Shown: in pieces, positions 1 through 64,000 of the stretch
Numbering within the stretch: the stretch's first letter is position 1
How the letters are laid out: every line of letters starts with the position of its first letter
Assembly: GCA_964507275.1 (NCBI GenBank)
Contig: CAZDPG010000001.1
Coordinates: 468,577-532,576 of the forward strand
Reading direction: 5' to 3'
DNA: 64,000 bases
Source of the DNA: an uncultured Candidatus Saccharibacteria bacterium
GTDB lineage: Bacteria; Patescibacteriota; Minisyncoccia; Phycocordibacterales; Phycocordibacteraceae
The notes under the pieces: generated by a model
Database searches by the model: none
What the model was told of the DNA's origin: nothing
Seen by the model: the letters and a program-made list of their open reading frames with translations, nothing else
Program-made: the position numbers and the translations under genes

Positions 1-53
1 GATGATCGCGAATACGACCAAGAGCTCGACGAGTGTAAACCCTCGTGCCGTTT

Positions 54-833
54 TCATTGGACGGTCATAAAGGGCAGAGCCGCGATGAGAGTAAGAGGAT
101 TCCATTGGGTAAAGTACGCGAGGAGGAAGCCAGCGGCCAGAAATGGCGCGAACGGCACCTCAACTCCCATTCTAGAGCCAGCAGGCCTCCTAGCCAACAG
201 TGCTATGCCGATAACTGCCCCGATCCAGAACGAAAACATGAAGCCTGAGAGCGCAACGGGACCAGTAAGGAGCGCGAGACCGAATGCAAGTGGCGCGTCT
301 GCGAATCCCATCGCGCGTCCGCGCGAAAACACATGGAGCGCAGCGAGAAACATCGCAATAAGGAGGGCTGTGAGAAGCGTTGTGGACAAGACATCCTTCG
401 AAGGGGACGCGAAGAAAGCGGACAAAGCGCTTGCTGCAATAAACACATAGAGAAGCGGGGACGGCAGTATTTGATGCAAGAGGTCATACGAAACAAGCGC
501 GAGGAGCAACGAGAGAGAGAGGAGTGTCCAGAAGAGCGCCGCGGACACCCCAAGCGTGAGATACGCAAGAACAAAAAGGCTTCCGAGAAGGACTTCGGAA
601 AGCGGTGCGACGTACGAAATACGAGACTTGCAACAACGGGAGCGTCCGCGCGAAGCGACATAGGAAATGATAGGCAGCAGGGATGCATATTTGAGTGTGG
701 AATTGCAAGCATCGCAGCGCGAATGTCCGGTCAGGAAACTCTGCCCGGTATGAAGACGAGCGACAATCACTCCGACGAAACTCGCAATGGCTGCGCCAGT
801 CAAGAAAAAAGCGCCCGGTACCACTAACGTCAT
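54..833 (-). CDS. pilD: Prepilin peptidase (A24 family, PilD-like)
   Basis: Polytopic membrane protein. N-terminal CxxC...CxxC motifs (CDAC, RCC) typical of the prepilin peptidase zinc-binding domain. Sits at the end of the pilus operon. Confidence 0.75.
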   Translation of the reverse strand: MTLVVPGAFFLTGAAIASFVGVIVARLHTGQSFLTGHSRCDACNSTLKYASLLPIISYVASRGRSRCCKSRISYVAPLSEVLLGSLFVLAYLTLGVSAALFWTLLSLSLLLALVSYDLLHQILPSPLLYVFIAASALSAFFASPSKDVLSTTLLTALLIAMFLAALHVFSRGRAMGFADAPLAFGLALLTGPVALSGFMFSFWIGAVIGIALLARRPAGSRMGVEVPFAPFLAAGFLLAYFTQWNPLTLIAALPFMTVQ

Positions 834-897
834 ATGCTAGCCAGTATAACGTAACAGACCCTGTCAGAGACAGGGTCTGTTAGCTCAAAACGTATCG

Positions 898-1347
898 TTA
901 GCAGTTGGTTGCTGTAGCTGTGAGAGCTGCAGCGGTCGTCGTCCCCGCACCAGAACTGTCGACGCAGAAGAACGTGCCCGGTGTCGAAACGAGTTCGGCT
1001 GACACGGCGTATGCTGCCCCGTCTGCGGCGACATTACACACTACTGAACCTGTCCCATTCGCGGTATCAGCTGCCTGTACCTGCCTCAGGATGGTCGTAT
1101 CGGCGAAAAGGTTATCAGCTGCGGTACAACTACTCTCGACAGTAGCGTTCGTGCCGTAATTATTGTTGCTCGTGTAGTAGATCTGAGCCTGAGTGCGAAC
1201 CCCGGCAAGATCAGACTGGATAGCAGCATCGCTTCCCTTCGAGCGCGCGGTGTTGAGGGAGGCGAGCACGACTGACGAGAGGATACCGATGATAGCGATA
1301 ACGACGAGCAATTCGATGAGGGTGAAGCCTCGGTGAGTGCGGTTCAT
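898..1347 (-). CDS. Type IV pilin (prepilin-type N-terminal cleavage/methylation domain)
   Basis: N-term RGFTLIELLVVIAIIGILSSV is the canonical class III signal plus hydrophobic helix. C-terminal Cys pair. Confidence 0.85.
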   Translation of the reverse strand: MNRTHRGFTLIELLVVIAIIGILSSVVLASLNTARSKGSDAAIQSDLAGVRTQAQIYYTSNNNYGTNATVESSCTAADNLFADTTILRQVQAADTANGTGSVVCNVAADGAAYAVSAELVSTPGTFFCVDSSGAGTTTAAALTATATNC

Positions 1348-1369
1348 GATGATAGAGGACTACGAACGA

Positions 1370-1819
1370 TTAGCTTGCTGGGCAAACCGTAGCACCCGCG
1401 ACAAGATTCGTCACTCTTGAGCCACCGAAACCGGTCGAGTCGACGCACCAGAAGGTCGAAGCTGAGGACGAGAGCGGCGAAGAGATTGCGTAGGCGGTGC
1501 CTGAATTTCCGCACACCATAGCGCCAGCACCGTTCGCAGCGTCTGCGCCAGTAATAGCCTTTGCGATTGTTGTGTCAGCAAAGAGACTTCCTACAGCGGT
1601 ACAGGTCGAGCCGGTCGTACCATAGGAGTTGCTCGTACTACCATAGAAAATCTCAGCCTGAGTCTGGATGGTTGAGAGGTCAGATTGAATAGCGGCGTCA
1701 TTACCCTTCGAGCGCGCGGTGTTGAGGGAGGCGAGCACGACTGACGAGAGGATACCGATGATAGCGATAACGACGAGCAATTCGATGAGGGTGAAGCCGT
1801 GTGAACGATTCTTGGACAT
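1370..1819 (-). CDS. Type IV pilin, tandem paralog
   Basis: Same N-terminal about 45 aa as the neighbour (HGFTLIELLVVIAIIGILSSVVLASLNTARSKG), with a divergent C-terminal domain. Confidence 0.85.
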   Translation of the reverse strand: MSKNRSHGFTLIELLVVIAIIGILSSVVLASLNTARSKGNDAAIQSDLSTIQTQAEIFYGSTSNSYGTTGSTCTAVGSLFADTTIAKAITGADAANGAGAMVCGNSGTAYAISSPLSSSASTFWCVDSTGFGGSRVTNLVAGATVCPAS

Positions 1820-1894
1820 AATATGTTGTATGCGGTTAATAGCTAAATTGTACGCTATGCGAACCCTGAAAGGAACCGGGGTGTGGATAAACTG

Positions 1895-3100
1895 CTAGAG
1901 CGCCCCGGCGAGATTGTAGATAGGCAGGAGCACAGCGGCAAGGAGCGTTCCGACGCCGAGACCGAGGAGGACGATCATAATCGGCTCAATGAGGCCAACC
2001 AGCGTGTCCACAGCATTCATCACTTCGCGGTTATAGAACTTCGCAAGCGTCGAGAGTATTTTGCCGAGTTCTCCTGTCTCTTCGCCGACCTTCGTCATCG
2101 CGACCATAATGCTTGGGATTTCTGGATGCTTGTCGAGTGCGGCAGAGATAGGCGACCCGCCCTTCACATCCAACGCAACGTCAGCAAGAACCGCTTCATA
2201 CGCAGCATTACCAACGACCGAGCCGGTGATATCGATGGCTTCAACAACCGAGATGCCGGAAAGGAGCATGGTGGAGAAGTTGTCCGCAATACGAGAGAGA
2301 TAGAGCTTCGTATACAGATCGCCGATATAGGGGACGGTGACTTTCACTCTATCGAGGACGAGCCGACCGGATTCAGTCTTGCTGAGCTCCCATAGATAGA
2401 AGCCGCCAGCTATGATCGCGATGAGGATGAAGATTCCGTAGTGCACGAGGAAATTAGAGAAGTTTATGACGATACTCGTATAGAGTGGTATCGCCTGGCC
2501 AGAATCGACTAGAACGGCACTAATCTTCGGAATCACGAGCGTCAGCATGAGCCCCATCACGCCGAAGAAGACCGCGACGACGAAAATCGGGTAGATGAGC
2601 GCATTCTCTGCCTTGTTCATGATCTCGTATGTGCGGTCGAGATAGTCTGCAAGATAGGAGAACGTCTCTGACAGTTTTCCTGATTCTTCACCGGCACGAA
2701 CCATGTTCACATAGAATGTTTGGAAGACCTTCGGGTGGCGTGCGAGCGCTTTATGGATTGGCGTACCTCCCTGGAGGTCGTCGCCAACCGCAGAGAGGAT
2801 GATGGCGAGTTGCTTATTCTCCACTTCGGAGGCAAGCAGACGAAACACGCGCAGTGCGGAGACCTGCGCCTCGAACAGTGTTGCTATCTGCCGCGATAGG
2901 ATAACGACTTCTTTGTTACTGATGCGACTGAAGAATGAGATGTTGAGCTCGAGGAGCGAGCTTTTTTCGGCGGACTCGATCGATGAAATGATAAGATTGC
3001 GCCGCTGGAGCGACGAGACAGCAATATCCTGCGACGGCGCTTCTATCGTGCCCTGCCGTTCGTGTCCGTCTTGATCGATAGCGTGGTAGGAAAAAAGCAT
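1895..3100 (-). CDS. pilC: Type IV pilus platform protein PilC (GspF family)
   Basis: 401 aa with two GspF repeats and 3 TM segments. Typical PilC sequence features. Confidence 0.9.
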   Translation of the reverse strand: MLFSYHAIDQDGHERQGTIEAPSQDIAVSSLQRRNLIISSIESAEKSSLLELNISFFSRISNKEVVILSRQIATLFEAQVSALRVFRLLASEVENKQLAIILSAVGDDLQGGTPIHKALARHPKVFQTFYVNMVRAGEESGKLSETFSYLADYLDRTYEIMNKAENALIYPIFVVAVFFGVMGLMLTLVIPKISAVLVDSGQAIPLYTSIVINFSNFLVHYGIFILIAIIAGGFYLWELSKTESGRLVLDRVKVTVPYIGDLYTKLYLSRIADNFSTMLLSGISVVEAIDITGSVVGNAAYEAVLADVALDVKGGSPISAALDKHPEIPSIMVAMTKVGEETGELGKILSTLAKFYNREVMNAVDTLVGLIEPIMIVLLGLGVGTLLAAVLLPIYNLAGAL

Positions 3101-3109
3101 AGGAATCGA

Positions 3110-4171
3110 TTATAGATAATTCTCGAAGGTCTTCGGGTCGAGCGCGTGCTCATACGCATGCTCGACCGTCACTTCCCCGCGCTGTACAAGCTCGGCGAGC
3201 GAGCGGTCCATGTCGATCATGCCTTCCTGCGAAGAGGTCTGGACCACGGCGCTAATCTCATGCGTTCGCGAATCGCGAATGAGAGTGCTCACGGCGCTGT
3301 TGTTGATGAGAAGCTCGCACGCCGGAATGAGCCCTCCTGATATGCGAGGAATGAGACGCTGGGAGAAGATGCCTGCGAGGCTTCCTGCGAGCTGTACGCG
3401 CACCTGACCCTGCTGCTCTGCAGGGAACATGTCGATGATGCGATCGATAGTCTGCGCGGCATTATTGGTGTGCAGCGTGGATAGCACGAGGTGACCAGTC
3501 TCGGCGGCGGTCACCGCCGAAGAAATGGTCTCGTAATCGCGCATTTCACCGACCATGATGACGTCGACGTCTTCGCGGAATGCGCCTTGTAGTGCGGTGT
3601 GGAAATCCGGCGTATCGATATAGATCTCGCGCTGATGAATGAGCGACTTTTTCGGTGCGAAAAGATATTCGACAGGATCTTCAATAGTGAGGATGTGCTC
3701 TGAGCGCGACTCATTGATACGGTCGATCATAGCGGCGAGCGTTGTCGATTTCCCCTGCCCCACCGGCCCAACGACGAGGAAGAATCCCTGCTTATGCTGC
3801 GTAAAGGTCTCAAGGATAGAAGGGAGATTCAATTCGGTGAACGTACGAAGTGCATGTGGTATGAGACGGAGCGCGAGCGCGATCGTTCCCTGTGCGTAAA
3901 AACCGTTGATGCGGAAACGCGAGTCCGACTTGTGCGTATAAGAGAGATCGATAGCCTGATTCTCCCTGAAAGCTTCCCATCGATCCGACGGCACGAGGCT
4001 TTTCAATATCGCTTCGGTCTCCTCGCTGGTAAATGCTGGGTATTTCGTGATGGGAATGAGCGTGCTCGCGACACGGATCATCGGCGACCCACCGGCAAAA
4101 ATATGGAGATCCGAGCCGCCCTGACTGACGACGAGATCCAAAAGCTCCTCGAGACGCTTGTCGCTTGTCAT
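3110..4171 (-). CDS. pilT: Twitching-motility/retraction ATPase PilT
   Basis: 353 aa. Walker A GPVGQGKST, Asp box, His box. PilT-like length and motifs. Confidence 0.9.
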   Translation of the reverse strand: MTSDKRLEELLDLVVSQGGSDLHIFAGGSPMIRVASTLIPITKYPAFTSEETEAILKSLVPSDRWEAFRENQAIDLSYTHKSDSRFRINGFYAQGTIALALRLIPHALRTFTELNLPSILETFTQHKQGFFLVVGPVGQGKSTTLAAMIDRINESRSEHILTIEDPVEYLFAPKKSLIHQREIYIDTPDFHTALQGAFREDVDVIMVGEMRDYETISSAVTAAETGHLVLSTLHTNNAAQTIDRIIDMFPAEQQGQVRVQLAGSLAGIFSQRLIPRISGGLIPACELLINNSAVSTLIRDSRTHEISAVVQTSSQEGMIDMDRSLAELVQRGEVTVEHAYEHALDPKTFENYL

Positions 4172-4572
4172 AGCATTACCGGGGTTGGCGCGTTCAGTCC
4201 AAGAATACGCACCGTCTCCGCGAACACTTCCGAAGGGATTGCCGATGCTTTGATGATGTAGCCATCTGCGGCAAGCTGTTTCGCTTTCTCGACATCCGAA
4301 TCCTGTCCTTGGTTCGAAAGGAAGATGATTTTCGCCCCCTTGGCGAGACCTTCTTTCCGTATCATCTCAAGCGTCTCAAACCCTGTCATGCCCGGCATGA
4401 TGACATCGAGCAGGATCGCATGCGGTGCGGCCACTCCTTCCTTCCGAAGAGCAGCCAGGAGTTCTTCACCGCCGCCGAACACACTGACTTCATGTCCGGC
4501 ACTCTTAAACTTCACCGCGTAAAGATCGAGAAGGAATCTGTCATCATCGACAAGGTATACACGATAGACCAT
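4168..4572 (-). CDS. Stand-alone response-regulator receiver domain (CheY/PilH-like)
   Basis: 134 aa. VYLVDDD...D...LLDVIMPGMTGFE...K is receiver-domain architecture. Start overlaps the pilT stop by 4 nt. Confidence 0.8.
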   Translation of the reverse strand: MVYRVYLVDDDRFLLDLYAVKFKSAGHEVSVFGGGEELLAALRKEGVAAPHAILLDVIMPGMTGFETLEMIRKEGLAKGAKIIFLSNQGQDSDVEKAKQLAADGYIIKASAIPSEVFAETVRILGLNAPTPVML

Positions 4573-4630
4573 GCGTACAAGTATACTATATATTCCTCGT
4601 CAATTCGTATCCCCACACTTAAAACAGCGG

Positions 4631-6421
<1,791 letters not shown>

Positions 6422-6423
6422 CC

Positions 6424-6720
6424 TTATTTTTCTATAACGCCAGGGATAGGAGCAAAAGGATCGATACGCCCGGGCGTTTCAGGCGTGACGGGCGTCGTAA
6501 TATCAACAAGCGACATGAAATTCGGATCGGAGAATATCGCGCTATTGAACGAAATCGGCTTCAGTTCGCTCACGAGCACCTGAAACTGTGTTTGCGCAGC
6601 ATTCTGAGAAGAAGATGTCGTAAGTGCTGGCTGCTCCCCCTCCCCGGTGGACATAAACCAATACGCGCCGGCTGCAACGACGAGCGTGACGATGATGAGC
6701 GTTACAGGATTTGTTTTCAT
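6424..6720 (-). CDS. Small membrane-anchored pilus-operon protein (PilP-like?)
   Basis: 98 aa with an N-terminal TM anchor, then a periplasmic Ser/Thr/Pro-rich region. Sits between pilB and the pilO-like gene. Confidence 0.4.
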   Translation of the reverse strand: MKTNPVTLIIVTLVVAAGAYWFMSTGEGEQPALTTSSSQNAAQTQFQVLVSELKPISFNSAIFSDPNFMSLVDITTPVTPETPGRIDPFAPIPGVIEK

Positions 6721-6738
6721 AGCGTGAAGGAATCGATC

Positions 6739-7293
6739 TTATCGCAGCCAATAAAGGCGAAGCGCCATCTGATAATCATACACACCAGTATTAGAGCCTC
6801 GCACGACAAGATCACGGACATCGAGGAGACGCGCGCTCCCTTCGACACCTCGTAAGAAGGTCTGAAGAGCGGTGAACGTGCCGACAGCTGAGAGAGAAAG
6901 GTCGACCGAGCCCACGAGATCTGTCGTCGCTGGCAATGCACCCGAGCTCTGGCTCCGTGCGGAGGAGTCCCCGGTGACGACATCGATGTTTGCGACCGAG
7001 AGCCCCGAACGAGCCGCGAGGGCGTTGAGATCAAGAATGAGTCCGACATTATCAACCGAATCAGGCAAGAAGATGGCCAATGAGGATAGGTTCGATGGAT
7101 CGATAGAGTCACGAGCGGCGGCAAGCTGGTTCTGCTGGGCTGAATACTGCTGGGCAGCGGCAAGCGCTTCATCATCAAAGGCAATTGATTCTTTCGTGGA
7201 AGCAATCGAGCCGTTCCATACCGGATTCACATACACGAAGAATATGCCTACGGCGATGATGAGAGCTATCGAGGGAAGGATGCGGCTGTTCAT
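6739..7293 (-). CDS. PilO-like pilus assembly protein
   Basis: 184 aa with an N-terminal TM anchor and a Gln/Ala-rich coiled coil followed by a C-terminal domain. Position and architecture of PilO. Confidence 0.55.
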   Translation of the reverse strand: MNSRILPSIALIIAVGIFFVYVNPVWNGSIASTKESIAFDDEALAAAQQYSAQQNQLAAARDSIDPSNLSSLAIFLPDSVDNVGLILDLNALAARSGLSVANIDVVTGDSSARSQSSGALPATTDLVGSVDLSLSAVGTFTALQTFLRGVEGSARLLDVRDLVVRGSNTGVYDYQMALRLYWLR

Positions 7294-7892
7294 AGAGAAG
7301 GTACGGGGGCTTCGCCCGGAGAGAAGACGATCAGCTTCGGATCAAGCGACGCGGAGAAACCGAAAGAGACAGAAGAGTCTGGGAGAATGCCTATCTTCGA
7401 GAAGATAACGTCCTTGATGCGTCCATCAGAAGCGAAGGCCGCCGATGCGGCTGCGAGCGCATTAAAGTTTTTTGCAGCCCCTGATCCCTCAACCCGCGCT
7501 TTCCCCGTTGAGTCGATGGATATATGCAAAGAGGAGAACCGGACATTCGCAGGAAGGAGCTCCTCGAGCGACGAAAAGAAGTTGGACAAGGCGACATGAT
7601 TCTTCAGGAGCGATTGGCTCGCGTTCAACCGGTCGCGCAGTCGGACAAACCCTTCGACCGTGGCCGGATCGATGGCGGCGGCGGCCTTCGCAAGCGCTGC
7701 TTCACGAGACTCGAGTGTCGACGAAAGTATGCGGCCGTAGAAGAAAACACCGATCGCGAGAATGAAGATGATGCCGAGAACTGCATACGCGAAGATATCA
7801 AACAGACCAGAAAGGTTCGCGCGCGGACGTGCACGCGACGCCAATGTCTCGCGTGGCACGAATGATGTGGGGATTGTAGGAAGAAGTGCCAT
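7290..7892 (-). CDS. PilN-like pilus assembly protein
   Basis: 200 aa, single TM anchor plus periplasmic domain. Translationally coupled to the pilO-like gene and follows pilM. Confidence 0.55.
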   Translation of the reverse strand: MALLPTIPTSFVPRETLASRARPRANLSGLFDIFAYAVLGIIFILAIGVFFYGRILSSTLESREAALAKAAAAIDPATVEGFVRLRDRLNASQSLLKNHVALSNFFSSLEELLPANVRFSSLHISIDSTGKARVEGSGAAKNFNALAAASAAFASDGRIKDVIFSKIGILPDSSVSFGFSASLDPKLIVFSPGEAPVPSL

Positions 7893-7958
7893 CTCGCTTT
7901 TCAGTATACGCTACCTGTTCAAGCTACGGCGGTAGCATCTGTGCAAAACCGCGTGCAA

Positions 7959-9035
7959 TCAAATCTCTTCGAGCTTGCGGAGCGCCAGGCCGACGGCTAC
8001 AGCGAACTCCGGACCGATCTCCTCAAGGACTGGGCGCATGAATGCCGGCGCTTCGGTCTTTACAAAAGGATCCGCGACGCGCACATCGATTGAGAACGTC
8101 TCTTTCGCATAGGCGGCAAGCTCCTTTGTAACGCCGCCACCGCCAGTGAGCACGATCGAAACGACCGATTTCTTATGTGATGTCTCATACTGCATGAGCA
8201 CGCGGCGCGCCTCTGAGAATATCCGCGAGAAGACGAGCTCCGGACTTCCGAGAGGAGCATCCCCATCCCCGAGACCTTTTTCCTTCTTCAGAGCTTCAGC
8301 ACGGGCGAGCGAGACGCCACTCGAAATCGAGATAGCGCGTGTGATGTCCTGACTACCCGTACTGATAGCGTGCGAAAGAGCCACGATTCCGTGCTCGACG
8401 ACATAGGTCTTCGTCGAAGCCGCGCCGATGTCGAGCACCATGACGGGCTTTATCGGTTCATCGACGACCGCGCGTATGGTGCTGAATATCTCAATCTCAA
8501 AGAAGCTTGCATTGAGTCCTGCGCCGGCAGCGACTCTCTGAAGCAGGGCGAGCTCGTCGTTATGGACAGCCACAACAAGCACTTCTACGGTCTTGCGCTC
8601 TTCTTCCTTCTCCGAGGGGTCCATCTTCGGCACGACGAACCAATCGAGCTGAATCTCGCTCATCGGTACCGGGATATACTTCCGCGCCTCGAGCTCGATG
8701 ATGGTCTTCTGCTCTTCTTTATCCTTGCTGTACGGCAGCTCGACGAGAGAAAGGAGCGAACGAGCGAATGGAACGGAGACGCCGCAGCTTGTCGTCGTCA
8801 CTTTCGCTTCGCGCAGAAGATCTGTCAGGGTCTCGGTAACCTGCTCGGCGGAAAGATTCGTGGCTTGTCCCACTTCCCCGCCCCCATACGGACCGAGCGC
8901 AAGCTCTCCATACGTCTCGAGTATCGCCTTGCCTCCCTCCTTGCGCAGCTGCACTACCTTCAAAGAAGAAGAGCCTATATCGACGCCGAGAACGCTCTGT
9001 TCTTTCTTTGCGAATAGAAAATCCAAGAATGCCAT
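7959..9035 (-). CDS. pilM: Type IV pilus assembly protein PilM (actin-like ATPase fold)
   Basis: LGVDIGSSSLKVVQL N-terminal actin-fold motif. Start chosen at MAFLDF, since the ORF-track start at 9083 would overlap comF. Confidence 0.85.
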   Translation of the reverse strand: MAFLDFLFAKKEQSVLGVDIGSSSLKVVQLRKEGGKAILETYGELALGPYGGGEVGQATNLSAEQVTETLTDLLREAKVTTTSCGVSVPFARSLLSLVELPYSKDKEEQKTIIELEARKYIPVPMSEIQLDWFVVPKMDPSEKEEERKTVEVLVVAVHNDELALLQRVAAGAGLNASFFEIEIFSTIRAVVDEPIKPVMVLDIGAASTKTYVVEHGIVALSHAISTGSQDITRAISISSGVSLARAEALKKEKGLGDGDAPLGSPELVFSRIFSEARRVLMQYETSHKKSVVSIVLTGGGGVTKELAAYAKETFSIDVRVADPFVKTEAPAFMRPVLEEIGPEFAVAVGLALRKLEEI

Positions 9036-9049
9036 GTGAGAATAATACC

Positions 9050-9667
9050 ATGTTACGATTTTTCGACTTCCTCTTTCCTCCACGTCAGGATGAGATCACC
9101 TTGCGAGCGGTCTCTGATGACGGGTTCCTTGCACGCACCAATCCACAACTCGTGCCCCACACAGAGCCGGCGACGATCGCTCTCTTCTCGTTTTCAGACG
9201 ACGTAGTGCGTGCGGCAATCCACGAAGCCAAATATCACGGGTCATCGCGTGCCTTTCGCCTCCTTGCGCTCGCGCTCTCTGAATACCTTCGCGACGCCGA
9301 TGATCTAGGACGAGGTACGCTCTATATCGTGCCGATACCGCTCGGGGAGAAGCGGAAGAAAGAACGGGGTCTGAACCAAATCGAGGAAGTGGTACGACGG
9401 TCGCTGTCCGGTGGCTCATCTACATTTTCTTTGGAGACCGACCTCCTGCGACGTACCCGGGAGACGGCTTCGCAGGTCACCCTTCCCCGTACTGAGAGGG
9501 AGGAGAACATGCGCGGAGCCTTTTCTGCGATATTCCCCGCCAACCCTGCGCACACATATATCGTCATCGACGACGTTATCACCACCGGCGCGACGCTCCA
9601 AGCCGCTATCGATGCGCTCCGCGACGCCGGGGCGCATCATATCGTCCCGCTCGCCTTGGCGCATTAA
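9050..9667 (+). CDS. comF: ComF family phosphoribosyltransferase-domain competence protein
   Basis: C-terminal PRTase motif YIVIDDVITTGATL. Divergent from pilM. Start uncertain, 9008 or 9050. Confidence 0.75.
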   Translation: MLRFFDFLFPPRQDEITLRAVSDDGFLARTNPQLVPHTEPATIALFSFSDDVVRAAIHEAKYHGSSRAFRLLALALSEYLRDADDLGRGTLYIVPIPLGEKRKKERGLNQIEEVVRRSLSGGSSTFSLETDLLRRTRETASQVTLPRTEREENMRGAFSAIFPANPAHTYIVIDDVITTGATLQAAIDALRDAGAHHIVPLALAH

Positions 9668-9707
9668 AGAGTTAAAAATGGTCTGTTCGACATGGTAGAA
9701 TGGAGGT

Positions 9708-10709
9708 ATGGCTAAACAGTTGAAAGATAGAAGAGCCGTATTCCCCGCTGGTAAGCAAAAGTTCTTTTTAGAAAGCGTCGGACAAAAGATGACGATCGTG
9801 GACATGGCTCGCATCTGTCACTGCTCCGAACGCACGATTCGCGATTGGCGGCGAGAAAAGTTTTCTATGCCGCTTCCAGCGGTTCATACACTCTCAGCAC
9901 GAACACAGGTTTCAATTCCTAAAAACATTGAGATTAAAGATGCATACGCGCATATCGCAAAAGCAAGCAGGATGGGTGCTGCCGCAACCATTGAGAGATA
10001 TGGTCGCATTCCTCGCGATGAGCAGTACCGTAAAGAGCAGTGGCAAGCCTGGTGGGAATCAGAAGGTAAGTTCAAGAAGAATCCGATTCTTGAATCAAAA
10101 GAAATTGATAAACCAAGACGCAGCGTGGAGCTCGCAGAATTCATCGGAGTCATGATGGGCGATGGAGGCATCAGTACCTATCAGGCTACCATCACACTCC
10201 ATCACGAGGATGACCTGGAATACGCCGCCTTTGTAACAAAACTTATCAAAAGACTCTTTAAGATAACGCCGAGCGTTTATCATTTTCCGAAGAGATCTGT
10301 AAATAACATCGTCGTATCTCGGAAAGAATTGGTTGAGTATTTGTGTGCGCTTGGATTACCTATTGGAAACAAGGTGAAACAGCAACTCAATATCCCCGAA
10401 TGGATAAAGAGAAATCAGAAATTCTCGATTGCCTGCTTACGAGGACTTGTCGATACCGATGGGTGTATTTTCACCCATCGGTATCGTGCGAAAGGCATCT
10501 GGTACGCTTATAAGAAAATTTCTTTCACGAGCGCTTCAGAGCCATTGCGAAAGTCAGTCCACGCCATTCTGCAAGAACTAGGATTTCATCCACGAGTAGC
10601 TACTCACGATGTACGCCTCGATCGGATTGAGGATGTGAAGCGATATTTTGCAATCATCGGCAGCCATAATCCGAAACATTTGAGAAGATACGGAAATACG
10701 CTAGGATAG
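9708..10709 (+). CDS. LAGLIDADG homing-endonuclease-like protein with N-terminal HTH
   Basis: Two LAGLIDADG-type motifs, FIGVMMGDGGIS and LRGLVDTDGCIF. N-terminal 60 aa are HTH-like (MARICHCSERTIRDWRRE). Lower GC than neighbours. Confidence 0.7.
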   Translation: MAKQLKDRRAVFPAGKQKFFLESVGQKMTIVDMARICHCSERTIRDWRREKFSMPLPAVHTLSARTQVSIPKNIEIKDAYAHIAKASRMGAAATIERYGRIPRDEQYRKEQWQAWWESEGKFKKNPILESKEIDKPRRSVELAEFIGVMMGDGGISTYQATITLHHEDDLEYAAFVTKLIKRLFKITPSVYHFPKRSVNNIVVSRKELVEYLCALGLPIGNKVKQQLNIPEWIKRNQKFSIACLRGLVDTDGCIFTHRYRAKGIWYAYKKISFTSASEPLRKSVHAILQELGFHPRVATHDVRLDRIEDVKRYFAIIGSHNPKHLRRYGNTLG

Positions 10710-10716
10710 CCATACG

Positions 10717-10805
10717 GGATGGGTGACTGAGTGGCCGAAAGTACCACACTGCTAACGTGGCAGGGGCGTTAAAACCCCTCGAGGGTTCGAATCCCTCCCC
10801 ATCCG
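10717..10805 (+). tRNA. tRNA-Ser (anticodon GCU)
   Basis: Acceptor GGATGGG/CCCATCC, anticodon loop CUGCUAA, long variable arm, T-loop GGTTCGAATCC, discriminator G. CCA not encoded. Confidence 0.85.
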
Positions 10806-10814
10806 CACATCAAT

Positions 10815-10847
10815 ACAACAGCCGGCGCATGTAGCGCCGGCTGTTGT
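10815..10847. terminator. Stem-loop between convergent tRNA and DUF378 gene (possible bidirectional terminator)
   Basis: Perfect inverted repeat ACAACAGCCGGCGC-ATGT-AGCGCCGGCTGTTGT. Weak U tract. Confidence 0.4.
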
Positions 10848-10876
10848 ATATGTCCGCTAAAGCGCGGAAGGAGTTT

Positions 10877-11107
10877 CTACATCCCTGCTGGGTTGCATTC
10901 GCGGCAATCACCCTTGTGCGAGAACATGAGGGAAAGTGCTGAGAGACCGACAAGCAGGTAGACGAGGTTCTCGACTGCCGGCCATGAGCCGAGGACGAGG
11001 TTTACGACGTTCCAGTTGGCGCTCATGTATGTGCCGAGTGCGACGAGACCCCAGTTGAGTCCGCCGATAACGACGAGAGCGAACGAAATCCAATGCAATG
11101 ATTTCAT
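10877..11107 (-). CDS. DUF378-family small membrane protein
   Basis: Two TM helices with the GGLNWGLVAL motif typical of DUF378. Start taken at MKSLHW. Confidence 0.55.
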   Translation of the reverse strand: MKSLHWISFALVVIGGLNWGLVALGTYMSANWNVVNLVLGSWPAVENLVYLLVGLSALSLMFSHKGDCRECNPAGM

Positions 11108-11199
11108 GCTGGTGAGTATATTACTGCGGGGGATAATCCGCTTCCTATAGTATGACTCTCTTTGAGACCGCAAAAAGTCCTCCTGTGCAAAACTCGATA

Positions 11200-11601
11200 T
11201 TACTCAAACTTAATCTGGAAACCGTACATTCCCATAGAACAGAGCCCTTGCAGGGTGCCATTCGCCTTCTCCGCGGGAATCAGTATCTCTTCCGTGCCGG
11301 ATGAACCGAGGAATTTCTGATACGAGAGGCTCGGAATGACCAAGCTCGCCGAGCAATCGAACGTACCGCTCGTATTCACCCGCAGTACGGTCGGCATACC
11401 AGCCTTCGCCACCACGACGCGCGGCGAGTAGCCACCCTTCGCGGTGATATCGACGATCTGTTGACCATCGACGATGACTGCGGTCGGTATAGCCCCCTCG
11501 ACGTCAGCGTCCTCCGGTCTTGCAGAAACGAGCCAGAATGCCCACCCCACAAGAGCAATACTTATTGCGAACGAGATGAGGATTCGTATGTTCATACGCA
11601 T
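11200..11601 (-). CDS. Secreted beta-sandwich (cupredoxin-like) protein, possible metal-binding
   Basis: Signal peptide. C-terminal GxxQGLCSMGMYGF resembles the cupredoxin Cys/Met ligand region. Co-operonic with csoR and the HMA transporter. Confidence 0.4.
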   Translation of the reverse strand: MRMNIRILISFAISIALVGWAFWLVSARPEDADVEGAIPTAVIVDGQQIVDITAKGGYSPRVVVAKAGMPTVLRVNTSGTFDCSASLVIPSLSYQKFLGSSGTEEILIPAEKANGTLQGLCSMGMYGFQIKFE

Positions 11602-12620
11602 TAGAGATTAAAGAGTGGATTGATAATCCCTGCAGTAGCGAGCGCATTCGCAAGGTTCAGGAGTGCGAGCACGATGACGATGATGCCTGCGGTCTTGAAG
11701 AATATCCCCTTCCACGATTGGTGCGCGATATTAAGCGAGCCGAAGGAAAGAACGGCGAGCATCGGGAGCGTCCCGAGCGCGAAGACGAACATCGTGAGCG
11801 CGCCCTGCATGAAGCTTCCAGTCGAGAGCGCATAGAGCTGCATTGACTGGGTGAATCCGCATGGAAGGAAGAAGGTCCCGATACCAACCAAAAGCGGTGC
11901 GAGATAATGGTCGTGCGTGCTGCCCGCTACGACCCGCTTCGAGAAGCGTGCCGGCATCGTAAGCTGTAATCGCTTCGTGAAATGAAAGACATCGAGCAAG
12001 TTAATGCCGAGGATGAGCATCACGAGCGCGACGATGCCGGCGAGTATTGCATTCGCCGTGAGACCGAGATGTAGCGAGTTCCCTAGCAAGCCGACCAGGC
12101 CGCCGAGCAAGAAGAATCCGCCGATCCGTCCGATATGGAAGAACCCCACCGTCCGCCAGGTACCGCCCTCGCGCGCCGAGCTTGCCGAGAGCGAGAGCAC
12201 CAGTCCGCCAACGATAGCGAGACAAGAGGAAACGGAGGCGATGAGGCCGATGAAGAATGCCGTTCCGTAGCTCACGTCCGAAGACGTAATGAGGTTCGTC
12301 AGTCCGGCCTTCTGCAAGAAGATAAACGCCGCTATGAGCAGGAGCGCGATAGGGAGCGCGTAGGTGAAATCGCCCCATCCGGCATCGTGCGAGCCCTTCT
12401 CCGCCCTGATGACATACCCATGCTCGCTCACCAGCTTCGTGAGCTCTCCCGCGACTTCTTCCGATGAGCCGATGAAGTCCCCCTCCACGGACACTTGCTG
12501 CTTCCCGAACGACACTTCGGCAGTCGCCACTCGCGGATCATCTTTGATAGCCTGTTCTATCCGCAATGCGCACGATGCGCAGTGCATGCCTCGTATGTGA
12601 AAAGTATTCTTTGTTGTCAT
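11601..12620 (-). CDS. Heavy-metal-associated (HMA) domain fused to CcdA/DsbD-family transmembrane thiol-disulfide transporter
   Basis: N-terminal GMHCASCALRIE (GMxCxxC HMA motif). Six or more TM helices, with single Cys in SCLAIV and FLPCGF, typical of DsbD/CcdA. Confidence 0.75.
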   Translation of the reverse strand: MTTKNTFHIRGMHCASCALRIEQAIKDDPRVATAEVSFGKQQVSVEGDFIGSSEEVAGELTKLVSEHGYVIRAEKGSHDAGWGDFTYALPIALLLIAAFIFLQKAGLTNLITSSDVSYGTAFFIGLIASVSSCLAIVGGLVLSLSASSAREGGTWRTVGFFHIGRIGGFFLLGGLVGLLGNSLHLGLTANAILAGIVALVMLILGINLLDVFHFTKRLQLTMPARFSKRVVAGSTHDHYLAPLLVGIGTFFLPCGFTQSMQLYALSTGSFMQGALTMFVFALGTLPMLAVLSFGSLNIAHQSWKGIFFKTAGIIVIVLALLNLANALATAGIINPLFNL

Positions 12621-12622
12621 AG

Positions 12623-12904
12623 CTATTTCCGCTTGAGCTTATACACCTTCAAGACCTCCTGAACCGCTTTCCCTGTCTGACCGGAAGTCATTTGTTTGTG
12701 CACACAACTATTTAAGTGATTCTCGAGGAGGATATCCTCCACGGTCGAGAGTCCCTGCTTAATGGCTGAGGTCTGCGCGATAATGTCGATACAATATGTG
12801 CTCTTCTCAAGCATTGAGACAAGTCCGCGCACTTGCCCTTCGATTATTTTCAATCGCCGCACCAACTTCGACCTCTCCGTATCGGACATATGCGTCATGT
12901 GCAC
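12623..12904 (-). CDS. csoR: CsoR/RcnR-family metal-sensing transcriptional repressor
   Basis: 93 aa, all-helical. The conserved CsoR Cys/His ligand signature is present. Confidence 0.8.
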   Translation of the reverse strand: MHMTHMSDTERSKLVRRLKIIEGQVRGLVSMLEKSTYCIDIIAQTSAIKQGLSTVEDILLENHLNSCVHKQMTSGQTGKAVQEVLKVYKLKRK

Positions 12905-12928
12905 TCTACTCTATACCCCCAGGGGGTA

Positions 12929-13906
12929 TTATTCAAGCTCTGTTGGTAATTCGCTGATGCGTGCTGAAAGCTTCCATGCATTCCCATGCCGGAGCATCCC
13001 CCGATACGACGCAACCGTGGCTTCGCTCGGATTACCACTCATCGCCCGCAGCATCCTCCTCTTCGTACTCGTGCGGAGTACGCGATGGTCAGGAAAATGC
13101 ACCCAGCCGAGAAAATCGATGCCTGAAGTGAGCGTTGCTATGGAGACTTTTTTTGGATGTAGCTCAAGCTTTAGTTTCTCGTGCAAGAAGTCTCGGATGC
13201 GTGGCAGAAGCGAGACAAGCTGATCGCGGTCACGAGAGAGGAAGACGAAATCATCAGCATAGCGGATGTAGTGTCTCGCTTTCAGTGTGTGTTTCGCAAA
13301 TTGATCGAACTCGTTCATATAAATGTTCACGAGGAGCTGGCTTGTGAGGTTACCGAGCGGGAGACCCTTCCCTGTTTCTGTGCTTGAGAAGCTTCCGATG
13401 ATGTTCTTCATGAGCGAGAGAGTACGTTCGTCGGGAATATATGAGTGCAGTATCTCCATGAGTGTTTGCTGGTCAATGGAAGCGAAGAACTTCCGTATGT
13501 CGCATTTGAGTACCCAGCAGATGCGTGTATCGTTCTGCGATACTTTCTGAGCACATGATCGGAATTGGTTCATCGCCCGGTGCGTACCCTTCCCCACGCG
13601 ACAGGAATACGAGTCAGCGACAAAGGTACGGTCGAAGAATGGGTAGAGCTGGCGATAGAGGGCATGGTGCACAAGCCGGTCGCGGACTGAGGCCTTGTGA
13701 ATGTCGCGCGGCTTCGGGTCCGCAATCTTGAAGTGGTGGTAGCCGCCGTGCTGATAGGTGCCAATGGCGAGGTCGTGATGGAGCACGAGGATGTGGTGCA
13801 TTAGATGTCGACCGAACTCCTGCACGTCAGCACGCTTCTTCTTTCCTCTTACGAATTCCTGCCACGCATCGAGAAGATTTTCGATTGAGATGATATCCTC
13901 ATACAC
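12929..13906 (-). CDS. Diversity-generating retroelement reverse transcriptase
   Basis: 325 aa. Closely parallels Bordetella phage bRT: IENLLDAW, PKPR...DRLVHHAL, GLPLGNLTSQLL, RYADDFVFL (YxDD), GIDFLGW. Starts at a GTG codon. Confidence 0.92.
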   Translation of the reverse strand: MYEDIISIENLLDAWQEFVRGKKKRADVQEFGRHLMHHILVLHHDLAIGTYQHGGYHHFKIADPKPRDIHKASVRDRLVHHALYRQLYPFFDRTFVADSYSCRVGKGTHRAMNQFRSCAQKVSQNDTRICWVLKCDIRKFFASIDQQTLMEILHSYIPDERTLSLMKNIIGSFSSTETGKGLPLGNLTSQLLVNIYMNEFDQFAKHTLKARHYIRYADDFVFLSRDRDQLVSLLPRIRDFLHEKLKLELHPKKVSIATLTSGIDFLGWVHFPDHRVLRTSTKRRMLRAMSGNPSEATVASYRGMLRHGNAWKLSARISELPTELE

Positions 13907-13958
13907 AAGACTCCATGAGCAACCCCCCCCCCGACAGTTTCTTCCGGTACTTGAGAGA

Positions 13959-14306
13959 TTGAAAAGTGCATACCTGCTTTGGTATGGATATTATCAGACA
14001 CTCCCTAAGACGCATCGCCACACACTCGGCGGAAGAGTGGACACGCTTTTTGTCGAAGTAATCGAGGCGATAGCTTCAGCGACATTTCTCTCCCGTAGCG
14101 AGAAGCAGCCCTGGGTGCGGCTCGCTATCCGAAAACTCGACACGCTGAAAGTACTGCTTCTCGTGCTCTGGGAGACCAAATCTCTTGAGACGAAAAAATA
14201 CGCCGCACTTTCGCTCCCGCTTGAAGAGGTTGGCAAAATGCTCGGCGGATGGAATGGACAGCTCACGAAGCAAAACTCAACCCCGCTAGTGCGGGGCGAA
14301 GAGTGA
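13959..14306 (+). CDS. avd: DGR accessory variability determinant (Avd, four-helix-bundle)
   Basis: C-terminal LEEVGKMLGGW matches the bAvd AEVGRILGSW motif, and LPKTHRHTLGGR matches IPRKHGVAR. Opposite strand to the RT. Start ambiguous: TTG at 13959, or ATG at 13915, which is out of frame unless the C10 tract 13923-13932 becomes C11. Confidence 0.7.
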   Translation: MKSAYLLWYGYYQTLPKTHRHTLGGRVDTLFVEVIEAIASATFLSRSEKQPWVRLAIRKLDTLKVLLLVLWETKSLETKKYAALSLPLEEVGKMLGGWNGQLTKQNSTPLVRGEE

Positions 14307-14312
14307 AGATAG

Positions 14313-14421
14313 TTGCGGGCAGGGACACCGGACAGGAACCAGTTGTCGTTCCAATCGTTGTCGTTGCGATTGCAGTTCACGTTCCGATCGTCATTCCAAC
14401 GATTGAACGTCAGGTAGCAAT
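14313..14421 (-). repeat. DGR template repeat (TR), 109 bp
   Basis: 97 of 109 identical to the 3' end of the target gene. All 12 mismatches fall at TR adenines on the coding (minus) strand. Rich in AAY codons. Confidence 0.9.
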
Positions 14422-14682
14422 GTGTGGAGCGCCATCCGTATCACCACCCTTCGAGTACTCTCAGGGCTGTCTGCGGGGGTTCCGCGGTCTTCGGCATCAT
14501 AATGCCATAGCACTCCACACCAAGTATCTTCATTTTTTGAAGTGTCTGCGTGCATCCTCCATGTGCAACCGTAATCACAAATGTTCTCAACGCACGGATA
14601 CTGGGTTCAGCAGGAAGAAACCATGATCGCCCCCATATTCGCCTACTACCGTGTGTATACTATCAAATACAAAATGGGCCCG

Positions 14683-14710
14683 CATTCCGGAGAATGCGGG
14701 CCCAAGGACA
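14683..14710. promoter_or_regulatory. GC-rich hairpin downstream of VR
   Basis: GGGCCCGCATTC-TCCG-GAATGCGGGCCC, a 12-bp GC-rich stem with 4-nt loop. Lies about 50 bp 3' of the VR end in coding direction. Confidence 0.5.
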
Positions 14711-14756
14711 AAGTCTCAAGGTTCCAAAGAGAACCGAGTGACCGAGCCCCGAGTAC

Positions 14757-15353
14757 CTACTTGCGGGCAGGGACACCGGACAGGAACCAGTAGTCGAGCC
14801 AAGCGCTGTCGTAGCGATTGCAGCCCACGCCCCGACCGTCACTCCAACGATTGAACGTCAGGTAGCAATTGTCGCCCCACTGCGAGCCATTCGGGTACTT
14901 GTCGGCGAAAGCGGGATCCTCTTCGTTCACTGCGGCTGTCGCGCGCGGGTCAGGCACGAGGCCATACTGCGCGAGAAATGCCGGAACCTCGGCCACGGGC
15001 ACAAGGCGCTTGGTCGGAACGAAGTACACATCGACTTCGTCACCCTCACCTTGCGGCATCGTGGCGACCACATCGTCGTTCAGGTACTTGTTGCGGCCGG
15101 TCTTATCGATGACTTCCTGCGGAGTGCGAGTGCGATCGACGCGGACGCGGCGGATGATGATATCGCTCTGTGCTTCGACATACTTGCGGAGAGTCGCAAC
15201 CATCTCATCGATAGCCGGATTCCCGGGCATCTCGAGGACTTTCTGCACACTTTCCGACAGAAGACCGGACTCGCGAAGTTTCGTTGCAAGCCGGTCATTG
15301 ATCTGGCCAATCTGGCCGTTGGTGATGGACTGGGTCCTGACATTGGTTGTCAT
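14757..15353 (-). CDS. DGR variable (target) protein with C-terminal VR
   Basis: 198 aa. C-terminal 36 codons are the VR (CYLTFNRWSDGRGVGCNRYDSAWLDYWFLSGVPARK). No signal peptide. N-terminal region has no recognisable family. Confidence 0.85.
   Translation of the reverse strand: MTTNVRTQSITNGQIGQINDRLATKLRESGLLSESVQKVLEMPGNPAIDEMVATLRKYVEAQSDIIIRRVRVDRTRTPQEVIDKTGRNKYLNDDVVATMPQGEGDEVDVYFVPTKRLVPVAEVPAFLAQYGLVPDPRATAAVNEEDPAFADKYPNGSQWGDNCYLTFNRWSDGRGVGCNRYDSAWLDYWFLSGVPARK
14761..14869 (-). repeat. DGR variable repeat (VR), 109 bp
   Basis: Aligned to TR 14313-14421. Ends 2 codons before the stop, with a GC-rich 3' end GTCCCTGCCCGCAA shared with TR (IMH-like). Confidence 0.9.
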
Positions 15354-15549
15354 TACGTTATCCTCTCAAGGAAAGCTGTACGACTCGACCCAGACGGGTT
15401 TTCGCCACAGCAGAAAAAAGCTTAGCGAATATGCCGTTTTCTGCTGGGGCGAACACTGGTCTCAAAGAGCGGAATAACTAGGACATAGTATACACGATAT
15501 ATGTATCCTGTCAATAGCCTTGGTACTACATCAGGAGATGCCGTGCCCA

Positions 15550-16257
15550 TCAAATGCGTTCGTCAGAGACAATCTTACCATCATCGATCTTGATAATGCG
15601 CTCGGCGAATCGCGAGAACTCCTCCTCGTGCGTGACCATGATGATGGTCTGCCCTCCGGCATGCAGCTCCTTAAAGATATTCATGACGGTCGCGGAAGAC
15701 TCGAGATCGAGGTTCGCGGTCGGCTCATCGGCGAAGAGGATGTCCGGCGTATGCGCGATGGCGCGGGAAATAGAGACGCGCTGCTGCTCGCCGCCAGAGA
15801 GCTGACTTGGGAGATTGTTCAGGCGACTACCGAGACCGACTCGGCTGAGCGCCTCAGCAGCCTTCGCTTCTGCGGCACTCTTCGATGACCCCTGCATGTA
15901 GAGCGGCAGGGCGACATTCTCTATCGCTGTCAGCTCCGGCAAGAGCGCATAATCCTGGAACACATAGCCGAACTCGGCGAGTCGGAACAGCATCTTCTCA
16001 TGCTCGCTCATCAGATGGGTCTCTTTCCCGTTGATGCGTATCTCGCCGCTGGTCGGCTCATCAAGGAGCGACAGCTGATACAGGAGCGTGCTCTTCCCTG
16101 CTCCCGAGCGACCCATAATCGCGATGAATTCCCCGTCTCTTACGGAGAGGTCAATACCCTTCAGCACGCGCGTCTCAATCGGGCCGTCCTTGAACGACCT
16201 GGTGAGACTTTTTATTTCCAGAAGCTGTGGTGATGAGGATGGTTGAGACATATTCAT
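15550..16257 (-). CDS. ABC transporter ATP-binding protein (MacB/LolD-like)
   Basis: Walker A GRSGAGKST, signature LSGGEQQR, Walker B ILFADEPT. Confidence 0.9.
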   Translation of the reverse strand: MNMSQPSSSPQLLEIKSLTRSFKDGPIETRVLKGIDLSVRDGEFIAIMGRSGAGKSTLLYQLSLLDEPTSGEIRINGKETHLMSEHEKMLFRLAEFGYVFQDYALLPELTAIENVALPLYMQGSSKSAAEAKAAEALSRVGLGSRLNNLPSQLSGGEQQRVSISRAIAHTPDILFADEPTANLDLESSATVMNIFKELHAGGQTIIMVTHEEEFSRFAERIIKIDDGKIVSDERI

Positions 16258-17514
16258 TTAATTGCGGCCGAGAATGGCGTCGAGTGTATTGCGTCGCACA
16301 ATCATGCGCGATGGCAAGTATCCTGCGATGACGGTCGTGAAGACCAGTAGTAGGACGCGCACGAATGTCCCGTCGATCGGGGCGACGAGGATGCCATCGC
16401 TAAACGGGAAATCGATCGGGTGCGCCGCTACCACCGGCACGAGGATGCCATACAAGACGAGTAGCCCAAGTGCTGATCCGATGACAGCATAGAAGAGCGA
16501 CTGGAAGATATACGAAATCTCGATAGCTTCGCCCGAGATGCCGATACCCTTCAGGATGCCGATGAATTTCCGCCGTGTGATTGCGTTGATGAAAATGACG
16601 ATGAAGATCGTGATGGCCGCAACGACAAGTCCAATGGAGCTGAAACCGTTTCCGAGCATAGCAAAGGTCGTCTTGACGTCGGCGACGCCGTTCGGAATGG
16701 AATCTTCGAAGGTTTGCACCTTCGCTTTCTTTCCGATGCCGCTTGAAAGCAGGAAGTTCTTGAAAGCAACCGGATCATTCCCGGGCATGAGACGTATGGC
16801 TATCTGCGCAACATTCTGGTCGGCCCGCCCCATGAGCGTGCGGAGCTCAGTGGCAGGTATGAAGACACTCATCCCCAGTTCGCTGATTTTACTTTTCACG
16901 ACACCCTTCACGATGACTTCGCGAGTCACACCGTTTACTGTCAACCGTACTTTAGTTCCAGGAGCCACATCGGTGAGCGGCGTAAGACCTGGTTGTTCAC
17001 CGAAAGCATAGTTCGCGAGCAAAAAATTGCCGATGAGTATCTGGTCATAGTCACCTTCGGCGAGATACTGTCCTTCGATAACATGATTGCTGAGACCGGT
17101 AAATGCATCTTCAGCAATTGGTTCGACACCGATGATCTGTGCGCCCGTCGCATTCGGTTTGTCCCTATCGCTCGTACGGGAAAGATAGTTCGCCTCGATC
17201 GTACCGCCTGTCTGATATCGCTTGGTCAGAAGCTCTACTTGCGGCAACGTCTTAATGAAAGCGACGACGCTCGGAGTGTCTTCGATATAGTCCTTGGTCG
17301 AGAGAGCGGAGAGGATGACATCTCCCGTGTACTGAGTACGGTAGCTTTCGTTGATGCCTTCGATGAGCCCGACCAGCACGCCCGTGACAACGACAAGGTT
17401 CAAGAACGTAAGCAACATCACGAATACGATGAGGCTCGTCGTCCACAAGCTTGCACGGCGAAGTTGCCGCACGGCGAGATAGAAACCGACGCGAATGTTG
17501 AGCAGTGAGAACAT
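16258..17514 (-). CDS. ABC transporter permease (FtsX/MacB-type)
   Basis: 418 aa. N-terminal TM, large periplasmic domain, C-terminal 3-TM FtsX-like domain. Confidence 0.85.
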   Translation of the reverse strand: MFSLLNIRVGFYLAVRQLRRASLWTTSLIVFVMLLTFLNLVVVTGVLVGLIEGINESYRTQYTGDVILSALSTKDYIEDTPSVVAFIKTLPQVELLTKRYQTGGTIEANYLSRTSDRDKPNATGAQIIGVEPIAEDAFTGLSNHVIEGQYLAEGDYDQILIGNFLLANYAFGEQPGLTPLTDVAPGTKVRLTVNGVTREVIVKGVVKSKISELGMSVFIPATELRTLMGRADQNVAQIAIRLMPGNDPVAFKNFLLSSGIGKKAKVQTFEDSIPNGVADVKTTFAMLGNGFSSIGLVVAAITIFIVIFINAITRRKFIGILKGIGISGEAIEISYIFQSLFYAVIGSALGLLVLYGILVPVVAAHPIDFPFSDGILVAPIDGTFVRVLLLVFTTVIAGYLPSRMIVRRNTLDAILGRN

Positions 17515-17519
17515 GGGCG

Positions 17520-19031
17520 CTAGGGCGCAGGAGCGAGGAGAATGACGTCACCCGCAGAAAGACCCGAGAGAATATGCGCCTGTCCGAGCATCGGAGACGC
17601 TCCAGTCGTGACCGGGCGGTTTTCTACCTCCCCTCGACGGAGGACCGACACATAGGGCGCACCATCATTCGTACCGACCGCACCGGCAGGAATGACGATC
17701 GCGTCCGGCAGCATACCGGTCTCCATGATGACATTCGCCGTCATACCGCTCCGAATGCGAGCGTCTTTCGTGAGAAATGCGAGCGTCGTCTTATATGCCG
17801 GGATACCGTCCTTCACCGTCTCGGCAGGATCGACCGCGATGACAACTGAGGGGAACTCGACTGATGACCCGTATGCATCGAGCGTCGTTGTCGCAGGATT
17901 GCCCACCGCAACACGCGCGATAGACACTTCAGGCACATACGTCTCTATCTGGAAGATGCCGTCGCTCTGCATCGATATCTTCGACGCGTCTGACGAGACC
18001 GCCTCGCCGACCTTTGCATCCATGCGAGTAACAATACCGCCAAACGGAGCGATGATGCGTGTCTTTGCGAGCAATGCGCGCGCGCTCTCGACATCAGCCG
18101 CCGCCGCCGCGACCGTCGACTCTTGCGCGGCTATGGCCTCGGCCGTTGAGCCAGCCTGTTTCAAGGAAAGATTCTTTTGTGCTGAGTTGAGTGCCGTGCT
18201 ATCCGTCGTGAGCGCCGATGCGGCACTGTTCACGTTCGTACGAGCGGTGGCGAGTGTCGTCCCGTATGACGTGAGCGTCGCCGCCGTAGTGACCGAGTCA
18301 GGCACTCCTTGGTTTACGGCGATGTTCATGTCTGCGAGAAATGTCGTTATCTGTGCAAGATATGCCTGAGACTGTCTGGCCGATTCGACAATGTTCGAGT
18401 CAGCGAGAGTAGTGACAAGAAGTGCCCACTTCGCGAGCATCGGTTCTATGGCCGCGCGCTGACTTTCAACCCCCGTCTCCAAACTCGCATTCGATACTGT
18501 GAACGAGAGGTTCGGATTCGTCCGCGGATTGGTGAAGAGAGCGTCCGACTTGTTATGAATGGCATCATCAGAGGAGGTGTATGCACTCTGTATCGCGTCG
18601 GCGAGTGCAGCCTTTGCATTCGCAACGGAAGCGGCTGCGACGGAAAGTTCTTCCGGTCGTGTGCCAGAACGAAGCGAAGCAAGATCCGCCTCAGCTCCTG
18701 CGAGCACTGACCGTTTCTGTGTGAGTGCGGCAACGAGATCGCCATTCTCTATCTCTGCAAGCACTGTTCCCTGCGCGACATACTGGCCAACTTCCGCATA
18801 CACACGAGCAAGCCGACCGTTTGTCGCAAATCCGAGGGCGACGTCCTTGGCTGCAATGACTGTACCCGACACACTCACCTGCTCCCTGAAGTCACCTGAG
18901 GAAACGGTGAGTGTCGCTCCCTGCTCACTCCCCCTCCCGAAAAAGAAGTACCCGCCTAGAACGAGAACAATGAGGGCGGCGACCATGAGGCGCCATTGAG
19001 GAACTGCGGAAATCTTGAAAGGTAACTGCAT
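17520..19031 (-). CDS. HlyD/MacA-family periplasmic adaptor (membrane fusion protein)
   Basis: 503 aa with N-terminal anchor, long Ala-rich coiled-coil hairpin, beta-barrel C-terminus. Forms an operon with the ABC pair. Confidence 0.8.
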   Translation of the reverse strand: MQLPFKISAVPQWRLMVAALIVLVLGGYFFFGRGSEQGATLTVSSGDFREQVSVSGTVIAAKDVALGFATNGRLARVYAEVGQYVAQGTVLAEIENGDLVAALTQKRSVLAGAEADLASLRSGTRPEELSVAAASVANAKAALADAIQSAYTSSDDAIHNKSDALFTNPRTNPNLSFTVSNASLETGVESQRAAIEPMLAKWALLVTTLADSNIVESARQSQAYLAQITTFLADMNIAVNQGVPDSVTTAATLTSYGTTLATARTNVNSAASALTTDSTALNSAQKNLSLKQAGSTAEAIAAQESTVAAAAADVESARALLAKTRIIAPFGGIVTRMDAKVGEAVSSDASKISMQSDGIFQIETYVPEVSIARVAVGNPATTTLDAYGSSVEFPSVVIAVDPAETVKDGIPAYKTTLAFLTKDARIRSGMTANVIMETGMLPDAIVIPAGAVGTNDGAPYVSVLRRGEVENRPVTTGASPMLGQAHILSGLSAGDVILLAPAP

Positions 19032-19103
19032 ATACTTACGAGTGTACCACTCGGCTTTGCTGCGTGCATCATGCCCCGCTAGGCGACCCGCATGCGTTTA
19101 CTA

Positions 19104-19140
19104 AAAACAATACGACGCCCTGGGCGCCGTATTGTTTTTC
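19104..19140 (-). terminator. Intrinsic terminator after groEL
   Basis: AAAAACAATACGACGCCC-TGG-GCGCCGTATTGTTTTTC hairpin with flanking T runs. Confidence 0.6.
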
Positions 19141-19167
19141 TTTATCGTACTGGAATTGGATTGTGGA

Positions 19168-20808
<1,641 letters not shown>

Positions 20809-20823
20809 TTAGGAGATAAGCGA

Positions 20824-21129
20824 CTAATTCACGATGCCGAGAATGTTTGACTCTGAAAGGATGTAGTATTCCTCACCTTCGATCTTCACTTCGTCATAGC
20901 CATATTTACTGAAAATCACCGTATTGCCGACCTTCACCTGCATCGGGACGCGTGTGCCGTCTTCGTATTTGCCAGGACCGACAGCGACGACAACGCCCTG
21001 AGCTGGCCGCTCTTTATCGACAGTCTCAGGAATGATGATGCCCGACGCGAGTTTCTTCTCCCCTTCCTTTCCGGCGGGCTTCACAAGGATGCGATCGCCA
21101 AGCGGCGTAAGTGACAGTTTCTTTGCCAT
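20824..21129 (-). CDS. groS: Co-chaperonin GroES
   Basis: 101 aa. LKPLGDRILVK motif. Confidence 0.95.
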   Translation of the reverse strand: MAKKLSLTPLGDRILVKPAGKEGEKKLASGIIIPETVDKERPAQGVVVAVGPGKYEDGTRVPMQVKVGNTVIFSKYGYDEVKIEGEEYYILSESNILGIVN

Positions 21130-21307
21130 AGTCCTATATATAAATGAATAAAACTCCCCTACGCACCAGTAGCATGAGTATAGCGGAAGTCAGAGAGCAA
21201 CAGAAGTTGACATATAGAGAGATTCCGGCATAATAGCCCCAGAATCAGCTTTTGGCTGATAGGTGCGCTTCGGCGCTTTTGTAGTTCCCTGATATGAGGA
21301 GGATCAA

Positions 21308-21835
21308 ATGAAATTCCCAGATGCCTACACCATCGGTCGGCACTTGCAAACGACGACAGCAAGTCTCGCCTTTGCCCTGCTCTGCGGAGCCATAGTCGCT
21401 GTGGCCGCACTTACGGACTACTACTCGCACGAAAATCAGTTGCGGCTCAAGAGCGCACAAGCCGCCGGGAAGTTCGTCGCCACAACCGAAACCGACTTCC
21501 CGAGGAACCGGGTCTCCGTCCTGTACGCCCTGCACGATATGCGCTCGGCATACGAAGAGACCGGAGAGAACGACCCTGTCCGCCTCGGGCAACTCGCTCG
21601 ACTCGAGGACTGGCTGGTGCGGTCGCATACGGCGGGCGAGGAGCAAGCGTTCCTCACCGAGGTCCGCCTCCACGGCAAGGTCGCAGCACTGTCACTATGG
21701 TTCGGTTCCCCGGGCAGAATTTCGATCTCGGTTCTCGTCGCCAGCATCTTCGGATTCCTCTTCCTTATGGCGCTAAACGCGATTGTCGGACAGATGGATC
21801 CTCGTCTACGGCCGAGCCGCGCGGCCGGCTGCTAA
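21308..21835 (+). CDS. Hypothetical membrane protein
   Basis: Hydrophobic segments at both ends. Competing antisense ORFs exist in this GC-rich stretch, so the strand call is uncertain. Confidence 0.3.
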   Translation: MKFPDAYTIGRHLQTTTASLAFALLCGAIVAVAALTDYYSHENQLRLKSAQAAGKFVATTETDFPRNRVSVLYALHDMRSAYEETGENDPVRLGQLARLEDWLVRSHTAGEEQAFLTEVRLHGKVAALSLWFGSPGRISISVLVASIFGFLFLMALNAIVGQMDPRLRPSRAAGC

Positions 21836-21925
21836 ACCCTCCTGCACAGGAGTTACACGGGCCGTCCTGACTTTCAGGCGGCCCGTATCTTTTTATATGC
21901 ACAGCTTGCACAGCCTTCCATTATC

Positions 21926-22186
21926 ATGGTATCTTTAGCGCTACAGATGGAGGCACTCGTATCGGCACTACCGTACGCGGAAATCATACTCTCAATACTC
22001 CTCATCGTCGGCATCGTGCTTCAGCGGCGCGGTGCGACTCTCGGAGGAGCCTTCGGAGGCGATAATTTCGCATCGACATTCTACAAGCGCAGAGGCGCTG
22101 AGAAGTTCCTATTTAATGCGACCGTTCTTATCGCGATTCTCCTCGTGCTTGCGGCTATAGCGAACTTCCTTCTGGCGGGGTCATGA
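21926..22186 (+). CDS. secG: Preprotein translocase subunit SecG
   Basis: Two TM helices flanking LQRRGATLGGAFGG...F..RRGAEKFL, the SecG signature. Confidence 0.7.
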   Translation: MVSLALQMEALVSALPYAEIILSILLIVGIVLQRRGATLGGAFGGDNFASTFYKRRGAEKFLFNATVLIAILLVLAAIANFLLAGS

Positions 22187-23916
22187 TCGACCTAGACCGT
22201 TCTCACTGGCGAGAACAACTTGCGCTTACGCGAAGCATTCCTATGCTCGATCGAGTAAGCACCTATATCAGTTCGCTTTCGTCAGGTGATCGGGTCGTCT
22301 TCTATATCCTCACGACTATCGTCGGCATCGCCTCTCTTTTGAGCTTGTACGCCCTTGAGCAGTCTCTCCTCACGGAGATACCTGCATATGGAGGAACACT
22401 CATTGAGGGCGAGATCGGAAATCCTCAGTTCATAAACCCATTGCTCGCTATCAGCGATGCGGACCGCGATCTCTCGACTCTGACCCATTCCGGACTCATG
22501 GGACTCTCGAAATCAGGTTCTCTCGTTCCCGTCCTCGCTGAGAGCTACGACGTGAGCCCTGACAGCAAGACGTATACGTTTATTCTGAAGGAGGGCGCAA
22601 AGTTCACGGATGGCTCGCCTGTCACCGCGAACGATGTCGTGTTCACCGTAAGGAAGGCTCAAGATCCAGCGCTCAAGAGCCCTGAATACGCAAACTGGTC
22701 GGGAGTGAACGTCGTCGCCGTCGACCAGCAGACCGTCCGCTTCACACTCTCCAAACCCTACGCCCCGTTCCTCGGTCTCACGACACTCGGCATCCTTCCG
22801 GCGCGGCTCTGGCAGAACATTTCGGACGCCGAATTCCCATTCTCTTCCCTTGAGACGAATCCGGTCGGAACCGGCCCGTTCAAAGTCGCAGATGTCTCTC
22901 GCGATGCACGCGGACTGATCCAGAGCGTGTCGCTTGTCGCAAACCCGAATTATGTGCTCGGCCGTCCGTACCTTGATAGTATCCGCTTCAACTTCTACTC
23001 GAATGCTGAGGATCTCGCGCGAGCAATCAAGAGCGGTGCGGTCGAGAGCGCGTATGGCGTCATGGGACAGAAGGTTCTGACGGCCCCCTATGCGCGGGTC
23101 TTCGGAGTGTTCTTCAACCCGAATGAGAAGCAGGTGTACACCCGCATCGAAGTCCGCAAGGCGCTCTCACTCGCTCTTGATCGAACGGCAATCATTGCTT
23201 CAGCGCTCGGAGGATATGCGACGCCCATTGCGGGTCCCGTGCCGCCGGGAGAAAGCGTGAGGCAGTTCCCGGTTCCGCAATCGAGCGACTTCACAGCCGC
23301 GGCAGCCAAAACTCTCGAATCCGCCGGATGGATCTATGACGGAGAAGCGCGGATGTGGAAGAACGCGAAAGCAAAACAATCGCTCGATACCATCACGATT
23401 CGCACATCGAACGTACCCGAGTTGAAGAGTGTCGCAAGTGCTGTGAAGAGCGATTGGGAGAAGCTCGGTATCGCTGTCGATATAGAGCTCTACGAACCAG
23501 GCGATCTCTCTCAGAATGTCATCCGCCCGCGGAAGTATGGTGCACTCCTCTACGGCATGGTGATCGGCCGCGATCAGGATCTCTACGCTTTCTGGGATTC
23601 CCAGGAACGCAATGATCCGGGTCTCAATATCGCGCTTTATGCAAACAAGAACGTCGATGCTCTGCTCGAACACGCACGGAGCACGGCCGATGAGGCCAGT
23701 CGCGTGAAAGATCTTCAGAAAATCGAAGATATCATCGCGGCGGACTATCCAGCAGCGTTCATCTATGCACCAAATTTCATCTATACCCTTCCAGAAGACA
23801 TGAAGGGCGTGGACCTCCCTCAGATCATCACTCCTGCCGACCGATTCGCGACCGTAGCATCATGGTACCGATTTACTGATGCCGTCTGGCCATTTTTCGA
23901 TCGGAGGAATCAGTAA
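22183..23916 (+). CDS. ABC transporter substrate-binding protein, family 5 (Opp/Dpp-like), membrane-anchored
   Basis: 577 aa with N-terminal TM anchor. PVGTGPFKV motif and SBP_bac_5 architecture. No adjacent permeases. Confidence 0.8.
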   Translation: MIDLDRSHWREQLALTRSIPMLDRVSTYISSLSSGDRVVFYILTTIVGIASLLSLYALEQSLLTEIPAYGGTLIEGEIGNPQFINPLLAISDADRDLSTLTHSGLMGLSKSGSLVPVLAESYDVSPDSKTYTFILKEGAKFTDGSPVTANDVVFTVRKAQDPALKSPEYANWSGVNVVAVDQQTVRFTLSKPYAPFLGLTTLGILPARLWQNISDAEFPFSSLETNPVGTGPFKVADVSRDARGLIQSVSLVANPNYVLGRPYLDSIRFNFYSNAEDLARAIKSGAVESAYGVMGQKVLTAPYARVFGVFFNPNEKQVYTRIEVRKALSLALDRTAIIASALGGYATPIAGPVPPGESVRQFPVPQSSDFTAAAAKTLESAGWIYDGEARMWKNAKAKQSLDTITIRTSNVPELKSVASAVKSDWEKLGIAVDIELYEPGDLSQNVIRPRKYGALLYGMVIGRDQDLYAFWDSQERNDPGLNIALYANKNVDALLEHARSTADEASRVKDLQKIEDIIAADYPAAFIYAPNFIYTLPEDMKGVDLPQIITPADRFATVASWYRFTDAVWPFFDRRNQ

Positions 23917-23976
23917 TCATTTTCGTACGGGTTTATCTTTATTCATTTTGCAAGCCCGAATAACCAACTAATCGTT

Positions 23977-25896
23977 ATGAATCCAGCACCAGCTCCCGCT
24001 CCCGCACCGACACCGGCACAGCCGAACCCGGCACGAAGAGCGCCGACCGAGCACGAGCGTCCGGCCAAGCGCTTCACGCGCGGCGGCGATCGCACAGGCC
24101 GCGCGACACCACGACCAGGCGGCGCGACCAGGCGCATACAGCGCATCTTGCGTCGTCCGACCTCGTCGTCCTCTCCGCGTGCGCATGCCACGGCAGATTA
24201 TTATCCGGAACAACCAGGACCGACGACGGTCCGCATCATCCCGCTTGGCGGTGTCGAAGAAGTCGGACGCAACATGATTGCGGTCGAAGTCGGTGCGACG
24301 GGCGATATCATCGTCTTCGACGCCGGCTTCCAGTTCGTCTCTGAAGACACGTCTCCAGGAGTTGATTACATCCTTCCGAATACGAAATATCTCGAGAAGA
24401 ATGCACATCGGGTGAAAGGTGTCGTCATTACGCACGGACACCTCGACCACATCGGCGGTATTCCCTTCATCCTGCCGCGCTTCGGCACGCCGCCTATCTA
24501 TACCCAGAACCTTACGTCCGTGATGATCCAGAGACGGCAAGAAGAATATCCTGACGTTCCAAAACCGGAGATGAACATCGTCGAGGTCGGCCAGACCGTA
24601 ACCATCGGCTCAACGCGTGTGAAGTTCTTCCCGGTCACACACTCAATCCCTGATTCCATGGGTGCTTCGGTGGAGACGCCGCAAGGAAACGTCGTCATCT
24701 CTGGCGATTTGAAACTCGACCATGATGACAGCATCCCTTCCGCGCGAGAAGTGAAGACGTGGGGCGAACTCGGCAAAGACAAGAACATCTTCATGGTTGC
24801 CGATTCGACCAACGCCGAGAAGGATGGTTTCTCCATTCCTGAAATACGTGTCATTCAGACACTCGAAGACATCATCAAGACCGTGTCAGGCCGCCTCATC
24901 ATCGGGACGTTCGCCTCGCAGTTCGAGCGCATGATTCACATCATGGAAGCTGCTGAGAAACATAATAAGAAGATTGTCCTCGAGGGACGATCTATCAAGA
25001 CCAACCTCGAGATTGCTGAGAAAACAGGGCTTCTTAAGATTAACAAGAGCACCTTCATACAGGCGCAAGAGTTGAGCGATTATCCACCGGACAAGGTTGT
25101 CATCCTCTCGACGGGCGCGCAGGGTGAGGAATTCGCAGCGCTTATGCGCATCGCAACGCGCCAGCATAAATACATCACGTTGAACGAGCGCGATACCATT
25201 GTCCTCTCCTCTTCGGTCATTCCGGGGAACGAAATCGCCGTGCAGAAGCTCAAGGATAACCTCTACCGTCACGGAGTGACGCTCATCCATTACCGCTCGA
25301 GCGACGTCCACTCGACCGGCCACGGAAACACCGGTGAACTCGTCTGGATCAATAAGCAGGTGCACCCGACATTCTTCATGCCAGGGTACGGCTATCGATC
25401 GATGACGACCTGTCATGCGAAAGCGGTCGAACAATCGGGCTTCCCGCGCGAGAATATCATTCTCGCAGACAATGGCACGGTCATCGACATTGAGGACGGC
25501 GTCCGACTGAATGTGCACAAGCAGAAGGTTCCCTCTTCCCCGATGGTCGTCGACGGATTCACAATCGGCGATATACAAGAGGTGGTCATTCGTGACCGCC
25601 AGTCGCTCGCTAAGGACGGTATGTTCGTGATTATCGCGAGCGTGAACTTGAAGACGGGCAAGCTGCGCAAGTCCCCGGACATCATCAGCCGCGGATTCGT
25701 GTATCTGCGCGAGTCGCAGATGCTTCTGAATGAAGCGCGTCTTCTCATTAAGAAAACAATCGAGGATTCGACCCGCAACATGAACCCGGTCGATCTTGAT
25801 TACGTAAAGAACAATCTCACCGATGTTATGGCCGGATTCCTCTTCGCGCGCACCAATAAGGCGCCGATGGTGATCCCGGTGTTGATTGGAATGTAA
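23977..25896 (+). CDS. rnj: Ribonuclease J (MBL/beta-CASP) with Ala/Pro/Arg-rich N-terminal extension
   Basis: VITHGHLDHIGG metallo-beta-lactamase motif, beta-CASP and C-terminal domain. The first ~90 aa are low-complexity (APAPAPAPTPAQ..., Arg-rich). Confidence 0.9.
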   Translation: MNPAPAPAPAPTPAQPNPARRAPTEHERPAKRFTRGGDRTGRATPRPGGATRRIQRILRRPTSSSSPRAHATADYYPEQPGPTTVRIIPLGGVEEVGRNMIAVEVGATGDIIVFDAGFQFVSEDTSPGVDYILPNTKYLEKNAHRVKGVVITHGHLDHIGGIPFILPRFGTPPIYTQNLTSVMIQRRQEEYPDVPKPEMNIVEVGQTVTIGSTRVKFFPVTHSIPDSMGASVETPQGNVVISGDLKLDHDDSIPSAREVKTWGELGKDKNIFMVADSTNAEKDGFSIPEIRVIQTLEDIIKTVSGRLIIGTFASQFERMIHIMEAAEKHNKKIVLEGRSIKTNLEIAEKTGLLKINKSTFIQAQELSDYPPDKVVILSTGAQGEEFAALMRIATRQHKYITLNERDTIVLSSSVIPGNEIAVQKLKDNLYRHGVTLIHYRSSDVHSTGHGNTGELVWINKQVHPTFFMPGYGYRSMTTCHAKAVEQSGFPRENIILADNGTVIDIEDGVRLNVHKQKVPSSPMVVDGFTIGDIQEVVIRDRQSLAKDGMFVIIASVNLKTGKLRKSPDIISRGFVYLRESQMLLNEARLLIKKTIEDSTRNMNPVDLDYVKNNLTDVMAGFLFARTNKAPMVIPVLIGM

Positions 25897-25954
25897 TCGC
25901 AAACACAGTGTTTGAAGAAAGTGCGGCTCGCTAAAAGCGAGTCGCACTTTCTAT

Positions 25955-27127
25955 ATGCTATCCTCTACCACAATGCATCCGCGCGTCATACTCTTTGTCG
26001 GGAACTTCTTCTTCTCGATATTCACCGCTCTCACGATCTACATTCTCCTCCCCTTCCTCTCTTCGTTTATGCCAGCGGCATACACCGGACTCGTCGTTGC
26101 GTGCGGAGGACTCGTTGCGCTCATCCTCTTCCCGTACTTACCGCGACTCGTCGCACGCCATGGCGCCCAACAGATGGCGCTCGTCTTCGCGATTATAGAA
26201 ATGGTCGCCCTCTTCGCTCTCGCGGTAGCACCAGGGGCAATCTCGGGCTCGCTCCTCATCATTGTCGCGGTAGCACTCCAGCCCTTTATCTCCTACGAAC
26301 TCGACCTCCTGCTTGAAGCTGTCGATACTCCGAAGGAGATGGTCGGTCGTGTACGTACGACATTCCTCACCGCACACAACTCAGGTTCACTTGCCGCGCC
26401 ACTTCTCCTGGGAGCGCTTCTCGTGAATTCGAACGCCTATGGACGAATCTTCCTTGCGGCTGCGGCGATGCTCGTGCCGTTCATCGTCCTGCTCGCTGCA
26501 CGAAGTCTCCCGAAAGGGATCCCGCATCAACATGCGCACATGAAAGACACACTCATTTGTATCTCCCGTGACCGTGATTTGTCTGCCGTTACGTTCGCTC
26601 ACTTCCTCCTATACCTCTTCTACATCTGGGCGCCGCTCTACGCACCAATCTATCTGCACACAGTACTCGGCATTCCCTGGTCGACGCTCGGCTGGATGTT
26701 CTCGATTATGCTCATCCCCTACGCACTCCTTGAGTATCCGGCAGGATGGGTCGCTGACCGATTCCTCGGAGATAAAGAACTCATGTTCGCGGGATTCGTC
26801 GTCGCTGGGAGCGCACTTGCCGCACTGGGAACTCTTTCTCCCGCGTCTTCCATTCCGCTCATATTACTCATCCTTGTGAGCTCACGCATAGGAGCAGCAC
26901 TCATCGAAGGTATGACCGAGGGACATTTCTTCCGACGTGTCTCAAGCGAAGACATCAACTCGATGAGTATCTTTCGCGGCATCTGGCCCCTCGCGAACGT
27001 CATCGGACCCACGGTTGGCAGTTTGATTCTCTACTTCGGAAACTATTCTCTCTTCTTCTTCATCACCGGAGGATTTATCGCAGTCGCTGGCGCGGTTGCA
27101 ACTCTTTTCATCAGAGATTTCCGCTAA
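25955..27127 (+). CDS. MFS transporter
   Basis: 390 aa, 12 predicted TM helices. Confidence 0.8.
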   Translation: MLSSTTMHPRVILFVGNFFFSIFTALTIYILLPFLSSFMPAAYTGLVVACGGLVALILFPYLPRLVARHGAQQMALVFAIIEMVALFALAVAPGAISGSLLIIVAVALQPFISYELDLLLEAVDTPKEMVGRVRTTFLTAHNSGSLAAPLLLGALLVNSNAYGRIFLAAAAMLVPFIVLLAARSLPKGIPHQHAHMKDTLICISRDRDLSAVTFAHFLLYLFYIWAPLYAPIYLHTVLGIPWSTLGWMFSIMLIPYALLEYPAGWVADRFLGDKELMFAGFVVAGSALAALGTLSPASSIPLILLILVSSRIGAALIEGMTEGHFFRRVSSEDINSMSIFRGIWPLANVIGPTVGSLILYFGNYSLFFFITGGFIAVAGAVATLFIRDFR

Positions 27128-27924
27128 CGTGGGAGGGCATATCGGCCCGCCCTGACCTGCACGAGACCTTCGGCACAGAGGGCACTGAGCGCTCGAAGAG
27201 TCTGTTCGCGCCGAGGAGCTCCTAAGAGCTCTGCTATCTGCTTTTTGCTCCGCACCCCCTTACTCATGAGCTCGCGAAGAATCGCGCCGCGCGCCTCTCG
27301 AAGCGATCCTGTGAACTTTGACTGCTTCGTATGGGTTGTGCTTCGTGCATTGTGCGAGATGCCGGAACGTTTTAGGTATGCCCCATAATCCATGAGCGCG
27401 CTGTACCACTCACGCGCCTTCCCTTTCGGCAGAACCTCCATCAAAATCTTCTTTATCTCTGTATCTGAAACCTTCTTCTTGCGAGGGAAGAAATGATGTA
27501 TGACCGCAGTACGAATATTCGTCTCGATGACGGTGACGTCTTCATTAAACGCAAATGCCGCCACGGCGCGTGCCGTGTACGGTCCCACGCCCGGTAGTGT
27601 TTCCAGTTCAGGGACTGTCGTAACTTTCCGGGCAGAAAGCTCGTGTGCGGCAACATGCAGCATCAATGCACGGCGGTTATACCCAAGCCCTTGCCAGCTC
27701 GTGAGCACCTCTCCAAGCGACGCTGCAGCAAGTCTTTTCGCTGTCGGGAACTTCTTAATGAAATCGACATAGAACGGCAGGGCCCGTGCTACCTGTGTCT
27801 GCTGTAGCATAATTTCAGAGACAAGAATCTTGTAGGTATCATGTGTCTTCCTCCACGGCAGATCATGTCGCCCGTGCGTGCGATAGTGTTTCCACACGAG
27901 CGAACGGAACTTTGTCGGCGTCAT
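27124..27924 (-). CDS. MutY-like HhH-GPD adenine glycosylase lacking the Fe-S cluster loop, with C-terminal winged-helix-like tail
   Basis: N-terminal LPWRKTHDTYKILVSEIMLQQTQV and GLGYNRRA are MutY signatures. No Cys cluster and no NUDIX-like domain. C-terminal KQIAELLG...LVQVRAGRYAL. Confidence 0.7.
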   Translation of the reverse strand: MTPTKFRSLVWKHYRTHGRHDLPWRKTHDTYKILVSEIMLQQTQVARALPFYVDFIKKFPTAKRLAAASLGEVLTSWQGLGYNRRALMLHVAAHELSARKVTTVPELETLPGVGPYTARAVAAFAFNEDVTVIETNIRTAVIHHFFPRKKKVSDTEIKKILMEVLPKGKAREWYSALMDYGAYLKRSGISHNARSTTHTKQSKFTGSLREARGAILRELMSKGVRSKKQIAELLGAPRREQTLRALSALCAEGLVQVRAGRYALPR

Positions 27925-27927
27925 AGA

Positions 27928-28596
27928 TTATTTCGCCTTCGGCCAGCGAAGCGCAGCTGGAGGCCAGAGTTTCGTGAGCGGGTGCTCTGCGCATTCATGC
28001 GGCCGCGCTGGGCACACATACCGACCATAAAGCACGAAACCATTATTCACATACTTCCAATCCTTTTTTGGGATGAGCGCTTCGAGATCTTTCGAGATTT
28101 TCGTGAGATCGGAATTATCCGTAAGGTCAAAGCGTTTTGCAAAACGCCTCACATGCGTGTCGGTCGCAATACCCTCCCAGACGCCATAGAGCTCACCGAG
28201 GATGACATGAGCTGTCTTATATCCCACGCCCGGTAGCTCGATAAGCTCAACTTCTGTTTTCGGTATCTTCCCGGCAAATCTTTCGATCACCACCTTCGCT
28301 GCACCGAGTATCGCCTTCGCTTTATTACGGAAGAACGGGATAGAGGAGATCTCTTTCGTGAAGACAGCAAGATCCGCTTCGGCGAAGTCACGGGGGGTCT
28401 TATATTTCTTGAAAAGCGATGCCGTCAACTTATTCACAGCCTTATCCGTGCACTGTGCCGAGAGAATCACTGCAACGACGAACTGAAACGGTGTTCGGTG
28501 TACGAGCTCGCTTGAAGGGTTTGGATACGCCTTCTTCAGGAAAGAAACCAGTTTTCTTGCACGAGTCTTCCGCTCGATGTCTTTCGTAGAGACCAT
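27928..28596 (-). CDS. nth: Endonuclease III (Nth) homolog with degenerate Fe-S motif
   Basis: HhH-GPD with LPGVGYKTA. C-terminal CPARPHECAEH...W retains only 2 of the 4 cluster cysteines. Confidence 0.8.
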   Translation of the reverse strand: MVSTKDIERKTRARKLVSFLKKAYPNPSSELVHRTPFQFVVAVILSAQCTDKAVNKLTASLFKKYKTPRDFAEADLAVFTKEISSIPFFRNKAKAILGAAKVVIERFAGKIPKTEVELIELPGVGYKTAHVILGELYGVWEGIATDTHVRRFAKRFDLTDNSDLTKISKDLEALIPKKDWKYVNNGFVLYGRYVCPARPHECAEHPLTKLWPPAALRWPKAK

Positions 28597-28599
28597 CAG

Positions 28600-29784
28600 C
28601 TACCGTGCTCCGACGTCACTACCCTCATGGCGAGGGAACGCGAATCGGAAGAAAGTCTGGAGAAGTATCCCTGCCGCAAAAAGCATGAGGAGGAGCGCGA
28701 TGGGCGGACCAATGACCGGCACGAGCGCAATGAGCGAGAGTATCGCCGTCCCAAGGACGCCATCATGCCACAGGATTTGTTCGCGTTTGATGAAGCGCCG
28801 GGAGAGCATGCCGCCTATCAATATACCCGCATAGACGAGAGAGAGGAGGAGGAGAAGCGCATAGAGAATGAGGATGAGCAGAGCGAGACCGATGCCTACA
28901 AACGTGAGCAGGAGCATAGCCACGACAATCGGCGTCGCGACGAGTATAGCGAATCCAAGAAGCTCAGCCAGGAGAATATCACGCGGACGATCTTGGAAAA
29001 CACGATCAACAATCGCTTCTGCGAACTTTGGGAAAAGACCAGCGAGGATACCGGCGAGAATGAGTGCTCCGATAATCCGCGCGATGATGAAAAAGCCAAT
29101 ACTCACAAACGCAAGCATGCGCGATGTACTGACATCAGGAAGATACGCGGCGTTCGTATAGGTAATGCCACCGACAACCGTCGCCGATGCAGGGATTACC
29201 GCCTTGTCCGGCGACTCATACGCGAGACTGCCACGGATCATCGTGCCAGGAGCGAGTGCGACACGGCCGCTCGCGATAATCGAGACATCACTCGAGAAAT
29301 CTCCAGCGAGTGAGATGTTGTTCCCGTAGATGGTGACCGGCCCGAGAGCGCCATCGCTTATAGTTGCGTTCGCCGCGACAATGAACACACTTCCTCTGAC
29401 ACGACCTGTATCACGCACGGAGTAGCCGAGAGCAACGAGATCGCCCGCAATAGACTCATTGACGTCGATGCTTCCACCAGCGGCCCTGAAGTCACCCTTC
29501 ATACTTGCGCGTGAGCTTATGGACCCGGCGAGGATGAAATTATCCCCTGAAACCGGAGCCGCGATGATGACCGATCCCCCGCACGCGAGGAAGTCACCGG
29601 CAACCGGAGCGGTCAGTACGATTGAAGCACCCGCAGCGTATGAGTTTCCCGGTGAAGAACTCGTGGCGACGAGTGACTGTGCTGCCGAGAACGATGCTGG
29701 AGCAGCGATTGCCTGACGCGTGATGATAGTGGCGCCCGCCGGTATGAGACAGAGAGCGATGACAGCAAGAACGGCGCGCTTCAT
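28600..29784 (-). CDS. Membrane protein with periplasmic beta-helix-like repeat domain
   Basis: Signal peptide. Repeated AGDxxxxGGSVxIxAxVSGD units resembling bactofilin or beta-helix polymer repeats. C-terminal multi-TM region. Start taken at MKRAVLAV. Confidence 0.45.
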   Translation of the reverse strand: MKRAVLAVIALCLIPAGATIITRQAIAAPASFSAAQSLVATSSSPGNSYAAGASIVLTAPVAGDFLACGGSVIIAAPVSGDNFILAGSISSRASMKGDFRAAGGSIDVNESIAGDLVALGYSVRDTGRVRGSVFIVAANATISDGALGPVTIYGNNISLAGDFSSDVSIIASGRVALAPGTMIRGSLAYESPDKAVIPASATVVGGITYTNAAYLPDVSTSRMLAFVSIGFFIIARIIGALILAGILAGLFPKFAEAIVDRVFQDRPRDILLAELLGFAILVATPIVVAMLLLTFVGIGLALLILILYALLLLLSLVYAGILIGGMLSRRFIKREQILWHDGVLGTAILSLIALVPVIGPPIALLLMLFAAGILLQTFFRFAFPRHEGSDVGAR

Positions 29785-29791
29785 GGCAGGA

Positions 29792-30289
29792 TCAGGACAC
29801 CGGTGGCATCGGAAGATGCGGCGGACTCTCTTTCGGGAGATTACCCACAAAGGAGTGCTGCTCCTTGCTGCGACTCAATGGTTCAATGAGACTCGCAAGG
29901 ATGAATATGAAAAGCGCGATAAGAGAGGACGCGAGGCAGTATATGCAGAATGCACCGATGAGGAAGACTTGTACGCCGGTGAAGTAGAGCGATGCAAGAA
30001 TGCCGGCAAAGGAGACGCCCTGCAAGACGCGGCGCAAGAGCCGATCAAAAAGGACGAGCTCGAGTGCGGCAAGGACGAAAAGTATCCCGTAGAACAGGAC
30101 ACCGTATTCGGCGAGCGGTATGCCAAAAAGCTGAGAATATTGGCTGTTAGCGACAATATTACAGCCGGAAAGATTCTGGATATTGCAGAGGAGCGGCGTA
30201 CCGCTGATCCTGCTTTGGGCGATGTACGTGGCATTCGCAATCCCACAAAAGGCGAGGATTAATATACCGACAACTCCAATGCGTTTCAT
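29792..30289 (-). CDS. Vitamin K epoxide reductase (VKOR) family protein
   Basis: 4-5 TM helices. Loop Cys pair (CNIQNLSGC) and TM CxxC (CIYC), the VKOR active-site arrangement. Confidence 0.7.
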   Translation of the reverse strand: MKRIGVVGILILAFCGIANATYIAQSRISGTPLLCNIQNLSGCNIVANSQYSQLFGIPLAEYGVLFYGILFVLAALELVLFDRLLRRVLQGVSFAGILASLYFTGVQVFLIGAFCIYCLASSLIALFIFILASLIEPLSRSKEQHSFVGNLPKESPPHLPMPPVS

Positions 30290-30383
30290 ACCCTAAAGGA
30301 TACGCGCCTTACGAGCTCTACGCAAATGGCGTATGCCGCCCTGCGCCTCGATGAAAGGAATCTGTTAGACTGGAGCGATTCAC

Positions 30384-31016
30384 ATGATTGAGTCCTTTTT
30401 CCTTTCCAATCTCATAGCAGGCTCTGCTAGCAGTGCCGCGCTTCTCGCGCTCCTAATCGTCGTGGGGGTCATCTTCCTCGAAGATACCACCGTAGTGGTG
30501 GTCGGTATGCTTGCCGCCGACGGACTCCTGTCTATACCGTTCGCGCTCTTTTCGCTCTATGTCGGCGTCGTGATTGGCGACATCGCGCTCTACTCCCTCG
30601 GACGTCTCGCACGCACCCACCCACGTCTCGCGCACTACGTCGATCATGATTTCACCGCTCCATTCCGCATATGGCTCGAGACACGGTTCGTACTCACTGT
30701 ATTCTCAGCACGGTTCATCCCGGGTGCGCGCTTGCCGGCCTATACCGCGAGCGGATTCTTCCATTCGCCTCTTTCCGTTTTTCTGTTCACGACAATCGGC
30801 GCGACGGCTATCTGGACGACATTCTTGTTCTCCGCCTCCTACCTGTTCGGAAATCTCACTGCAGGATGGATGGGACCGGCGCGATGGGGTATCGCGCTCG
30901 GATTCCTCATCGCCCTCTTCCTCATCGGGAGGCACAATGTCCTCTCGTATCGCGCTAGAAGGGACGGTGCTGATACCTGCGCCGATACTCATGCGCCGTC
31001 AGCAGAAGGAGAGTAA
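30384..31016 (+). CDS. DedA/VTT-domain membrane protein
   Basis: 210 aa. DedA-type motif GxxxGDxxxY and a reentrant loop pattern. Confidence 0.75.
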   Translation: MIESFFLSNLIAGSASSAALLALLIVVGVIFLEDTTVVVVGMLAADGLLSIPFALFSLYVGVVIGDIALYSLGRLARTHPRLAHYVDHDFTAPFRIWLETRFVLTVFSARFIPGARLPAYTASGFFHSPLSVFLFTTIGATAIWTTFLFSASYLFGNLTAGWMGPARWGIALGFLIALFLIGRHNVLSYRARRDGADTCADTHAPSAEGE

Positions 31017-31458
31017 AGTCGAAAGCCGCAATCGCCTTGAGCAGAGTCTCGTCGAGAATGAATCCTCGATACGCTTCATACGACCCGAAGATTGCAAGCG
31101 AGATCATGAAGAGCGGGTACGCGGCCTTCTTCTTGGCGAAGATGCCGAGCACGAGCAGGATCTTTATGCCGCCATGGAGTGCGAGATACAAGGCGAGGAA
31201 ATAGTGCGAGTGCACGGCAAACGCGGCCGCTGAACTTTGAATAGCGGTCGCGATAGGGTCGTCGATATCCTGTGCGAGCTCACGGCTCGTCGCGAATTCA
31301 GCGAGCTTGAGTACGAGCGATGGGGGAACGAAGAGTACGAGGAGCGCCGCGAGCGCTTCGAGCGCACCATTGACGATCTTCAGTATGAGCGCGAGATCGA
31401 AGAGCCAAAGAATGTTCTTCTCGACTCTCTCCTCCTTCATTTCAGGCGATGGCTCCAT
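30955..31458 (-). CDS. DUF2127-like membrane protein
   Basis: 167 aa, 4 TM helices, C-terminal HEYRRRY. Convergent 62-nt overlap with dedA. Confidence 0.45.
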   Translation of the reverse strand: MEPSPEMKEERVEKNILWLFDLALILKIVNGALEALAALLVLFVPPSLVLKLAEFATSRELAQDIDDPIATAIQSSAAAFAVHSHYFLALYLALHGGIKILLVLGIFAKKKAAYPLFMISLAIFGSYEAYRGFILDETLLKAIAAFDFTLLLLTAHEYRRRYQHRPF

Positions 31459-31470
31459 CGCCGTAGCGTA

Positions 31471-32004
31471 TCACGCCACGCGGTTTCCCAGTGTCTCAAG
31501 CGCCTTTGTGAGTAATTCTTTTGTCGAAGCGTCGGTGATGTTCCCCTCCCCGTCAAACACCTCGCTTGCCGGACCGATGTAGAGCTCAGGCTGACCAATC
31601 ACCTGCATATCAAGATAGGCGAGGACCTGCTTCAGATGATTCTGTGCAACGGCTGTGCTTATCTTCCCCACCGAGACACCCATAGTGAGTACCGGTTTGC
31701 CAGCAAATGAGTTCTTGCCCCACGGGCGGCTTGCCCAATCAATCGCATTCTTCAGGACACCCGGGAACGAGCGGTTGTACTCCGGCGTCGCGATGATGAT
31801 GCCGTCTGCCGCTTCAATACTGTCCTTAAGCATCTGTGCAGTGGCCGGGAACGACGCTTCTTCATCCTGGTTGAAGAACGGCAGCGCGCTGATATCAACA
31901 ACCTGTATGTTCATACCCACCGGCGTGAGTGCTTGGAGTGAGCGCAAGAGCGCCGTATTAAACGAACCCTTTCTCAAGCTCCCCGAAATGGCGACTATGT
32001 TCAT
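31471..32004 (-). CDS. NAD(P)H-dependent FMN reductase
   Basis: MNIVAISGSLRKGSFNTAL is the flavodoxin-like NADPH-FMN reductase N-terminus. Confidence 0.85.
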   Translation of the reverse strand: MNIVAISGSLRKGSFNTALLRSLQALTPVGMNIQVVDISALPFFNQDEEASFPATAQMLKDSIEAADGIIIATPEYNRSFPGVLKNAIDWASRPWGKNSFAGKPVLTMGVSVGKISTAVAQNHLKQVLAYLDMQVIGQPELYIGPASEVFDGEGNITDASTKELLTKALETLGNRVA

Positions 32005-32062
32005 AGTGATTCAAATTATTTAACTTACTGTTTGAGCCTACCTTACTTGAAAATGAAGCCGT

Positions 32063-33031
32063 GTGGGGATAACTAGTTATTCTCTCGCCCTGGGAGAATC
32101 GACTGCCGGGTATACTGAACGTATGAAGCAGCGACTTATTCGCGCAAGCGCGGCGGCGTTCATCGCCTTTGCAGCGGGATTCATCGGCTATTCTGCGGGC
32201 ACAGGAGTACAAGCAGCGGGCGTGAGCATTCCAGCGCAGACGGTGCCTGCACCCGTCGCCGGCTCGACACGCATTATCTACAGTCTCGATCAGAAACAGA
32301 ATGATCAGGAGCTCATCGCGCTCATCAATGAGGCAGAAGACCATATCTTCTTCGCTATCTATACCTTCACCCTCCCCTCTATCGCGGACGCCCTCGTCGC
32401 AGCAAAGAAGCGCGGTGTGGACGTACGCGGCATCATGGACTCAGAGCAGAGTAGCAACAGTTACGGCGCTCCCATCACCGCACGCCTGCGTGCTGCAGAC
32501 ATTCCCCTCTTCGTGGAGCGCCATGCAACCGGGAACGGAATCATGCACATCAAGCTCCTGGTGACCGAACAAGCATATGCATTCGGCAGTTACAACTGGA
32601 CTCGATCCGCGACAACAATTAACGATGAGATCATTGAGATCGGCACTGACCCGGCACTTCGGCAAGCATACGAGAACATAGTAAAGAAACTGCTCGACGC
32701 CTATAAAGGCAACGCGGCCGCGGGAGCGGCCGCGCCCGTTTCTATCGGCACCATCGACTACACCGATGCCAGCAAACATATCGGCGAGTACGCCTCGGTG
32801 CACGGCACGCTCGTGAAGGCGCATACATCGGCAAGCGGCACGGTCTTCCTCGACTTCTGTGCCAACTACAAGACCTGTCCCTTCTCGGGCGTCATCTTCG
32901 CCGACGATGCCAAGCAGTTCGGTGACCTCTCCCGCTACAACGGAACGACCGTGACCCTCACGGGCAAGATACAGAGCTATCAAGGCAAAGCGGAAATCGT
33001 CCTCTCTGACCCGAATCAACTTTCAAATTGA
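32063..33031 (+). CDS. Secreted phospholipase D-family nuclease (Nuc-like) with C-terminal OB-like domain
   Basis: Signal anchor. HxK motif HIKLLVTEQAYAFGSYNWT (PLD HKD). C-terminal about 100 aa extra domain. Confidence 0.75.
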   Translation: MGITSYSLALGESTAGYTERMKQRLIRASAAAFIAFAAGFIGYSAGTGVQAAGVSIPAQTVPAPVAGSTRIIYSLDQKQNDQELIALINEAEDHIFFAIYTFTLPSIADALVAAKKRGVDVRGIMDSEQSSNSYGAPITARLRAADIPLFVERHATGNGIMHIKLLVTEQAYAFGSYNWTRSATTINDEIIEIGTDPALRQAYENIVKKLLDAYKGNAAAGAAAPVSIGTIDYTDASKHIGEYASVHGTLVKAHTSASGTVFLDFCANYKTCPFSGVIFADDAKQFGDLSRYNGTTVTLTGKIQSYQGKAEIVLSDPNQLSN

Positions 33032-33107
33032 CGTTCATCTGACTCTGTGCTTTTATCTTTCCAGAACAATCCGTTCTTGCGATACTCAACCAACCGAAGG
33101 AGGCGTC

Positions 33108-33599
33108 ATGCCCGAACTGTTACCTGAATTCCCCACCAAAGGGATTGCTGCAAAAATCATGGCGGATGTCGCCCTATTCGTCGCCGGTTCTTTCTCGATA
33201 AAGCGGGAAACATTCCACATCGTCATGCTGGTACCCTCGATGGACACGTCAGGGACCTATCCCGACTACCCCATCAAGCCGCACCTGCTCGCCGAGTACT
33301 CGTATGGCGGCAAGAACGGTTGGGAACACGATTTCGCCAACATCGCGCAATGCAAAGCTCTCCAGCTCTGGCACGACCGGAATGACGGCGGCCCCGACTC
33401 AGTGGCCCACCTACTCTTCCCGGGCGATACGCCTTTCTGGGGTGGCGTGAAGCGCAGCGGTATCGTCGTGGCCTGCTCGGGAGTACAGCCATGGTTCGAC
33501 CGGATGATTTCCGGCATGGTGGCTGACGCCTATATTGCGGTCGCACACGGTGAGAAAGTCGCTTGGGCAGAAATGCACCCTCGCGACGGATTCATCTGA
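33108..33599 (+). CDS. Hypothetical protein
   Basis: 163 aa. Codon usage consistent with neighbours. No recognisable motif. Confidence 0.5.
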   Translation: MPELLPEFPTKGIAAKIMADVALFVAGSFSIKRETFHIVMLVPSMDTSGTYPDYPIKPHLLAEYSYGGKNGWEHDFANIAQCKALQLWHDRNDGGPDSVAHLLFPGDTPFWGGVKRSGIVVACSGVQPWFDRMISGMVADAYIAVAHGEKVAWAEMHPRDGFI

Positions 33600-33691
33600 C
33601 TACCTTCGCTTCATAGCGCCGACCCCTGGGTCGGCGTCTTTGTTTCTATTGCGTATTCCCGCCTTTTTGTGCTATATTTATGTGACTTCCA

Positions 33692-34270
33692 GTGGCTACC
33701 GACCGACTTCGCATAAATAACGAGATACGCGCGGCTGAGCTGCGCGTTATTGGCGCAGAAGGCGAAAACCTGGGAGTTCTCTCGCTCGAAGCGGCCCTCG
33801 CGGCAGCCAAGACGGCCGGGCAGGATCTTATCGAGATTTCGCCCTCAGCCGTCCCGCCCGTTGCGAAGATCATGGATTATGGTAAATTCGAATACGAGCG
33901 AAGCAAGAAGGAAAAGGTAGCAAAAGCCAAGGTAAAAGTGTCGGAAACGAAGGAGGTCCAGATCAAAGTGGGCACCGGAGACAACGATATGGCGCTGAAG
34001 GCTAAGAAGGCCGCTGAGTGGCTCGCAGAGGGCCACCGAGTGCGCGCAGAGCTCTTCCTGAAGGGTCGCTACAAGGGAATGAGCGAGGAGTTCCTCAAGG
34101 TTCGCCTTGAGAAGTTCCTTTCTCGCATCCCGTACGCGTATAAGATCGCCGAACCGATCACTCGCAGTCCGAAAGGATTTGCCGGCGTCATCGAACGCGA
34201 TCTCATAGCGCAAGCGAAACGAGAGAAAGGAGGGGCAGCCGTTGAACCACAACCACAATATGAAAACTAA
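33692..34270 (+). CDS. infC: Translation initiation factor IF-3
   Basis: INNEIRAAELRVIG...LIEISP...KIMDYGKFEYE are canonical IF-3 N- and C-domain motifs. Confidence 0.9.
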   Translation: MATDRLRINNEIRAAELRVIGAEGENLGVLSLEAALAAAKTAGQDLIEISPSAVPPVAKIMDYGKFEYERSKKEKVAKAKVKVSETKEVQIKVGTGDNDMALKAKKAAEWLAEGHRVRAELFLKGRYKGMSEEFLKVRLEKFLSRIPYAYKIAEPITRSPKGFAGVIERDLIAQAKREKGGAAVEPQPQYEN

Positions 34271-34445
34271 CAAATCTTATACGAAACGGATCCGCGTCAC
34301 GCGCACGGGTAAGCTCATGGCGCGCAAAGCGGGCCAGAACCATTTCAATGCAAAGCAGAGCGGCTCAACTCGCTCCGGCAAGCGCCGCGCGGTCACCATC
34401 ACTCTCACAGCAAAGGTGCAGCGCCGCTTCCTTCCAGGAACCTAA
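34260..34445 (+). CDS. rpmI: 50S ribosomal protein L35
   Basis: Small Lys/Arg-rich protein MKTNKSYTKRIRVTRTGKL in the infC-rpmI-rplT operon position. Confidence 0.85.
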   Translation: MKTNKSYTKRIRVTRTGKLMARKAGQNHFNAKQSGSTRSGKRRAVTITLTAKVQRRFLPGT

Positions 34446-34463
34446 TTAAGTAATCATTTACGT

Positions 34464-34811
34464 ATGACAAGAATCAAAGGTGGAGTACACGCGAATAAGC
34501 GCCGCAAGAACATCCTCGAGAGAGCGAAGGGATATCGCGGCATCCGCTCCAAGAAGCTCAACTTCGCCCATGAAGCCCTCATGCGCGCCGGCCGCTACGC
34601 GTTCGCTCACCGCCGCGACAAGAAGACCGACTTCCGCCAGCTCTGGATCGTCCGCCTGAATGCCGCTGTCCGCGCAAACGGCCACGCTTCCTACAGTACG
34701 TTCATCAACAAGCTCAAGAAAGCCGGGTTCGCGCTCGACCGTAAAGTCCTCGCTGAATTCGCAACTGATCGTCCTGAGATATTCGAACGCATCAGTAAGC
34801 AAGTCGTCTAA
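34464..34811 (+). CDS. rplT: 50S ribosomal protein L20
   Basis: [26 protein letters not shown] is the canonical L20 N-terminus. Confidence 0.93.
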
Positions 34812-34819
34812 CCGACATG

Positions 34820-34847
34820 AAAACCGCCCGAAAGGGCGGTTTTCATT
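34820..34847 (+). terminator. Intrinsic terminator after rplT
   Basis: AAAACCGCCC-GAAA-GGGCGGTTTTCATTT. Confidence 0.7.
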
Positions 34848-34917
34848 TACGCGTTGACAAACACCTCCACCAGGAACAGGATAAAAGTCTGTTCTTTAAG
34901 AGGAGGTAAGCACAATC

Positions 34918-35280
34918 ATGGAAATGCCGACCATCACAACCCTGCTGGACCTGCTTCACGCCCTGCACATCGACATCTTCCACGGCAGAAAGACGGCCGC
35001 GTACGTAGTGAGTTACCGGCAAGGAGAAGCCGAGGTCCGGGAGCACTTCGACGACGGGAAAGGACACTCTGGCGCTTTCACGTGCGATACGTCGCCATTG
35101 GACTGGACCGTGTTCGCAGAAGCGAAGGACGCGAGATATATCACTGGTGTCCTCGAGCCAGGACGTGTCTCCACCACCAAGTTCAAGCTCTCCGAGCAAG
35201 GGGAACGAGAATTGTCCCGACTCATTGAAGAAGCCGCCGTAGCGCACATTGCGGGAGCGGCCGAATCAACAGCGGAATAG
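34918..35280 (+). CDS. Hypothetical protein
   Basis: 120 aa with a strong SD (AGAGGAGG) 8 nt upstream of ATG. No known motif. Confidence 0.5.
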   Translation: MEMPTITTLLDLLHALHIDIFHGRKTAAYVVSYRQGEAEVREHFDDGKGHSGAFTCDTSPLDWTVFAEAKDARYITGVLEPGRVSTTKFKLSEQGERELSRLIEEAAVAHIAGAAESTAE

Positions 35281-35356
35281 AAACCCGCACCCATCCAGGT
35301 CACCGTTCGCGGTGGCCTGGTTTTCTTTCGCACCGCCTTATATCTTCTTTACTGAC

Positions 35357-35396
35357 TCTTTCGTAATCTCCCACGTCTGCCCTGCCTCAGGGACGA
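35357..35396. repeat. 40-bp perfect direct repeat (second copy 36027-36066) within a ~70-bp diverged duplication
   Basis: TCTTTCGTAATCTCCCACGTCTGCCCTGCCTCAGGGACGA occurs twice. Copy B is the 3' end of the MBL gene. Copy A is an out-of-gene remnant encoding ...VVPEAGQTWEITKESVKKI*. Confidence 0.75.
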
Positions 35397-35474
35397 CTGC
35401 ACTCGCATCATTACCTATCCCTTATTCATCACGGTCGTGAAGTATAGAGGATAAGATTGCTCGGAAACATGTCG

Positions 35475-35999
35475 TCATGCTATCGATTTCTTCAATATCC
35501 CATTTATGAATTCGATTTTCCGTCGATAGTACTCTCTCACACTTAGTCCAGCACTTCTTTCCTTCAACTTCCGATATGCATCCAAATCATCAGGATGATT
35601 CTTCAGATGAGTTTCAAAGGCGATACTCCTGAGCCAGTCATCACTGCTCTCAGTGATTAGGAATACATCCGCGTGTTTACCATCCACATCCGTCACGAAT
35701 CGAGCTCTCCGCAAAGGATACGTACTTCGCGGCTCTCCGAACAGCTCTTTCAATAATTCGAGAAACGCATCAAATTTTTCCATTGGTATGGGCACATAAA
35801 TATCAATTTCATCTTGTCCTGAAATCCCTAGGCTCGCCGCACCATGATGTTCAACTGGCACATACGCGCCAAGCGCTGACCGAATTCGTTCTTTAACAAA
35901 AATGAATTTCTCTTCTGCAGTTTGATCAAACGGAACGATTGAGATTGTGTCTGTATCGGAAAGATGATCTACCCACTTCTGCTGTTCGGACGTCAACAT
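35475..35999 (-). CDS. GrpB/UPF0157-family protein (nucleotidyltransferase-like)
   Basis: EHHGAASLGISGQDEIDIYV matches the GrpB HxGSTxxxGxxAKPxIDI region. Lower GC. Start taken at MLTSEQ to avoid overlap with the MBL gene. Confidence 0.7.
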   Translation of the reverse strand: MLTSEQQKWVDHLSDTDTISIVPFDQTAEEKFIFVKERIRSALGAYVPVEHHGAASLGISGQDEIDIYVPIPMEKFDAFLELLKELFGEPRSTYPLRRARFVTDVDGKHADVFLITESSDDWLRSIAFETHLKNHPDDLDAYRKLKERSAGLSVREYYRRKIEFINGILKKSIA

Positions 36000-36007
36000 C
36001 TGAATAT

Positions 36008-37399
36008 TTAGACCTTCTTCACCGATTCTTTCGTAATCTCCCACGTCTGCCCTGCCTCAGGGACGATGGCAGAGCCGCCGAGGTAGTCGTGGATGCGCTG
36101 GGCGAGGAATCGTTCGGCAGAAGGCTCGCCATGAGCTGTGAAGATGGCTTTCGTCCGTTTATCGGCAAGCGCTGCTTCGGCAAATGCGAGGAGCCCGTCG
36201 CGATCGGCATGGGCTGACCAGCCTTCAAGTTTCTCTATCTTCGCCTTTATCTTTACTTCAGCACCGGCGATACGCACACTCGATGCGCCCTCCATCATGC
36301 GTCGCCCCGGCGTGCCAGGGGCCTGGTAGCCGACCATAAAGAGCGTGGTGGCGGGGTCGGGCAGATAGCGTGTCTCCCAGCGACCGATGCGGCCGCCATG
36401 ACTCATCCCCGCGCCGGCGATGATGATTTTCGGCCCCGGTACCTTCTCTATCGCCATCGACTCTTCGCTTGAAAGTGTCTGTTTCAAGAATGGGAATTCG
36501 AAAATACTCCCTTCTCGCCTCATCTCATCCTCTGTCTCTTTTTTGAAGTATGTCATCCCCCACTTCTCGTACACTGCAGTCACATGTATGGCGAGTGGTG
36601 AATCGAGAAAGACGGGAACCTTCGGCAGATCTCCTGCGTCAAAGAAGTTGGAGAGCTCGTAGAGCATGAGCTGAGTGCGTTCGACCGAGAAAGCGGGAAT
36701 GAGGATTGTACCTCCTCTTGCTATGGCTCGCTTCATCTCTTCAAGCAAAAGAGGTCCGCGATTTTCTTGATTCGGGTGCTGTTTGTCTCCGTACGTGCTC
36801 TCCATCACAAGCGCATCAGCATCCGGCACTGGCTCCCAGTCAGGGAGAAGCGGCGAAGGAGAGTTACCGATGTCGCCGGTAAATGCGACACTCGTCCCTT
36901 CCTCGTCTCTGATGCGCACACTCGCCGAGCCGAGGATGTGACCCGTGTTGCGCAAGTAGGCCGAGAGCCCGGGCGCGACCTCTTTCTCCGTATGATATTC
37001 GAGCGTCTCGACGAGCGAGAAGGCAGTCTCGACATCGTTGATGTCGTATAAAGGAAGCCTCCCTAGACGCCCAGCTTCTTCTGCGAGGATGTGCGAGGAA
37101 TCGAGCAGGATAAGAGCTGCGAGGTCCCGCGTTGCTGGCGTCATGAATATCTTTCCACGGAAGCCATCCCGCACAAGCTTCGGTATGCGACCGACATGGT
37201 CGAGGTGAGAATGCGTCACGATAAGAGCGTCAATCGTTGTGACGTCATACGGGAACGGCCCGTACATGCACTCTTCGCAGAAGTCACCTCCCTGCTCGAT
37301 ACCGCAATCAACAAGAATCCTTCCCTTCGCTCCGGTGATTAAAAAGTTTGAGCCGGTCACCTTGCCTGCTCCGCCGTAGAAACCGAGTCGTAATGCCAT
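36008..37399 (-). CDS. MBL-fold beta-CASP RNA-metabolising hydrolase
   Basis: 463 aa. HSHLDHVG (HxHxDH) and beta-CASP motifs. Typical bacterial MBL fold metallo-hydrolase RNA specificity domain protein. Confidence 0.85.
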   Translation of the reverse strand: MALRLGFYGGAGKVTGSNFLITGAKGRILVDCGIEQGGDFCEECMYGPFPYDVTTIDALIVTHSHLDHVGRIPKLVRDGFRGKIFMTPATRDLAALILLDSSHILAEEAGRLGRLPLYDINDVETAFSLVETLEYHTEKEVAPGLSAYLRNTGHILGSASVRIRDEEGTSVAFTGDIGNSPSPLLPDWEPVPDADALVMESTYGDKQHPNQENRGPLLLEEMKRAIARGGTILIPAFSVERTQLMLYELSNFFDAGDLPKVPVFLDSPLAIHVTAVYEKWGMTYFKKETEDEMRREGSIFEFPFLKQTLSSEESMAIEKVPGPKIIIAGAGMSHGGRIGRWETRYLPDPATTLFMVGYQAPGTPGRRMMEGASSVRIAGAEVKIKAKIEKLEGWSAHADRDGLLAFAEAALADKRTKAIFTAHGEPSAERFLAQRIHDYLGGSAIVPEAGQTWEITKESVKKV

Positions 37400-37436
37400 G
37401 TAGCAACTTTACCATGGAGCTATTGCTACTAAGCGC

Positions 37437-37465
37437 AAAAATCCCGTCTTTTTGAGACGGGATTT
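37437..37465. terminator. Hairpin with flanking T/A runs (bidirectional terminator-like)
   Basis: AAAATCCCGTC-TTTTTGA-GACGGGATTTT. Same family as the hairpins at 37655-37679 and 51253-51273. Confidence 0.5.
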
Positions 37466-37470
37466 TTGCG

Positions 37471-37684
37471 GAACTGTCCTCTCCGGCAACTTTATTGTGC
37501 CAGGTGGGATAAACAACGGCGGCTATCGGATTCCTTCACAGGCTTCACCAAGCACGTCTTAATAGTTATTCTCCCTTGTAGGAAGTAAGTTGCGTTTTTA
37601 AGAACAGCTCCACTTACTAGTATACCTGCTCCCCGGAGTGGGCGTGTGGAAAACAAAAATCCCGCCATGAGCGGGATTTTCTGT
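37471..37684 (+). ncRNA. Candidate small RNA (terminator-bounded intergenic transcript), paralog of 51247-51431
   Basis: Bounded upstream by a hairpin+T run and downstream by the AAAATCCCGC-CATGA-GCGGGATTTT terminator. Shares CTGTCC...TATTGTGCCAGGT 5' motif with the second locus. Ends can pair (CTCCGG/CCGGAG). Confidence 0.3.
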
Positions 37685-37703
37685 CTATCCGAACAAATGT
37701 TCC

Positions 37704-38180
37704 CTAGAACGCCTCTTCGGCGCTGATGAAGTCGAAATCATTACGCTTGTATCCGAAGAGCTCATCTCCTTTGAAGAAGCGTTCTACTTCCACAATCCCA
37801 TTCTCGATACTGTCAGATGCGTGGACAAGATTCGATTGTGTCGAGAGCGAGAGGTCGCCGCGGATGGTACCTGCTGCGCCTTCGTAGGCTTTCGTCGGCC
37901 CCACGATAAGTCGAGTTGCGGCAACCGCATTTATACCCGAAAGCGCCAGCACCACCACCGGCGACGTCTTCATGAACGTCTTGATGCCGGAGAAGAACGG
38001 CTTGTCCTTGATGTGTGCATAGTGCGCTTCAAGGAGTGCGTCCTCGAGCTCAATCATTTTCATGCCTACAATCCTCAGCCCTTTGCGTTCGAAGCGGCCA
38101 ATAACCTCTCCCATGAGTCCGCGATGCACTGCGTCCGGCTTCAATATAATGAGTGTCTTTTCTTCTTTCGGATGTGCCAT
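37704..38180 (-). CDS. ndk: Nucleoside diphosphate kinase
   Basis: LIILKPDAVHRGL...NAVHASDS are NDK motifs. Confidence 0.93.
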   Translation of the reverse strand: MAHPKEEKTLIILKPDAVHRGLMGEVIGRFERKGLRIVGMKMIELEDALLEAHYAHIKDKPFFSGIKTFMKTSPVVVLALSGINAVAATRLIVGPTKAYEGAAGTIRGDLSLSTQSNLVHASDSIENGIVEVERFFKGDELFGYKRNDFDFISAEEAF

Positions 38181-38218
38181 AGTTTTTTAAAATAAATACC
38201 GCCAACAGGCGGACACGG

Positions 38219-38983
38219 TTATATCGTTATGATACGCGCTCCCTGCTTTTCCAGCAAGATAGTATGCTCGAAGTGAGCGCTCTTGCTGCCATCCTTGGTG
38301 CGGAACGTGTAACCGTCCGGGCACAGTATGACCGCCGCTTTCCCGGCGGTTGAGATAGGCTCGAGTGCTAGCACCATACCCTCTTCGAGTAGCTCACCCT
38401 CTCCTTTGCGCCCATAATTCGGGATGAACGGATCTTCGTGCACAACATCGCCCACACCGTGACCGCCGAGCTCCTTCACTACTTTGAATCCGGCTCTTTC
38501 GATCACTTCCTGAATCGCGTGCGAGATATCACCGATATGATTCCCCGGAACGGCCGCATCGATGCCGGCGGCAAGCGCTTCTTCCGTTACTCGAAGAAGC
38601 TTCTTCGTCTCCTCGCTCACCGTGCCCACCGGTACCGTGATGGCAGCATCGACGATGATGCCATTGTGCGTGAGTCCAAGGTCGAGCCCGACGATATCAC
38701 CCTCCTTCAAGGTCTTCACCGATTCATTCGGTATACCATGCACGACTTCATCATTTATCGAGACGCAGAGCGTTGCTGGATACGGACGATTCCCTCCTTC
38801 AGGCGTATAGCCGAGGAAGCATGGCTCATCGCCGCCATCGCGAATCATCTGTTCTGCCAGGTCATCGAGTTCCTCAGTCGTGACGCCCGGCGCAACCTTC
38901 GCCCTGAGGGCGGCGAGCACGGCAGCAAGCCGCTTGCCGCCTTCGATGAGATTCGCCCGCTCGGTATCGTTTCTGATAATCAT
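38219..38983 (-). CDS. map: Methionine aminopeptidase type I
   Basis: 254 aa. Pita-bread fold metal ligands (D..D..H..E..E) in canonical spacing. Confidence 0.92.
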   Translation of the reverse strand: MIIRNDTERANLIEGGKRLAAVLAALRAKVAPGVTTEELDDLAEQMIRDGGDEPCFLGYTPEGGNRPYPATLCVSINDEVVHGIPNESVKTLKEGDIVGLDLGLTHNGIIVDAAITVPVGTVSEETKKLLRVTEEALAAGIDAAVPGNHIGDISHAIQEVIERAGFKVVKELGGHGVGDVVHEDPFIPNYGRKGEGELLEEGMVLALEPISTAGKAAVILCPDGYTFRTKDGSKSAHFEHTILLEKQGARIITI

Positions 38984-39553
38984 TTAAATCTTGAGGATAC
39001 TCCTCACTTCCTCTGCGATAACTTCAGGCGGCCGATGGCCATCAACCTCGGTGAGGATACCTGCCTGGCGCAGATAGTCGATTGCTCCTTCTGTGCTTGA
39101 GTAATATTCCTCAAGACGCTTGTGGACGACCTCTGCATGGTCGTCAGGCCGAGATCCGTTCTCGCGACGCAGCGCGATACGCGTATGAACCTCTTCATCG
39201 GGGACACCGAGATGGAAGATGTAGAACGGTCGGTTGAGCCACTTGAGCGACTCGGCAACGATTTCTGCTTCAGGCACGGTACGGCTTGTACCATCGAAGA
39301 TGACATTTCCACCCTCCGGGATACCGAAGAGGATTTTGAGGTAGACGTACGAAGCGAACCAGTAAGGAGTAAGCATTCCGGTATCCATGGTCTCCTTGAG
39401 CTTGTGCCCGACGGGACCGCCTGTCGCCACGATCTCGCGTAGTCCACCGCTCGTGCCAACCACCGGCCAGCCCGTCACATCTGACAGTAGCTTGGCCTGC
39501 GTCCCCTTCCCGCTCCCCGGTTTCCCGATAAAAAATATGATTGGCTTTTCCAT
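38984..39553 (-). CDS. adk: Adenylate kinase (short form)
   Basis: P-loop GKPGSGKGTQ. 189 aa. Confidence 0.9.
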   Translation of the reverse strand: MEKPIIFFIGKPGSGKGTQAKLLSDVTGWPVVGTSGGLREIVATGGPVGHKLKETMDTGMLTPYWFASYVYLKILFGIPEGGNVIFDGTSRTVPEAEIVAESLKWLNRPFYIFHLGVPDEEVHTRIALRRENGSRPDDHAEVVHKRLEEYYSSTEGAIDYLRQAGILTEVDGHRPPEVIAEEVRSILKI

Positions 39554-39621
39554 CTGCCCACTCTAGCATCACAACACAAAACACGCGACAGCAGAGCTGT
39601 CGCGTGTTTTGTGTTGTGAAA

Positions 39622-40896
39622 TTAGTACTCGCGGAGGGAAACTTGCGCGTCTATCTTGCGAGCAAGATCAAGTGTGACCTGGACAGCGATGAGGAGCGCA
39701 GTGCCGCCGAGGACGAGCGTCGTGACACCCGTGAGACCCTGAATGATCGACGGAGCAACCGCAAGGAGGCCGAGGAAACACGCGCCAGGGAGCGTGATAC
39801 GGTTCACGACGTTCCCGATGTACTCCTCAGTCTCGCGGCCAGGGCGTACGCCTGGGACGAAGGCTCCTGTCTTCTGGAGGTTCTCAGCGACACGCTTCGG
39901 TTCGAAAGTGACGGCCGTGTAGAAGTACGTGAAGAGCACGACGAGCGCGAAGTAGACAGCTCCGTACTTCCAAGGATTAGAGAGGAAAGCCGTGTACCAG
40001 AGCGCCGCCGAAGAGGCGAAGGATACATGGATTGCATTCAACATCGAAAGCGCCATCTGCGGCACAAGAAGAAGCGAGAGTGCGAAAATGATAGGAATCA
40101 CGCCTGCCTGAAGGAGGCGAATCGGGAGGTACGTCGCCGCACCCTGCGCGAGCGCCGCGCCGCGCATCGCCCGAGCATAGGCAATCGGGATAGAACGCTC
40201 AGCATCAGAAACAACAACCACCGCATAGACCAGTGCCGCGGCGAGGAACGTAAATGCCAAGTACGAAGGGATATTCGCGGCAGTCGCGGCAAAGATAGTC
40301 TGCGCGATGCTTGCCGGGACGCTCGCAAGGATGCCCGAGAGAATAATAAGTGAGACGCCGTTGCCGATGCCGAACTCGGTCACGAGCTCGCCAATCCACA
40401 TAAGAAGGAGTGATCCGGCGGCGATAAGCGCGATATTCGCGATGAGTGCGACCGTATCGAGCTGCCCTATGACATTCTGACCCTGGAGAAGGAAGAGGAA
40501 TCCAACGGCCTGCAATACTGCAATCGGGATTGTCAGGAGACGGCTCCACTCGATGAATTTCGCGCGGCCGGCCTCCCCTTCCTCAAAATATGCGGTCTTC
40601 ACCTGTGGGAAGATGATGGTCGCGAGCTGCATGATGATCGATGCAGTGATGTATGGACCGACGCCGAGCATTACGATAGAGAGCTGAGCGAGACCGCCGC
40701 CCGAGAAGATATTCAAAAGACCGAAGAACTGGTTGCTCGCGAAGAAAGATGCGAGCGCAGCTTTGTCGACGCCCGGGATAGGCACGGCAGCGAGGAAGCG
40801 GAAAAGCGCGAGTGCGCCGATGACGAACAAGATGCGAGCGCGGATTTCTGAATCGCCAAAAGCGAGTTTGACCTTGCGAAAGAAGGAGTTAATCAT
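39622..40896 (-). CDS. secY: Preprotein translocase SecY
   Basis: 424 aa, 10 TM helices, conserved SecY plug and hinge regions. Confidence 0.95.
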   Translation of the reverse strand: MINSFFRKVKLAFGDSEIRARILFVIGALALFRFLAAVPIPGVDKAALASFFASNQFFGLLNIFSGGGLAQLSIVMLGVGPYITASIIMQLATIIFPQVKTAYFEEGEAGRAKFIEWSRLLTIPIAVLQAVGFLFLLQGQNVIGQLDTVALIANIALIAAGSLLLMWIGELVTEFGIGNGVSLIILSGILASVPASIAQTIFAATAANIPSYLAFTFLAAALVYAVVVVSDAERSIPIAYARAMRGAALAQGAATYLPIRLLQAGVIPIIFALSLLLVPQMALSMLNAIHVSFASSAALWYTAFLSNPWKYGAVYFALVVLFTYFYTAVTFEPKRVAENLQKTGAFVPGVRPGRETEEYIGNVVNRITLPGACFLGLLAVAPSIIQGLTGVTTLVLGGTALLIAVQVTLDLARKIDAQVSLREY

Positions 40897-41341
40897 GGCT
40901 GGTCCCGCCGACCGCGAGAAGCGCCGTACGCGCTGCGGTAGACAAGGTGCAGTTCCTGATGACGAGAGCTTTCGTGAGGGTGCCAGTGCCGAGAATCTTC
41001 ACGACCGGCGCGCGACCCTTTGCGCGTCGCACGAGTCCTCGCGCCACGAGTGATGCTGGCGAAACGGTCTCTCCTGCCTTGTAGGCTGCCTCGAGCGCTG
41101 TGAGGTTCACCGCTGAATCAGCGATGCGATTAGTTCGTACGGTGCGTGCGCGATTCTTGCCGTGTCCGCGGCGCTTCGGAAGCTTCTTGATGAGATCACG
41201 AACTTCCGGACGAATCTTGTGTCCCGCGCGTGCAGTCTGTCCTTTGCCGCCACGACCAGACGTCTTGCCGCGCTTGCCGCCACGACCGACCGGTTCTGGC
41301 TTGTTTACTTTCGTGCGAGGAGAAATGGTGTTCAGTTGCAT
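40889..41341 (-). CDS. rplO: 50S ribosomal protein L15
   Basis: Gly/Arg-rich N-terminus GRGGKRGKTSGRGGKGQ. Confidence 0.9.
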   Translation of the reverse strand: MQLNTISPRTKVNKPEPVGRGGKRGKTSGRGGKGQTARAGHKIRPEVRDLIKKLPKRRGHGKNRARTVRTNRIADSAVNLTALEAAYKAGETVSPASLVARGLVRRAKGRAPVVKILGTGTLTKALVIRNCTLSTAARTALLAVGGTSHD

Positions 41342-41351
41342 ACGTAAATGA

Positions 41352-41984
41352 TTACTTCGCGCGGAGCTTCTTCAATGCTGCGACCGTAGCGCGTGCGATA
41401 GTGAGCTTGTTCTTCGAGCGAGAGTGGATCTTCGTGACGACATCGGTCACGCCAGCGAGATCGAGGACGGTGCGCATCGCCGAGCCAGCAACGAGACCGC
41501 GACCGCGTGACGGGATGATCTCGACGGTCGAAGACGCATACTTCGTCGATACTTCATGCGGAATCGAGCCAGATGCTGTACGAGGAATCGTAAAGAGATG
41601 CTTCTTCGCATCACGCGTCGCCTTATCAATAGCGAGCGCCGTATCGATACCCTTACCGAGACCGACGCCAACGCGACCCTTGCGATCACCAATGACGACA
41701 ACGAGGCTGAAGTTGAAGCGGCGACCACCTGCCATAACACGAGCGACACGGCGTGCATCGATTGTAACCTGATCGAACTCGCCACGCTCACGTGGTGGAC
41801 GCGCGCCTCGACTCCCGCCGCGGGATGCATGCGGGGAACGTCCGCGAATCGGTCCGCGTGCACCCGGGCGTGCCGCCGGAGCGACGACTCCTTCTACGGC
41901 CTCTGCGACAACAGGCGTAGCTGGCGTCTCAGCAACGCTTTCCACGGCTTCCTGAATTACTTCCTGTTCTGGTGTCATAGTCAT
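41352..41984 (-). CDS. rpsE: 30S ribosomal protein S5 (with Arg/Gly-rich N-terminal extension)
   Basis: FNFSLVVVIGDRKGRVGVGLGKG is the S5 dsRBD motif. Start at MTMTPEQ. Confidence 0.9.
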   Translation of the reverse strand: MTMTPEQEVIQEAVESVAETPATPVVAEAVEGVVAPAARPGARGPIRGRSPHASRGGSRGARPPRERGEFDQVTIDARRVARVMAGGRRFNFSLVVVIGDRKGRVGVGLGKGIDTALAIDKATRDAKKHLFTIPRTASGSIPHEVSTKYASSTVEIIPSRGRGLVAGSAMRTVLDLAGVTDVVTKIHSRSKNKLTIARATVAALKKLRAK

Positions 41985-41988
41985 GATA

Positions 41989-42339
41989 TTAAAATGTGAG
42001 ACCTCCTTCGCGAGCTGCGTCCGCAAGCGTCTTCACCTGGCCGCCGTAGCGGTAGCCAGCTCGGTCGAAGACAATCGCACCGATGCCGAGTGCCTTTGCC
42101 TTCGCTGCGATTGCGGAGCCGACTTCCTTCGCCTGCACCGACTGCGGGCCCTTGAATTCGCGACCGTGCGCTGCGGCAAGCGTCTTCCCTGCTGCATCGT
42201 CGATGAGCTGTGCTGAGACGAAGCGATTGCTGCGGTACACCGCCAAGCGCGGTCGCTCTGCAGTACCTTTGATCGTAGCTCGCACGCGCGCGTGGCGGCG
42301 CTTGCGGAGTACACTTTTCGTTGCGGGTGCGTGTTGCAT
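41989..42339 (-). CDS. rplR: 50S ribosomal protein L18
   Basis: RLAVYRSNRFVSAQLIDD is the L18 signature. Confidence 0.9.
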   Translation of the reverse strand: MQHAPATKSVLRKRRHARVRATIKGTAERPRLAVYRSNRFVSAQLIDDAAGKTLAAAHGREFKGPQSVQAKEVGSAIAAKAKALGIGAIVFDRAGYRYGGQVKTLADAAREGGLTF

Positions 42340-42345
42340 AAATGA

Positions 42346-42876
42346 TTAGACTGCTTTCTTACCCTGCTTGCGGCGGATAACTTCCCCATCGTAGCGGATA
42401 CCCTTGCCGAGATACGGCTCAGGCGGCTTCACGCGGCGGATGTTCGCGGCGAACTGACCGACTGACTCCTTGTTGATGCTCTCAAGCTTGATGGCGTTCT
42501 TCTCGACCGTTGCGGTGACATCTTCCGGAATTGCGAGTGGCACCGTGTGCGAGAAACCGACTGTGAGCACGAGATCCTTGCCCTTGAGTTCAACGCGATA
42601 ACCGACTCCTTCGAGGATGAGCTTCTTCATGAACGGCGTCTCAACACCCTGGACCATATTCTTCACATGGGAAGCGAATGTGCCCGTGAGCGCCTTGGCG
42701 AGGCGGGAACGGTCCTTCGGCGACACTGTCACCTTCCCATCTGCGACGGCGATATCGATCGTCGGATGCACGCGCTTGGTGAGCGTACCCTTCGGACCCT
42801 TAACGGTCAGGACTCCACCGGCGACCGAGACATCGGTCTTTCCTATTACTGTTGGTTTTTTTGCGAGGCGGCTCAT
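42346..42876 (-). CDS. rplF: 50S ribosomal protein L6
   Basis: MSRLAKKPTVIGKTDVSVAGGVLTVKGPKG. Start trimmed to avoid overlap with rpsH. Confidence 0.9.
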   Translation of the reverse strand: MSRLAKKPTVIGKTDVSVAGGVLTVKGPKGTLTKRVHPTIDIAVADGKVTVSPKDRSRLAKALTGTFASHVKNMVQGVETPFMKKLILEGVGYRVELKGKDLVLTVGFSHTVPLAIPEDVTATVEKNAIKLESINKESVGQFAANIRRVKPPEPYLGKGIRYDGEVIRRKQGKKAV

Positions 42877-42880
42877 AGTA

Positions 42881-43285
42881 TTACCAGATCTCAAAGAGAT
42901 TCTCTCCACCTGTGTTGGTCTTGCGCGCCTCAGTATCAGTGATGACACCTGCTGACGAGGAGAGGATGCGTGCACCCGTACCACCCTTCACGCGATGCGC
43001 TTCCGCAGACGGAACATACAGCCGACGACCCGGCTTACTGATACGCTTTACGCCACGAAGCTTCGCCTGTCCGCGTTCGTCAAAGGCGAGTGTTACCAGA
43101 ATATCCTTCTTTACGTCACTCTCCCCCTTTGTCTTCACTTCTACTGAAGCGATGAACCCAAGCTCTTTGAGTTTCTTCGCAATTGCGAGGACGTGCGAAG
43201 AGTGCGGGACAGACACCAACGGCTTGCCGATCTTAGCGGCATTCTGGAGACGGATTATGAAATCGCCGATGCGGTCAGTTACCAT
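42881..43285 (-). CDS. rpsH: 30S ribosomal protein S8
   Basis: [16 protein letters not shown] is the S8 N-terminus. Confidence 0.93.
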
Positions 43286-43548
43286 GATGCTTTCTTTACG
43301 CCTGGTATCTTCCCTTCAAGCGCGAGCTCGCGGAACTGAATGCGTGAGAGACCGAACGCGCGCATATAGCCGCGGGAGCGGCCCGTGATCGCACAGCGGT
43401 TCTTCAACCGCACTGGCGAGGAGTTCTTCGGAAGCTTCTGGAGTCCCGCAGAATCACCCGCAGCTTTGAGGGCTGCGCGCTTAACTGCATATTTCGCGAC
43501 GAGTTTCGTCTTTTTGACGAGCCGAGCGAGTTGGGACTTTTTTGCCAT
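43279..43548 (-). CDS. rpsN: 30S ribosomal protein S14
   Basis: C-terminal [27 protein letters not shown]. 89 aa, non-zinc type. Confidence 0.85.
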
Positions 43549-43584
43549 AAAAAATAAAGCTCCGAGGAGCGTATTCAGAGATTA

Positions 43585-44136
43585 TCAGCGTTTTACGCCC
43601 GAGTCAACGATGAGCGGCATTCCGAGGTGGCGGAGGAACGCTTCAGCTTCGGCCTTCGACTTGGCAGAAGTAACAATGGTGACGGCGAGACCGAAGACAT
43701 CCTTCAGGTCCTCATCGCTCGTCTCCGGGAAGATTGTGTTGTCTTTGATACCAATAGTGAAGTTCCCCATGGCATCAATCGCCGACGCCTTCAATCCGCG
43801 GAAGTCGCGCGTACGTGGAAGCGCAATATGAATCATCTTGTCGATGAAGTCATACATGCGCGCGCCGCGGAGCGTCACCTGCATACCGACGATATCGCCC
43901 TCACGCAGCTTGAAGGAAGCGATTGAGAGACGTGCCGGTCGGAGCGCTGGCTTCTGACCCGTAATCTTTGCGAGCCGATCCTGGATGAGCTCGAGCTGCT
44001 TCTTATCACGCTTCTTGCCGACGCCGGAAGATACGATTACCTTCTCGATGCGCGGACCCTGCATCGTGCTGGTATAGCCGAACTGCTCCGCAAGTGCGGC
44101 ATAGGCTGTCTGCTGTTTTTGTTTGGTGATAGACAT
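43585..44136 (-). CDS. rplE: 50S ribosomal protein L5
   Basis: MQGPRIEKVIVSSGVGK is the L5 signature. Confidence 0.92.
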   Translation of the reverse strand: MSITKQKQQTAYAALAEQFGYTSTMQGPRIEKVIVSSGVGKKRDKKQLELIQDRLAKITGQKPALRPARLSIASFKLREGDIVGMQVTLRGARMYDFIDKMIHIALPRTRDFRGLKASAIDAMGNFTIGIKDNTIFPETSDEDLKDVFGLAVTIVTSAKSKAEAEAFLRHLGMPLIVDSGVKR

Positions 44137-44137
44137 A

Positions 44138-44359
44138 TTATTTTCCTTCAACACGCTGCACGTTCGACACGTGAATCGGGCGCGGGCGCTCACTGATGTG
44201 GCCAACCTTCCCTCCGACGCCCTTCACGTGGCGCTTCGCGATTGCGATACCCTCGATAACTACTTTATCGTCCTTCGGCAGAGCGCGCAGAATGACGCCG
44301 GACTTCCCTTTGTCCTTCCCTGCGATGATCTTCACTTTGTCTCCTTTTTTTACGTGCAT
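44138..44359 (-). CDS. rplX: 50S ribosomal protein L24 (short, KOW domain)
   Basis: [21 protein letters not shown]. 73 aa, lacks the usual C-terminal tail. Confidence 0.8.
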
Positions 44360-44369
44360 ACTGAAAATA

Positions 44370-44747
44370 TTAGACGACTTCTGGGGCGAGAGACACGATG
44401 GAGTGCCATCCCATCTCGGAGAGCTCGCGGGGCACCGGACCGAAGATACGGTTCCCTTTCGGACCCATCTCCTTACCCTGCTTCTCGATGAGCACGACCG
44501 CGTTCTCATCGAAGCGCACATACGAACCGTCCTTACGACCGAAAGGCTTCACCTGGCGCACGACAATCGCGCGGAAGATATCCTTCTTCTTCACTGCCTT
44601 ACGCGGCTCCGCGCTCTGGATAGAGACGACGACCGAGTCACCAATCTCCGCATAGCGGCGCTTGCTGCCGCCGAGCACCTTGAAGATGCGCGCGACCTTG
44701 CCGCCGGAATTATCTGCAACTGTGACGATGGATTGAGGCTGCAACAT
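44370..44747 (-). CDS. rplN: 50S ribosomal protein L14
   Basis: [18 protein letters not shown]...[10 protein letters not shown] is near-canonical L14. Confidence 0.95.
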
Positions 44748-44752
44748 ATATA

Positions 44753-45025
44753 TTATTCGCCGCGTTCTGCGGAAACCGTCTTGGTCGGATCAATCGCGAA
44801 GCTCTTCAGCTTCGAGATCGGGCGCACCGCGACGATCGTAACCGTGTCCCCTACCTGTACGGTGTTCCCCGGATCATGCGCGAGGAACTTCTTCGAGCGC
44901 ACGAAATACTTCTTGTATTTCGCGTTCTTCACGTAGCGATCGACTTTGACCGTAGCCGTGTCCTTCATCGCCGTCTTAACGACAGTACCGACGAATGATT
45001 GGGGGCGGGAGATTTTTTGTTCCAT
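44753..45025 (-). CDS. rpsQ: 30S ribosomal protein S17
   Basis: GTVVKTAMKDTATVKVDRYVKNAKYKKYF is the S17 OB fold. Confidence 0.9.
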   Translation of the reverse strand: MEQKISRPQSFVGTVVKTAMKDTATVKVDRYVKNAKYKKYFVRSKKFLAHDPGNTVQVGDTVTIVAVRPISKLKSFAIDPTKTVSAERGE

Positions 45026-45030
45026 ATGAT

Positions 45031-45231
45031 TTAAATAGCGGTGAACGTACGAGCGTGCTTCTCGGTGAGAACGCGGGCGACCACAGCACGGAACTTCTTC
45101 GGCGCATTGCTGTCCTTGGCGCGGGCGCCAGCCGCAGAGAAGCGGACCGTGCGGAGTTCCGCGCGTGTGTCAGCGAGGAGCTTGGTGAGCTCCTGATCGG
45201 TTTTCTTCGTCATTACTTCTTTTTTTGTCAT
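45031..45231 (-). CDS. rpmC: 50S ribosomal protein L29
   Basis: 66-aa helical protein at the L29 position of the S10 operon. Confidence 0.85.
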   Translation of the reverse strand: MTKKEVMTKKTDQELTKLLADTRAELRTVRFSAAGARAKDSNAPKKFRAVVARVLTEKHARTFTAI

Positions 45232-45250
45232 ATATGGAGAGAAAAAGCAA

Positions 45251-45679
45251 TTATTGGCGCGTGACGATTGCCGTCTTGACTGGCAACTTCATGCCCGCCT
45301 GGCGCAGGTGCGCGCGAGCGATATCTTCCGGTACGCCGTCCATCTCGAAGAGGACGCGCCCAGGGCGCACCTGGAACACATAGTGCTTCGGGTCGCCCTT
45401 GCCGCTACCCATGCCGACCTCAGCAGGCTTCGCCGTCACCGGACGATCAGGGAAGATGCGGATCCAGAGCTTACCAGTCTTCGCCGTTGCGCGCGTAAGC
45501 ACTTTACGTGCCGACTCTATCTGATTGCTCGTCACGCGAGCCGGCGTGAGCGCCTTGAGTCCAAACGAGCCAAACACGACACTGATGCCGCGAGTATCGG
45601 GGCGATTGAGGCGCTTCTCGCTCAAACGCTGCGTCTGCCACTTACGATGTTTTACTTTTTTAGGAAACAACATATTCAA
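45251..45679 (-). CDS. rplP: 50S ribosomal protein L16
   Basis: [13 protein letters not shown]...[13 protein letters not shown] is canonical L16. Confidence 0.95.
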
Positions 45680-45682
45680 ATA

Positions 45683-46387
45683 TTAGCCGCGAGCCGGAGC
45701 CGCTTCAGGCATGCGAACCGATGCCCGCTTGTCCTGGTACACATTGCCGCGGAAGATCCACACCTTGATGCCGATGACGCCGTACGGAAGGTACGCCTGC
45801 TCGTGAGCGAAGTCGATGTCAGCGCGGAACGTCTGGAGCGGGATGCGACCCTTCTTCAGCTCCTCCTTACGGCTCATTTCTGCACCGCCCAAGCGGCCTG
45901 AAACGGCGATACGCACACCCTCGACCTCGCGGGCGGCTATCACCTTCTCGATCGTCTGCTTGAGCACGCGACGGAACGGCATGCGCTTCTCAAGACCCTC
46001 AGCAACCATATAAGCAACAACAGCAGCGTCGGTCTCAGGCTGGCGAATCTCGACGATGTCGAGCTTGAGCGTGCGGCGATCCAGCGGCGCTACCTTGTGC
46101 ACAACAGCACCGAGTTCAGTGCGTAGTTTCGTCGCGTTCTCGCCAGAGCGACCGATGACGAGCCCTGGGCGTGCCGTCGAAATCATGACGCGCAGCTCAT
46201 TTGCCGAGCGCTCAATCTCAATACCGCTTGTATAGGTACCGCGCAACTTCTTCGTGAGGAAACGGCGAATGGTCTCATCAACCTTGATATTTTCGCGATA
46301 GCTCTTGCTGTCAGCAGCGAACCAACGGCTCTTCCAGTCCCGGATGATGCCGAGGCGGTGTGCGTAAGGATGTACGGTGTGTGTCAT
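45683..46387 (-). CDS. rpsC: 30S ribosomal protein S3
   Basis: HPYAHRLGI...KH domain...GIKVWI is the S3 signature. Confidence 0.95.
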   Translation of the reverse strand: MTHTVHPYAHRLGIIRDWKSRWFAADSKSYRENIKVDETIRRFLTKKLRGTYTSGIEIERSANELRVMISTARPGLVIGRSGENATKLRTELGAVVHKVAPLDRRTLKLDIVEIRQPETDAAVVAYMVAEGLEKRMPFRRVLKQTIEKVIAAREVEGVRIAVSGRLGGAEMSRKEELKKGRIPLQTFRADIDFAHEQAYLPYGVIGIKVWIFRGNVYQDKRASVRMPEAAPARG

Positions 46388-46393
46388 GGAAAA

Positions 46394-46714
46394 TTACGAG
46401 AGCGTTACGATGACGCGACTCTTGCGGCGGCGGATAGGTGCAGCACGGCCGAATGCGCGCGGCATGTACTTCTTCATCATGCCGGCGCTCTCGACGATGA
46501 TGTTCTTAATCGTGAGCTCGTCAGGATTCTGGCCTTGAGACTTCGCGTTCGCAGCGGCACTCTTGATGACCTTTGCGACCGGTTCAGAGGCACGGCGCGG
46601 GAGGAACTCGAGCGCGATGAGCGCGGCAGGGACTTTCTTCCCTTTGACGAGATCAGTCACAAGGCGGACCTTGCGCGGGGACTGGTTATGACTCTTGAGG
46701 GTTGCGTTTGCCAT
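46394..46714 (-). CDS. rplV: 50S ribosomal protein L22
   Basis: SPRKVRLVTDLVKGKKV and C-terminal SRVIVTLS are L22 motifs. Confidence 0.9.
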   Translation of the reverse strand: MANATLKSHNQSPRKVRLVTDLVKGKKVPAALIALEFLPRRASEPVAKVIKSAAANAKSQGQNPDELTIKNIIVESAGMMKKYMPRAFGRAAPIRRRKSRVIVTLS

Positions 46715-46717
46715 ATA

Positions 46718-47071
46718 TTATTTCTTCTTCGCAGGAGACTTTGCTGGCGCAGCCTTTGCAGCCTTCGCAGAAGCTATCTCAGCCTGCTGCTTCTTCTGCT
46801 CGAGCTCCTTCTGCATCTTGCCGCCGTGTCGGATGAACTTCTTGGTCGGAGAGAACTCGCCAAGACGATGTCCGACCATCTCTTCGGAGATGGTGATTTC
46901 GATGTGCGACTTGCCGTTATGCACTCCGAACGAGAACCCGACCATCTCCGGACTTATTTGGCTGCGACGCGCCCATGTCTTTATCACGCCGGCGGTTGCC
47001 GGTTTCTTGTCGAGGATCTTCTTCATGAGCTTAGCGTCCACGAAGGGTCCTTTCTTGAGTGAGCGTGACAT
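46718..47071 (-). CDS. rpsS: 30S ribosomal protein S19 (with Lys/Ala-rich C-terminal tail)
   Basis: [12 protein letters not shown]...[13 protein letters not shown] is the S19 core. About 25-aa KA-rich extension. Confidence 0.9.
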
Positions 47072-47222
47072 GGAAGTAATGAAAAGCCCGCGCAGCGGGA
47101 TACTGCAAAGATACAGGAAGCCGTCCACGGAGTCAAATGTACCGTTCCGAAACACCCTCATAAATCCTACGCCGTTTCAGAACCTTGACATATACGGAAA
47201 GTAAGTCGTGAGATAAAAACAT

Positions 47223-47245
47223 GACCCGGACACATGTGCCGGGCC
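47223..47245 (-). terminator. Terminator-like hairpin after the dapD-like gene
   Basis: On the minus strand, an imperfect GC hairpin (CCCGGCAC/GTGCCGGG with a bulge) followed by TTTTTAT. A TTGACT-17-TATCTT promoter-like element for rpsS sits immediately downstream. Confidence 0.45.
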
Positions 47246-47269
47246 ATAAAAACCTCAAGAATGGGGACT

Positions 47270-48412
47270 TCAGGAACGCAGAAGACTGTTGAGGGCTGTC
47301 GCCGCGTCCGTCTGCTCGTCTCGGTATTTCACGATGTGCGGACAGATGAGGCCGTTCTCGGGATTGACCCCCATCATGACGACCGCGTACGGGGGGACTT
47401 CGCCGCGAATGACGCGGTTCCCGGCGGTACGATCAACAATCGGCGTATTCTTGCCGATGAAGACGCCCATGGAAAGAACTGCCCCGGTGCGGACAATCAC
47501 CCCCTCGACCACTTCCGAGCGCGCACCGATGAAGCAATTATCTTCGATGATCGTCGGATTGGCCTGCAGAGGCTCGAGCACGCCGCCGATGCCGACACCG
47601 CCCGAGAGGTGGCAGTTCGAGCCGATCTGCGCACAGGAACCGACCGTCGCCCACGTGTCGACCATCGTACCTTCATCGACATACGCGCCGATATTCACGA
47701 AGCTCGGCATCAGCACGACATTCTTGCCGATGAAGCTGCCCCGCCGGACGACCGCGCCAGGGACGACGCGGAAACCCGCCTCGCGGAAGGTCGTTTCTTT
47801 CCAGCGCCTGAACTTGAGCGGCACCTTGTCGAAATACAGAGGACCGTCATCAAATCCCACCACGCCGGTATCGCCCATCACCTTGTTATCGCTCAGCCGA
47901 AAGGACAAAAGCACGGCTTTCTTCAGCGCCTGATTCGTAAACCATCCGTCCCCGAGCTTCATGGCAGTGCGCCATTGACCGCTGTCGAGCATGCTCATTG
48001 CCGTGTCGACGGCGAGGAAGAGGTCCTTCGGCGCATTCTCCGGCGAAAAGCTCGCGCGGTCTTCCCAGGCATCCTCGATAATCTTGAACGGCGAATGGAG
48101 ACGAATGCCGCCGTCGTAGAAGGTCACCCCGGACAAGCCCTGCTTCAGGAAGGCGCGGATGTTCGGATGATTCGTTCCGTCCGGGTCTTTCAGGACCTCT
48201 TCGGCTGCCTCACCGAACAGGGAGAGCACCTGGTCTTCCCTCAGACCATACAGCTTCGCAAAGCCAAGGATCGTGAGCGACCCCATGTTTTCGCCAGAAG
48301 CGTTACGGTGCAGACCAACCGAGAACCCTTGTACGGGGACGTGGTGGACTGACTGGATTGCCTTGATGTTGGCTTCCAACTTCGGATACTTCGCGGGTTG
48401 AGCATGGCTCAT
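47270..48412 (-). CDS. dapD: 2,3,4,5-tetrahydropyridine-2,6-dicarboxylate N-succinyltransferase (DapD), long proteobacterial-like form
   Basis: Hexapeptide beta-helix. Long stretches identical to gammaproteobacterial DapD ([65 protein letters not shown]), plus a ~110-aa N-terminal extension. Located between rplB and rpsS. Confidence 0.85.
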
Positions 48413-48560
48413 GGTTTCTCCTTCAGAGAGTGTGCCGTTTACACGGCGGATTGAGATGTTTTTGTGCTTCTATTCCTCGAGCATATGAACACAGGATGTT
48501 GTAAAAAGCAAAACTCGCGACCATAAGGTCGCGAGTTTTGCTTGAATCGTGAAATGAGTC

Positions 48561-49403
48561 CTAACGCTTCTTGCCGACTTTGCGGCGGGAGACGATGAAG
48601 ACGTTCGAGTACTTCTTCGGGGTGCGAGTCTTCTGTCCCTTGCCGGACGGCTTGCCCCACTTCGTCTTCGCGCGTCGGAGTCCTCGGCCCTGACGACCCT
48701 CGCCGCCGCCGTGCGGATGGTCAACCGGGTTCATCGCGGTACCGCGGACGGTCGGACGGATGCCGAGCCAGCGAGAGCGGCCTGCCTTGCCGATGACGAC
48801 GAGATTGTACTCTTCGTTGCCGACCGCACCGATAGAAGCCCAGGCGAGGTCAGAGACTTTGCGAATCTCGGTCGACGGCAGCTTGATCTGCGCATAGCCA
48901 GCATCGTGCGCGACGACCTCGGCGAAGTTGCCTGCCGAGCGAACGAGGGAAGCGCCGGTTCCCGGAGCAATTTCGATGTTGTACACCGCGGTACCAACCG
49001 GGATCTTGCCGAGCGGAAGGCGATTGCCGGTCGTGAGCGGAGCGTCTTCTGCGACGATGAACGTGCTACCGACTTTCATCTCCTTAGGGAGGATGACGTA
49101 GCGGCGCTCGCCGTCTCGGTAGAGCGCGAGGCCGATGAATGCCGAGCGGAACGGATCGTACTCGACCGTCTCGATGACTGCCGGAATGCCCTTCTTGTTG
49201 TATGAGAAGTCGATCTCGCGCAGGCGACGCTTGTGTCCGCCTCCCTGATGACGCACTGTGATGCGACCGAACGCGTTGCGACCCGCGCGATTCTTGTTCT
49301 TCGAAAGCAGCGGCTTGTACGGCTTATCACCAGAAAGAAGCTCCTTGTACGGCAAGGTGGTCATCTGGCGGCGGCTGTCGGTTGTTGGCTTGTACGTTTT
49401 CAT
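48561..49403 (-). CDS. rplB: 50S ribosomal protein L2
   Basis: Canonical L2 motifs (GGGHKRRLREIDF, VDHPHGGGEGR). Start at MKTYKP. Confidence 0.95.
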   Translation of the reverse strand: MKTYKPTTDSRRQMTTLPYKELLSGDKPYKPLLSKNKNRAGRNAFGRITVRHQGGGHKRRLREIDFSYNKKGIPAVIETVEYDPFRSAFIGLALYRDGERRYVILPKEMKVGSTFIVAEDAPLTTGNRLPLGKIPVGTAVYNIEIAPGTGASLVRSAGNFAEVVAHDAGYAQIKLPSTEIRKVSDLAWASIGAVGNEEYNLVVIGKAGRSRWLGIRPTVRGTAMNPVDHPHGGGEGRQGRGLRRAKTKWGKPSGKGQKTRTPKKYSNVFIVSRRKVGKKR

Positions 49404-49413
49404 ACGGAAATGA

Positions 49414-49779
49414 TTATGCGAACTGGATGCTGTCGCCCGCATTCAGGTAGACATAGGCCTTCGTGCGCGCTGCACGCGTGCCAACACCGCGGCGGGTACG
49501 CATCGCCTTCGTCTTAGCGGGAAGGTTCACGATGCGGACAGCCTTCGGGGCGACATTGTAGATCTCCTTGATAGCACCGGCGATCTCTGACTTGGTCGCG
49601 CGCGGCGAGACCGCGAAGGCGTAGACGCCTTTCTCAGTCGCGATGAGCGCCTTCTCCGAGAACCACGGTGCGCGGATGATGTCGTGCGCAGCACCCTGCC
49701 CCGACTTGATAGCGTGCGCGTGATGCTTCACGACCACACCTTCCTTCTTTACTTTCTTTTTGTCGCCGAAGATTGCCAT
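49414..49779 (-). CDS. rplW: 50S ribosomal protein L23 (N-terminally extended)
   Basis: IIRAPWFSEKA...YAFAVSPRATKSEI is the L23 core. Confidence 0.85.
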   Translation of the reverse strand: MAIFGDKKKVKKEGVVVKHHAHAIKSGQGAAHDIIRAPWFSEKALIATEKGVYAFAVSPRATKSEIAGAIKEIYNVAPKAVRIVNLPAKTKAMRTRRGVGTRAARTKAYVYLNAGDSIQFA

Positions 49780-49785
49780 AATGAT

Positions 49786-50502
49786 TTATTTAGCTTTCGC
49801 CCGAGCGATGAGCGCGGCGAACGACTCCTCCGGCTTCTCGATGACGAGGTACTTCGCCGTCATCACGTTAAGCGGATTCAGATTGCGCACTTCCTCGGTC
49901 ATCACGTTGCCGAAATTGCTGAAGCTCTTGATCGCGTTCAGGTCGTACGAAGCGAGTGCGAGGAGCGCTGCGTTCTTCTTCTTAGACACGAGATAGGTCG
50001 CTGCTGCGCCCTCGGCGAGCTTGCCGAGCGCCAACTTCGCTACCTTCGCCTTCGGCTCTGCGAACGCGAACTTGTCGACGAGGATAAGTTCGCCATCCTT
50101 TGCCTTGCGCGAAAGTACCGAAATAAGTGCCTGCGTACGCATCTTCTTATTGATCTTCTCGCTGTAGTCGCGTTCTGAGCGTGGGCCGAACGTGACACCG
50201 CCGTGACGCCAGATTGGCGAGCGCGTGGAGCTGTGGCGAGCCTGGCCAGTGCCCTTCTGCGCCCATGGCTTCTTGCCGCCGCCAGACACCTCAGAGCGGT
50301 CCTTGGTGTTCGCGCGGTTCTGGCGAGCATTTGCCTGCATCGCAGTGGTGACCTGGTGCACGAGGTCTGCGCGCCATGGTGCGGTGAAAAGGCTCTCCGG
50401 AAGAGTGAACATACCAACCTTTGTGCCGTCCATGGAGAAGACCGGCATCTCGAGCGAGACTGCTACTTTTTCCTTCTTCGTCGTTTTCTTTGGAGTAGTC
50501 AT
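49786..50502 (-). CDS. rplD: 50S ribosomal protein L4
   Basis: GGGKKPWAQKGTGQARHSSTRSPIWRHGG is the L4 signature. Start at MTTPKK. Confidence 0.9.
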   Translation of the reverse strand: MTTPKKTTKKEKVAVSLEMPVFSMDGTKVGMFTLPESLFTAPWRADLVHQVTTAMQANARQNRANTKDRSEVSGGGKKPWAQKGTGQARHSSTRSPIWRHGGVTFGPRSERDYSEKINKKMRTQALISVLSRKAKDGELILVDKFAFAEPKAKVAKLALGKLAEGAAATYLVSKKKNAALLALASYDLNAIKSFSNFGNVMTEEVRNLNPLNVMTAKYLVIEKPEESFAALIARAKAK

Positions 50503-50512
50503 GGTATGAAAA

Positions 50513-51127
50513 TTATGCAGACACGACTTCGAGCAGCGTGCCGCGGCGGCCCGGTACGGCACCCGAGATGACGATATGGCCTGCCTTCGCATCGACCGCG
50601 AGGACCTTGAGGTTCGTGACGGTTACCCGGTCCGTACCCATACGGCCGGCCATCTTCTTTCCCTTCACGACACGACCGCCAGCGCGACCGCCTGAACCGC
50701 CGATAGAACCAGGGGAGCGCTCGGTGTGCTTCTGACCGTGACTGCGCGGACCGCCATGGAAACCGTGGCGCTTCACGACGCCTGAGAAGCCCTTACCCTT
50801 GGAAAGGCCTGAGACACGTACGACATCACCGACTGCAAAAGTCGATACGTCGATAACCGCTCCCTCCTCCACGCCTTCTGCGCCACGGAATTCGCGGAGC
50901 GCTTCAAAGCCCTTGCCGTCCGTGTGACCGAGGACCGCCTTACTCACGTTCTTCGTCTTGCGAGAACCCATACCGACCTGGACAGCTGCATAGCCGTCCT
51001 TCCCCGTCTCAGTCTTCACCTGCGTGACCGTCACCGGAGCGACATTCAGAATCGTACCTGCATAGGCACGACCATCATCCGCGAAGACGCGGATCATATT
51101 CTCTTTGGTGGCGAGGATGAATTTCAT
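50513..51127 (-). CDS. rplC: 50S ribosomal protein L3
   Basis: MKFILATKENM...GKGFSGVVKRHGFHGG is canonical L3. Confidence 0.93.
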   Translation of the reverse strand: MKFILATKENMIRVFADDGRAYAGTILNVAPVTVTQVKTETGKDGYAAVQVGMGSRKTKNVSKAVLGHTDGKGFEALREFRGAEGVEEGAVIDVSTFAVGDVVRVSGLSKGKGFSGVVKRHGFHGGPRSHGQKHTERSPGSIGGSGGRAGGRVVKGKKMAGRMGTDRVTVTNLKVLAVDAKAGHIVISGAVPGRRGTLLEVVSA

Positions 51128-51246
51128 TTTTTAAAGCAAAACGCGCGACAGCAAATCGCGTCGCGCGAGTTGCCATAGGTCCGAGCTGACTGCAGCTCGT
51201 ACGTAGCTTTAGGAGCACTCTACACGAACCCAGAAAAAGATGCAAG

Positions 51247-51431
51247 AAACACAAAATCCCGCTAAGCGGGATTGTTTCGTGAAAGATCAATAGGGAGCGA
51301 AGGCCTCCGAGGGTCGTGTGCGCATCTGCCTTGAGCGAGAGCCCGTCGACTGGGATGGCACAAAGTGGCGCCTGAAGCACACACGAATCCCCGGAGGTTA
51401 CCTGGCACAATAGCATGCTCGGACAGAAAAA
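51247..51431 (-). ncRNA. Candidate small RNA or leader element between rpsJ terminator and rplC, paralog of 37471-37684
   Basis: On the minus strand: rpsJ terminator, TTTTTCTGTCC, GCTATTGTGCCAGGT, about 130 nt, then terminator AATCCCGC-TTA-GCGGGATTTTG. Same bounding architecture and motifs as the 37.5-kb locus. Confidence 0.3.
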
Positions 51432-51461
51432 CACACAACCGCCTTTACGGGCGGTTGTGTG
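51432..51461 (-). terminator. Intrinsic terminator after rpsJ
   Basis: Minus strand: CACACAACCGCC-loop-GGCGGTTGTGTG followed by TTTTTCTG. Confidence 0.55.
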
Positions 51462-51480
51462 AGCTGTCTTATGGCGATAG

Positions 51481-51861
51481 CTAGACCATCTTGACGTCGA
51501 TCGTCACTCCACTTGGGAGATTGAGGTTCGTGAGGGCCTCTATCACCTTCGGTGAAGGATTCATGATGTCGATGAGGCGCTTATGGATGCGCATTTCGAA
51601 CTGTTCGCGAGCGTCTTTGTGGACGAACGTCGAACGGTTCACTGTCCAACGCTTGATCTCAGTCGGGAGCGGCACGGGGCCGACGACGACAGCATCGAAG
51701 CGGGCTGCAGTATCCATAATCTGCTTCACCGAGAGATCAAGAATCTTGTGCTCATAGGCACGGACGCGGATACGGAGCTTGTGCTCCACCGGAGCAGCTG
51801 TCGCAGCTGCCTTCTTCGAAACACGTTTTGCTTTTGGCTTTGTCTCCGTCTCTGTTTCCAT
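51481..51861 (-). CDS. rpsJ: 30S ribosomal protein S10 (Lys/Ala-rich N-terminal extension)
   Basis: KLRIRVRAYEHKILD...SPHVDKDSREQFE pattern. About 25-aa N-extension. Confidence 0.9.
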   Translation of the reverse strand: METETETKPKAKRVSKKAAATAAPVEHKLRIRVRAYEHKILDLSVKQIMDTAARFDAVVVGPVPLPTEIKRWTVNRSTFVHKDAREQFEMRIHKRLIDIMNPSPKVIEALTNLNLPSGVTIDVKMV

Positions 51862-51884
51862 ATGAGTTTCGATTCACTCCAGGC

Positions 51885-53084
51885 TTACGCCGTAATCTTC
51901 GTCACGACACCTGCACCGACGGTCTTGCCGCCTTCGCGGATAGCGAAGCGCTGCTGCTCCTCAAGAGCAACCGGGGCGGTGAGCTTCACCTTGAAGGTGA
52001 CCGTATCGCCCGGCATGACCATCTCCTTGCCTTCTGGAAGGGTGACTTCGCCAGTCACGTCCGTAGTACGGATGTAGAACTGCGGCTTGTAACCCGAGAA
52101 GAACGGAGTGTGACGTCCGCCTTCATCCTTGGAGAGGATGTAGACTTCCGAATCGAATTCAGTGTGCGGCGTGACCGAGCCGGTCTTTGCGAGCACCTGG
52201 CCGCGATGCACGTCTTCCTTCTTTGTACCGCGGAGAAGGATACCGGCGTTGTCGCCTGCCTGGCCTTCGCCGAGCTGCTTGTTGAACATTTCGATGCCGG
52301 TGACGGTCGTCTTCATCGTCGGCTTGATACCGACAATCTCGACTTCCTCGCCCACCTTGATCACACCGCGCTCGATGCGGCCGGTAACCACGGTGCCGCG
52401 ACCTTCAATCGAGAAGATGTCCTCAATCGGCATAAGGAACGGCTTGGAGACTTCACGCTCCGGCATATCGAAGTACGAGTCCATCGTGTCGATGAGCTGC
52501 TTCGCCTTCTGTGCCCACTCGTCAGAGACATCCTTTGCTTCGAGCGCCTTCAAGCCCGAACCGCGGATAATCGGCGTATTTGCGCCGTCGTAGCCCTGCT
52601 TCGTGAGAAGCTCGCGGATTTCCTCTTCGACGAGGTCGATGAGGTCAGGCTCTTCCACCATGTCCACCTTGTTCAAGAAGACGATGAGCTTCTTAAGGCC
52701 CACCTGCTTCGCGAGGAGGATGTGCTCGCGCGTCTGAGGCATCACGCCGTCAGTTGCTGCGACCACGAGGACTGCGCCGTCCATCTGAGCGGCACCAGTG
52801 ATCATGTTCTTGATGTAGTCAGCGTGACCCGGTGCATCGATGTGCGCGTAGTGACGGTTCGGTGACTCATACTCCGAGTGGTGGAGCGCGATAGTGATAC
52901 CGCGTGCCTTCTCCTCCGGTGCGGAGTCGATGTTATCGACACCTTCGACGCGGGCGCTGTAGCCCTCAGCGGTCAACATCGAAAGGACATTGAGGATGCC
53001 GGCGGTAAGGGTCGTCTTGCCGTGGTCAACGTGGCCGATGGTGCCTACGTTCAGGTGCGGCTTGTTGCGATTGAATTCTGCCAT
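51885..53084 (-). CDS. tuf: Elongation factor Tu
   Basis: [23 protein letters not shown]-motifs. 399 aa. Confidence 0.97.
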
Positions 53085-53365
53085 AGTGAATCGGTTAATT
53101 TATTGGTTAAATCACGAATTAATCCGACGCTAGTCGGAAAAAGCTCCGGCCAGCTGATTACAGAAAGCAGACAAGCCAAAGAGCGACGCCAAGATGCGTT
53201 ATAGAGACTATACGCAAGGGTGGTAAGAAATGCAACTTGTCGCAGGGACAAAACAACGGCCGCGGCCTTCAATCATGCAGGGTATTGCATATTAATAAAT
53301 ATGTGCTATCATACTAAACGGTGTGCAGTTATGCACCGCCCTTTCCACTGTTATTGGAGACTACT

Positions 53366-53896
53366 ATGTCCAACGTTCTTATGGTTCCAACAAAGCTGTA
53401 TCAGATTAACAGTTACGACGGTTCTGAACTATCGATTGCAGGGTGGTGGAAGATCCCGAAGAAACTCTTCCCGAGTTCGTTACCTCAGCCGATTGGAAGC
53501 AATTTCGACCTACTGTACCTGTGCCTCGAGCTCAAGGTCGTCCAAGATGAAGAGAGCTGGCAGGATGATGGCCCTTTCGTTGCCGAACTAGAGATCGGCA
53601 CGGTGGAGGTGGGCTTTCTTTCCCCACCAATCTTTCTTGCACACAGGACTCTCTCCATCGGACACTTGTGGTCCATAAACGATCGGCGATCTGGGTTTCC
53701 AATCAAACTCCCCGTACCGGCTTATGGAAGGGCGACGTTTGAGGGTTTCCAAAACGAACTGTTCACGAGCATGCTCGCTGGAATCATTCGGAGTCCGAAG
53801 GCCACAGTGCGCTGGGACGAAGAAGGCCTGGTCGCCACGATTAACTTCGGAAACACGTACATTTCGACGCGCGAACACGCAGTAGAGCCAGATTGA
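53366..53896 (+). CDS. Hypothetical protein (lower-GC insertion between tuf and fusA)
   Basis: 176 aa from an ATG with GGAGA SD 6 nt upstream. Upstream TTGCAT-16-TATCAT promoter-like element, own terminator downstream. Lower GC than flanks. No known motif. Confidence 0.5.
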   Translation: MSNVLMVPTKLYQINSYDGSELSIAGWWKIPKKLFPSSLPQPIGSNFDLLYLCLELKVVQDEESWQDDGPFVAELEIGTVEVGFLSPPIFLAHRTLSIGHLWSINDRRSGFPIKLPVPAYGRATFEGFQNELFTSMLAGIIRSPKATVRWDEEGLVATINFGNTYISTREHAVEPD

Positions 53897-53911
53897 TTGG
53901 CTCTGAAGCGC

Positions 53912-53944
53912 AAAACGGCAAGCCATCTGGCTTGCCGTTTTTAC
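53912..53944. terminator. Bidirectional intrinsic terminator (plus-strand hypothetical gene and fusA)
   Basis: AAAACGGCAAGCC-ATCT-GGCTTGCCGTTTTTAC. Confidence 0.65.
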
Positions 53945-53992
53945 TTTTGTGAAATTCCCTGTGCATACCAGGTATGCACAACAAGAATCGAG

Positions 53993-56140
53993 TTATTTAC
54001 GCGACGCGATGATATCCGTCGCGACGTTCGTCGGGACGACATCGTAATGATCGAACTCCATGGTCATGTTGCCACGACCTTCGGTCATCGAGCGGAGCGT
54101 GGTCGTGTAGCCAAACATTTCGGAGAGCGGAACCTTGGCATGAACGGCTTTGTTCATACCACGATCCTCCATACCCTCGATCTGTCCGCGCTTGCCCGAA
54201 ATCGAGCCTGTGATGTCGCCCATGAACTTCTCTGGCACGACAACTTCGACACGCATAATAGGTTCGAGGATGACTGCCTTCGCTCGGCTTGCCGCCTCCT
54301 GGAACGCCATAGAAGCAGCGATCTTGTAGGCGATTTCTGAAGAGTCGACATCGTGATACGAGCCGTCGTAGAGGTCGATAGAGATATCCACCATCGGGAA
54401 GCCGGCGAGCACGCCGCGGCTCATCGCTTCGCGCATACCCTTCTCGACAGGGTTGATGAATTCCTGAGGAATGGCACCTCCCTTGATGTTGTTGATGAAC
54501 TCGAAATGCTCCTCGCGCGTGACGTTCTTCGCGACCTTCGCTTCTGGGTCGACTGGCTCCATCTTCTTCATGCGGATCTTCACATGGCCATACTGACCCT
54601 TCCCTCCAGTCTGCTTGATGTACTTGCCCTCGGCCTCGGACGAACCGAGAATCGTCTCGCGGTATGCCACCTGCGGCTTCCCCACATCAGCAACGACGTT
54701 GAATTCGCGCTTCATGCGGTCAACGAGAATCTCAAGGTGCAGCTCACCCATGCCCGAGATGATAGTCTCATTCGTCTCTTCGTCGGTTTTGATGCGGAAG
54801 GTCGGATCTTCGTCAGAGAGCTTGCGGAGTGCAATACCCATCTTCTCCTGATCAGCCTTGGTCTTCGGTTCGATACGGAGGCTGACCACCGGCTCAGGGA
54901 ATTTGATTTCCTCGAGAATGATCGGGTTCGCCTCGTCGCAGAGCGTATGCGAGGTCTTCGTATCCTTGAGACCCACGGCAGCAGCGATTTCTCCCGTAAA
55001 GACCTTTTCGACTTCTTCGCGCTTATCCGCCTGGAGGCGCACGATGCGGCCGACGCGCTCCTTGGTGCCCGTCGTCGAGTTATACACATACGAACCGGCC
55101 GTAAGCGTCCCTGAGTAGACACGGAAGAACGTGAGCGCACCAACGAACGGGTCAGTCTGGAGCTTGAAAGCGAGCGCGCAGAACGGTTCATCGTCGCTTG
55201 CATGACGCTCAACCGGCTCGCCAGTCTTCGGGTTCGTGCCGGTGACCGGCTTCAAATCGAGTGGGGATGGCAGATAATCGACGACGGCATCGAGTACGAG
55301 CTGCACGCCCTTATTCTTGAGAGCGCTACCGCAATACACTGGGAAGATATCATTATTGATGACCGCCTTGCGGAGAAGGGCGTTCAAAACCTCGAGCGAT
55401 GGCTCGACGCCCTCGAGATAGGCGCTCATCGCAGTATCGTCCTGCTCGACAATACGCTCGACGAGAAGAGCGCGGTATTTCTTCGCATCTTCAAGAAGAT
55501 GCTCAGGAATTTCGCCCTCGATAACCTCCTCGCCCATAGAACCTGCGTAGGAGTATGCCTTCATCTTGAGAAGATCAATCGCACCCTCGTGCTTTTCTTC
55601 CTCGCCAACAGGGATCTGCATGCGAATAGCTTTCGGAGAGAGACGATCGATGATGCTTGCGTACGAATTCTCAAATGATGCGCCAGTGCGGTCGAGTTTA
55701 TTGATAAAACAGACGCGCGGCACAGCGGCCTCGTCGGCATAGCGCCAGTTCGTCTCGGACTGCGGTTCGACACCAGCAACGCCATCGAAGACGACGATAG
55801 CGCCGTCGAGCACGCGCATCGAACGCTTCACCTCAGCGGTGAAGTCGATGTGTCCCGGGGTGTCGATGATATTGAAACGGAATTTCTTGGACGTGTCCTT
55901 CTTATCCTTCTCGGCGGTCTTGGTCCAGAAACAGGTGATTGCGGCCGACGTGATGGTGATACCGCGCTCGCGCTCCTGTTCCATCCAGTCGGTCGTGGTC
56001 TCGCCCTCGTGCACTTCGCCGATCTTGTGCTGGCTGCCAGTATAGAATAGGACGCGTTCGCTGGTCGTCGTCTTACCGGCATCGATGTGGGCGATGATAC
56101 CGAAGTTGCGCACCTTCTCGAGTGGATAGTCGCGATTCAT
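53993..56140 (-). CDS. fusA: Elongation factor G
   Basis: 715 aa. [21 protein letters not shown], and conserved domain IV/V sequences. Confidence 0.97.
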
Positions 56141-56280
56141 AAAGGATTTGAAAAAATAATCCGCCTACTGGCGGACGCCGAAGCGTTGCTTAGAGGATAG
56201 CCCAAACCGGAGAAATTGCAAAGCGTGACCGGACGAAGTACTATCGTAGACGGAAGTCCAACAACAACTGGAGAAGCATC

Positions 56281-56529
56281 ATGGCACGCGAGAAACCAGA
56301 ACTTGAAATAGACCTTGACTGGGTCGAACGTGAAGTAGCATTGGTTGCCAGGCAGGGCGACCAGAAACTACGGGCGTTCGTGGAAGACACTACCCAGAGA
56401 CTGCAAGCAGGCAGGACACATTTCGAAAGGATCCATTCGGGGAAACCCATCGGGAACAATCTTCTGATCATGCAGCTCCATTTCTTCATTCTCGAGAAAA
56501 TCGGACATGGAGACCCCGGCCCTATATGA
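56281..56529 (+). CDS. Small hypothetical protein (plus-strand ORF between rpsG and fusA)
   Basis: 82 aa. GGAGAAG SD 5 nt before ATG. Followed by a terminator hairpin. No homology recognised. Confidence 0.35.
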   Translation: MAREKPELEIDLDWVEREVALVARQGDQKLRAFVEDTTQRLQAGRTHFERIHSGKPIGNNLLIMQLHFFILEKIGHGDPGPI

Positions 56530-56546
56530 TCTTGCTCCATCAATGA

Positions 56547-56570
56547 AAAGCCCGTCTCACGACGGGCTTT
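56547..56570. terminator. Bidirectional intrinsic terminator (rpsG and small plus-strand ORF)
   Basis: AAAGCCCGTC-TCAC-GACGGGCTTT with T runs on both strands. Confidence 0.6.
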
Positions 56571-56592
56571 AGACTTTTCTATCAAATGTTTA

Positions 56593-57060
56593 TTACCAGG
56601 CGAAGTGGGCGAAGGCCTTGTTGGCATCAGCCATGCGATGCATCTCGTCCTTCTTCTTGATAGCATCGCCTTCATTCTTGGCAGCAAGCAGGAGCTCGGC
56701 GGCAAGTTTTTCTGCCATCGGCTTCCCTTTCTTATTGCGCGCGGCATTGATAATCCAACGGAATGAGAGCGCGAGACGACGGTTCTGCGGAACTTCGCGC
56801 GGGACCTGATAGTTCGCGCCGCCGACGCGACGGCTGCGCACTTCCATGAGCGGGGACGCATTGCGGAGCGCTGATTCAAAGGTCTCGAGGGCGTTTGCGC
56901 CATCGGTCTCTTCTATCTTGGCAAATGCACCGTAGACGACTGCACGAGCAGTATCCTTCTTACCGTCCCACATGACGGCGTTGATGAAACGAGTGAGCGT
57001 CTCTGAACCGTACTTGAGGTCCGGTCGCCAGGTTCGCTGCTTTTTAAGAGGTCGGCGCAT
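56593..57060 (-). CDS. rpsG: 30S ribosomal protein S7
   Basis: Canonical S7 (PDLKYGSE...LVTRFINAVM). Confidence 0.95.
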   Translation of the reverse strand: MRRPLKKQRTWRPDLKYGSETLTRFINAVMWDGKKDTARAVVYGAFAKIEETDGANALETFESALRNASPLMEVRSRRVGGANYQVPREVPQNRRLALSFRWIINAARNKKGKPMAEKLAAELLLAAKNEGDAIKKKDEMHRMADANKAFAHFAW

Positions 57061-57068
57061 AGAAAATA

Positions 57069-57476
57069 TTATTTAGGACGCTTCGCGCCATATCGCGAAC
57101 GGGATGTGCGGCGCTTATCGAGACCGGCAGTGTCGAGCTTGCCGCGCACGATCGTGTACTGCACGCCGATGTCTTTCACGCGACCGCCACGAAGGAGGAC
57201 GACGGAGTGTTCCTGCAGGTTGTGCGTCTCGCCTGGGACATAGGCAGTTACTTCCATGCCATTGGTCAGGCGGACGCGGGCGATCTTACGGATAGCGGAG
57301 TTCGGCTTGCGTGGGGTCTTCGTGGTCACCTTGGTGCAGACGCCGCGCTTGAAAGGCGAAGCGTAGAAGGTCGGACGATTCTTGAGCGCGTTGAAGCCGC
57401 GGGCAAGCGCAGGCTTGCTCGTCTTCGAGGTCTTGGTCGTGCGTCCCTTCTTGGACAGCTGATTGATGGTTGCCAT
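57069..57476 (-). CDS. rpsL: 30S ribosomal protein S12
   Basis: MATINQL...[10 protein letters not shown]...VRGG is canonical S12. Confidence 0.95.
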
Positions 57477-57538
57477 TTAGAAAACCCGCGAACGCGGGAT
57501 ACAGGCACTATATATAAAGGTGCGAGAGAATGCAACTA

Positions 57539-58375
57539 TCAGCCCTTATCCTCATCAATTGGCTCGCGGTACGGGTCGGTAGCATAGGACCTATTGGAAG
57601 GGAGAGGGGCAGGCTTTGGCGTTTCGACTGAAAGAGGAGTGCTGGGTTCTGGCTGCGACGAAACAGTCGGCATAGACACCTCCGGCAGGGTGCCCGGAAG
57701 ATTCACCGGAATGGAGTTTGGGACAATTCGGCTTCCGAAAACCTGTGGCTGTTCGTCCTTCTTTTCGATTACCGAAGGGGTCTTGGGCGGCTCTGCAGGC
57801 TTTGGGGTCGGAGTCTCTATACTCTTGAGCGATGGAGAAGGCTCTTCATGATCTTCGAGAAGCAGTCTGCTATCAAGCAGCCTCGCTGGCGCAAGCAAAA
57901 CGGATCGCACAACATCCCCGAGCGTTGTTGAAGGACGGGCGGGTTTCGTCGGCTTCGGTGGTAGCGGCGTGAGAGGTTCGTCTTTCTTTATCAGATTGGT
58001 AATGCCTTTCGGCGGCATGATTGCCGGCTCCGACATCTTGCTCATGCCGATTTTCTGCTCCTCGGTGCGAAGCGGTATGAACACCTGCTCGTTCACATCG
58101 AGCGCGATACTGTCGACTATTTTCTTATCAAGTCGCGCTTCTTCCGTAAGCGCCTGTGCGAACTCTTGCGGAGTCTCAATACCCATAAGGAGAAGCATGA
58201 TTTCGCGCTCGAGAACGCCTGCCTGATCAATACGCAAGCCGTATTTGGTCGTGAGATTCCGTGCGACTGTGGTGTATTTCCCCGCCGACAGGTAGTCCCG
58301 TATGATCGGCGGCAGTGTCCGCATCACCTGCGAGATGCTTTCTTCAAGATTTGGTGTTTGTTGGTCTTCGTTCAT
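57539..58375 (-). CDS. Hypothetical protein with Pro/Thr/Lys-rich C-terminal half
   Basis: 278 aa. Structured N-terminal ~110 aa, then low-complexity PxP repeats (PKPTKPARP, TPTPKPAEPPKTP). Confidence 0.5.
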   Translation of the reverse strand: MNEDQQTPNLEESISQVMRTLPPIIRDYLSAGKYTTVARNLTTKYGLRIDQAGVLEREIMLLLMGIETPQEFAQALTEEARLDKKIVDSIALDVNEQVFIPLRTEEQKIGMSKMSEPAIMPPKGITNLIKKDEPLTPLPPKPTKPARPSTTLGDVVRSVLLAPARLLDSRLLLEDHEEPSPSLKSIETPTPKPAEPPKTPSVIEKKDEQPQVFGSRIVPNSIPVNLPGTLPEVSMPTVSSQPEPSTPLSVETPKPAPLPSNRSYATDPYREPIDEDKG

Positions 58376-58382
58376 AGCTCAA

Positions 58383-60308
58383 TTAGTGTGCCGCTTCGGC
58401 TTTTGGCTCTTCTTTCTTCTCTTCCTTCGGTTTCTCCTCCTTGGCTTTCTCCTCGATAAGTTTCTTGAAGTTTTCGAAATCCTTTTCTGCCTTACTCTTC
58501 TTCGCTTCCTTGAGAATATTCTCAGCGGCTTTCGTATTACGGAGTGGGTTGAGCACGCCGACCGCTCCTCTCAGGAATCCTCCCTTTTCTTTGTCTATGT
58601 ATAAGTTGAGACCCTTTGCGTATCCCGCTTGTGGAGCTATCTTAATATTCTTTACTTCAGCCTGCGCTCTCCCTAGTGCACCCTCAGCCGTTTTTATAGC
58701 AGCTTCATCATTTCCGGACTTTGCGACCCTAAGATTAGCTTCCGCGGCCCTGACTTCAGCTTCCGCATCTTTCTGTTTATCAACTTCTCCCTTTGCATAT
58801 TTCAGCCCCATAAACTTACCCGTCGTCTGCTGGAGATCCTTCGCATAATCCTCGCGTTCTTTGGTCTTCCCCTTCTCCCAGTCACGGAATCCTCCCTTCT
58901 GCGCCGCACCGGCATCGACACCAATACCTTTCAGGCCACCTGCAATCGCAGCGCCACGAACATCAAAATTCGCTTTCGCTCCGCTATCAAGCGCACCAGA
59001 GACCGCCCGGCCTATGATCGGAGCGCGAGAAAGAGCTGTCTTCCTCCACCCTGTCGAAGCGCGCTGGAGTCCCCATCCCGCCGTCCCTCGCAAACCTGCA
59101 GCAGTGAGACCGAACGAGAGTTTACCGGCCGTCTGCGACGCCCATCCAGCACCGAACGCAGAGAGCTTCTTCGACGCAACCACGACGAAGAGGAGAAGTC
59201 CCATTGCGACGAGGAATGAGAGCATGACACCTCCGAACCCTGCAAGATTATTGTTATTAACGAAATCGAGCAGACCTCCTTTCGTCGGATTGAAGCCAGT
59301 GAGGAACTGGGCATCGGTAATCACCGCGAGCGCTACATAGAGCATGAGCAAAAGGACCGGCGCGGTAAGCGTCTGCTCGAAGAGCGCGTCCCACCACTGC
59401 TTTGCCCGTGCGCGAAGCTGCGGCACCGCCAGTCCGGCGAACCCGACCGGCGCAAGGATGATGAGGAATATAAGTATGACAAAGCGTGCTATGAGCACGA
59501 AGGCGAGCGAGAACATCACGAATGCCGTGACGATGAAGAGAAGGATACCCATGAACCCGATGAGCCACGGACTCGTTCCTGCAAATACTTCTTTGTTCAC
59601 CTTCCCGCTATTCACGTTGTAGAGGGTCTGAAGACCGAGCTGCGCCATGAGCTTGTTCGAGATGCCCTCATTCTGCACCGTTGCGGACTGAGTCATCGCG
59701 GCTGTCGGGAGATTACCTCCGTTTATCTGCTTATAGAATTGCGTTGCGAAGAGATTGCCCGTATCGATCACCGCCTCAGTGATGAAAAGAGAAAAGTTGA
59801 GGAAGATTGCTCCGATAAATAGCATGGGGAGCATCTTCTTCCCCCCGCCATACCACTCGACGTTCAATATCGTGGTGATGCCGATGGCGAGGAAGCCGAA
59901 TATGAGCATGATGTTCCCGACGTCGCGCAGGATACTCCAAGCGACACCGATAGCGGCGAGCTTATTCACGTAAGCTCCCATCTGAACCACGGTATAGAAC
60001 ACCGCAGTATCGAGCGTGAGCGCCGCCACACCGACGAGCCACGCGAAGAGCTCCATGATCTTCTGCATGACGATGTTATATGCGTCATCAGAGGATGCCT
60101 TGGGAGTTATCGGCGTTCCTCCTCCCGCACTCTGCGCAGTACTTGCGGTCGCGGCCGCCGAAAGAGCCTTCGTGTCGGCGGCGCTTGCTTCGGCTGGCGT
60201 AGAATACGCGTTTCCGAAGGCATCATAAGAATTGGTTTGTGCATTCACCTCAGGAACGCCCGCGAGAAGTGCGAGTGAGAAGAAGAAAGTGATGAGGATT
60301 CGGCGCAT
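58383..60308 (-). CDS. Polytopic membrane protein with signal peptide and Lys/Glu-rich C-terminal tail (VirB6/TrbL-like architecture?)
   Basis: 642 aa from MRRILITFFF. Signal peptide, about 6 TM helices in the middle, C-terminal charged coiled-coil tail (KAKEEKPKEEKKEEPKAEAAH). Confidence 0.5.
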   Translation of the reverse strand: MRRILITFFFSLALLAGVPEVNAQTNSYDAFGNAYSTPAEASAADTKALSAAATASTAQSAGGGTPITPKASSDDAYNIVMQKIMELFAWLVGVAALTLDTAVFYTVVQMGAYVNKLAAIGVAWSILRDVGNIMLIFGFLAIGITTILNVEWYGGGKKMLPMLFIGAIFLNFSLFITEAVIDTGNLFATQFYKQINGGNLPTAAMTQSATVQNEGISNKLMAQLGLQTLYNVNSGKVNKEVFAGTSPWLIGFMGILLFIVTAFVMFSLAFVLIARFVILIFLIILAPVGFAGLAVPQLRARAKQWWDALFEQTLTAPVLLLMLYVALAVITDAQFLTGFNPTKGGLLDFVNNNNLAGFGGVMLSFLVAMGLLLFVVVASKKLSAFGAGWASQTAGKLSFGLTAAGLRGTAGWGLQRASTGWRKTALSRAPIIGRAVSGALDSGAKANFDVRGAAIAGGLKGIGVDAGAAQKGGFRDWEKGKTKEREDYAKDLQQTTGKFMGLKYAKGEVDKQKDAEAEVRAAEANLRVAKSGNDEAAIKTAEGALGRAQAEVKNIKIAPQAGYAKGLNLYIDKEKGGFLRGAVGVLNPLRNTKAAENILKEAKKSKAEKDFENFKKLIEEKAKEEKPKEEKKEEPKAEAAH

Positions 60309-60309
60309 A

Positions 60310-62073
60310 TCAGAAGACGGTCGCCTGTGCCGGGGTACAGACCGAAGTCTTGAGCGCAGTCGCATTGGCACTCAAGAGATTCATCTGATCGACAGTCGAG
60401 GAAGACCCTGCCACAATTGAGAGCGAACCCGCTGGACTTGCAGTCGCATTACCGAATGCTTGCGCGTTCTGCTGTGCTCGTGCGACGTCCTGCGGCGTCG
60501 GCGGCATAGTCTGCAGTCTTTGCATGTCAGCAGCATACGTACTCCCTACCCCTTCCGATCCAGACCTGAGATCGTTCTGAACTTTCAGTATCATCGCATT
60601 CGCCCCGGCGATGACGAGAGACGCATCGATAGATTGTTCAAGCACGGGAGCAATAAGTGTCGCGAGAGCAGCGTCCGCTGCCGCAGCCTGCGCGAGACTC
60701 GCGTCCCTGAACAAGGAGAGAGAAGGGTCTGACTTTGCAGTGTTCGCAGCATCCAAACAGAAACTTGCGAGCGATGCGACGCTTGAAGACGCTGTCTGCG
60801 TAGCAGCGGTTATGGTATCCCATGCACCCTGATATAGCGCGATTTGGTTTGCCATGTTCGAACCATTGATATTCCGGTCGACGGCGGCGCTCTGATACAC
60901 GCTTGCAGCGGTACCACCGAGAGACGGAGCACTCTGGAACTCCGCAAGCCGCGAAGTCGAATTCGACCCGGAGCCGCTGTCGACGCCGAACAACCCACCT
61001 GAACCGCTTCCTCCCAAGAGGCTCGCTGCAAAGTTCACGGTCTTCATAATCGACGCGATGTTGCCCAGAATCTGATTGATCTGCGGACCAACATTACCCA
61101 TGCGAACGATCTGGTCCTGTTGACCGCCGAGCACCTTGTCCAGCGTCGCCTTGATAGTCGAACCAGGAGTCCTGATCGTGCCCGGAGTACCATCGCTATT
61201 GGTGCAAGGATCGCCAGGGTTTACACCAGCGGCAGACTGCTCATCTGGGTTATTGCCAGCAGCGTATGTGTCTGAGGACGCTTCATCCGGGTTATTCCCC
61301 GCTGGCTGTGTAGCCGTATCGCTCGCGCCGCACCACGACATGAAGCCCTGGCCCCAATCGAGCTGCGCCGCACGCACGCCGACCGCGCCGCCGCCGCCAG
61401 GAGGACTACCTATCACGCCGGCGAGCTGGGCCTGCGAGTTCTGGTAGAGACGATAAGGATTATTCTCCGATCGCGTCGTGAGCGCGAACCACGCCGCGAC
61501 GCCGCCCTGCGACCAGTTTCCCGAGAGATATGCCGGCACGTTCGGTGACGAGGCCGCGAGAGAATTCATATTCGCCGCCCAGAATCCGGAGAGGCTCGAT
61601 TTTGTGAGGTAATCATTACGCAAAGCGGAAGAGATCGAGCCAGCAAACGGTGAATTCGTATTATTCACTTGCTTCAGATATGAAAGAGCAGCGCTATCCG
61701 CCACAGTCTGATACGACTTCATCACATCGACCACGAATTGCGGCGCGCCGGTACCGTTGGCCTTGCCAATGACGAACGCTATGACACCCGCTGTGAGCGC
61801 TTTCATCAAGTCTCCCGAGAGTACGAAAGCGAGCGGCTGGAGCACATACGCATCGATTTGCATCGCGACGTTCGCTGCGGCGCTTATAGGAGTAGCGATG
61901 GCAGTGATGGTGTTCTGGATAGCGCTGATGGTACTCTCGACCAAATTCTTTCCCACCTCAACCACGGCATACTGCGCGTGCACCTTCTGCGGAGCAACGA
62001 GAAACGCCGATGGCACTATGAAAGAGATGGTGAGGAGTATCGCGAGCACCGCCGAGAGAGGTCTCTTGCTCAT
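60310..62073 (-). CDS. Large secreted low-complexity protein (Ala/Ser/Gly/Asn-rich)
   Basis: 587 aa with signal peptide. Repeats AGNNPDE(A/Q)S. Tightly packed with flanking genes. Confidence 0.5.
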   Translation of the reverse strand: MSKRPLSAVLAILLTISFIVPSAFLVAPQKVHAQYAVVEVGKNLVESTISAIQNTITAIATPISAAANVAMQIDAYVLQPLAFVLSGDLMKALTAGVIAFVIGKANGTGAPQFVVDVMKSYQTVADSAALSYLKQVNNTNSPFAGSISSALRNDYLTKSSLSGFWAANMNSLAASSPNVPAYLSGNWSQGGVAAWFALTTRSENNPYRLYQNSQAQLAGVIGSPPGGGGAVGVRAAQLDWGQGFMSWCGASDTATQPAGNNPDEASSDTYAAGNNPDEQSAAGVNPGDPCTNSDGTPGTIRTPGSTIKATLDKVLGGQQDQIVRMGNVGPQINQILGNIASIMKTVNFAASLLGGSGSGGLFGVDSGSGSNSTSRLAEFQSAPSLGGTAASVYQSAAVDRNINGSNMANQIALYQGAWDTITAATQTASSSVASLASFCLDAANTAKSDPSLSLFRDASLAQAAAADAALATLIAPVLEQSIDASLVIAGANAMILKVQNDLRSGSEGVGSTYAADMQRLQTMPPTPQDVARAQQNAQAFGNATASPAGSLSIVAGSSSTVDQMNLLSANATALKTSVCTPAQATVF

Positions 62074-63131
62074 GATTTCTTCGCCGCCTGTTTATCAGCG
62101 ACGTCCTGTATGAGATTCACGAACGACGCCCCGGGGGCACCCTTCGGGAGCGTAATACCCGCATTCTTGTAGATAGTGCCTATCCGTATGAAAGCGTTGC
62201 CGAGATCGAGCACGGCTTGTGGATATTGCTGGAGCGCAAGCATCGTCGCAAGCGGGTCAGTATGCACCCGAGAGAAGTCGGTTGTTATCTCACCCACGCG
62301 CATGAGCGCGTTCACGAGCGCCAGATCTTCCGTAGCGAGCTCTGCCGGCACCGGGAGCACCGCAAGTCCTGCCGCAGAACCGCGGTAGGCCTTTGCTATC
62401 GAGACAATGTGCGCAAGCGCCTCGGCGTCATCGTTCTGGACAGCTGCCGTCAGGTAATGTATCTCGCTTGTCGTCGCATTGCTCGTGTTCTTCAGGAGGA
62501 TTGCCTCGGCACTCACTGCAAATGCGAGGAGTGCCTCACTGCCCGACCCTGAAACCAGAATGTCGCTCGCTTTCTTATAGTCAGGAGCGGCAGACATGGT
62601 CGACGCTAGCGAATTCATGGCTTCCGTTGCAACATCGTTCATCTCGCTTTCAGAAAGATCGCCACCACCATTCTTCTGCTTCGCTTCTAGGAAGAGCGTG
62701 AAGAAGGTTTTCGCGAATGCCGCAGTAAGTGTCCCTTCTGCTGGAGGCGGAGGGAGACCGTCCGAGTCAAGAGAGGATGGGGATGATGCTGCAATCGGAA
62801 CATCCGCGACTGCTTTCGGCACGACGAGCCCTTTCGCAACCGCCTCGCCATCCGTCATCCCGAGGTGGAACGTATCGGTGCTACGCGAATCCGATCCATA
62901 CAGCGACTCCTCCCAATCCGGGAGACCGTCAGCATCGGTGTCTTTCGTCGCGATAGCCTTCAGGAGTTCCGATTCGGCTGACGCTTCCGCCACGCGCGGC
63001 TGCTCGACGCCCCGTGCGAGCACATATGCGCCGATGATGAGCACCGCCGAAAAGAGCGTTGCAGCCAGTACGCGTCGATTTACGGAAATGCCCGCTTCCA
63101 TTGCTCTAAAGTATATCACTCCGCGCTGCAC
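62070..63131 (-). CDS. Membrane-anchored extracytoplasmic hypothetical protein
   Basis: N-terminal TM anchor and a DTDADGLPDWEE calcium-binding-like motif. 4-nt overlap with the upstream gene. Confidence 0.5.
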   Translation of the reverse strand: MQRGVIYFRAMEAGISVNRRVLAATLFSAVLIIGAYVLARGVEQPRVAEASAESELLKAIATKDTDADGLPDWEESLYGSDSRSTDTFHLGMTDGEAVAKGLVVPKAVADVPIAASSPSSLDSDGLPPPPAEGTLTAAFAKTFFTLFLEAKQKNGGGDLSESEMNDVATEAMNSLASTMSAAPDYKKASDILVSGSGSEALLAFAVSAEAILLKNTSNATTSEIHYLTAAVQNDDAEALAHIVSIAKAYRGSAAGLAVLPVPAELATEDLALVNALMRVGEITTDFSRVHTDPLATMLALQQYPQAVLDLGNAFIRIGTIYKNAGITLPKGAPGASFVNLIQDVADKQAAKKS

Positions 63132-63178
63132 AGGCGTGGAGAATGTGGTGATATGAACTGGTCAGAACAGCCTCTCAA

Positions 63179-63925
63179 TCAGGCTCGCAGTACAGAGAAC
63201 CATACTGAGAGCGGCAAATCTTCGGCACGGGCTTTTTCTGGAATGTCGCCACACGGGAGCCCTGCTTCCGATAAGTTCTTCCTCACGAATTTGCGCTTAT
63301 GCGCGAAACCGGCGTGCAAGAGCGTAAAAAACATCTCTTCTTCAGAGCGAGAAGAGAAATTCTTCCGTGAAATATCTCTGACGGAGAGCACTGCTGAATC
63401 CACCTTCGGGGCAGGCCGGAAAGCCCCGCGAGGAACCGTGAATTCATATTTCGGCATACCGTAGGCCTTTACTGAAAGCGAGAGGAGGCTCTCTTTGTCT
63501 GACCGCGCGATACGTTCGGCGACTTCTTTCTGCACGAGGAGGGTCATCGCTGCTGGCTGATTATCCGTTTCTAGGAACATCCTGAATATCTCACCGGTGA
63601 GGTAGTACGGGATATTCGCGACAAGCAAATATCCGTGTGGAAGCGTCCTTATGTCAAACGTGCGGATGTCGCCGCTTATGAGTTCCAACCGCCCTTCTGC
63701 TATTTCATCCGCGAAACTAGTTTGCAGTGTATTAAAAAGCTCGTAATCCGCTTCAAGTGCGATGACTTTTTTCGCAAGCTTCAGGAGTTCTCGCGTGAGC
63801 ATGCCCGTGCCCGGTCCTATCTCAAACACGATGCCGCCCGGAGTGATGTCGGCGGTGATAGCAATACGTTCAGCGATGCGCGCGTGCATCAAGAAATTCT
63901 GTCCGAGTGATTTCTTAGCGTACAT
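63179..63925 (-). CDS. rsmA: 16S rRNA (adenine1518/1519-N6)-dimethyltransferase RsmA/KsgA
   Basis: KKSLGQNFLMHARIAERI and FEIGPGTGMLT SAM-binding motif. Start at MYAKKS. Confidence 0.85.
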   Translation of the reverse strand: MYAKKSLGQNFLMHARIAERIAITADITPGGIVFEIGPGTGMLTRELLKLAKKVIALEADYELFNTLQTSFADEIAEGRLELISGDIRTFDIRTLPHGYLLVANIPYYLTGEIFRMFLETDNQPAAMTLLVQKEVAERIARSDKESLLSLSVKAYGMPKYEFTVPRGAFRPAPKVDSAVLSVRDISRKNFSSRSEEEMFFTLLHAGFAHKRKFVRKNLSEAGLPCGDIPEKARAEDLPLSVWFSVLRA

Positions 63926-64000
63926 AGTATCTCTACCTGATAACCCAATCATCATCTGTCTCTCGCGTCGACCCTGTCTCGTCATATACCAGAAGCGAGT

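Follow-up and report, generated by a model that had tools for sequence, protein, structure and literature searches.

Positions 9669–10716 of the window (the whole 64,000-nt stretch of DNA analysed here) very likely constitute a mobile, free-standing LAGLIDADG homing endonuclease gene (HEG), inserted between a comF-like gene and the gene for tRNA-Ser(GCU) on the chromosome of a member of the Paceibacteria (Parcubacteria/CPR) and belonging to a family specialised on tRNA-Ser. Direct support comes from presence/absence polymorphism at one site, exclusive linkage to tRNA-Ser, intact catalytic motifs, degenerate copies and conserved promoter-like motifs. We infer nuclease activity, the target sequence and actual transfer from sequence comparison, and they are worded accordingly below.

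The inserted element is ~1,048 bp long (forward strand) and contains an open reading frame of 333 amino acids, the HTH-LAGLIDADG endonuclease gene (9708–10709, forward strand). Its left flank is a host gene for a comF-like phosphoribosyltransferase (9008–9667, forward strand; Pfam Pribosyltran, E = 1.4e-5; stop codon TAA at 9665–9667), and upstream of this, in divergent orientation, lies the type IV pilus cluster pilM-N-O-B, beginning with pilM (7959–9083, reverse strand; PilM_2, E = 5e-39). The assignment of the host to the Paceibacteria/Parcubacteria is based on these neighbouring genes and on the homologs. The invariable right-hand neighbour is tRNA-Ser(GCU) (forward strand; 10717–10806 according to ARAGORN and ending at 10805 according to Rfam), which is separated from the endonuclease stop codon by a 7-nt spacer, ccatacg (10710–10716). 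The preliminary description of this DNA had rightly noted the adjacency to a tRNA gene, but gave the spacer as 8 bp and ended the endonuclease gene at 10805, a coordinate that takes in the tRNA. Directly 3' of the tRNA, we read from the sequence a perfect 15-bp inverted repeat with a 5-nt loop (TACAACAGCCGGCGC / GCGCCGGCTGTTGTA; 10814–10848, forward strand), a possible terminator without a T-run that was not called by the terminator scan.

The lower GC content that had been noted for the gene was borne out, with a value of 0.455 compared to 0.55 for the flanks, and a GC3 of 0.46 compared to 0.58–0.72 for the neighbouring genes. The element was shifted towards AT relative to its host in 56 of 58 homologous loci, with GC lower by ~6 points, which makes the shift a trait of the family and not a peculiarity of one genome.

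An intron- or intein-encoded HEG was also considered and was rejected. Rfam models applied to the window returned tRNA only and no intron, the protein has no Hint/intein domain, and the gene has its own start codon and promoter. Intein models from NCBIfam matched the endonuclease core only, at scores far below the cut-off.

Two LAGLIDADG motifs had been read as signs of a single-chain enzyme with two domains, and our analysis agrees on both motifs and on a single-chain double core. The first motif (FIGVMMGDGGIS, amino acids 145–156; 10140–10175, forward strand) carries the catalytic Asp152, and the second (LRGLVDTDGCIF, amino acids 244–255; 10437–10472, forward strand) carries the catalytic Asp251. 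The protein matched the Pfam model PF14528 (LAGLIDADG_3) with 39.4 bits against a cut-off of 22.5. Both residues, D152 (GDGG) and D251 (DTDG), were invariant in an alignment of 29 homologs with 50–73% identity, and the patterns GDG[GSC] and D[TS]DG were found in 88 of 88 full-length copies, with no internal stop codons. Based on these motifs, the protein looks like an active endonuclease and is probably catalytically competent, unlike maturase-like or WhiA-like derivatives; the retention of both acidic residues had been proposed as a check.

Structure prediction gave a consistent picture. In the AF2 model of the full protein, which was built on the 29 homologs (mean pLDDT of 88.5), amino acids 140–330 form a compact single-chain double LAGLIDADG domain with the pseudo-dimeric alpha-beta-beta-alpha-beta-beta-alpha fold. 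The best match in the PDB was I-Tsp061I (2dch), with a TM of 0.75 over 201 columns when normalised to the target. Intein endonucleases and I-DmoI came next (0.63–0.69 for I-DmoI, with the same normalisation), and Foldseek assigned a probability of 1.00 to I-Tsp061I, PI-PfuI, I-DmoI and I-AniI. The intron-encoded enzymes I-Tsp061I and I-DmoI rank highest by fold, and their similarity in sequence is weak.

At the N terminus, the HTH-like character recognised earlier was recovered, but not the extent of ~60 amino acids, as the part of the protein outside the LAGLIDADG domain covers ~125–130. An AF2 model of amino acids 1–128 alone (pLDDT of 84.6, and >90 over amino acids 10–70) begins with a five-helix domain resembling an XRE/Cro-type HTH (approximately amino acids 8–66; 9729–9905, forward strand; AF2 and Foldseek), followed by two long helices that form a linker (amino acids 81–118). 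Several Pfam HTH models matched amino acids 24–52 weakly, below their cut-offs. Foldseek matched the domain to SinR, DdrO, C.Esp1396I and P22 c2 with an rmsd of 2.1–2.5 Å over ~56 amino acids and weak E-values of 0.05–0.2, so the XRE/Cro-type assignment is supported by good local superposition and not by significance.

To describe the distribution of the gene, we used two samples of loci. The first was fetched via the LAGLIDADG protein and was therefore conditioned on carriage of the gene and biased to carriers. Its first six homologous loci were all syntenic (pilM | comF, LAGLIDADG, tRNA-Ser(GCU)), an appearance explained by the requirement for the LAGLIDADG gene, and the element was linked to tRNA-Ser(GCU) in loci L001–L009. 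Taken at face value, the six syntenic loci would describe an ancient conserved core gene, a candidate that was discarded once loci were sampled via pilM. For this second, unbiased sample, one genome per species (GTDB representatives) was scanned with a PilM alignment, yielding 80 loci with PilM 64–85% identical to that of the window, of which 66 retain the 3' end of comF and tRNA-Ser(GCU) and serve as the comparison set.

Across these 66 species, the gene was intact in four (L015, L016, L023 and L036). In ~40, comF is followed by tRNA-Ser(GCU) within 70 nt and without a LAGLIDADG gene, with an empty-site spacer that is mostly 21–22 nt long and has the conserved sequence TAA-ATTTGATAYTGTGG.... 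In another ~20 species without the gene, the insert is longer or of another kind, or the tRNA is inverted. In total, the gene was absent from ~90% of related species in this PilM-anchored sample. The empty-site allele that the preliminary description had proposed to look for was found in the closest relatives of the window (L010, L011 and L019). Aligned with these by blastn, the window is homologous up to position 9668 and again from 10717–10723 through the downstream genes, and is thus collinear with all three except for 9669–10716, in place of which the collinear relatives have a spacer of 21–26 nt. In a tree of PilM, occupied genomes are scattered among empty ones, and the sister of the window's own genome (L010) is empty.

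Decayed copies were also present. One is truncated at its 5' end and lacks the N-terminal domain (L059), and another is a 196-nt remnant of an internal deletion in which the element promoter and start codon are fused to the last 44 codons (L063); both have kept the 3' end. Using the family HMM on six-frame translations, we found no decayed copies in the enlarged comF–tRNA gaps (130–870 nt) of eight further loci (L024, L028, L030, L034, L038, L043, L045 and L081), which hold unrelated inserts. A near-identical pair of occupied and empty sites from one population was not recovered.

These results bear on whether the gene is a selfish insertion or a domesticated regulator, both of which had been suggested earlier. 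A domesticated protein would be a WhiA-like DNA-binding regulator, for example of tRNA-Ser or of the comF/pilus-competence locus, and would no longer act selfishly. WhiA itself, a regulator of bacteria, has a degenerate LAGLIDADG scaffold with a C-terminal HTH, lacks the catalytic residues and is encoded by a conserved core gene. The combination of an HTH and a LAGLIDADG scaffold is shared with WhiA (DUF199), a structure of which (8dy9_I) was among our fold matches; hundreds of clusters show strong sequence conservation and a constant length, and comF and pilM are often adjacent. However, we consider domestication very unlikely. Approximately 90% of the closest species are without the gene yet keep comF, pilM and the tRNA, and carriers are scattered in the host tree, which leaves the regulator unsupported. 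Furthermore, the HTH is N-terminal instead of C-terminal, the catalytic aspartates that WhiA has lost are invariant here, linkage is conserved for tRNA-Ser and not for comF, and degenerate copies exist. Syntenic orthologs that match their flanks in composition, or a loss of catalytic residues, had been named earlier as signs of an ancient regulator; the syntenic homologs are instead patchy in their occurrence, AT-shifted and catalytically intact-looking. The selfish insertion is favoured by the empty sites, the decayed copies, the catalytic aspartates in 88 of 88 copies, the scattered carriers and a gene borne by neither an intron nor an intein.

The link to the tRNA proved tighter than could be seen from a single stretch of DNA. 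Scanning metagenome contigs with the LAGLIDADG alignment, we recovered 80 loci (46–100% identity), 76 of which had enough downstream sequence, and tRNA-Ser(GCT) adjoined the element in all 76. The tRNA was on the same strand and 0–33 nt after the stop codon in 73 of these, and overlapped the end of the reading frame in the other three. The upstream neighbour varied among the metagenome copies and included comF, an opposite-strand tRNA-Arg(GCG), tRNA-Ser(UGA) and others. In a genome with two copies, both have a tRNA-Ser(GCU) of their own downstream, and comF and pilM are near neither. Among distant members, one has tRNA-Ser(UGA) downstream (P0219), one has a tRNA-Ser(GCU) downstream that is cut by the contig end (P0194) and a third, 433 amino acids in length, is located 68 nt from an opposite-strand tRNA-Ser(GCU) (P0282). 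All copies checked therefore adjoin a tRNA-Ser gene and, in the main clade, are always directly upstream of tRNA-Ser(GCU). As the sole sequence common to all contexts, the tRNA-Ser gene is likely to be the recognition target or the homology anchor. A recognition sequence could not be mapped from the occupied and empty junctions and the tRNA alleles, as the junctions are too diverged and several tRNA alleles are occupied; with several occupied alleles, no single 'immune' one can be named.

Adjacency to a tRNA gene had initially been rationalised by the role of tRNA genes as integration hotspots. Such genes are classical attachment sites, and integrase-type elements use their 3' ends. This reasoning does not fit an element that is positioned at the 5' flank, is ~1.05 kb long and has the endonuclease as its sole gene, with no integrase. 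For the related idea that an integrase-type genomic island or prophage with an attachment site in tRNA-Ser brought the gene along as cargo, there is the further fact that integrase or recombinase genes are located a few kb downstream of the tRNA at some loci (L003 and L008). Nonetheless, the indel comprises a single reading frame and lies 5' of the tRNA, no duplicate of the tRNA 3' terminus is present, and the gene order past the tRNA is the one seen in empty-site relatives, a collinearity that contradicts an island. We regard this origin as having almost no chance of being correct.

We identified promoter-like sequences at both ends of the element. At the 5' end, the promoter scan found TTAAAA and, after 18 nt, the extended −10 sequence TGgTAGAAT (9672–9701, forward strand; TG at 9693–9694 and hexamer at 9696–9701). 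The extended −10 box is 6 nt before the ATG, and the arrangement 'TGnTAtAAT GGAGat ATG' is conserved in 81 elements, in which conservation upstream of the start codon ends at −16. With a spacing of 6 nt, the expected transcription start falls on the A of the ATG, and the conservation of this spacing indicates that the endonuclease mRNA is probably leaderless.

At the 3' end, a sigma70-like candidate promoter for the tRNA (TTGAGA-16-TAGGAT; 10680–10707, forward strand) is contained in the end of the gene, with a −10 box that overlaps the stop codon and is 9 nt before the tRNA. Its −35 box, TTGAGA, falls within the stretch that encodes the conserved KHLRRY motif. Across the family, the codons of the C-terminal KHL(K/R)RY motif read AAACATTTGAAAAGATAC and include a −35-like TTGAAA or TTGAGA, and a −10-like TAnnnT follows 16–18 nt after the −35-like box, at or just past the stop codon and 8–15 nt before the tRNA. 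This arrangement was present in 54 of 77 distinct elements compared to 0.28 expected from shuffles. The promoter motifs are consensus matches only, and their number in the window by itself does not exceed that expected by chance; the family-wide pattern suggests that the 3' end of the element carries a putative promoter for tRNA-Ser(GCU). Insertion parts the tRNA from its native upstream sequence, which would account for a tRNA promoter within the element. An embedded promoter would in turn make clean loss costly, which fits the retention of the 3' end in both decayed copies.

Evidence on movement came from the alleles of the tRNA. At the syntenic position, sister species differ clearly in their tRNA-Ser(GCU) alleles, which form a mosaic. 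The allele that begins with GGATGGGTGACTGAG was found in seven sampled genomes that are scattered over the PilM tree, and the sister species of the window's genome (L010) has a different one. The HEG or its remnant was present in 5 of the 7 genomes with allele GGATGGGTGACTGAG compared to 2 of 60 with other alleles (Fisher p = 4e-5, uncorrected for phylogeny). The tRNA allele thus appears to track the element and not the host, which suggests co-conversion during homing. A second argument for movement is that the divergence of the LAGLIDADG protein is not proportional to that of the host: LAGLIDADG identity was 65–68% where PilM identity was 82–83%, and still ~50% where PilM identity was 27–30%.

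Other comparisons point to inheritance with the host. Pairwise identities of LAGLIDADG and PilM proteins were correlated (Pearson 0.86), and element GC tracked host GC (r = 0.84). Based on these correlations, much of the history of the element was probably vertical or confined to close relatives. The closest non-identical LAGLIDADG pairs were ~70% identical in protein sequence, at which synonymous sites are saturated. No clear case of long-range transfer was found, and a scan of viral contigs (IMG/VR) contained no family member and therefore no vector, returning only distant LAGLIDADG cores with 22–37% identity. The element seems to have spread mostly among related genomes, likely with long stretches of vertical inheritance.

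The same correlations could be produced by a relic that entered once in the ancestor of this Paceibacteria clade, was inherited vertically and lost lineage by lineage, and now survives as the source of the tRNA-Ser(GCU) promoter without homing any longer. The embedded tRNA promoter, the 3' end kept in both decayed copies and the lack of a vector are in keeping with such a history. However, the need for a promoter would preserve only ~40 bp, and not a reading frame of 333 codons with the catalytic aspartate pair in 88 of 88 copies. Nor would numerous separate deletions restore one conserved empty-site spacer of 21–22 nt. Throughout the host tree, the tRNA allele goes with the element, and copies are found beside tRNA-Ser(GCU) in unrelated contexts, twice in one genome. 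We therefore judge a relic to be improbable and favour an element that is still mobile.

The mechanism that we propose for this mobile element is as follows. The gene would be transcribed from its own extended −10 promoter, probably as a leaderless mRNA. The protein, combining an XRE-type HTH and a helical linker with a core similar to I-DmoI and I-Tsp061I, would recognise and cut alleles without the HEG, with the cut expected within or close to the 5' portion of the gene for tRNA-Ser(GCU). Repair from a copy carrying the HEG would then import the HEG and at least the 5' part of the donor tRNA allele, as suggested by the association between allele and element. The last codons of the gene would supply a −35/−10 promoter to a tRNA cut off from its native upstream sequence, at which point clean loss would be costly.

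A broader and more tentative reading, which we put forward as possible though less likely than not, is that this whole chromosomal CPR family constitutes a natural gene drive whose target is an essential tRNA gene, recognising tRNA-Ser, replacing the tRNA allele while homing and, by becoming the promoter of the tRNA, making its own loss difficult. Subfamilies would have been retargeted, from GCU to UGA or to the other flank, and the XRE-type HTH could autorepress the leaderless HEG transcript. If this were true, the element would explain the mosaic of tRNA-Ser(GCU) alleles among sister species.

The family is large. A word-indexed search returned 1,665 family matches, and an exhaustive profile search (E ≤ 1e-30) at least 605 clusters at 50% identity, nearly all of which are 320–350 amino acids in length. 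In the literature searched, including a study of rRNA insertions in CPR bacteria (PMC11270868), the family is not described; as far as we could find, a chromosomal free-standing LAGLIDADG gene with an XRE-type HTH, a family-wide restriction to tRNA-Ser and an embedded putative tRNA promoter has no previous description.

The significance of these findings lies in a large and conserved family of chromosomal, free-standing LAGLIDADG genes that is tied to tRNA-Ser in an uncultivated bacterial radiation. With occupied, empty and decayed alleles at hand, the family is a natural system for intronless homing in cellular genomes, in which a selfish gene may have assumed the promoter function for an essential tRNA and seems to carry tRNA alleles from one lineage to another. 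The putative XRE-HTH, the linker and the compact single-chain LAGLIDADG core together form a new meganuclease architecture that comes with natural variants in specificity and could be of use in engineering. For annotators, matches to 'LAGLIDADG family homing endonuclease' of this kind in Paceibacteria MAGs are not fragments of rRNA introns.

Finally, we compared the element to known systems. Much is known about the free-standing homing endonucleases of phages, which are of the GIY-YIG or HNH type, whereas most known LAGLIDADG enzymes come from introns and inteins. The archaeal enzymes I-Tsp061I and I-DmoI share with the protein described here a compact single-chain, two-domain LAGLIDADG fold in which each motif contributes one acidic residue. 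The archaeal genes lie within rRNA introns, and their products lack a further DNA-binding domain, whereas the present gene is free-standing, has its own promoter and encodes an additional ~130 amino acids at the N terminus, comprising the XRE-type HTH and linker.

LAGLIDADG endonucleases from the same bacterial radiation have been reported in rRNA insertions and group I introns of CPR bacteria and were interpreted as spreading by target-specific homing (PMC11270868). They belong to the same nuclease family but are located within 16S and 23S rRNA genes instead of an intergenic region next to tRNA-Ser, and the terms 'tRNA', 'free-standing' and 'helix-turn-helix' do not occur in the text of that study. 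The free-standing HEGs of phage T4 (seg and mob) are intergenic, are associated with neither introns nor inteins and co-convert flanking markers; SegB is encoded in a tRNA gene cluster and targets a tRNA intergenic region, and segG contains embedded gene 32 promoters, with promoters for downstream essential genes argued to favour retention of the HEG (PMC2988022). The T4 genes therefore resemble the present element as intronless HEGs located by tRNAs or with an embedded promoter for a downstream essential gene, but they are GIY-YIG or HNH enzymes of a phage, whereas the present enzyme is of the LAGLIDADG type, is encoded on a cellular chromosome and belongs to a family that is restricted throughout to tRNA-Ser genes. 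By analogy, the predicted lifestyle of the element matches the 'intronless homing' of phages (SegB and others), while its modelled fold matches the intron endonucleases of archaea.

The slot between the comF-like phosphoribosyltransferase gene and tRNA-Ser(GCU), which holds the LAGLIDADG gene in the window, is occupied by different small inserts in other species. At one related locus (L024), the 362-nt gap between comF and tRNA-Ser encodes an 84-aa ORF with a GIY-YIG domain (Pfam, E = 1.5e-15), and at another (L030) a 439-nt gap contains a 117-aa ORF without a Pfam match, in which the spacing CxxC...HH...CxxC is reminiscent of HNH proteins. At three further loci (L028, L043 and L045; gaps of 446–470 nt), the insert contains an opposite-strand ORF of ~100 aa that is homologous among the three. 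Small nuclease genes may have a general landing site in the 5' flank of tRNA-Ser(GCU).

The tRNA-Ser(GCU) locus itself has been repeatedly rearranged in the window's clade. The comF-adjacent tRNA gene is inverted, and converges on comF, at L012, L013, L058, L075 and L086 (also at L022, L035 and L077), and in these related species it is sometimes separated from the comF stop codon by only 0–8 nt. At several loci with family members (L090, L099, L141, L154, L188 and L189), assemblies end inside or right behind the tRNA-Ser gene located 3' of the LAGLIDADG gene. These assembly breaks are consistent with allelic heterogeneity of this tRNA in the sampled populations.

Within the LAGLIDADG family, one subclade (L103, L113, L123, L136, L140, L149, L153, L155, L156 and L166) has ATA or GTA in place of the ATG that follows the conserved TATAAT and GGAGAT motifs, with the nearest in-frame ATG situated 18–21 nt further downstream. 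These members could either use a non-canonical start codon on a leaderless mRNA or encode a protein that is six or seven residues shorter.

On the other side of the window's tRNA-Ser(GCU), an inverted repeat (10814–10848) lies immediately 3' of the gene, its 15-bp arms matching perfectly around a 5-nt loop; it is not accompanied by a T-run and was not called in a terminator scan of the window. Directly downstream of the tRNA is a copper/metal-handling cluster on the minus strand (11200–12904), comprising a cupredoxin-like protein, an HMA-DsbD_2 membrane protein and a CsoR-type repressor; L010 and L019, relatives in which the insertion site is empty, share the synteny of this cluster. Two neighbouring genes follow in a head-to-head overlap: a reverse transcriptase on the minus strand (12929–13906; Pfam RVT_1, E = 1e-25) and a bAvd-like four-helix-bundle protein on the plus strand (13791–14306; E = 1e-10). 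The pair looks like a putative diversity-generating retroelement or a related reverse transcriptase system.

Follow-up and report, generated by a model that had tools for sequence, protein, structure and literature searches.

A 109-nt repeat that lies beside a reverse transcriptase (RT) gene and recurs at the 3′ end of a neighbouring protein-coding gene raises the question of whether the locus is a working diversity-generating retroelement (DGR), and of what kind. The window, the whole 64-kb stretch of DNA that was analysed, is best explained overall as carrying a chromosomal DGR with the "TR-(avd)-RT" (B3) layout of CPR bacteria, in a groundwater Parcubacteria-like host, a reading to which we assign a probability of about 0.9. 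The data support an intact element, in which every DGR hallmark that could be tested was found. The cassette consists, in order, of the target gene with its 109-nt variable repeat (VR), a terminator hairpin, a noncoding RNA gene that includes the template repeat (TR), an inverted avd gene and the RT gene. The RT gene, TR and VR are all on the minus strand and avd is on the plus strand; the inverted avd converges on the 3′ end of the template RNA, and the RT gene diverges from avd.

Repeat pair, reverse transcriptase and Avd

TR (14313–14421, minus strand) and VR (14761–14869, minus strand) were recounted exactly. At an offset of 448 nt the two repeats are identical at 97 of 109 positions, and VR forms the final 36 codons of the target gene, ending 4 nt ahead of the stop codon. 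All 12 mismatches coincide with minus-strand TR adenines (T on the plus strand) and comprise 7 A>G, 3 A>T and 2 A>C substitutions. TR contains 28 adenines in its 109 nt, and under a hypergeometric model adenines would take all 12 mismatches by chance with a probability of 9.7e-9. These adenines occupy codon positions 1 and 2 of the VR frame (11 and 17, respectively) and never position 3. TR contains nine AAY codons, and the codon changes from TR to VR are N>S, D>G, N>G, N>G, N>Y, N>S, D>A, N>L and N>Y. The recount agrees with the original prediction in the repeat boundaries and identity, in the number of adenines and the absence of non-adenine mismatches, and in the replacement of AAY-rich TR codons by Ser, Gly, Tyr, Leu and Ala codons. 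In the family alignment of targets, the variable columns are the AAY positions.

An IMH-like segment of 27 nt at the 3′ end of VR (14763–14789, minus strand), read from the sequence, is A-free and GC-rich and is identical to its TR counterpart (14315–14341). Since the coding strand carries no adenine there, the segment should be immune to mutation and its homology kept for cDNA integration, the role that we infer for it. A GC-rich hairpin with a 13-bp stem and a 4-nt loop, followed by a U run, was located by a terminator scan 53 nt past the target stop codon (14675–14704, minus strand). It is read as the terminator of the target gene and possibly serves also as a DGR target-site hairpin. A hairpin and T run occur at the equivalent place after the target gene in related loci. 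A second long repeat in the window (1208–1329/1677–1798) was considered as a further TR/VR pair and rejected; it represents the N-terminus common to two type IV pilin-like paralogues, and its mismatches show no specificity for A.

The RT gene (12929–13906, minus strand) encodes 325 residues from a GTG start with GGAG ahead of it, and the product matches Pfam RVT_1 with an E value of 1e-25. The exact 325-residue sequence is absent from the records, where gene callers picked other starts. A PDB sequence search identified 8ub7_A as the best solved relative (E 9.4e-49 over residues 3–290), a sequence that we take to be Bordetella phage bRT. The alignment reaches bRT residues 10–285, and the motifs LGNLTSQ and RYADDF, the latter with its YADD core, are read in the sequence, so that the resemblance to bRT and the motifs quoted earlier hold. 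The next match in the same search is the best group II RT (E 1.6e-18).

The enzyme might instead be an RT of group II intron, retron or defence type, and the 109-nt repeat a plain duplication or gene-conversion tract. The top-scoring NCBIfam model is indeed a group II RT/maturase (TIGR04416, 151.8 bits), and it tops the list because the NCBIfam library includes no DGR RT model; its score is half of the cut-off of 300 bits. Scores for retron and defence models are far below their respective cut-offs (Retron St85, 63 vs 235 bits; Drt3a, 77 vs 200; Drt2, 60 vs 390), and bRT leads the solved relatives by 30 orders of magnitude. Rfam scans identified no group II RNA at the gathering score or at E values up to 10, and no RNA of retron or defence RTs. 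Together with mismatches exclusive to adenine, for which the chance is 1e-8, and dozens of loci with the same arrangement and A-specific differences, these results refute a group II, retron or defence origin. Placement of the RT in the DGR clade is based on the best-hit contrast and the motifs.

The avd accessory gene is a 138-codon ORF from the ATG at 13890 (13890–14306, plus strand); its sole other in-frame start is a TTG at 13959. The product scores 42.5 bits against the Pfam bAvd family (PF22296, cut-off 40), which confirms that the ORF carrying EVGKMLGGW encodes Avd. The match to NCBIfam NF033474 (DivGenRetAVD) begins at residue 18, with an E value of 1.8e-16 and 60.4 bits, below the cut-off of 80. 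A PDB sequence search with Avd gave no useful match. An inverted avd is found at the equivalent position in relatives. The orientation of avd opposite to that of the RT gene, TR and VR is a point absent from the original prediction.

The order TR, reverse-strand avd and RT is shared by ~40 genome loci and ~90 metagenome loci. The same cassette with A-specific TR/VR differences is present in ~40 of 80 genome loci, which were collected via the target family, and the named homologues belong to Parcubacteria, Paceibacterota, Kaiserbacteria and Minisyncoccota. In order and orientation, the core of the cassette matches the B3 DGRs of CPR and DPANN organisms exactly. The cassette also resembles them in its groundwater, Parcubacteria-like host and in its small target, which has its VR at the C-terminus and is devoid of known domains; no structural difference sets it apart from the class. 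CPR and DPANN DGRs are reportedly also the subject of Paul et al. 2017. Wu et al. 2018 defined the "TR-(avd)-RT" class, B3, as the typical CPR layout, and it accounts for 90% of their CPR DGR set (PMC5758913). Because this architecture has already been published for CPR (PMC5758913), the cassette is a further member of a described class and not a new discovery. It adds one more example to a class abundant in CPR bacteria and known to be frequent among ultra-small bacteria of groundwater, and the existence of a DGR here is no news.

The neighbouring genes on one side encode a CsoR-type repressor, an HMA/DsbD_2 protein and a cupredoxin, and those on the other side an ABC ATPase, an FtsX permease and an HlyD-like adaptor, followed by GroEL/ES. 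The predicted chromosomal site between a metal-homeostasis operon and an ABC efflux operon is borne out. The accompanying claim that the window is free of phage genes stands for the ~14 kb of flanks over which it was checked.

The cassette shares several features with the DGR of Bordetella phage BPP-1. The RTs align over nearly their full length (E 9e-49) with LGxxxSQ and YADD in common, an Avd homologue is present, TR and VR differ at adenines only, and VR lies at the C-terminus of a protein with a C-type lectin fold, modelled in the present case. The A-poor, GC-rich 3′ end of the repeats, the GC hairpin after VR and the stem-loop just 3′ of TR are also common to both. In contrast, the BPP-1 element is phage-borne and ordered target, avd, TR, RT, whereas the present element is chromosomal and ordered target, TR, inverted avd, RT. 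The BPP-1 target is the tail-fibre tip protein Mtd, whereas that of the cassette is a 198-residue protein with no export signal. The hairpin after VR is here 53 nt away and terminator-like, and a homopolymer tract is present in avd.

Template RNA with a structured leader

A structured leader of ~230 nt, comprising 10 helices, directly precedes TR (14422–14652, minus strand) and was delineated with nhmmer and RNAalifold. An extended −10 promoter element, TGATAGTAT (14657–14665, minus strand), lies ahead of it. In 106 of 136 distinct relatives its pattern, TGnTAnnnT, occurs with its end 6–7 nt ahead of the point where the conserved RNA begins, compared with 2.4% in the background. The leader is detected by nhmmer with an E value of 3e-58 and occurs in one copy in the 64-kb window. 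RNAalifold predicts 56 base pairs, 42 of them with compensatory changes, and 96.9% of cells are paired compared with 37–51% in slid controls. The observed values were reached by none of 500 shuffles, and the MFE z-score is −3.6. The leader matches no Rfam family. A 12-bp helix, formed by 14509–14520 with 14422–14433, terminates precisely at the first base of TR. Instances of the leader, collected by nhmmer and a pattern scan, were found in at least 120 metagenome loci, in every case together with the avd-RT core, and in at least 100 loci the leader is tied to the avd-RT core regardless of the target. These features suggest that the leader is part of the DGR template RNA, transcribed from its own promoter on the TR-sense strand.

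The block between VR and TR could alternatively be a small protein gene, or the 3′-UTR or a regulatory element of the target gene. It does lie directly 3′ of that gene, and ORFs of 50–110 codons occur within it in single genomes. The frame and strand of such ORFs vary among loci, and no ORF in the leader is conserved across loci. Moreover, a terminator and a separate −10 box precede the block, 42 pairs covary, and the conserved G-U pairs are on the TR-sense strand. The gene upstream of the leader is outside the target family in ~100 of 120 metagenome loci, where the inverted avd and RT genes are still at a fixed distance. Such a reading is largely refuted and very improbable. A conserved small ORF in the VR–TR spacer had been considered as a candidate and was rejected for its inconsistent frames and strands.

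The 3′ tail of the template RNA (14280–14312, minus strand) is antisense to the 3′ end of avd and forms a terminator-like site. It consists of UAUCUUCA (14304–14311), the hairpin GCCCCGC-ACUA-GCGGGGU (14280–14297) and a U-rich run; UCUUCAUUUC, the hairpin and the U run are kept in 40 loci. Partners of the tail were sought with a contiguous-helix search, RNAduplex with free interior loops being uninformative. The leader segment AAAUGAAGA (14527–14535) is complementary over 8–9 nt to the tail segment UCUUCAUUU. The two are paired in 88% of cases compared with 44–59% when slid, and the pairs include A-U to U-A swaps. The ninth pair is A-U in 33 instances and U-A in 5, and C there is mostly unpaired. 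Covariation in this candidate duplex is thin because it sits in nearly invariant sequence, and a local CUUC/GAAG hairpin and a second possible partner compete with it. The leader segment is located ~105 nt ahead of TR and would be drawn beside TR by the 12-bp helix.

The spacer RNA that BPP-1 requires is located 3′ of TR (Handa et al., preprint 10.1101/2023.10.23.563531; RT-10 motif, PMC5737381). In contrast, the large conserved RNA of the cassette precedes TR and is served by a promoter of its own, and no structured RNA of the Bordetella type and no Rfam match were found between TR and the RT gene, an interval that holds the avd antisense with a short stem-loop only. The region analysed by Handa et al. 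is limited to 40 nt before TR and 100 nt after it (preprint 10.1101/2023.10.23.563531). Neither the covarying ~230-nt leader that precedes TR nor its promoter was found described in the accessible literature, and the leader RNA looks like an undescribed feature.

By analogy with BPP-1, RT and Avd would bind the template RNA and make a cDNA of TR in which random bases are placed opposite adenines. This cDNA would then replace VR, with the GC-rich, A-free segment at the 3′ end as its guide, and recode ~17 codons on a face of the C-type-lectin-like domain. The protein-recruiting RNA scaffold in the cassette would be the leader, 5′ of TR, whose last helix abuts TR and could halt cDNA synthesis. 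The tail sequence UCUUCA may pair back to the leader at AAAUGAAGA, and TR is therefore proposed to be looped out between two helices.

This layout is similar to that of retron msr-msd, where a self-contained ncRNA begins with a structured part that binds protein, continues with the part that is reverse-transcribed, and pairs through the segments flanking the template, as the candidate pairing would have it do here. Nonetheless, the cassette is no retron: the RT fails the retron model (63 vs 235 bits), retron RNA is unmatched, and the product presumably enters a gene by recombination instead of persisting as msDNA. Architecture B3 is that of the most common environmental DGRs. The cassette raises the question of how RT-Avd recruitment and cDNA priming proceed in B3 DGRs, where the 3′ interval is taken by an antisense gene. 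If the leader and tail model holds, it provides a defined RNA for reconstituting both steps.

A repeat tract in avd

The 5′ part of the avd ORF contains a C10 homopolymer (13923–13932, plus strand; G10 on the RT strand) that supplies the codons PPP and precedes the opposite-strand start codon of RT by 17 nt. It is the sole G/C run of at least 7 in the 64-kb window. At the same position, ~90 relatives carry G7–G16 or (CTGG)n, (CTGA)n, (TTGG)n or (GT)n, and the tract length is unequal in five of seven near-identical pairs of relatives with identical flanks. Among 98 tract-bearing loci, avd is in frame in 43 and out of frame in 55; in the window, at C10, it is in frame with the upstream ATG. No variation in tract length was seen among the contigs of this organism, all of which have C10.

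These observations suggest that the tract is a slippage-prone, phase-variable control of Avd supply and hence of mutagenesis. Contingency loci of this kind include the tetranucleotide repeats of Haemophilus, the poly-G/C tracts of Neisseria and Campylobacter and the poly-C of Bordetella fim. The avd tract resembles them in that a gene has a homopolymer or tetranucleotide repeat in its promoter or 5′ coding region, relatives can have one repeat type in place of another, near-identical strains vary in repeat length, and both in-frame and out-of-frame genomes occur. It differs in that the controlled gene encodes a mutator accessory factor rather than a surface antigen or restriction system.

The tract may not be a switch at all. 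It could be a promoter spacer or 5′-UTR of fixed role for avd or RT, or Avd could start downstream of the tract at a non-canonical codon, the apparent length differences between assemblies being sequencing or assembly errors; this explanation, while not the probable one, deserves serious weight. Illumina consensus calls are unreliable at G/C runs of 9 or more, and every contig of this organism has C10. Furthermore, an upstream ATG is present in two of the three frames at some loci, the window included, and strict ON/OFF control is therefore not implied. However, the tract is replaced by (CTGG)n, (CTGA)n, (TTGG)n or (GT)n at the same site, and this interchange of repeat types argues that repetitiveness, not a G-specific motif, is the selected property. 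In 49 of the 55 out-of-frame loci there is no start codon between the tract and the conserved Avd segment LLPVLxK, and a change of ±1 nt restores the frame in 52 of the 55. Length differences of 2 nt also occur between contigs with 100% identical flanks.

A joint reading, in which the avd repeat switches mutagenic retrohoming on and off and the template is an autonomous, retron-like ncRNA of ~380 nt with its scaffold 5′ of TR, the opposite of the Bordetella arrangement, is put forward tentatively for this Parcubacteria DGR lineage, at somewhat under even odds. Should the contingency interpretation be true, cells could freeze a useful VR variant. How DGR mutagenesis is regulated so as to spare adaptive variants is an open problem, for which a hypermutable avd tract offers a concrete hypothesis. 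No description of a repeat tract at the start of avd was found in the accessible literature, and the tract looks to be an undescribed feature.

Target protein and diversification

The target gene (14757–15353, minus strand) encodes a variable protein of 198 residues with VR at its 3′ end. A candidate sigma-70-like promoter, TTGACA-16-TATACT (15487–15514, minus strand), was identified by its match to 11 of 12 positions in a consensus scan. The predicted structure comprises an N-terminal helical part followed by a C-type-lectin-like domain, in line with the fold that had been expected at the C-terminus. A PDB sequence search with the target gave no useful match. Inspection by eye identified no signal peptide or hydrophobic segment, and the target is probably a cytoplasmic binding protein. 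It belongs to a family of at least 190 members of ~200 residues, which represents an uncharacterised, widespread, cytoplasmic-looking and lectin-like diversified protein of ultra-small bacteria.

Mutagenic retrohoming, as originally proposed, is inferred for this locus from the TR/VR footprint. The footprint itself is clear, with 12 of 12 differences A-specific, but the claim does not extend to an ongoing process, the same VR being present in all assemblies. Contigs of this organism were retrieved via the target and GroEL sequences, and all those recovered, from at least 6 samples or assemblies, agree at 100% identity over the 3-kb cassette and its VR. The 90%-identity cluster of the target contains one sequence, and a consensus-level sign of current diversification is therefore absent. 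Breaks in Logan contigs at window position 14762 were rejected as a sign of VR heterogeneity; they arise because a 31-nt exact TR/VR repeat begins there and k is 31.

The identity of VR and of the whole cassette in contigs from several samples, and the single sequence in the target cluster, would also be expected of a DGR that is intact but silent or almost so in the sampled population, with VR a product of past retrohoming fixed by selection or a clonal bloom. We consider such silence unlikely. The 109 nt show no non-adenine TR/VR difference, the RT is full length with YADD, and avd is in frame at C10; minority variants are hidden by consensus assemblies. Close relatives also diversify. Two of them, L045 and L053, are 99.1% identical and have identical TRs, and their VRs differ at TR-adenine sites. 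A third relative, L021, has a second target 200 kb distant that its TR also matches, and all 15 of the 15 changes are A-specific.

Repeats, proteins and class of the retroelement

Exact recounting of the template repeat (TR, 14313-14421) against the variable repeat (VR, 14761-14869; offset 448) gave 97 identities over 109 positions, the coordinates and identity of the original prediction. All 12 mismatches fall on a plus-strand T of TR, which is an adenine on the minus (coding) strand, so the claim of adenine-only substitution holds with no exception. The minus strand of TR contains the predicted 28 adenines, and the hypergeometric probability that all 12 mismatches would fall on adenines by chance is 9.7e-9. 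The anticipated A to G, A to T and A to C changes number seven, three and two, respectively. In the VR reading frame, 11 TR adenines occupy codon position 1, 17 occupy position 2 and none occupies position 3. TR contains nine AAY codons in this frame, and the residue changes from TR to VR (N>S, D>G, N>G, N>G, N>Y, N>S, D>A, N>L and N>Y) agree with the proposed conversion of Asn codons to Ser, Gly, Tyr, Leu and Ala codons. The GC-rich 27 nt that precede the terminal AA of the repeat (TR 14315-14341, VR 14763-14789) are free of adenine and therefore immutable, as expected of an IMH-like homing segment.

The reverse transcriptase (RT) gene (12929-13906, minus strand) encodes 325 residues, matches Pfam RVT_1 and contains the motifs LGNLTSQ and YADD. 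Among all solved structures, the best match over residues 3-290 is 8ub7_A (E 9.4e-49), which from its sequence we take to be the Bordetella phage bRT, whereas the best group II RT structure reaches only 1.6e-18; the suggested kinship to bRT is thus upheld. In the profile check, RT scored far under the cut-offs of the group II, retron and DRT models of NCBIfam, a collection without a DGR RT model. The ORF with the EVGKMLGGW motif (from 13890 or 13959 to 14306, plus strand) passes Pfam bAvd (42.5 bits, cut-off 40) and stays under the cut-off of NCBIfam DivGenRetAVD (60 bits, cut-off 80), the latter match beginning at residue 18 of the ORF read from the ATG at 13890; its assignment as Avd stands. 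Because avd lies on the plus strand, it runs towards the 3' end of TR and away from RT. This orientation, opposite to that of RT, was absent from the original prediction.

The adenine-only mismatches, the bRT-like RT and Avd bear out the interpretation of the locus as a genuine diversity-generating retroelement (DGR), with a probability of about 0.9. The DGR itself is of an already known and common kind, a plain member of architecture B3, TR-(avd)-RT (Wu et al. 2018, PMC5758913). The locus adds two lineage-wide features, a leader RNA and a repeat tract in avd, which, if truly undescribed, would open both the regulation of DGRs and the priming of cDNA in B3-type elements to direct testing.

The template RNA and its leader

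The region between VR and TR holds more than spacer: a terminator-like hairpin, a -10 element and a conserved structured block. The sequence scan placed a 13-bp GC hairpin followed by a U run after the target stop codon (14704-14675, minus strand), and TGATAGTAT (14665-14657, minus strand) lies between this hairpin and the leader block. The block, from about 14650, is strongly conserved although the proteins of the genomes compared are only 40-60% identical. An extended -10 (TGnTAnnnT) stops 6-7 nt short of the block, on its 5' side, in 106 of the 136 distinct instances; the background is 2.4%. The leader RNA is predicted to be its own transcription unit, separate from the target gene.

Across related loci no ORF in the leader block is kept in frame or strand. 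RNAalifold applied to 30 sequences predicted ten helices with a total of 56 pairs, and compensatory changes occur at 42 of these pairs. The leader cells are 96.9% paired, compared with 37-51% when the partners are slid by 1-3 columns, and 300 double-change cells were observed versus 32-55 in the slid controls; none of 500 shuffles attained the observed pairing or covariation values. Several conserved G-U pairs assign the structure to the TR-sense strand. A 12-bp long-range helix (14509-14520 with 14422-14433, minus strand) terminates exactly at the first base of TR, and a single-sequence fold of 14652-14275 recovers the leader helices (z = -3.6). Rfam 15 gave no match to the leader up to E 10, and the window contains one copy (nhmmer E 3e-58). 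The structure of this strongly covarying, promoter-equipped RNA 5' of TR is well supported, and we infer its function.

In Bordetella the RNA that flanks TR, mainly the 3' spacer, wraps bRT-Avd (Handa et al., 10.1101/2023.10.23.563531), whereas the lineage of the window carries a large structured leader 5' of TR. The survey of other DGRs in the same work was confined to the 40 nt before and the 100 nt after TR. In BPP-1, the RT-10 motif is located between TR and RT (Weinberg et al. 2017, PMC5737381).

The tail 3' of TR (14312-14280, minus strand) comprises the conserved segment UCUUCAUUUC, present in the window as UAUCUUCA, then a hairpin of 6-7 bp with covariation and a U-rich run, and its whole length is antisense to the end of avd. 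A stretch of 8-9 nt in the tail is complementary to the leader segment AAAUGAAGA (14535-14527), which immediately precedes the 12-bp helix on its 5' side. Among contiguous matches this pairing ranks first in ~19 of 29 loci, and it is 88% paired versus 44-59% in the slid controls; A-U to U-A swaps and a few further compensations occur, together with unpaired C variants. A local CUUC/GAAG hairpin and a second possible partner compete with it. The duplex is a candidate counterpart of the Bordetella upstream-downstream duplex that brackets TR.

Metagenome contigs were scanned with exact patterns for two leader motifs, yielding at least 120 loci. Among the matches listed, an inverted avd is located at about +200 to +600 and RT from about +620 where the flank suffices, whereas the target family is upstream of the leader in only ~20 loci; the leader thus goes with the TR-(avd)-RT core rather than with a particular target. 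Some 10 of the matches listed are orphan leaders without avd or RT, and loci L103, L111, L121, L128, L165, L190, L197 and L203 have several kb of downstream flank with neither gene nearby. These last may either work as template RNAs on their own, served in trans, or be remnants.

The repeat tract in avd

Between the RT start (13906) and the conserved avd core lies a C10 tract (13923-13932, plus strand), the sole G/C run of at least 7 within the 64-kb window. On the RT strand, G8-G12 occupies the same slot in 25 of 30 genome loci, the others having (CTGG)n, (CTGA)n or (TTGG)n, and a further 78 metagenome loci include 64 with G7-G16 and 3 with (GT)n. Tract length differs in five of seven pairs with 100% identical 300-nt flanks (9/11, 11/10, 10/8, 9/7 and 9/10), homopolymer lengths from short-read assemblies being error-prone calls. 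In three pairs of 1.2-6.4 kb the tract is the only or nearly only difference. The start of avd thus contains a hypermutable, length-polymorphic repeat. An assembly of the window organism (L004) breaks at 13932, at the tract; in related locus L073 a run of N follows (CTGG)14, and the L075 contig ends at its tract. Either heterogeneity in length or difficulty in sequencing could account for these breaks. All contigs of the window organism have C10.

The tract is inside the avd reading frame, upstream of the conserved Avd segment LLPVLxK. Among 98 tract-bearing loci, 43, the window included, have an in-frame start upstream of the tract and 55 do not; in 49 of these 55 the stretch from the tract to the LLPVLxK segment lacks a start codon, and a change of +/-1 nt would restore the frame with an upstream ATG in 52. 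Two loci of 99.9% identity differ in frame state: L170, with C9, is in frame and L201, with C10, is out of frame. Slippage at the tract would move avd in and out of frame and might thereby switch the DGR on and off. Against a strict switch, two frames have an upstream ATG in some loci, the window included, and the frame could be circumvented by transcriptional slippage or by initiation at non-canonical starts. The odds that the tract is a phase-variation switch of the DGR are about even. Literature searches returned no paper tying DGRs to homopolymer tracts or to phase variation of the element itself.

Genomic setting and activity in the lineage

The cassette is neighbored by genes for a CsoR-type repressor, an HMA/DsbD_2 protein, a cupredoxin, an ABC/FtsX/HlyD-like export system, GroES/EL, SecG and RNase J, which mark the DGR as chromosomal and agree with its predicted location between metal-homeostasis genes and an ABC export system. 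Named homologues belong to Parcubacteria, Paceibacterota, Kaiserbacteria, Yonathbacteria and Minisyncoccota. Proteins identical to the target and to GroEL were found on groundwater-metagenome contigs of up to 673 kb (PRJNA292723 runs, JGI 3300009031 and Logan assemblies). The 3-kb cassette with VR is 100% identical across every recovered contig and the 90% cluster of the target is one sequence, so there is no consensus-level sign that the DGR is diversifying now. Logan contigs end at 14762; VR heterogeneity was rejected as the cause because a 31-nt exact TR/VR repeat begins there, and the break is thus no evidence of heterogeneity.

A scan of the target-family alignment against one genome per species identified 102 relatives, of which 80 were kept. 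About 40 of these share the cassette of the window (target, a spacer of 300-450 nt, TR, inverted avd and RT), with all or nearly all TR/VR differences at adenines, for example 17/17, 18/18 and 20/20; the others are paralogues of the target that lack a DGR within 4 kb. The TR of locus L021 (5046-5142) matches the VR of a second target, L054 (4407-4503), 200 kb off on the same 652-kb contig, with 15/15 A-specific changes, indicating that the lineage can act in trans. Loci L045 and L053, which share the same TR, match at 99.1% identity over 5.4 kb. About 38 of their 46 differences fall on VR sites of TR adenines, an apparent second variable region 3' of RT, and G tracts. The ~23 differences packed into ~110 nt downstream of RT look like that second variable region (region and tracts at L045 ~8126-8234, 6513 and 8361; L053 3404 and 5253). 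The differences between the two loci are direct evidence of DGR activity in nature for the lineage, not for the window organism. This pair also has additional G9-G10 tracts, one likewise unequal in length. Locus L098 contains two leader RNAs 2.4 kb apart (4076-4168 and 6445-6535), the first followed by avd and a truncated RT and the second by an intact avd-RT, a tandem of a degenerate and an intact DGR.

Elsewhere in the window, two adjacent 149-aa type IV pilin-like paralogues (898-1347 and 1370-1819, minus strand) adjoin PilC- and PilT-like genes. Their common 5' end (GFTLIELLVVIAIIGILS...; 122 nt, 93% identical) was rejected as a DGR repeat, being the shared start of paralogues. A 333-aa ORF (9708-10709, plus strand) with two LAGLIDADG-like motifs seen by eye (MMGDGGI and LVDTDGCI) stops 8 nt ahead of a tRNA-Ser(GCU) gene (10717-10806) and may be a free-standing homing-endonuclease-like gene. 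The window also contains a 64-nt direct repeat of 89% identity, its copies 670 nt apart (35338-35401 and 36008-36071), and an imperfect 46-nt inverted repeat with a 3-nt loop (39547-39641).

Follow-up and report, generated by a model that had tools for sequence, protein, structure and literature searches.

A conserved repeat tract as a putative slipped-strand switch for avd and RT in a Patescibacteria-type DGR

On balance we judge it probable that a C10 tract at the 5' end of avd is a conserved contingency tract gating a Patescibacteria-type DGR, and that in the clade examined it would act through both avd and RT. The tract was analysed in a 64 kb stretch of DNA, called the window throughout, and compared with its counterparts in related loci. 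The observation behind the original prediction was confirmed, as the C10 run, the frame offset and the coordinates all hold. Action of the tract on RT as well as on avd goes beyond that prediction and would be the new finding here.

Results

The tract lies in a cassette with the sequence features of a DGR, namely an adenine-biased TR/VR pair, a VR at the 3' end of the target gene and an adjacent RT (Table 1). TR and VR differ at 13 positions, and TR has an adenine at 12 of these. RT was identified by a PF00078 match (E 1.2e-25). Avd was identified by a PF22296 match (42.5 bits against a cut-off of 40, E 9.9e-11), and both RT and TR adjoin it; 1580 Avd homologs were found, with PF22296 in all among the matches listed. 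The avd gene was originally regarded as departing from other cassettes in being encoded on the opposite strand. Here that orientation is the usual one. The architecture of the window, TR-(avd)-RT with avd on the opposite strand (B3), was found in 157/157 relatives with an RT hit and accounts for 90% of the DGRs in CPR bacteria (Wu et al. 2018, PMC5758913). The 13-bp hairpin downstream of the VR could be a terminator or a DGR-type hairpin, and the 7-bp hairpin next to the TR could terminate the TR RNA ahead of any antisense read-through into avd. A search of the window against Rfam returned a tRNA alone, and the fold of the TR region was not significantly stable (z = -1.7).

Table 1. Features of the DGR cassette and positions in the window
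Feature	Position	Strand	Remarks
RT from minus-strand ATG 13971-13969 (probable start)	12929..13971	-	In frame only at C8, C11, C14; 347 aa at C11, MHFSISQVPEETVGGGGCSWSLVYEDIISIENLL...
RT as assembled, GTG 13906-13904	12929..13906	-	325 aa; start tract-independent, not conserved
avd as assembled, distal ATG 13890	13890..14306	+	138 aa at C10, MISSYTRLHEQPPPRQFLPVLE..., identical to database protein P0001
Antisense frame B	13899..14021	-	ATG 14015-14013, GTG 14021-14019
avd (bAvd) from conserved proximal ATG 13915	13915..14306	+	In frame only at C8, C11, C14; stop TGA 14304-14306
C10 simple-sequence repeat (proposed slipped-strand switch)	13923..13932		Poly-C on avd strand, poly-G on RT strand
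7-bp GC-rich hairpin, then T-rich tail	14280..14297	-	Directly 3' of TR, within avd 3' end
Template repeat (TR)	14310..14421	-	112 nt, repeat of VR
13-bp GC-rich hairpin, then T run	14675..14704	-	About 50 nt downstream of VR
DGR target gene	14757..15353	-	198 aa; VR at its 3' end
Variable repeat (VR)	14758-14869	-	112 nt, ends at stop codon of target ORF
Promoter-like site TTGACA-16-TATACT	15487..15514	-	Upstream of target gene; consensus match only

The tract is flanked by A and G, and AGCAA separates it from the ATG at 13915-13917. Together with the minus-strand GTG and a TTG at 13959-13961, both elements were found where they had been placed originally. C10 is the only homopolymer of at least 8 nt in the 64 kb window, where the next-longest C run is a single C6, and just one G/C run of at least 8 nt was found outside the tract site in 793 kb of flanks from related loci. 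A run of this length is far beyond chance. In the strain of the window C10 was present in 16/16 assemblies on record (16 contigs) with identical VRs, and P0121, an RT fragment that does not depend on the tract, occurs on the same 16 contigs. Exact look-up in 15 billion sequences returned the C10 form as the sole one on record for this strain; C7, C8, C9, C11, C13 and C14 protein versions were absent from it. Three loci (L001-L003) are identical to the window in DNA, hence they contain no VR differences to read. The uniform C10 of the 16 consensus assemblies fits either a stable state or consensus masking.

To determine how widely the tract occurs, related DGR loci of Patescibacteria were compared. 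About 900 relatives were detected and repeats were counted in 160 related loci; 162 sequences, the window included, were scored. Some relatives are nanopore assemblies, in which homopolymer lengths are unreliable. A repeat occupies the tract position in 152/162 sequences, 136 of which have poly-C (C6-C13) and 16 have (CAAC)n, (CAAT)n, (GCCA)n, (ACGA)n, (CA)n or (GA)n. All units are 1, 2 or 4 nt long, and a unit divisible by 3 was never found among the 152 repeat-bearing sequences. After dereplication at least 133 lineages carry the repeat (120 poly-C and 13 with the other units just listed), and the tetranucleotide repeats span 14-59 nt. The original prediction named a lack of the tract in orthologs as evidence against it, and the outcome of this comparison favours a switch.

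The same comparison bears on whether the tract is real, since an assembly error had been put forward as an equal possibility. Homopolymers are error-prone and nanopore MAGs are among the source genomes of the relatives. However, at least 133 lineages, sequenced by many projects on many platforms, carry a tract at the same site, 16 independent contigs of the window's strain have an identical C10, and tetranucleotide versions exist at this very site. Recurrence across relatives excludes the suggestion in its original form, and a homopolymer artefact of sequencing or assembly is scarcely credible.

Tract length is polymorphic between close relatives. L006 (C10) and L104 (C9) are identical at 600/600 flanking bases, L087 (C10) and L092 (C11) differ by 2 mismatches in the flanks, and L033 and L046 are another near-identical pair with different lengths. 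The (CAAC) repeats of L079 and L148 measure 14 and 51 nt at 96% flank identity. Repeat type also turns over, as the unit itself switches at about 90% flank identity. Length polymorphism is thus present in relatives and was not found among the 16 contigs of the window's strain. In L094, a member of the clade, the tract is a short C5 and is fixed in the phase that the window has at C10.

The reading frame of avd places the tract within coding sequence. At C10 the ATG at 13915 opens a frame that reads MSNPPPDSFFRYLRD up to a stop and is +1 relative to the Avd frame, HEQPPPRQFLPVLERLK... When tract lengths from C7 to C14 were simulated, C8, C11 and C14 joined this ATG to the Avd body (129-131 aa), and C11 gave MSNPPPRQFLPVLERLK... 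(130 aa). The offset of one nucleotide and the fusing lengths C8 and C11 were as predicted, with C14 added. The ATG is invariant within the clade, its flanks vary, and Avd homologs start MSNPP... In L166, whose tract has decayed, avd is in frame and reads MSNPPTKLLPVLERLK. In most loci 2-12 nt separate the end of the tract from the LPVLE codons, and in a few about 22 nt, without any start codon between. The LPVLE codons keep their amino acids and show synonymous changes. Because the codons just 3' of it are conserved in this way, the tract lies inside the sole possible avd reading frame and, on the evidence of these codons, must be translated. In the window a repeat whose unit is not a multiple of 3 therefore sits inside the frame, between ATG 13915 and LPVLE.

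Other avd starts were considered. The TTG at 13959 had been thought obligatory at C10, but translation from it would remove the conserved LPVLERL, and it was rejected; the in-frame ATG at 13890 (138 aa) had been overlooked. This distal ATG is antisense to the RT 'DII' codons, and its frame is open in some relatives and closed by stops in others, e.g. L084, L087 and L092. A proximal GTG/ATG-GCA start in the (CAAC)n lineages was dropped because the decayed L052, L081 and L054 are in frame with an ATG about 32 nt upstream. The poor SD ascribed to the TTG carries no weight. Only 5/35 long ORFs of the window have an SD motif, and because such motifs are rare in this genome their inspection is uninformative.

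We considered whether the tract could be a non-coding regulatory spacer, either setting the -35/-10 distance of a promoter or lying in a 5' UTR, like the (TA)n of H. influenzae hifA/hifB. The tract is located between two divergent genes, and poly-C/G promoter tracts are known in other systems. A promoter scan returned no promoter-like site at or near the tract and no convincing sigma-70 promoter there. Against a spacer, the tract adjoins conserved avd codons with no start codon between, repeats reaching 59 nt are too long to serve as promoter spacers, the units are never divisible by 3, and decayed tracts preserve the reading frame. A spacer role is very unlikely.

Consensus phases were then compared across lineages. 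They are nearly uniform, with 35 in frame, 48 at -1 and 48 at +1. Were ON the favoured state, in-frame consensus sequences should predominate, and in these counts they do not. The same uniform pattern is expected if phase is irrelevant. Lineages with a decayed tract have an upstream ATG in frame in 9/9 cases vs 49/133 of those bearing a repeat (Fisher p = 2e-4). An effect of tract length on expression would follow from the ORF geometry together with these always-in-frame decayed tracts. RNA-polymerase slippage or ribosomal frameshifting could instead provide some in-frame product at any length, so that the DNA phase would tune the level or be irrelevant. Near-uniform phases fit this equally well, as do decayed tracts, which cannot slip and are always in frame. 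Transcriptional slippage is weak on G/C runs and is not known to occur on tetranucleotide-type repeats. Such slippage or frameshifting leaves unexplained why the repeat is maintained and why it is replaced by tetranucleotide repeats of 14-59 nt, and length differences between near-identical strains are seen directly in DNA. We consider this explanation improbable. The predicted length-variable slipped-strand switch on Avd, and through it on homing, is supported by the recurrence in at least 133 lineages, by length differences between strains, by the position of the tract within the avd reading frame and by the in-frame decayed tracts; in the window's own strain all 16 assemblies read C10.

The RT of the window's clade probably also starts beyond the tract, at the minus-strand ATG 13971-13969, as judged from several features of the frame. 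The GTG at 13906, originally taken as the start, is preceded by GGAG in the window, and the codon at this position is GCA, ATC, AGG or TCA in relatives. A database look-up returned no record of the 325-aa RT starting at this GTG; gene callers pick an internal Met, and public gene calls cut the protein to 290 aa (P0121). The RT N-terminus IISIENLL...GKKKR is conserved and common to thousands of homologs adjoining Avd genes. In 44/147 loci, including most of the window's clade, no ATG, GTG or TTG occurs between the RT 'YEDIIS' codons and the tract, and in loci lacking a start before YEDIIS the RT frame is open through the tract, which it crosses as a Gly run. Three database RTs (P0124, P0133 and P0188) begin MHTSISQEQAEVSGGGGCSWSL..., with the pattern MH.SISQ...GGGGCSWSL.

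Minus-strand ATG 13971-13969 is antisense to Avd codons Ala27-Tyr28 and exists because Avd codon 27 is GCA. This codon is GCA in 18/26 Ala cases, whereas elsewhere GCA accounts for 24% of Ala codons (p = 1e-6, without correction for phylogeny). The nearest avd ATG and the nearest minus-strand ATG require an equal length change in 33/35 start-less lineages, which amount to about 4-5 independent configurations. Both genes are in frame in L164 (C8) and in L166, where a non-slippery tract, AACCCGCCAACG, is read as MSNPPTKLLPVLE in avd and as MHSSISQAPVEVSLAGCSWSF in RT. The alignment also revealed a 6-nt in-frame insertion in L005, within the supposedly intergenic stretch.

These results have to be weighed against a switch that acts on avd alone. 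RT would then start on its own side of the tract, and the antisense ATG, the Gly run and the co-phasing would be by-products of Avd coding. With avd as the only gene gated, RT would use GTG 13906 in the window and a non-canonical codon in relatives. An RT start candidate precedes the tract in most of the more distant lineages (103/147 loci), and because RT has its own start candidate there, only avd could be gated in them. The window itself has GTG 13906 with GGAG before it. Moreover, the conserved Avd helix encoded on the other strand dictates what the RT extension reads, so conservation of the extension is uninformative. Gating of avd alone does not readily accommodate the 44 loci that lack any start before the conserved YEDIIS, the codon-27 GCA bias that makes the antisense ATG specifically in start-less lineages, the co-phase, the insertion in L005 or the RT extension of L166, still in frame across a decayed tract. 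We regard it as rather unlikely, and favour gating of both genes in the window's clade.

A second antisense frame, frame B, joins RT at C9 or C12 to give MRLRECLIISIPKQVCTFQSLKYRKKLSGGGCSWSL... (361 aa), and long forms homologous to it have been called in relatives (P0130, P0134, P0138 and P0143).

Discussion

The cassette is laid out as target/VR - TR - (avd, opposite strand) - RT, and the proposed switch would work as follows. Replication slippage would alter tract length. Read from ATG 13915, the tract would lie in the 5' coding end of avd and encode Pro-Pro-Pro ahead of the first Avd helix (LPVLE...), so that the Avd N-terminus would read MSNPPPR... Read from ATG 13971-13969, it would also lie in the 5' coding end of RT and encode Gly-Gly-Gly ahead of CSWSL-YEDIIS, and an RT extension across this Gly run would contain SISQVPEETVGGGGCSWSL. 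The two ORFs would then share about 57 nt, head-to-head, with the repeat inside the shared stretch. With C8, C11 or C14 both are in frame, and the other two length classes break both conserved starts. As cDNA synthesis requires Avd as well as RT, the element would be turned ON or OFF stochastically. We infer start-codon use, switching within populations and the effect on homing.

At C10 the window is 1 nt out of phase for both conserved starts, leaving only the non-conserved avd ATG 13890 and RT GTG 13906. Given these possible starts, the window may not be OFF at C10. An ON/OFF description may oversimplify, as two of three phases per direction give an ATG-initiated ORF in some members. The ORFs in the extra phases begin at the distal avd ATG and in RT frame B.

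Simple-sequence contingency loci are well known in pathogens. H. influenzae lic1 and lgtC have tetranucleotide repeats, Neisseria and Campylobacter have poly-G/C, and B. pertussis bvgS has a poly-C frameshift tract. As in those loci, the frame is set by a repeat within the 5' coding region whose unit is not divisible by 3, and as in those loci its length is polymorphic between close strains, here in relatives of the window. The lic1 unit, (CAAT)n, was also found in L059 and L159. The differences lie in what is gated and where, since the known loci gate surface or restriction-modification genes in pathogens, whereas here the protein machinery of a DGR would be gated in free-living or episymbiotic Patescibacteria, and a single tract appears to act on one ORF of each strand. 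In the fimbrial switch of H. influenzae, (TA)n in the combined divergent promoter of hifA and hifB reportedly controls both genes (van Ham et al. 1993, cited in PMC11868660), and one repeat co-controlling two divergent genes is what is proposed here. There, however, control is transcriptional through promoter spacing; here it would be by frameshift, the tract being inside both candidate ORFs and their head-to-head overlap.

The DGR of Bordetella phage BPP-1 shares with the window a homologous Avd (PF22296), an RT, adenine-specific TR-to-VR differences and a post-VR hairpin. In BPP-1 avd-TR-brt are co-oriented, whereas the avd of the window runs against the other genes and shares sequence with the 5' end of RT, with a hypermutable tract in the overlap and the whole antisense avd separating TR from RT. 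The B3 DGRs of CPR bacteria have exactly the gene order and inverted avd of the window (Wu et al. 2018, PMC5758913); 'homopolymer' and 'antisense' had no match in the portion of that paper's text that was available. No paper that connects DGRs or Avd with repeats or phase variation turned up in full-text literature searches.

It is an even proposition that selection keeps the repeat in the Patescibacteria DGR clade as a master stochastic switch of the retroelement, a contingency locus set over a targeted hypermutator, with one slippage toggling both proteins in the window's clade. If true, this would explain why about two-thirds of consensus genomes are out of phase, and also the lower apparent activity of this DGR clade in metagenomes. 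The activity of Patescibacteria DGRs (clade 2) is below average (Roux et al. 2021, PMC8144416).

The errors in public gene calls for these cassettes are systematic, as RT is cut to 290 aa or avd is shortened to about 88 aa and the N-termini vary with tract phase; DGR-mining pipelines would gain from modelling the tract. Mutagenic homing carries a cost, and metagenomes contain many DGRs that appear inactive. If true, control through a conserved slipped-strand switch, acting on Avd and in one clade on RT as well, would be simple, heritable and reversible, and at any given moment just part of the population would be diversifying its surface or binding protein. Contingency loci, described in pathogens, would then also be a feature of the candidate phyla radiation, and two overlapping divergent ORFs gated by a single repeat would be a further case.

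The DGR cassette of the window

By profile match, the avd ORF ending at 14306 encodes a bAvd (PF22296, E 9.9e-11) and the ORF opposite it a reverse transcriptase, RT (PF00078, E 1.2e-25). The template and variable repeats (TR and VR) differ at 13 positions, 12 of which are TR adenines, and the cassette is a complete DGR. Encoding of avd on the opposite strand had been flagged as an oddity. It is the rule, since RT is divergent from avd in 157/157 relatives with an RT match, and corresponds to the already defined B3 architecture, TR-(avd)-RT, of 90% of CPR DGRs (Wu et al. 2018, PMC5758913).

The GC-rich hairpin beside TR might terminate the TR RNA and so keep it from extending antisense through avd. 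It overlaps the Avd C-terminal codons (..NSTPLVRGEE), and the tail NSTPL.RGEK recurs in many homologs; the hairpin could form the TR-RNA 3' end, the avd terminator, or both. A second, perfect 13-bp GC-rich hairpin with a T run, ~50 nt downstream of VR, resembles a terminator and also the hairpin/cruciform that DGRs carry after VR. In L003 (Logan SRR5855240), a contig of the same strain, the sequence ends inside TR, where the TR/VR repeat broke the assembly, as is typical of DGRs.

A 333-aa ORF with HTH and LAGLIDADG_3 domains, resembling a homing endonuclease, stops 8 nt short of a tRNA-Ser(GCT) gene, the only Rfam match in the window. Directly downstream of RT is a putative copper-handling cluster (gene calls of L001, same strain) with a CsoR-like repressor (PF02583), an HMA + DsbD_2 membrane protein and a cupredoxin-domain protein. 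An ABC/FtsX exporter, accompanied by a periplasmic adaptor-like protein, is encoded upstream of the DGR target gene.

Features of the cassette and its surroundings, in window coordinates
Feature	Position	Strand	Remark
Region with LAGLIDADG_3 ORF	9708-10806
tRNA-Ser(GCT) gene	10717-10806
Putative copper-handling cluster	10877-12904	-
RT ORF as assembled	12929-13906	-	GTG start
C10 tract	13923-13932
Minus-strand ATG	13971-13969	-	antisense to Avd Ala27-Tyr28
Antisense frame	13899-14021	-	through Avd helix-1 region
Hairpin, T-rich tail	14297-14280	-	directly 3' of TR
TR	14310-14421	-	repeat of VR
Hairpin, T run	14675-14704	-	downstream of VR
DGR target ORF	14757-15353	-	carries VR
VR	14758-14869	-	3' end of target ORF

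Start codons at the tract

The RT GTG start, the ATG at 13915 followed by AGCAA, the C10 tract and a TTG at 13959 all lie where the original prediction placed them. ATG 13915 is, as claimed, one base off the avd frame; at C10 it translates to MSNPPPDSFFRYLRD and then stops. The tract is the sole homopolymer of at least 8 nt in the 64-kb window, where the next-longest C run is one C6. Initiation at TTG 13959 had been proposed for C10, overlooking an upstream ATG at 13890 that is in frame and opens a 138-aa avd ORF (MISSYTRLHEQPPPRQFLPVLE...), an existing public gene call (P0001; 16 contigs from groundwater metagenomes). The TTG was also excluded because the conserved (F/L/I)-L-P-V-L-E codons require initiation upstream of them. 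Its poor SD carries no weight as an argument, since an SD motif (GGAG, GAGG or AGGA within 20 nt upstream) precedes only 5 of the 35 window ORFs of 250 aa or more. Close upstream of the start codon, several of these ORFs carry TATAAT-like hexamers, a hint that mRNAs of this organism are leaderless or have short leaders.

An unstable repeat is maintained at the site

Avd homologs (1580 matches) have two kinds of N-terminus, MI.SYERLHEQPP... and MSNPP...; these match the window's two ATGs, each read in a different phase of the tract. Related loci (160) were taken from GTDB genomes and JGI metagenomes of Patescibacteria (Kaiserbacteria, Paceibacteria, others), with Avd 65-92% identical to that of the window, and aligned on the conserved LPVLE codons. 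This comparison of orthologous cassettes, suggested as a check by the original prediction, revealed a repeat at the site in 152/162 scored sequences: poly-C (C6-C13, mode C10) in 136 and (CAAC)n, (CAAT)n, (GCCA)n, (ACGA)n, (CA)n or (GA)n in 16; the other 10 had no repeat. No repeat unit among the scored sequences is divisible by 3. Only one other G/C run of at least 8 occurs in 793 kb of related loci. An assembly error in the homopolymer had been raised as an explanation. The tract is kept across the whole family, at the same site in 133 lineages dereplicated at 97% flank identity, and is therefore no artefact, a reading that retains next to no probability.

Close relatives differ in tract length: C10 and C9 with flanks identical at 600/600 positions (L006/L104), C10 and C11 with 2 flank mismatches (L087/L092), C9 and C8 with flanks 97% identical (L033/L046), and (CAAC) tracts of 14 and 51 nt with flanks 96% identical (L079/L148). 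The unit itself is swapped (CAAC, CAAT, ACGA) at ~90% flank identity. The feature common to the tracts across lineages is instability of length and frame, not sequence. Compound or dinucleotide repeats, such as (CA)n(GA)n and (GA)n, occupy the site in L133/L134, L053 and L051; L133 and L134 differ in both repeat blocks with flanks 97.8% identical.

The tract lies within the avd reading frame

The (F/L/I)-L-P-V-L-E codons after the tract are conserved in amino acids and free at synonymous sites; translation therefore starts upstream of them. They follow the tract end by 2-12 nt in most loci and ~22 nt in a few, and no start codon lies between among the aligned loci. Where the tract has decayed to non-repetitive sequence, the upstream ATG is in frame through the former tract in 10/10 loci from 9 lineages (L024/L115 (CCGCCGCCG), L048/L126, L052, L081, L054, L040, L123 and L094). 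Any in-frame ATG is present in 49/133 repeat-bearing lineages versus 9/9 decayed ones (Fisher p = 2e-4). The nearest ATG is in frame in 35/131 repeat-bearing lineages, with consensus phases of 35 in frame, 48 at -1 and 48 at +1. Repeat-bearing loci show a practically random consensus phase, and all loci lacking a repeat are open, as would be expected of a contingency locus with common OFF states. The tract is very probably a selected, hypermutable element within the avd coding sequence. A promoter spacer is at odds with this coding context and with repeats of up to 59 nt, and has very little to recommend it. Slippage at the RNA or ribosome level, acting as a rheostat, leaves repeat maintenance and the tetranucleotide repeats unexplained and is improbable.

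RT also appears to start across the tract

In 44/147 loci, including most of the window's clade, the stretch from the conserved RT residues Y-E-D-I-I-S to the tract contains no ATG, GTG or TTG, and the RT frame is open through the tract, read there as a Gly run. The GTG at 13906 is unconserved, relatives having GCA, ATC, AGG or TCA. On the minus strand, 35-40 nt past the tract, there is an ATG antisense to Avd codons 27-28 (GCA TAY). Among dereplicated lineages without their own RT start, the nearest avd ATG and the nearest minus-strand ATG for RT need an equal length change in 33/35, over several ATG configurations (offsets of 28, 24, 15 and 36 nt from the LPVLE codon). In these lineages, Ala27 of Avd is encoded by GCA in 18/26 cases, with kinship ignored in the statistics. 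GCA is used at 24% of other Ala codons of the same avd genes and, in lineages with an ATG of their own for RT, at codon 27 in 10/37 cases. Ser at position 27 is mostly encoded by TCA, likewise keeping the antisense ATG.

The database RT of an in-phase relative (P0124) begins MHTSISQEQAEVSGGGGCSWSLSYESIIS, and P0133, P0188, P0170 and P0173 start similarly. The most telling case for an RT start beyond the tract is L166, a related locus with a decayed tract (AACCCGCCAACG), where avd (MSNPPTKLLPVLERLK) and RT (MHSSISQAPVEVSLAGCSWSFEYESIIS) are each in frame. Both are also in frame in L164 (C8), although its RT leader carries an in-frame insertion. RT, like avd, thus seems from these reading frames to start across the tract in the window's clade, which is newly found here. 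That RT takes part in a joint gating is somewhat favored, and gating of avd only appears unlikely.

Phase of the tract in the window

Tract lengths of C7-C14 were simulated in the window. At C8, C11 and C14, avd is read from ATG 13915 (129-131 aa) and RT from minus-strand ATG 13971 (346-348 aa; MHFSISQVPEETVGGGGCSWSLVYEDIIS...), bearing out the claim that C11 or C8 joins this ATG to the Avd body. At C7, C10 and C13, avd is read only from distal ATG 13890 and RT only from GTG 13906. At C9 and C12 there is no ATG-initiated avd, and RT is fused to a longer antisense frame from minus-strand ATG 14015. A change of one nucleotide would thus bring the assembled C10 into the conserved double-ON phase. 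Because L094, a clade member with a short C5 tract, sits in the C10 phase, C10 may not be fully OFF; predicted alternative starts remain.

A second antisense frame is open across the Avd helix-1 region; its ATG lies opposite the conserved codon for Avd His42, and it joins RT in the C9/C12 phase (database forms P0130, P0134, P0138 and P0143). The distal avd ATG, in frame at C10, is antisense to the RT 'DII' codons. So each gene has an ATG-initiated ORF in two of three phases, and the system may have three states. Public gene calls near the tract are inconsistent (L001-L003 and related loci L164-L169). If avd is called long, the RT call is cut to 290 aa at an internal Met; if RT is called through the Gly run, the avd call is cut to 87-89 aa. 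Gene callers do not permit head-to-head avd/RT overlap.

The proposed slipped-strand switch on Avd holds in that the tract lies in the avd frame and is unstable in relatives, but no tract-length switching was seen across the 16 assemblies of the window strain. All 16 have C10 and an identical VR, which fits a quiescent element. We lean toward a slipped-strand contingency tract that would sit where the reading frames of avd and RT overlap head-to-head, so that a change in its length would gate both proteins jointly.

SSR phase variation and DGRs are both well known. Our literature search found no paper joining DGRs or Avd to SSR phase variation, and neither 'homopolymer' nor 'antisense' was matched in the text of Wu et al. 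2018 (PMC5758913). The nearest known counterparts are switches that act on translation through tetranucleotide or poly-G/C repeats, alongside hifA/hifB, which has a (TA)n switch in a divergent promoter. Unlike either, the window has one tract within two overlapping divergent ORFs. Patescibacteria DGR clade 2 has lower-than-average activity (Roux et al. 2021, PMC8144416), which would fit frequent OFF phases. Regulation of DGR activity becomes directly testable on existing metagenomic reads.

Follow-up and report, generated by a model that had tools for sequence, protein, structure and literature searches.

A probable structured non-coding RNA gene between ndk and a beta-CASP nuclease gene in Kaiserbacteria-like bacteria

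Introduction

Typical base-pairing small RNAs (sRNAs) contain one short conserved single-stranded seed and show little other conservation. The RNA gene analyzed here shares with the terminator-ended, trans-acting sRNAs of model bacteria the possession of its own promoter, a short transcript and a Rho-independent 3' terminator, but it differs from the base-pairing sRNAs in its extended, covarying and near-fully structured body that contains several conserved modules. A second point of comparison is 6S RNA (ssrS; RF00013), which is also a stand-alone, abundantly promoted RNA of approximately 150-190 nt and whose 5' and 3' ends likewise pair to close a long irregular rod in which an interior loop region is conserved. 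Nevertheless, no covariance-model similarity to 6S RNA was found, and the interior loop of the present RNA is small and partly closed by a short helix (P2b). Unlike 6S RNA, it conserves sequence (helix P2 and the elements GGG/CCCAC) and not shape alone, and it ends in an intrinsic terminator. The signal recognition particle (SRP) RNA (4.5S; RF00169/RF01854) is marked in its domain IV by a GNAR tetraloop on a short closing helix and by two internal loops, one symmetric (5' AGG / 3' AGCA) and one asymmetric. The present RNA resembles it in its hairpin-rod shape, in the GNRA tetraloop at the apex and the conserved internal loops close to it, and in a gene position next to secY. In contrast to SRP RNA, it lacks the AGG/AGCA symmetric loop and the ACCA asymmetric loop, has no Rfam match, tolerates tip insertions and non-GNRA loops and is missing from the locus in some relatives. 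A further parallel is provided by the raiA motif, an orphan structured non-coding RNA class that was found by comparative genomics (PMC10861870, PMC11706538). The RNA described here resembles the raiA motif and OLE RNAs in being lineage-restricted and highly structured with many conserved unpaired nucleotides, and in being defined by covariation and a conserved gene neighbourhood while its function is unknown at discovery. It differs from them in sequence and fold, is smaller (approximately 141 nt) and is unbranched.

Bacteria of the candidate phyla radiation (CPR) account for much of bacterial diversity, and their very small genomes encode few regulators. To our knowledge, almost nothing is known about their non-coding RNAs, and no description of non-coding RNAs of Kaiserbacteria or other Patescibacteria was found in the literature searched.

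Results

Location and distribution of the RNA gene

The window, i.e. the whole 64-kb stretch of DNA that was analyzed, contains between 38 and 53 kb the minus-strand gene cluster tuf-rpsJ-rplC-rplD...rplE...secY-adk-map-ndk. The spacer between ndk and a gene for a beta-CASP nuclease (MBL) probably harbors a structured non-coding RNA gene, which is located on the minus strand at positions 37436-37625 and would be independent of its neighbours. The core of this gene and the flanking genes are:

36008-37399, minus strand: beta-CASP/MBL gene
37470-37611, minus strand: conserved structured RNA core, 5' GGAGC...GUUCC 3', 142 nt (141 model positions)
37704-38180, minus strand: ndk

Related loci (80 in total) were collected by a search with ribosomal protein L5 (77-91% identity), and the metagenome-assembled genomes found in this search are named Candidatus Kaiserbacteria, Paceibacterota, Parcubacteria or Patescibacteria. 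The gene order map-ndk-spacer-MBL is kept in the related loci with a spacer of usually 230-500 nt, and the alignment of the spacers among relatives spans approximately 190 nt. The ends of the conserved block are complementary to each other (GGAGCYGUUC with GRAYRGCUCC, and GCAACUU with AAGUUGC). The exact ndk protein was present on 24 contigs, and the spacer is identical in all of them, without any variation. A covariance model termed R1, which comprises 141 positions and 43 base pairs, was built from a seed of 14 homologous sequences. In the 64-kb window it matches once, with 132.5 bits (E 5e-27), at minus-strand positions 37470-37611; matches were also obtained for 44 of the 80 related genome loci, each time as a single copy on the gene strand. 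A search for the pattern of invariant words in metagenome contigs yielded more than 120 stretches, 80 of which were scored with R1, and 71 of these 80 metagenome loci were confirmed. All metagenome homologues have ndk upstream, and the MBL gene is found downstream wherever the contig extends. Each of the 115 related loci with a match contains one copy, which invariably follows ndk and has the orientation of ndk and the MBL gene. As far as seen, the RNA is restricted to Kaiserbacteria-like CPR bacteria.

Two types of ndk, which are approximately 31% and 80% identical to the ndk of the window, both precede the same RNA. Three relatives (L043, L052 and L073) have kept ndk and the MBL gene and are missing the RNA module; its absence from this position in three or four related genomes indicates that the RNA is either dispensable or relocated there. 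The best NCBIfam match of the beta-CASP protein is the type VII CRISPR beta-CASP nuclease Cas14, at a score far below the cutoff. The synteny ndk-RNA-(x)-beta-CASP, which is invariant in more than 110 loci, might point to a functional link with one of the neighbours; however, the genomes all come from a single clade in which gene order is conserved, and common inheritance would give the same picture. A small open reading frame on either strand was ruled out, as neither reading frames nor stop positions are conserved among the homologues.

The first-pass annotation of this DNA had described the spacer as a candidate for a discrete, terminator-bounded small RNA gene, which is in agreement with the present data, and had placed the RNA on the plus strand. 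According to that model, an sRNA of approximately 200 nt (37466-37684) starts after the left hairpin, ends at the AAAATCCCGC terminator and has a minus-strand paralogue at 51247-51431. The hairpins are bidirectional, and the right one could indeed stop transcription of the plus strand; in addition, an exact 13-mer is common to both loci. However, every R1 match lies on the ndk/MBL strand, and a -10 box is conserved on the minus strand (see below). The fold z-score is -4.5 for the minus strand versus -2.0 for the plus strand. Furthermore, the columns of the closing helix P1 are rich in G.U pairs when read on the ndk/MBL strand (GU:13, UG:12, GU:16, UG:21, UG:14 and UG:34 in alignment A4), and these pairs would be A.C mismatches on the plus strand. 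The RNA is therefore assigned to the minus strand, and the plus-strand model is very improbable.

Secondary structure and covariation

The RNA forms a rod in which P1 (12 bp) is followed by an internal loop, P2, a junction (GGG...CCCACnU), P4-P5, a further loop, P6 and a GNRA cap. The elements are, in the direction of transcription:

37600-37611, minus strand: 5' strand of P1, GGAGCUGUUCUU, paired with 37470-37481
37587-37593, minus strand: 5' strand of P2, GCAACUU, paired with AAGUUGC at 37486-37492
37506-37575, minus strand: distal arm with P4 (GGG:CCC and a covarying extension), P5, the conserved internal loop, P6 and the GUGA tetraloop
37524-37550, minus strand: distal internal loop flanking P6, 5' side UGGUGAA (37550-37544) versus 3' side AUCCGAnA (37531-37524)
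37539-37536, minus strand: GUGA tetraloop
37493-37505, minus strand: junction J4/2, ACCUGGCACAAUA, with invariant A-C-n-U after the CCC of P4
37470-37481, minus strand: 3' strand of P1, GAGGACAGUUCC, paired with 37600-37611

The first-pass annotation had noted complementary ends of the type CTCTCCGG...CCGGAG. The true closing helix is P1, formed by 37600-37611 and 37470-37481, and CCGGAG (37634-37639) lies upstream of the promoter, outside of the RNA, and is not conserved.

The model was evaluated with an alignment of the genome set (A4) and an alignment of the metagenome set (A6). Slid controls, in which the 3' partners were shifted, showed 36-51% pairing overall. In A4, 91.0% of the cells are standard-paired versus 45-51% in the slid controls, compensatory double changes are found in 25 of the 43 pairs and the covariation score is 0.298 (versus approximately 0.08); none of 500 shuffles matched the paired fraction, the double changes or the covariation score. 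In A6, 91.8% of the cells are paired versus 39-49% in the slid controls, 33 of the 43 pairs contain double changes and the covariation score reaches 0.405 (versus approximately 0.08; 0 of 500 shuffles as high). Free covariation is observed for P1, P5 and P6. All 12 pairs of P1 show double changes in A6 with 96-98% of the cells paired, and double changes are likewise present in all pairs of P5 and P6 (90-96% of the cells paired). The helices are kept by compensatory changes beyond the controls, as expected of a structured non-coding RNA gene. The sequence of P2 is near-invariant across the homologues, with 99% of the cells paired and 6 of its 7 pairs constant among 68 distinct sequences. As P2 and GGG:CCC never vary, they are neutral as evidence for the structure, but they bear the mark of a sequence-specific constraint. 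The interior of P4 is paired in only 68-83% as aligned, which indicates that parts of the model need refinement.

The junction J4/2 contains the invariant columns CCCAC and U. In most homologues, its GGC is able to pair with GCC/GCU located 3' of P2. This helix P2b (GCC:GGC) is paired in 88.6% versus 16-46% in slid controls, and its third pair is CG in 30, UG in 22 and UA in 8 cases. A hairpin P3 in the 5' part of the junction was dropped from the model, as it is sporadic and competes with P2b and GGG:CCC. The distal internal loop is kept in divergent subgroups, and its nucleotides G61, G62, G64, A65, A66, A79, U80, C81, C82, G83, A84 and A86 are invariant in the seed alignment. This loop fits a K-turn poorly, given an A.A at the -1 pair and a U at position 1b in one subgroup, and can be termed K-turn/loop-E-like at most. 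The tip loop is a GNRA loop in most homologues and UUCG or a pentaloop in some, and insertions of 35-60 nt are tolerated at the tip (L007 and L061).

The most specific sub-hypothesis for such a rod is a 6S-like RNA that would mimic an open promoter and sequester the housekeeping RNA polymerase holoenzyme. The polymerase would be set free when it copies the 5' strand of the junction and P2 into product RNA. The rod with paired ends and a predicted total transcript of approximately 176 nt is consistent with this proposal, and both the rod and its closing stem are supported by covariation. The central junction is conserved, with many pyrimidines and few G residues on its 5' side. A sequence similar to the TGnTAnAnT extended -10 box of the clade (...AGAUAAAGU...) is found in the 3' strand, and if P2 were displaced, GGCAA...UUGCY in this strand could refold as a hairpin. 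The gene, moreover, stands alone, is strongly promoted and ends a ribosomal-protein cluster. On the other hand, an open P2b is needed for the junction to measure 11 x 13 nt, and the degree of P2b pairing given above shows that P2b partly closes it. The loop between P1 and P2 becomes a helix in a U-rich variant, P2 is conserved in sequence beyond structure alone and the -10-like words lie mostly within the paired P2. The RNA is also missing from the locus in L043, L052 and L073, and RF00013 and the related Rfam 6S models gave no match at E<=10 among 18 homologues. A 6S-like function is for these reasons considered unlikely.

Promoters and terminators

The signals that delimit the RNA gene and separate it from ndk and the MBL gene are:

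37655-37681, minus strand: intrinsic, bidirectional terminator of ndk at the end of the secY-adk-map-ndk operon, GAAAAUCCCGC-UCAUG-GCGGGAUUUUU followed by GUUUU
37619-37625, minus strand: -10 box GTATACT of the RNA gene, ending 7 nt before the first G (37611)
37436-37466, minus strand: intrinsic terminator of the RNA itself, AAAAUCCCGUCUC-AAAAA-GACGGGAUUUUU, directly after P1
37406-37414, minus strand: extended -10 box TGGTAAAGT of the beta-CASP/MBL gene, 6 nt before the ATG (37399)

The two hairpins with flanking A/T runs that had been noticed in the first pass were recovered as perfect stems (37438-37466 and 37655-37681). A TAnnnT hexamer is located 5-8 nt (mostly 7 nt) before +1 in all 106 distinct upstream sequences, in which G-14, T-13, A-12, T-11, A-10 and T-8 are 73-77% conserved each; the same positions (G-14 to T-8) are at least 90% conserved or invariant in alignment A2. 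The terminator hairpin of the RNA is constant in position and free to change in sequence, with compensatory changes present, and a T-run was found downstream of the RNA in 85 of 105 distinct sequences. The transcript is thereby predicted to be a discrete molecule of approximately 176 nt that extends from 37611 to about 37436. A scan with the sigma-70 consensus called neither a promoter nor a terminator in this spacer (locus A), which is explained by T-runs that are located within the stems and by promoters that lack a -35 box.

The RNA always follows directly after ndk (the gap is 70 nt in the median and at least 19 nt in 107 loci), as would be expected of a 3'-terminal cis element of the secY-adk-map-ndk operon that serves as a stability or processing structure or gives rise to a 3' UTR-derived sRNA. 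A terminator-like hairpin between the ndk stop codon and the RNA start was found in 84 of the 107 related loci, and the one in the window is strong. The other 23 loci showed no terminator here, so that read-through from the operon must enter the RNA there. The hairpins in the 84 loci argue against the RNA being an operon 3' element, as do the -10 box that precedes the RNA at a fixed distance in each of 106 sequences and the presence of the same RNA behind two different types of ndk. This reading is considered improbable.

The RNA could also act in cis on the gene that follows. Its constant position upstream of the MBL gene and the attenuator-like strand and order of a structured domain, a terminator and a gene would suit a 5' leader (riboswitch or protein-responsive attenuator) of the beta-CASP/MBL gene, with the structured domain as sensor and the terminator at 37436-37466 as expression platform. 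However, the terminator sequence varies freely beside the constrained and stable 12-bp P1, and neither a conserved anti-terminator nor a mutually exclusive pairing is visible among the homologues. The MBL gene has its own -10 box downstream of the RNA terminator, and the distance of only 6 nt to the ATG points to a leaderless mRNA that would be independent of the RNA gene. A TA[C/G/A]A[G/T]T box is conserved 6-7 nt before the MBL ATG in relatives. One of the genomes without the RNA (L052) lacks the entire module, yet has retained the ndk terminator, TGATACAGT, a distance of 7 nt and the MBL ATG, i.e. the MBL promoter. In a divergent clade, whose MBL protein is approximately 60% identical, a gene for a membrane protein of approximately 120 amino acids intervenes between the RNA terminator and the MBL gene and is separately promoted from its own TGnTAnAnT box. 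The terminators, the MBL promoter, the intervening gene and the loci without the RNA together make a cis leader of the MBL gene improbable and mark the RNA gene as a discrete module.

The rpsJ-rplC spacer

The proposed paralogue of the RNA is located in the spacer between rpsJ and rplC (locus B), and the relationship had been based on a shared 5' motif and on a family of similar hairpins. The shared 13-mer TATTGTGCCAGGT indeed has exactly two occurrences in the window, at 37493-37505 (plus strand) and at 51400-51412 (minus strand). The arrangement CTGTCC-N13-motif that had been described for both loci is present at locus A, and the distance at locus B is N8 instead. A third hairpin, AATCCCGC-TTA-GCGGGATT, exists at 51255-51273 as stated; CTGTC at locus B does not follow this AATCCCGC terminator and is actually located after the upstream terminator at 51432-51461, which starts with ACAATCCCGC and not with AAAATCCCGC.

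Model R1 scored 132.5 bits at locus A versus at most 6.8 bits in the region 50900-51800 with filters turned off, and locus B is therefore no paralogue of locus A. Pairwise alignment of the two loci showed no similarity beyond the 13-mer. When both orientations are counted, 160 different segments of 13 nt or more are repeated in the window (approximately 70 matching pairs are expected in shuffles), and the sharing of one 13-mer is thus not beyond chance. The supposed 5' motif corresponds at locus A to the conserved junction ACCUGGCACAAUA read in reverse complement, and at locus B to the extended -10 box and start region of another gene, with TATTGT as the -10 box itself. In relatives, this box keeps the form TGnTAnnnT with TGATATTCT, TGCTTTACT or TGATACACT in place of TATTGT. 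These observations also speak against the plus-strand model with its paralogue.

The hairpins, which had been regarded as a family, are explained by the way in which bidirectional terminators are generally built in this genome. In the window, strong terminators are found at 19103, 25918, 34820, 37438, 37655, 39577, 48508, 51255, 51432, 53912 and 56547; they share the plan of an A-tract, a GC stem and a T-tract, and three of them start with ATCCCG. Since relatives use many different stems at the orthologous position, this is a style of terminator and not a repeat family. The look-alike hairpins at two loci and their common 13-mer might be taken as signs of a dispersed REP- or MITE-like palindromic repeat without RNA function, a scenario raised in the first-pass annotation as one that would overturn the small RNA. 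Against it stand the single copy per 64-kb window and per related locus, always in orthologous position, the strong compensatory changes and the generic nature of the hairpins, and a repeat of this kind is extremely improbable.

Locus B (51247-51415) is instead a candidate for a different small RNA that would be unrelated to locus A. Its features are:

51461-51432, minus strand: rpsJ terminator
51415-51407, minus strand: extended -10 box TGcTATTGT of locus B, overlapping the shared 13-mer
51273-51255, minus strand: terminator of the locus B RNA
after the locus B RNA, minus strand: promoter and leader of the rplC operon

The length of the rpsJ-rplC spacer ranges from 147 to 2384 nt among relatives. 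The long hairpin of locus B has a wholly different stem sequence in L042, L014 and L063, yet is paired in each of them, and the RNA contains a conserved apical AGUCAGUCGAC and a 3' tail UUCGCYC.

Comparison with known RNA families

The Rfam scan that had been suggested in the first pass was run and gave no family match at this RNA. With Rfam 15 at the gathering threshold, tRNA-Ser was the only match in the window, and no match was obtained in 126 kb of nine related loci. ARAGORN also reported tRNA-Ser alone for the window. Two further unannotated RNA elements are present in the same window. When loci A (37350-37750) and B and 17 homologous loci were searched with Rfam at E<=10, only terminator-like noise was returned. 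None of the models for 6S RNA, SRP RNA, Y RNA, riboswitches and ribosomal leaders matched in the Rfam scans of the locus and its homologues. In agreement with the first-pass annotation, Rfam and ARAGORN found no SRP, tRNA or RNase P match at the two loci. Absent from Rfam 15 and from the literature searched, the RNA family is apparently undescribed. Words that are similar to 5S rRNA (CCCACCUG) were judged to be coincidental, given that no Rfam 5S match was obtained. A T-box-like interaction of UGGC with the 3' end of tRNA was rejected, as UGG is variable (UAG, UAA and UUA occur).

The likeness to SRP RNA merits a closer comparison, as the rod, the apical GNRA loop, the conserved loops near the tip and the position near secY would all be compatible with a divergent 4.5S RNA. 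The tip of the E. coli 4.5S RNA reads GGUCAGGUCC-GGAA-GGAAGCAGCC. The tip of the present RNA is GGUGAAnnCC-GNRA-GGnnAUCCGAnAGCC, with a spacing on the 5' side as in E. coli 4.5S RNA. However, the Rfam models for the small and the large bacterial SRP RNA gave no match at E<=10, and the 3' side of the distal loop is AUCCGAnA in place of the symmetric loop with AGG and AGCA. UUCG or pentaloops and large tip insertions occur in some homologues, and the RNA is absent from the locus in three or four relatives. A divergent SRP RNA is accordingly highly unlikely.

Discussion

The comparative data point to a structured RNA class that is well supported by more than 110 examples and strong covariation and for which a promoter and a terminator can be defined from sequence. 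Its position is fixed at the end of the ribosomal-protein/secY cluster, beside the gene for a beta-CASP ribonuclease.

The RNA is likely to be a folded, protein-binding molecule that acts in trans. According to this proposal, the discrete transcript of approximately 176 nt would act as a folded molecule, and its two modules, the central junction and the distal loop, would provide the binding surfaces for one or more proteins. Such an RNA would be part of a ribonucleoprotein (RNP) or a decoy-type RNA rather than a single-seed sRNA or a cis-regulatory leader. The proposal is based on the spread of conservation over helix, junction and loop, on the tolerance of insertions at the tip and on the missing seed complementarity; a search of the window for targets complementary to the conserved junction gave only matches at chance level.

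A more specific role can be suggested only tentatively, and we regard it as possible rather than likely that the RNA is either a dedicated partner of a neighbouring housekeeping enzyme system that is peculiar to these reduced CPR genomes or a CPR-specific functional replacement of 6S RNA. In the first case, the structured RNA would serve as cofactor or regulator of the adjacent beta-CASP ribonuclease. In the second case, it would be tuned to polymerases that use extended -10 promoters without a -35 box and leaderless mRNAs. The promoters predicted at this locus show these organisms as users of TGnTAnAnT promoters with leaderless starts.

Covariance model R1 can be used for the annotation of these genomes, and the RNA of 141 nt is a synthesizable target for pull-downs, RNA polymerase binding and structure work. 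If the reading as a beta-CASP partner or as a 6S replacement is true, the RNA would represent a new RNP class beyond a new sequence family.

Variation around the RNA encoded after ndk

The position upstream of the RNA is taken by one of two highly divergent ndk types. The type found in the window (37704-38180; 158 aa) is common to a few relatives at 77-89% identity, whereas in the majority of relatives the gene is of a longer type with just ~31% identity to it; the same RNA follows both.

The 3' end of the RNA is also variable. In six related loci (L022, L032, L074, L077, L083 and L086), the U-tailed terminator 3' of the RNA core is replaced by a UUCG-capped hairpin that has a stem of ~17 bp (GCCAAUCGCCCUGUUUC-UUCG-GAAACAGGGCGAUUGGC) and is not followed by a U-run. 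This hairpin is near-identical in all six, and the RNA cores that precede it belong to different subgroups. Two further loci carry an insertion of 35-60 nt (CACUUUUGACGCAAU...UUGUUUCAAAAGUGG) at the tip of P6, the distal helix of the RNA:

L007:12412-12587, RNA with P6 tip insertion
L061:16905-17106, RNA with P6 tip insertion

The inserted sequence folds as a long hairpin of its own, and these insertions show that the apical tetraloop of the RNA is dispensable.

Promoters and leaderless genes

In many relatives, a TTGACA-like box absent from the window is located just 7 nt 5' of the -10 hexamer of the RNA:

-27 to -21 from the RNA start, TTGACA-like box (e.g. L018, L024, L025 and L049)

Its spacing to the hexamer is too short for a standard -35 element. 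For the neighboring beta-CASP/MBL nuclease (MBL) gene, and for a small membrane-protein gene of the relatives, the ATG is preceded at a distance of 6-7 nt by an extended -10 box (TGnTAnAnT), and no -35 box is visible:

37406-37414, extended -10 box of the MBL gene (boxes of this kind also in L052, L104, L114, L122 and others)

The genes of this clade appear to be leaderless.

Direct repeats

Several perfect or paired direct repeats were identified in the window:

35357-35396 and 36027-36066, 40-nt perfect repeat
1235-1329 and 1704-1798, 95-nt perfect repeat, copies 469 nt apart
14313/14761 and 14395/14843, pair of repeats of 31 nt and 27 nt, copies 448 nt apart

The copies of the 40-nt repeat flank a GrpB-like ORF (35475-36044) immediately downstream of the MBL gene and look like the footprint of a duplication or insertion. 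The 95-nt, 31-nt and 27-nt repeats probably reflect repetition within coding sequences.

A second small RNA candidate and a leader in the rpsJ-rplC spacer

The rpsJ-rplC spacer, which the first-pass annotation had considered to harbor a paralog of the RNA after ndk, contains an unrelated small RNA candidate followed by the promoter and leader of the rplC (L3-L4-L23...) operon:

51247-51415, minus strand, second small RNA candidate
51273-51255, minus strand, terminator of this candidate itself
51128-51246, minus strand, rplC operon promoter and leader

The features of the candidate are an extended -10 box with the sequence TGcTATTGT, a hairpin of ~95 nt with a conserved apex (AGUCAGUCGAC) and full stem covariation across L042, L014 and L063, and the 3' tail UUCGCYC. 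It was found in only a subset of relatives, and neither it nor the promoter/leader region matched an Rfam family. The length of the spacer ranges from 147 to 2384 nt among relatives; the junction is a hot spot at which many of them (loci L008-L086) carry insertions of 1-2.4 kb, positioned after the rpsJ terminator and before the rplC promoter.

The promoter/leader region is kept in 47 related loci. A -35 box and an extended -10 box (CTTGCAT-N17-GTGTAGAGT) precede a structured leader of ~85 nt, the 3' end of which forms a terminator-like hairpin, CGCGCGACGCGAUUUGCUGUCGCGCG, with a U-run (51167-51142) immediately before the rplC ATG. The ribosomal-protein operon itself contains two long perfect hairpins with U-runs, one of them in the secY/adk spacer and the other after rplB:

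39577-39611, operon-internal hairpin
48508-48541, operon-internal hairpin

The words CGCGAC...GUCGCG...UUUUG(C) are common to both of them and the rplC leader hairpin. The two operon-internal hairpins may serve as attenuators within the operon or mark processing sites. The rplC leader itself is a candidate ribosomal-protein autoregulatory attenuator, sited before rplC rather than rpsJ.
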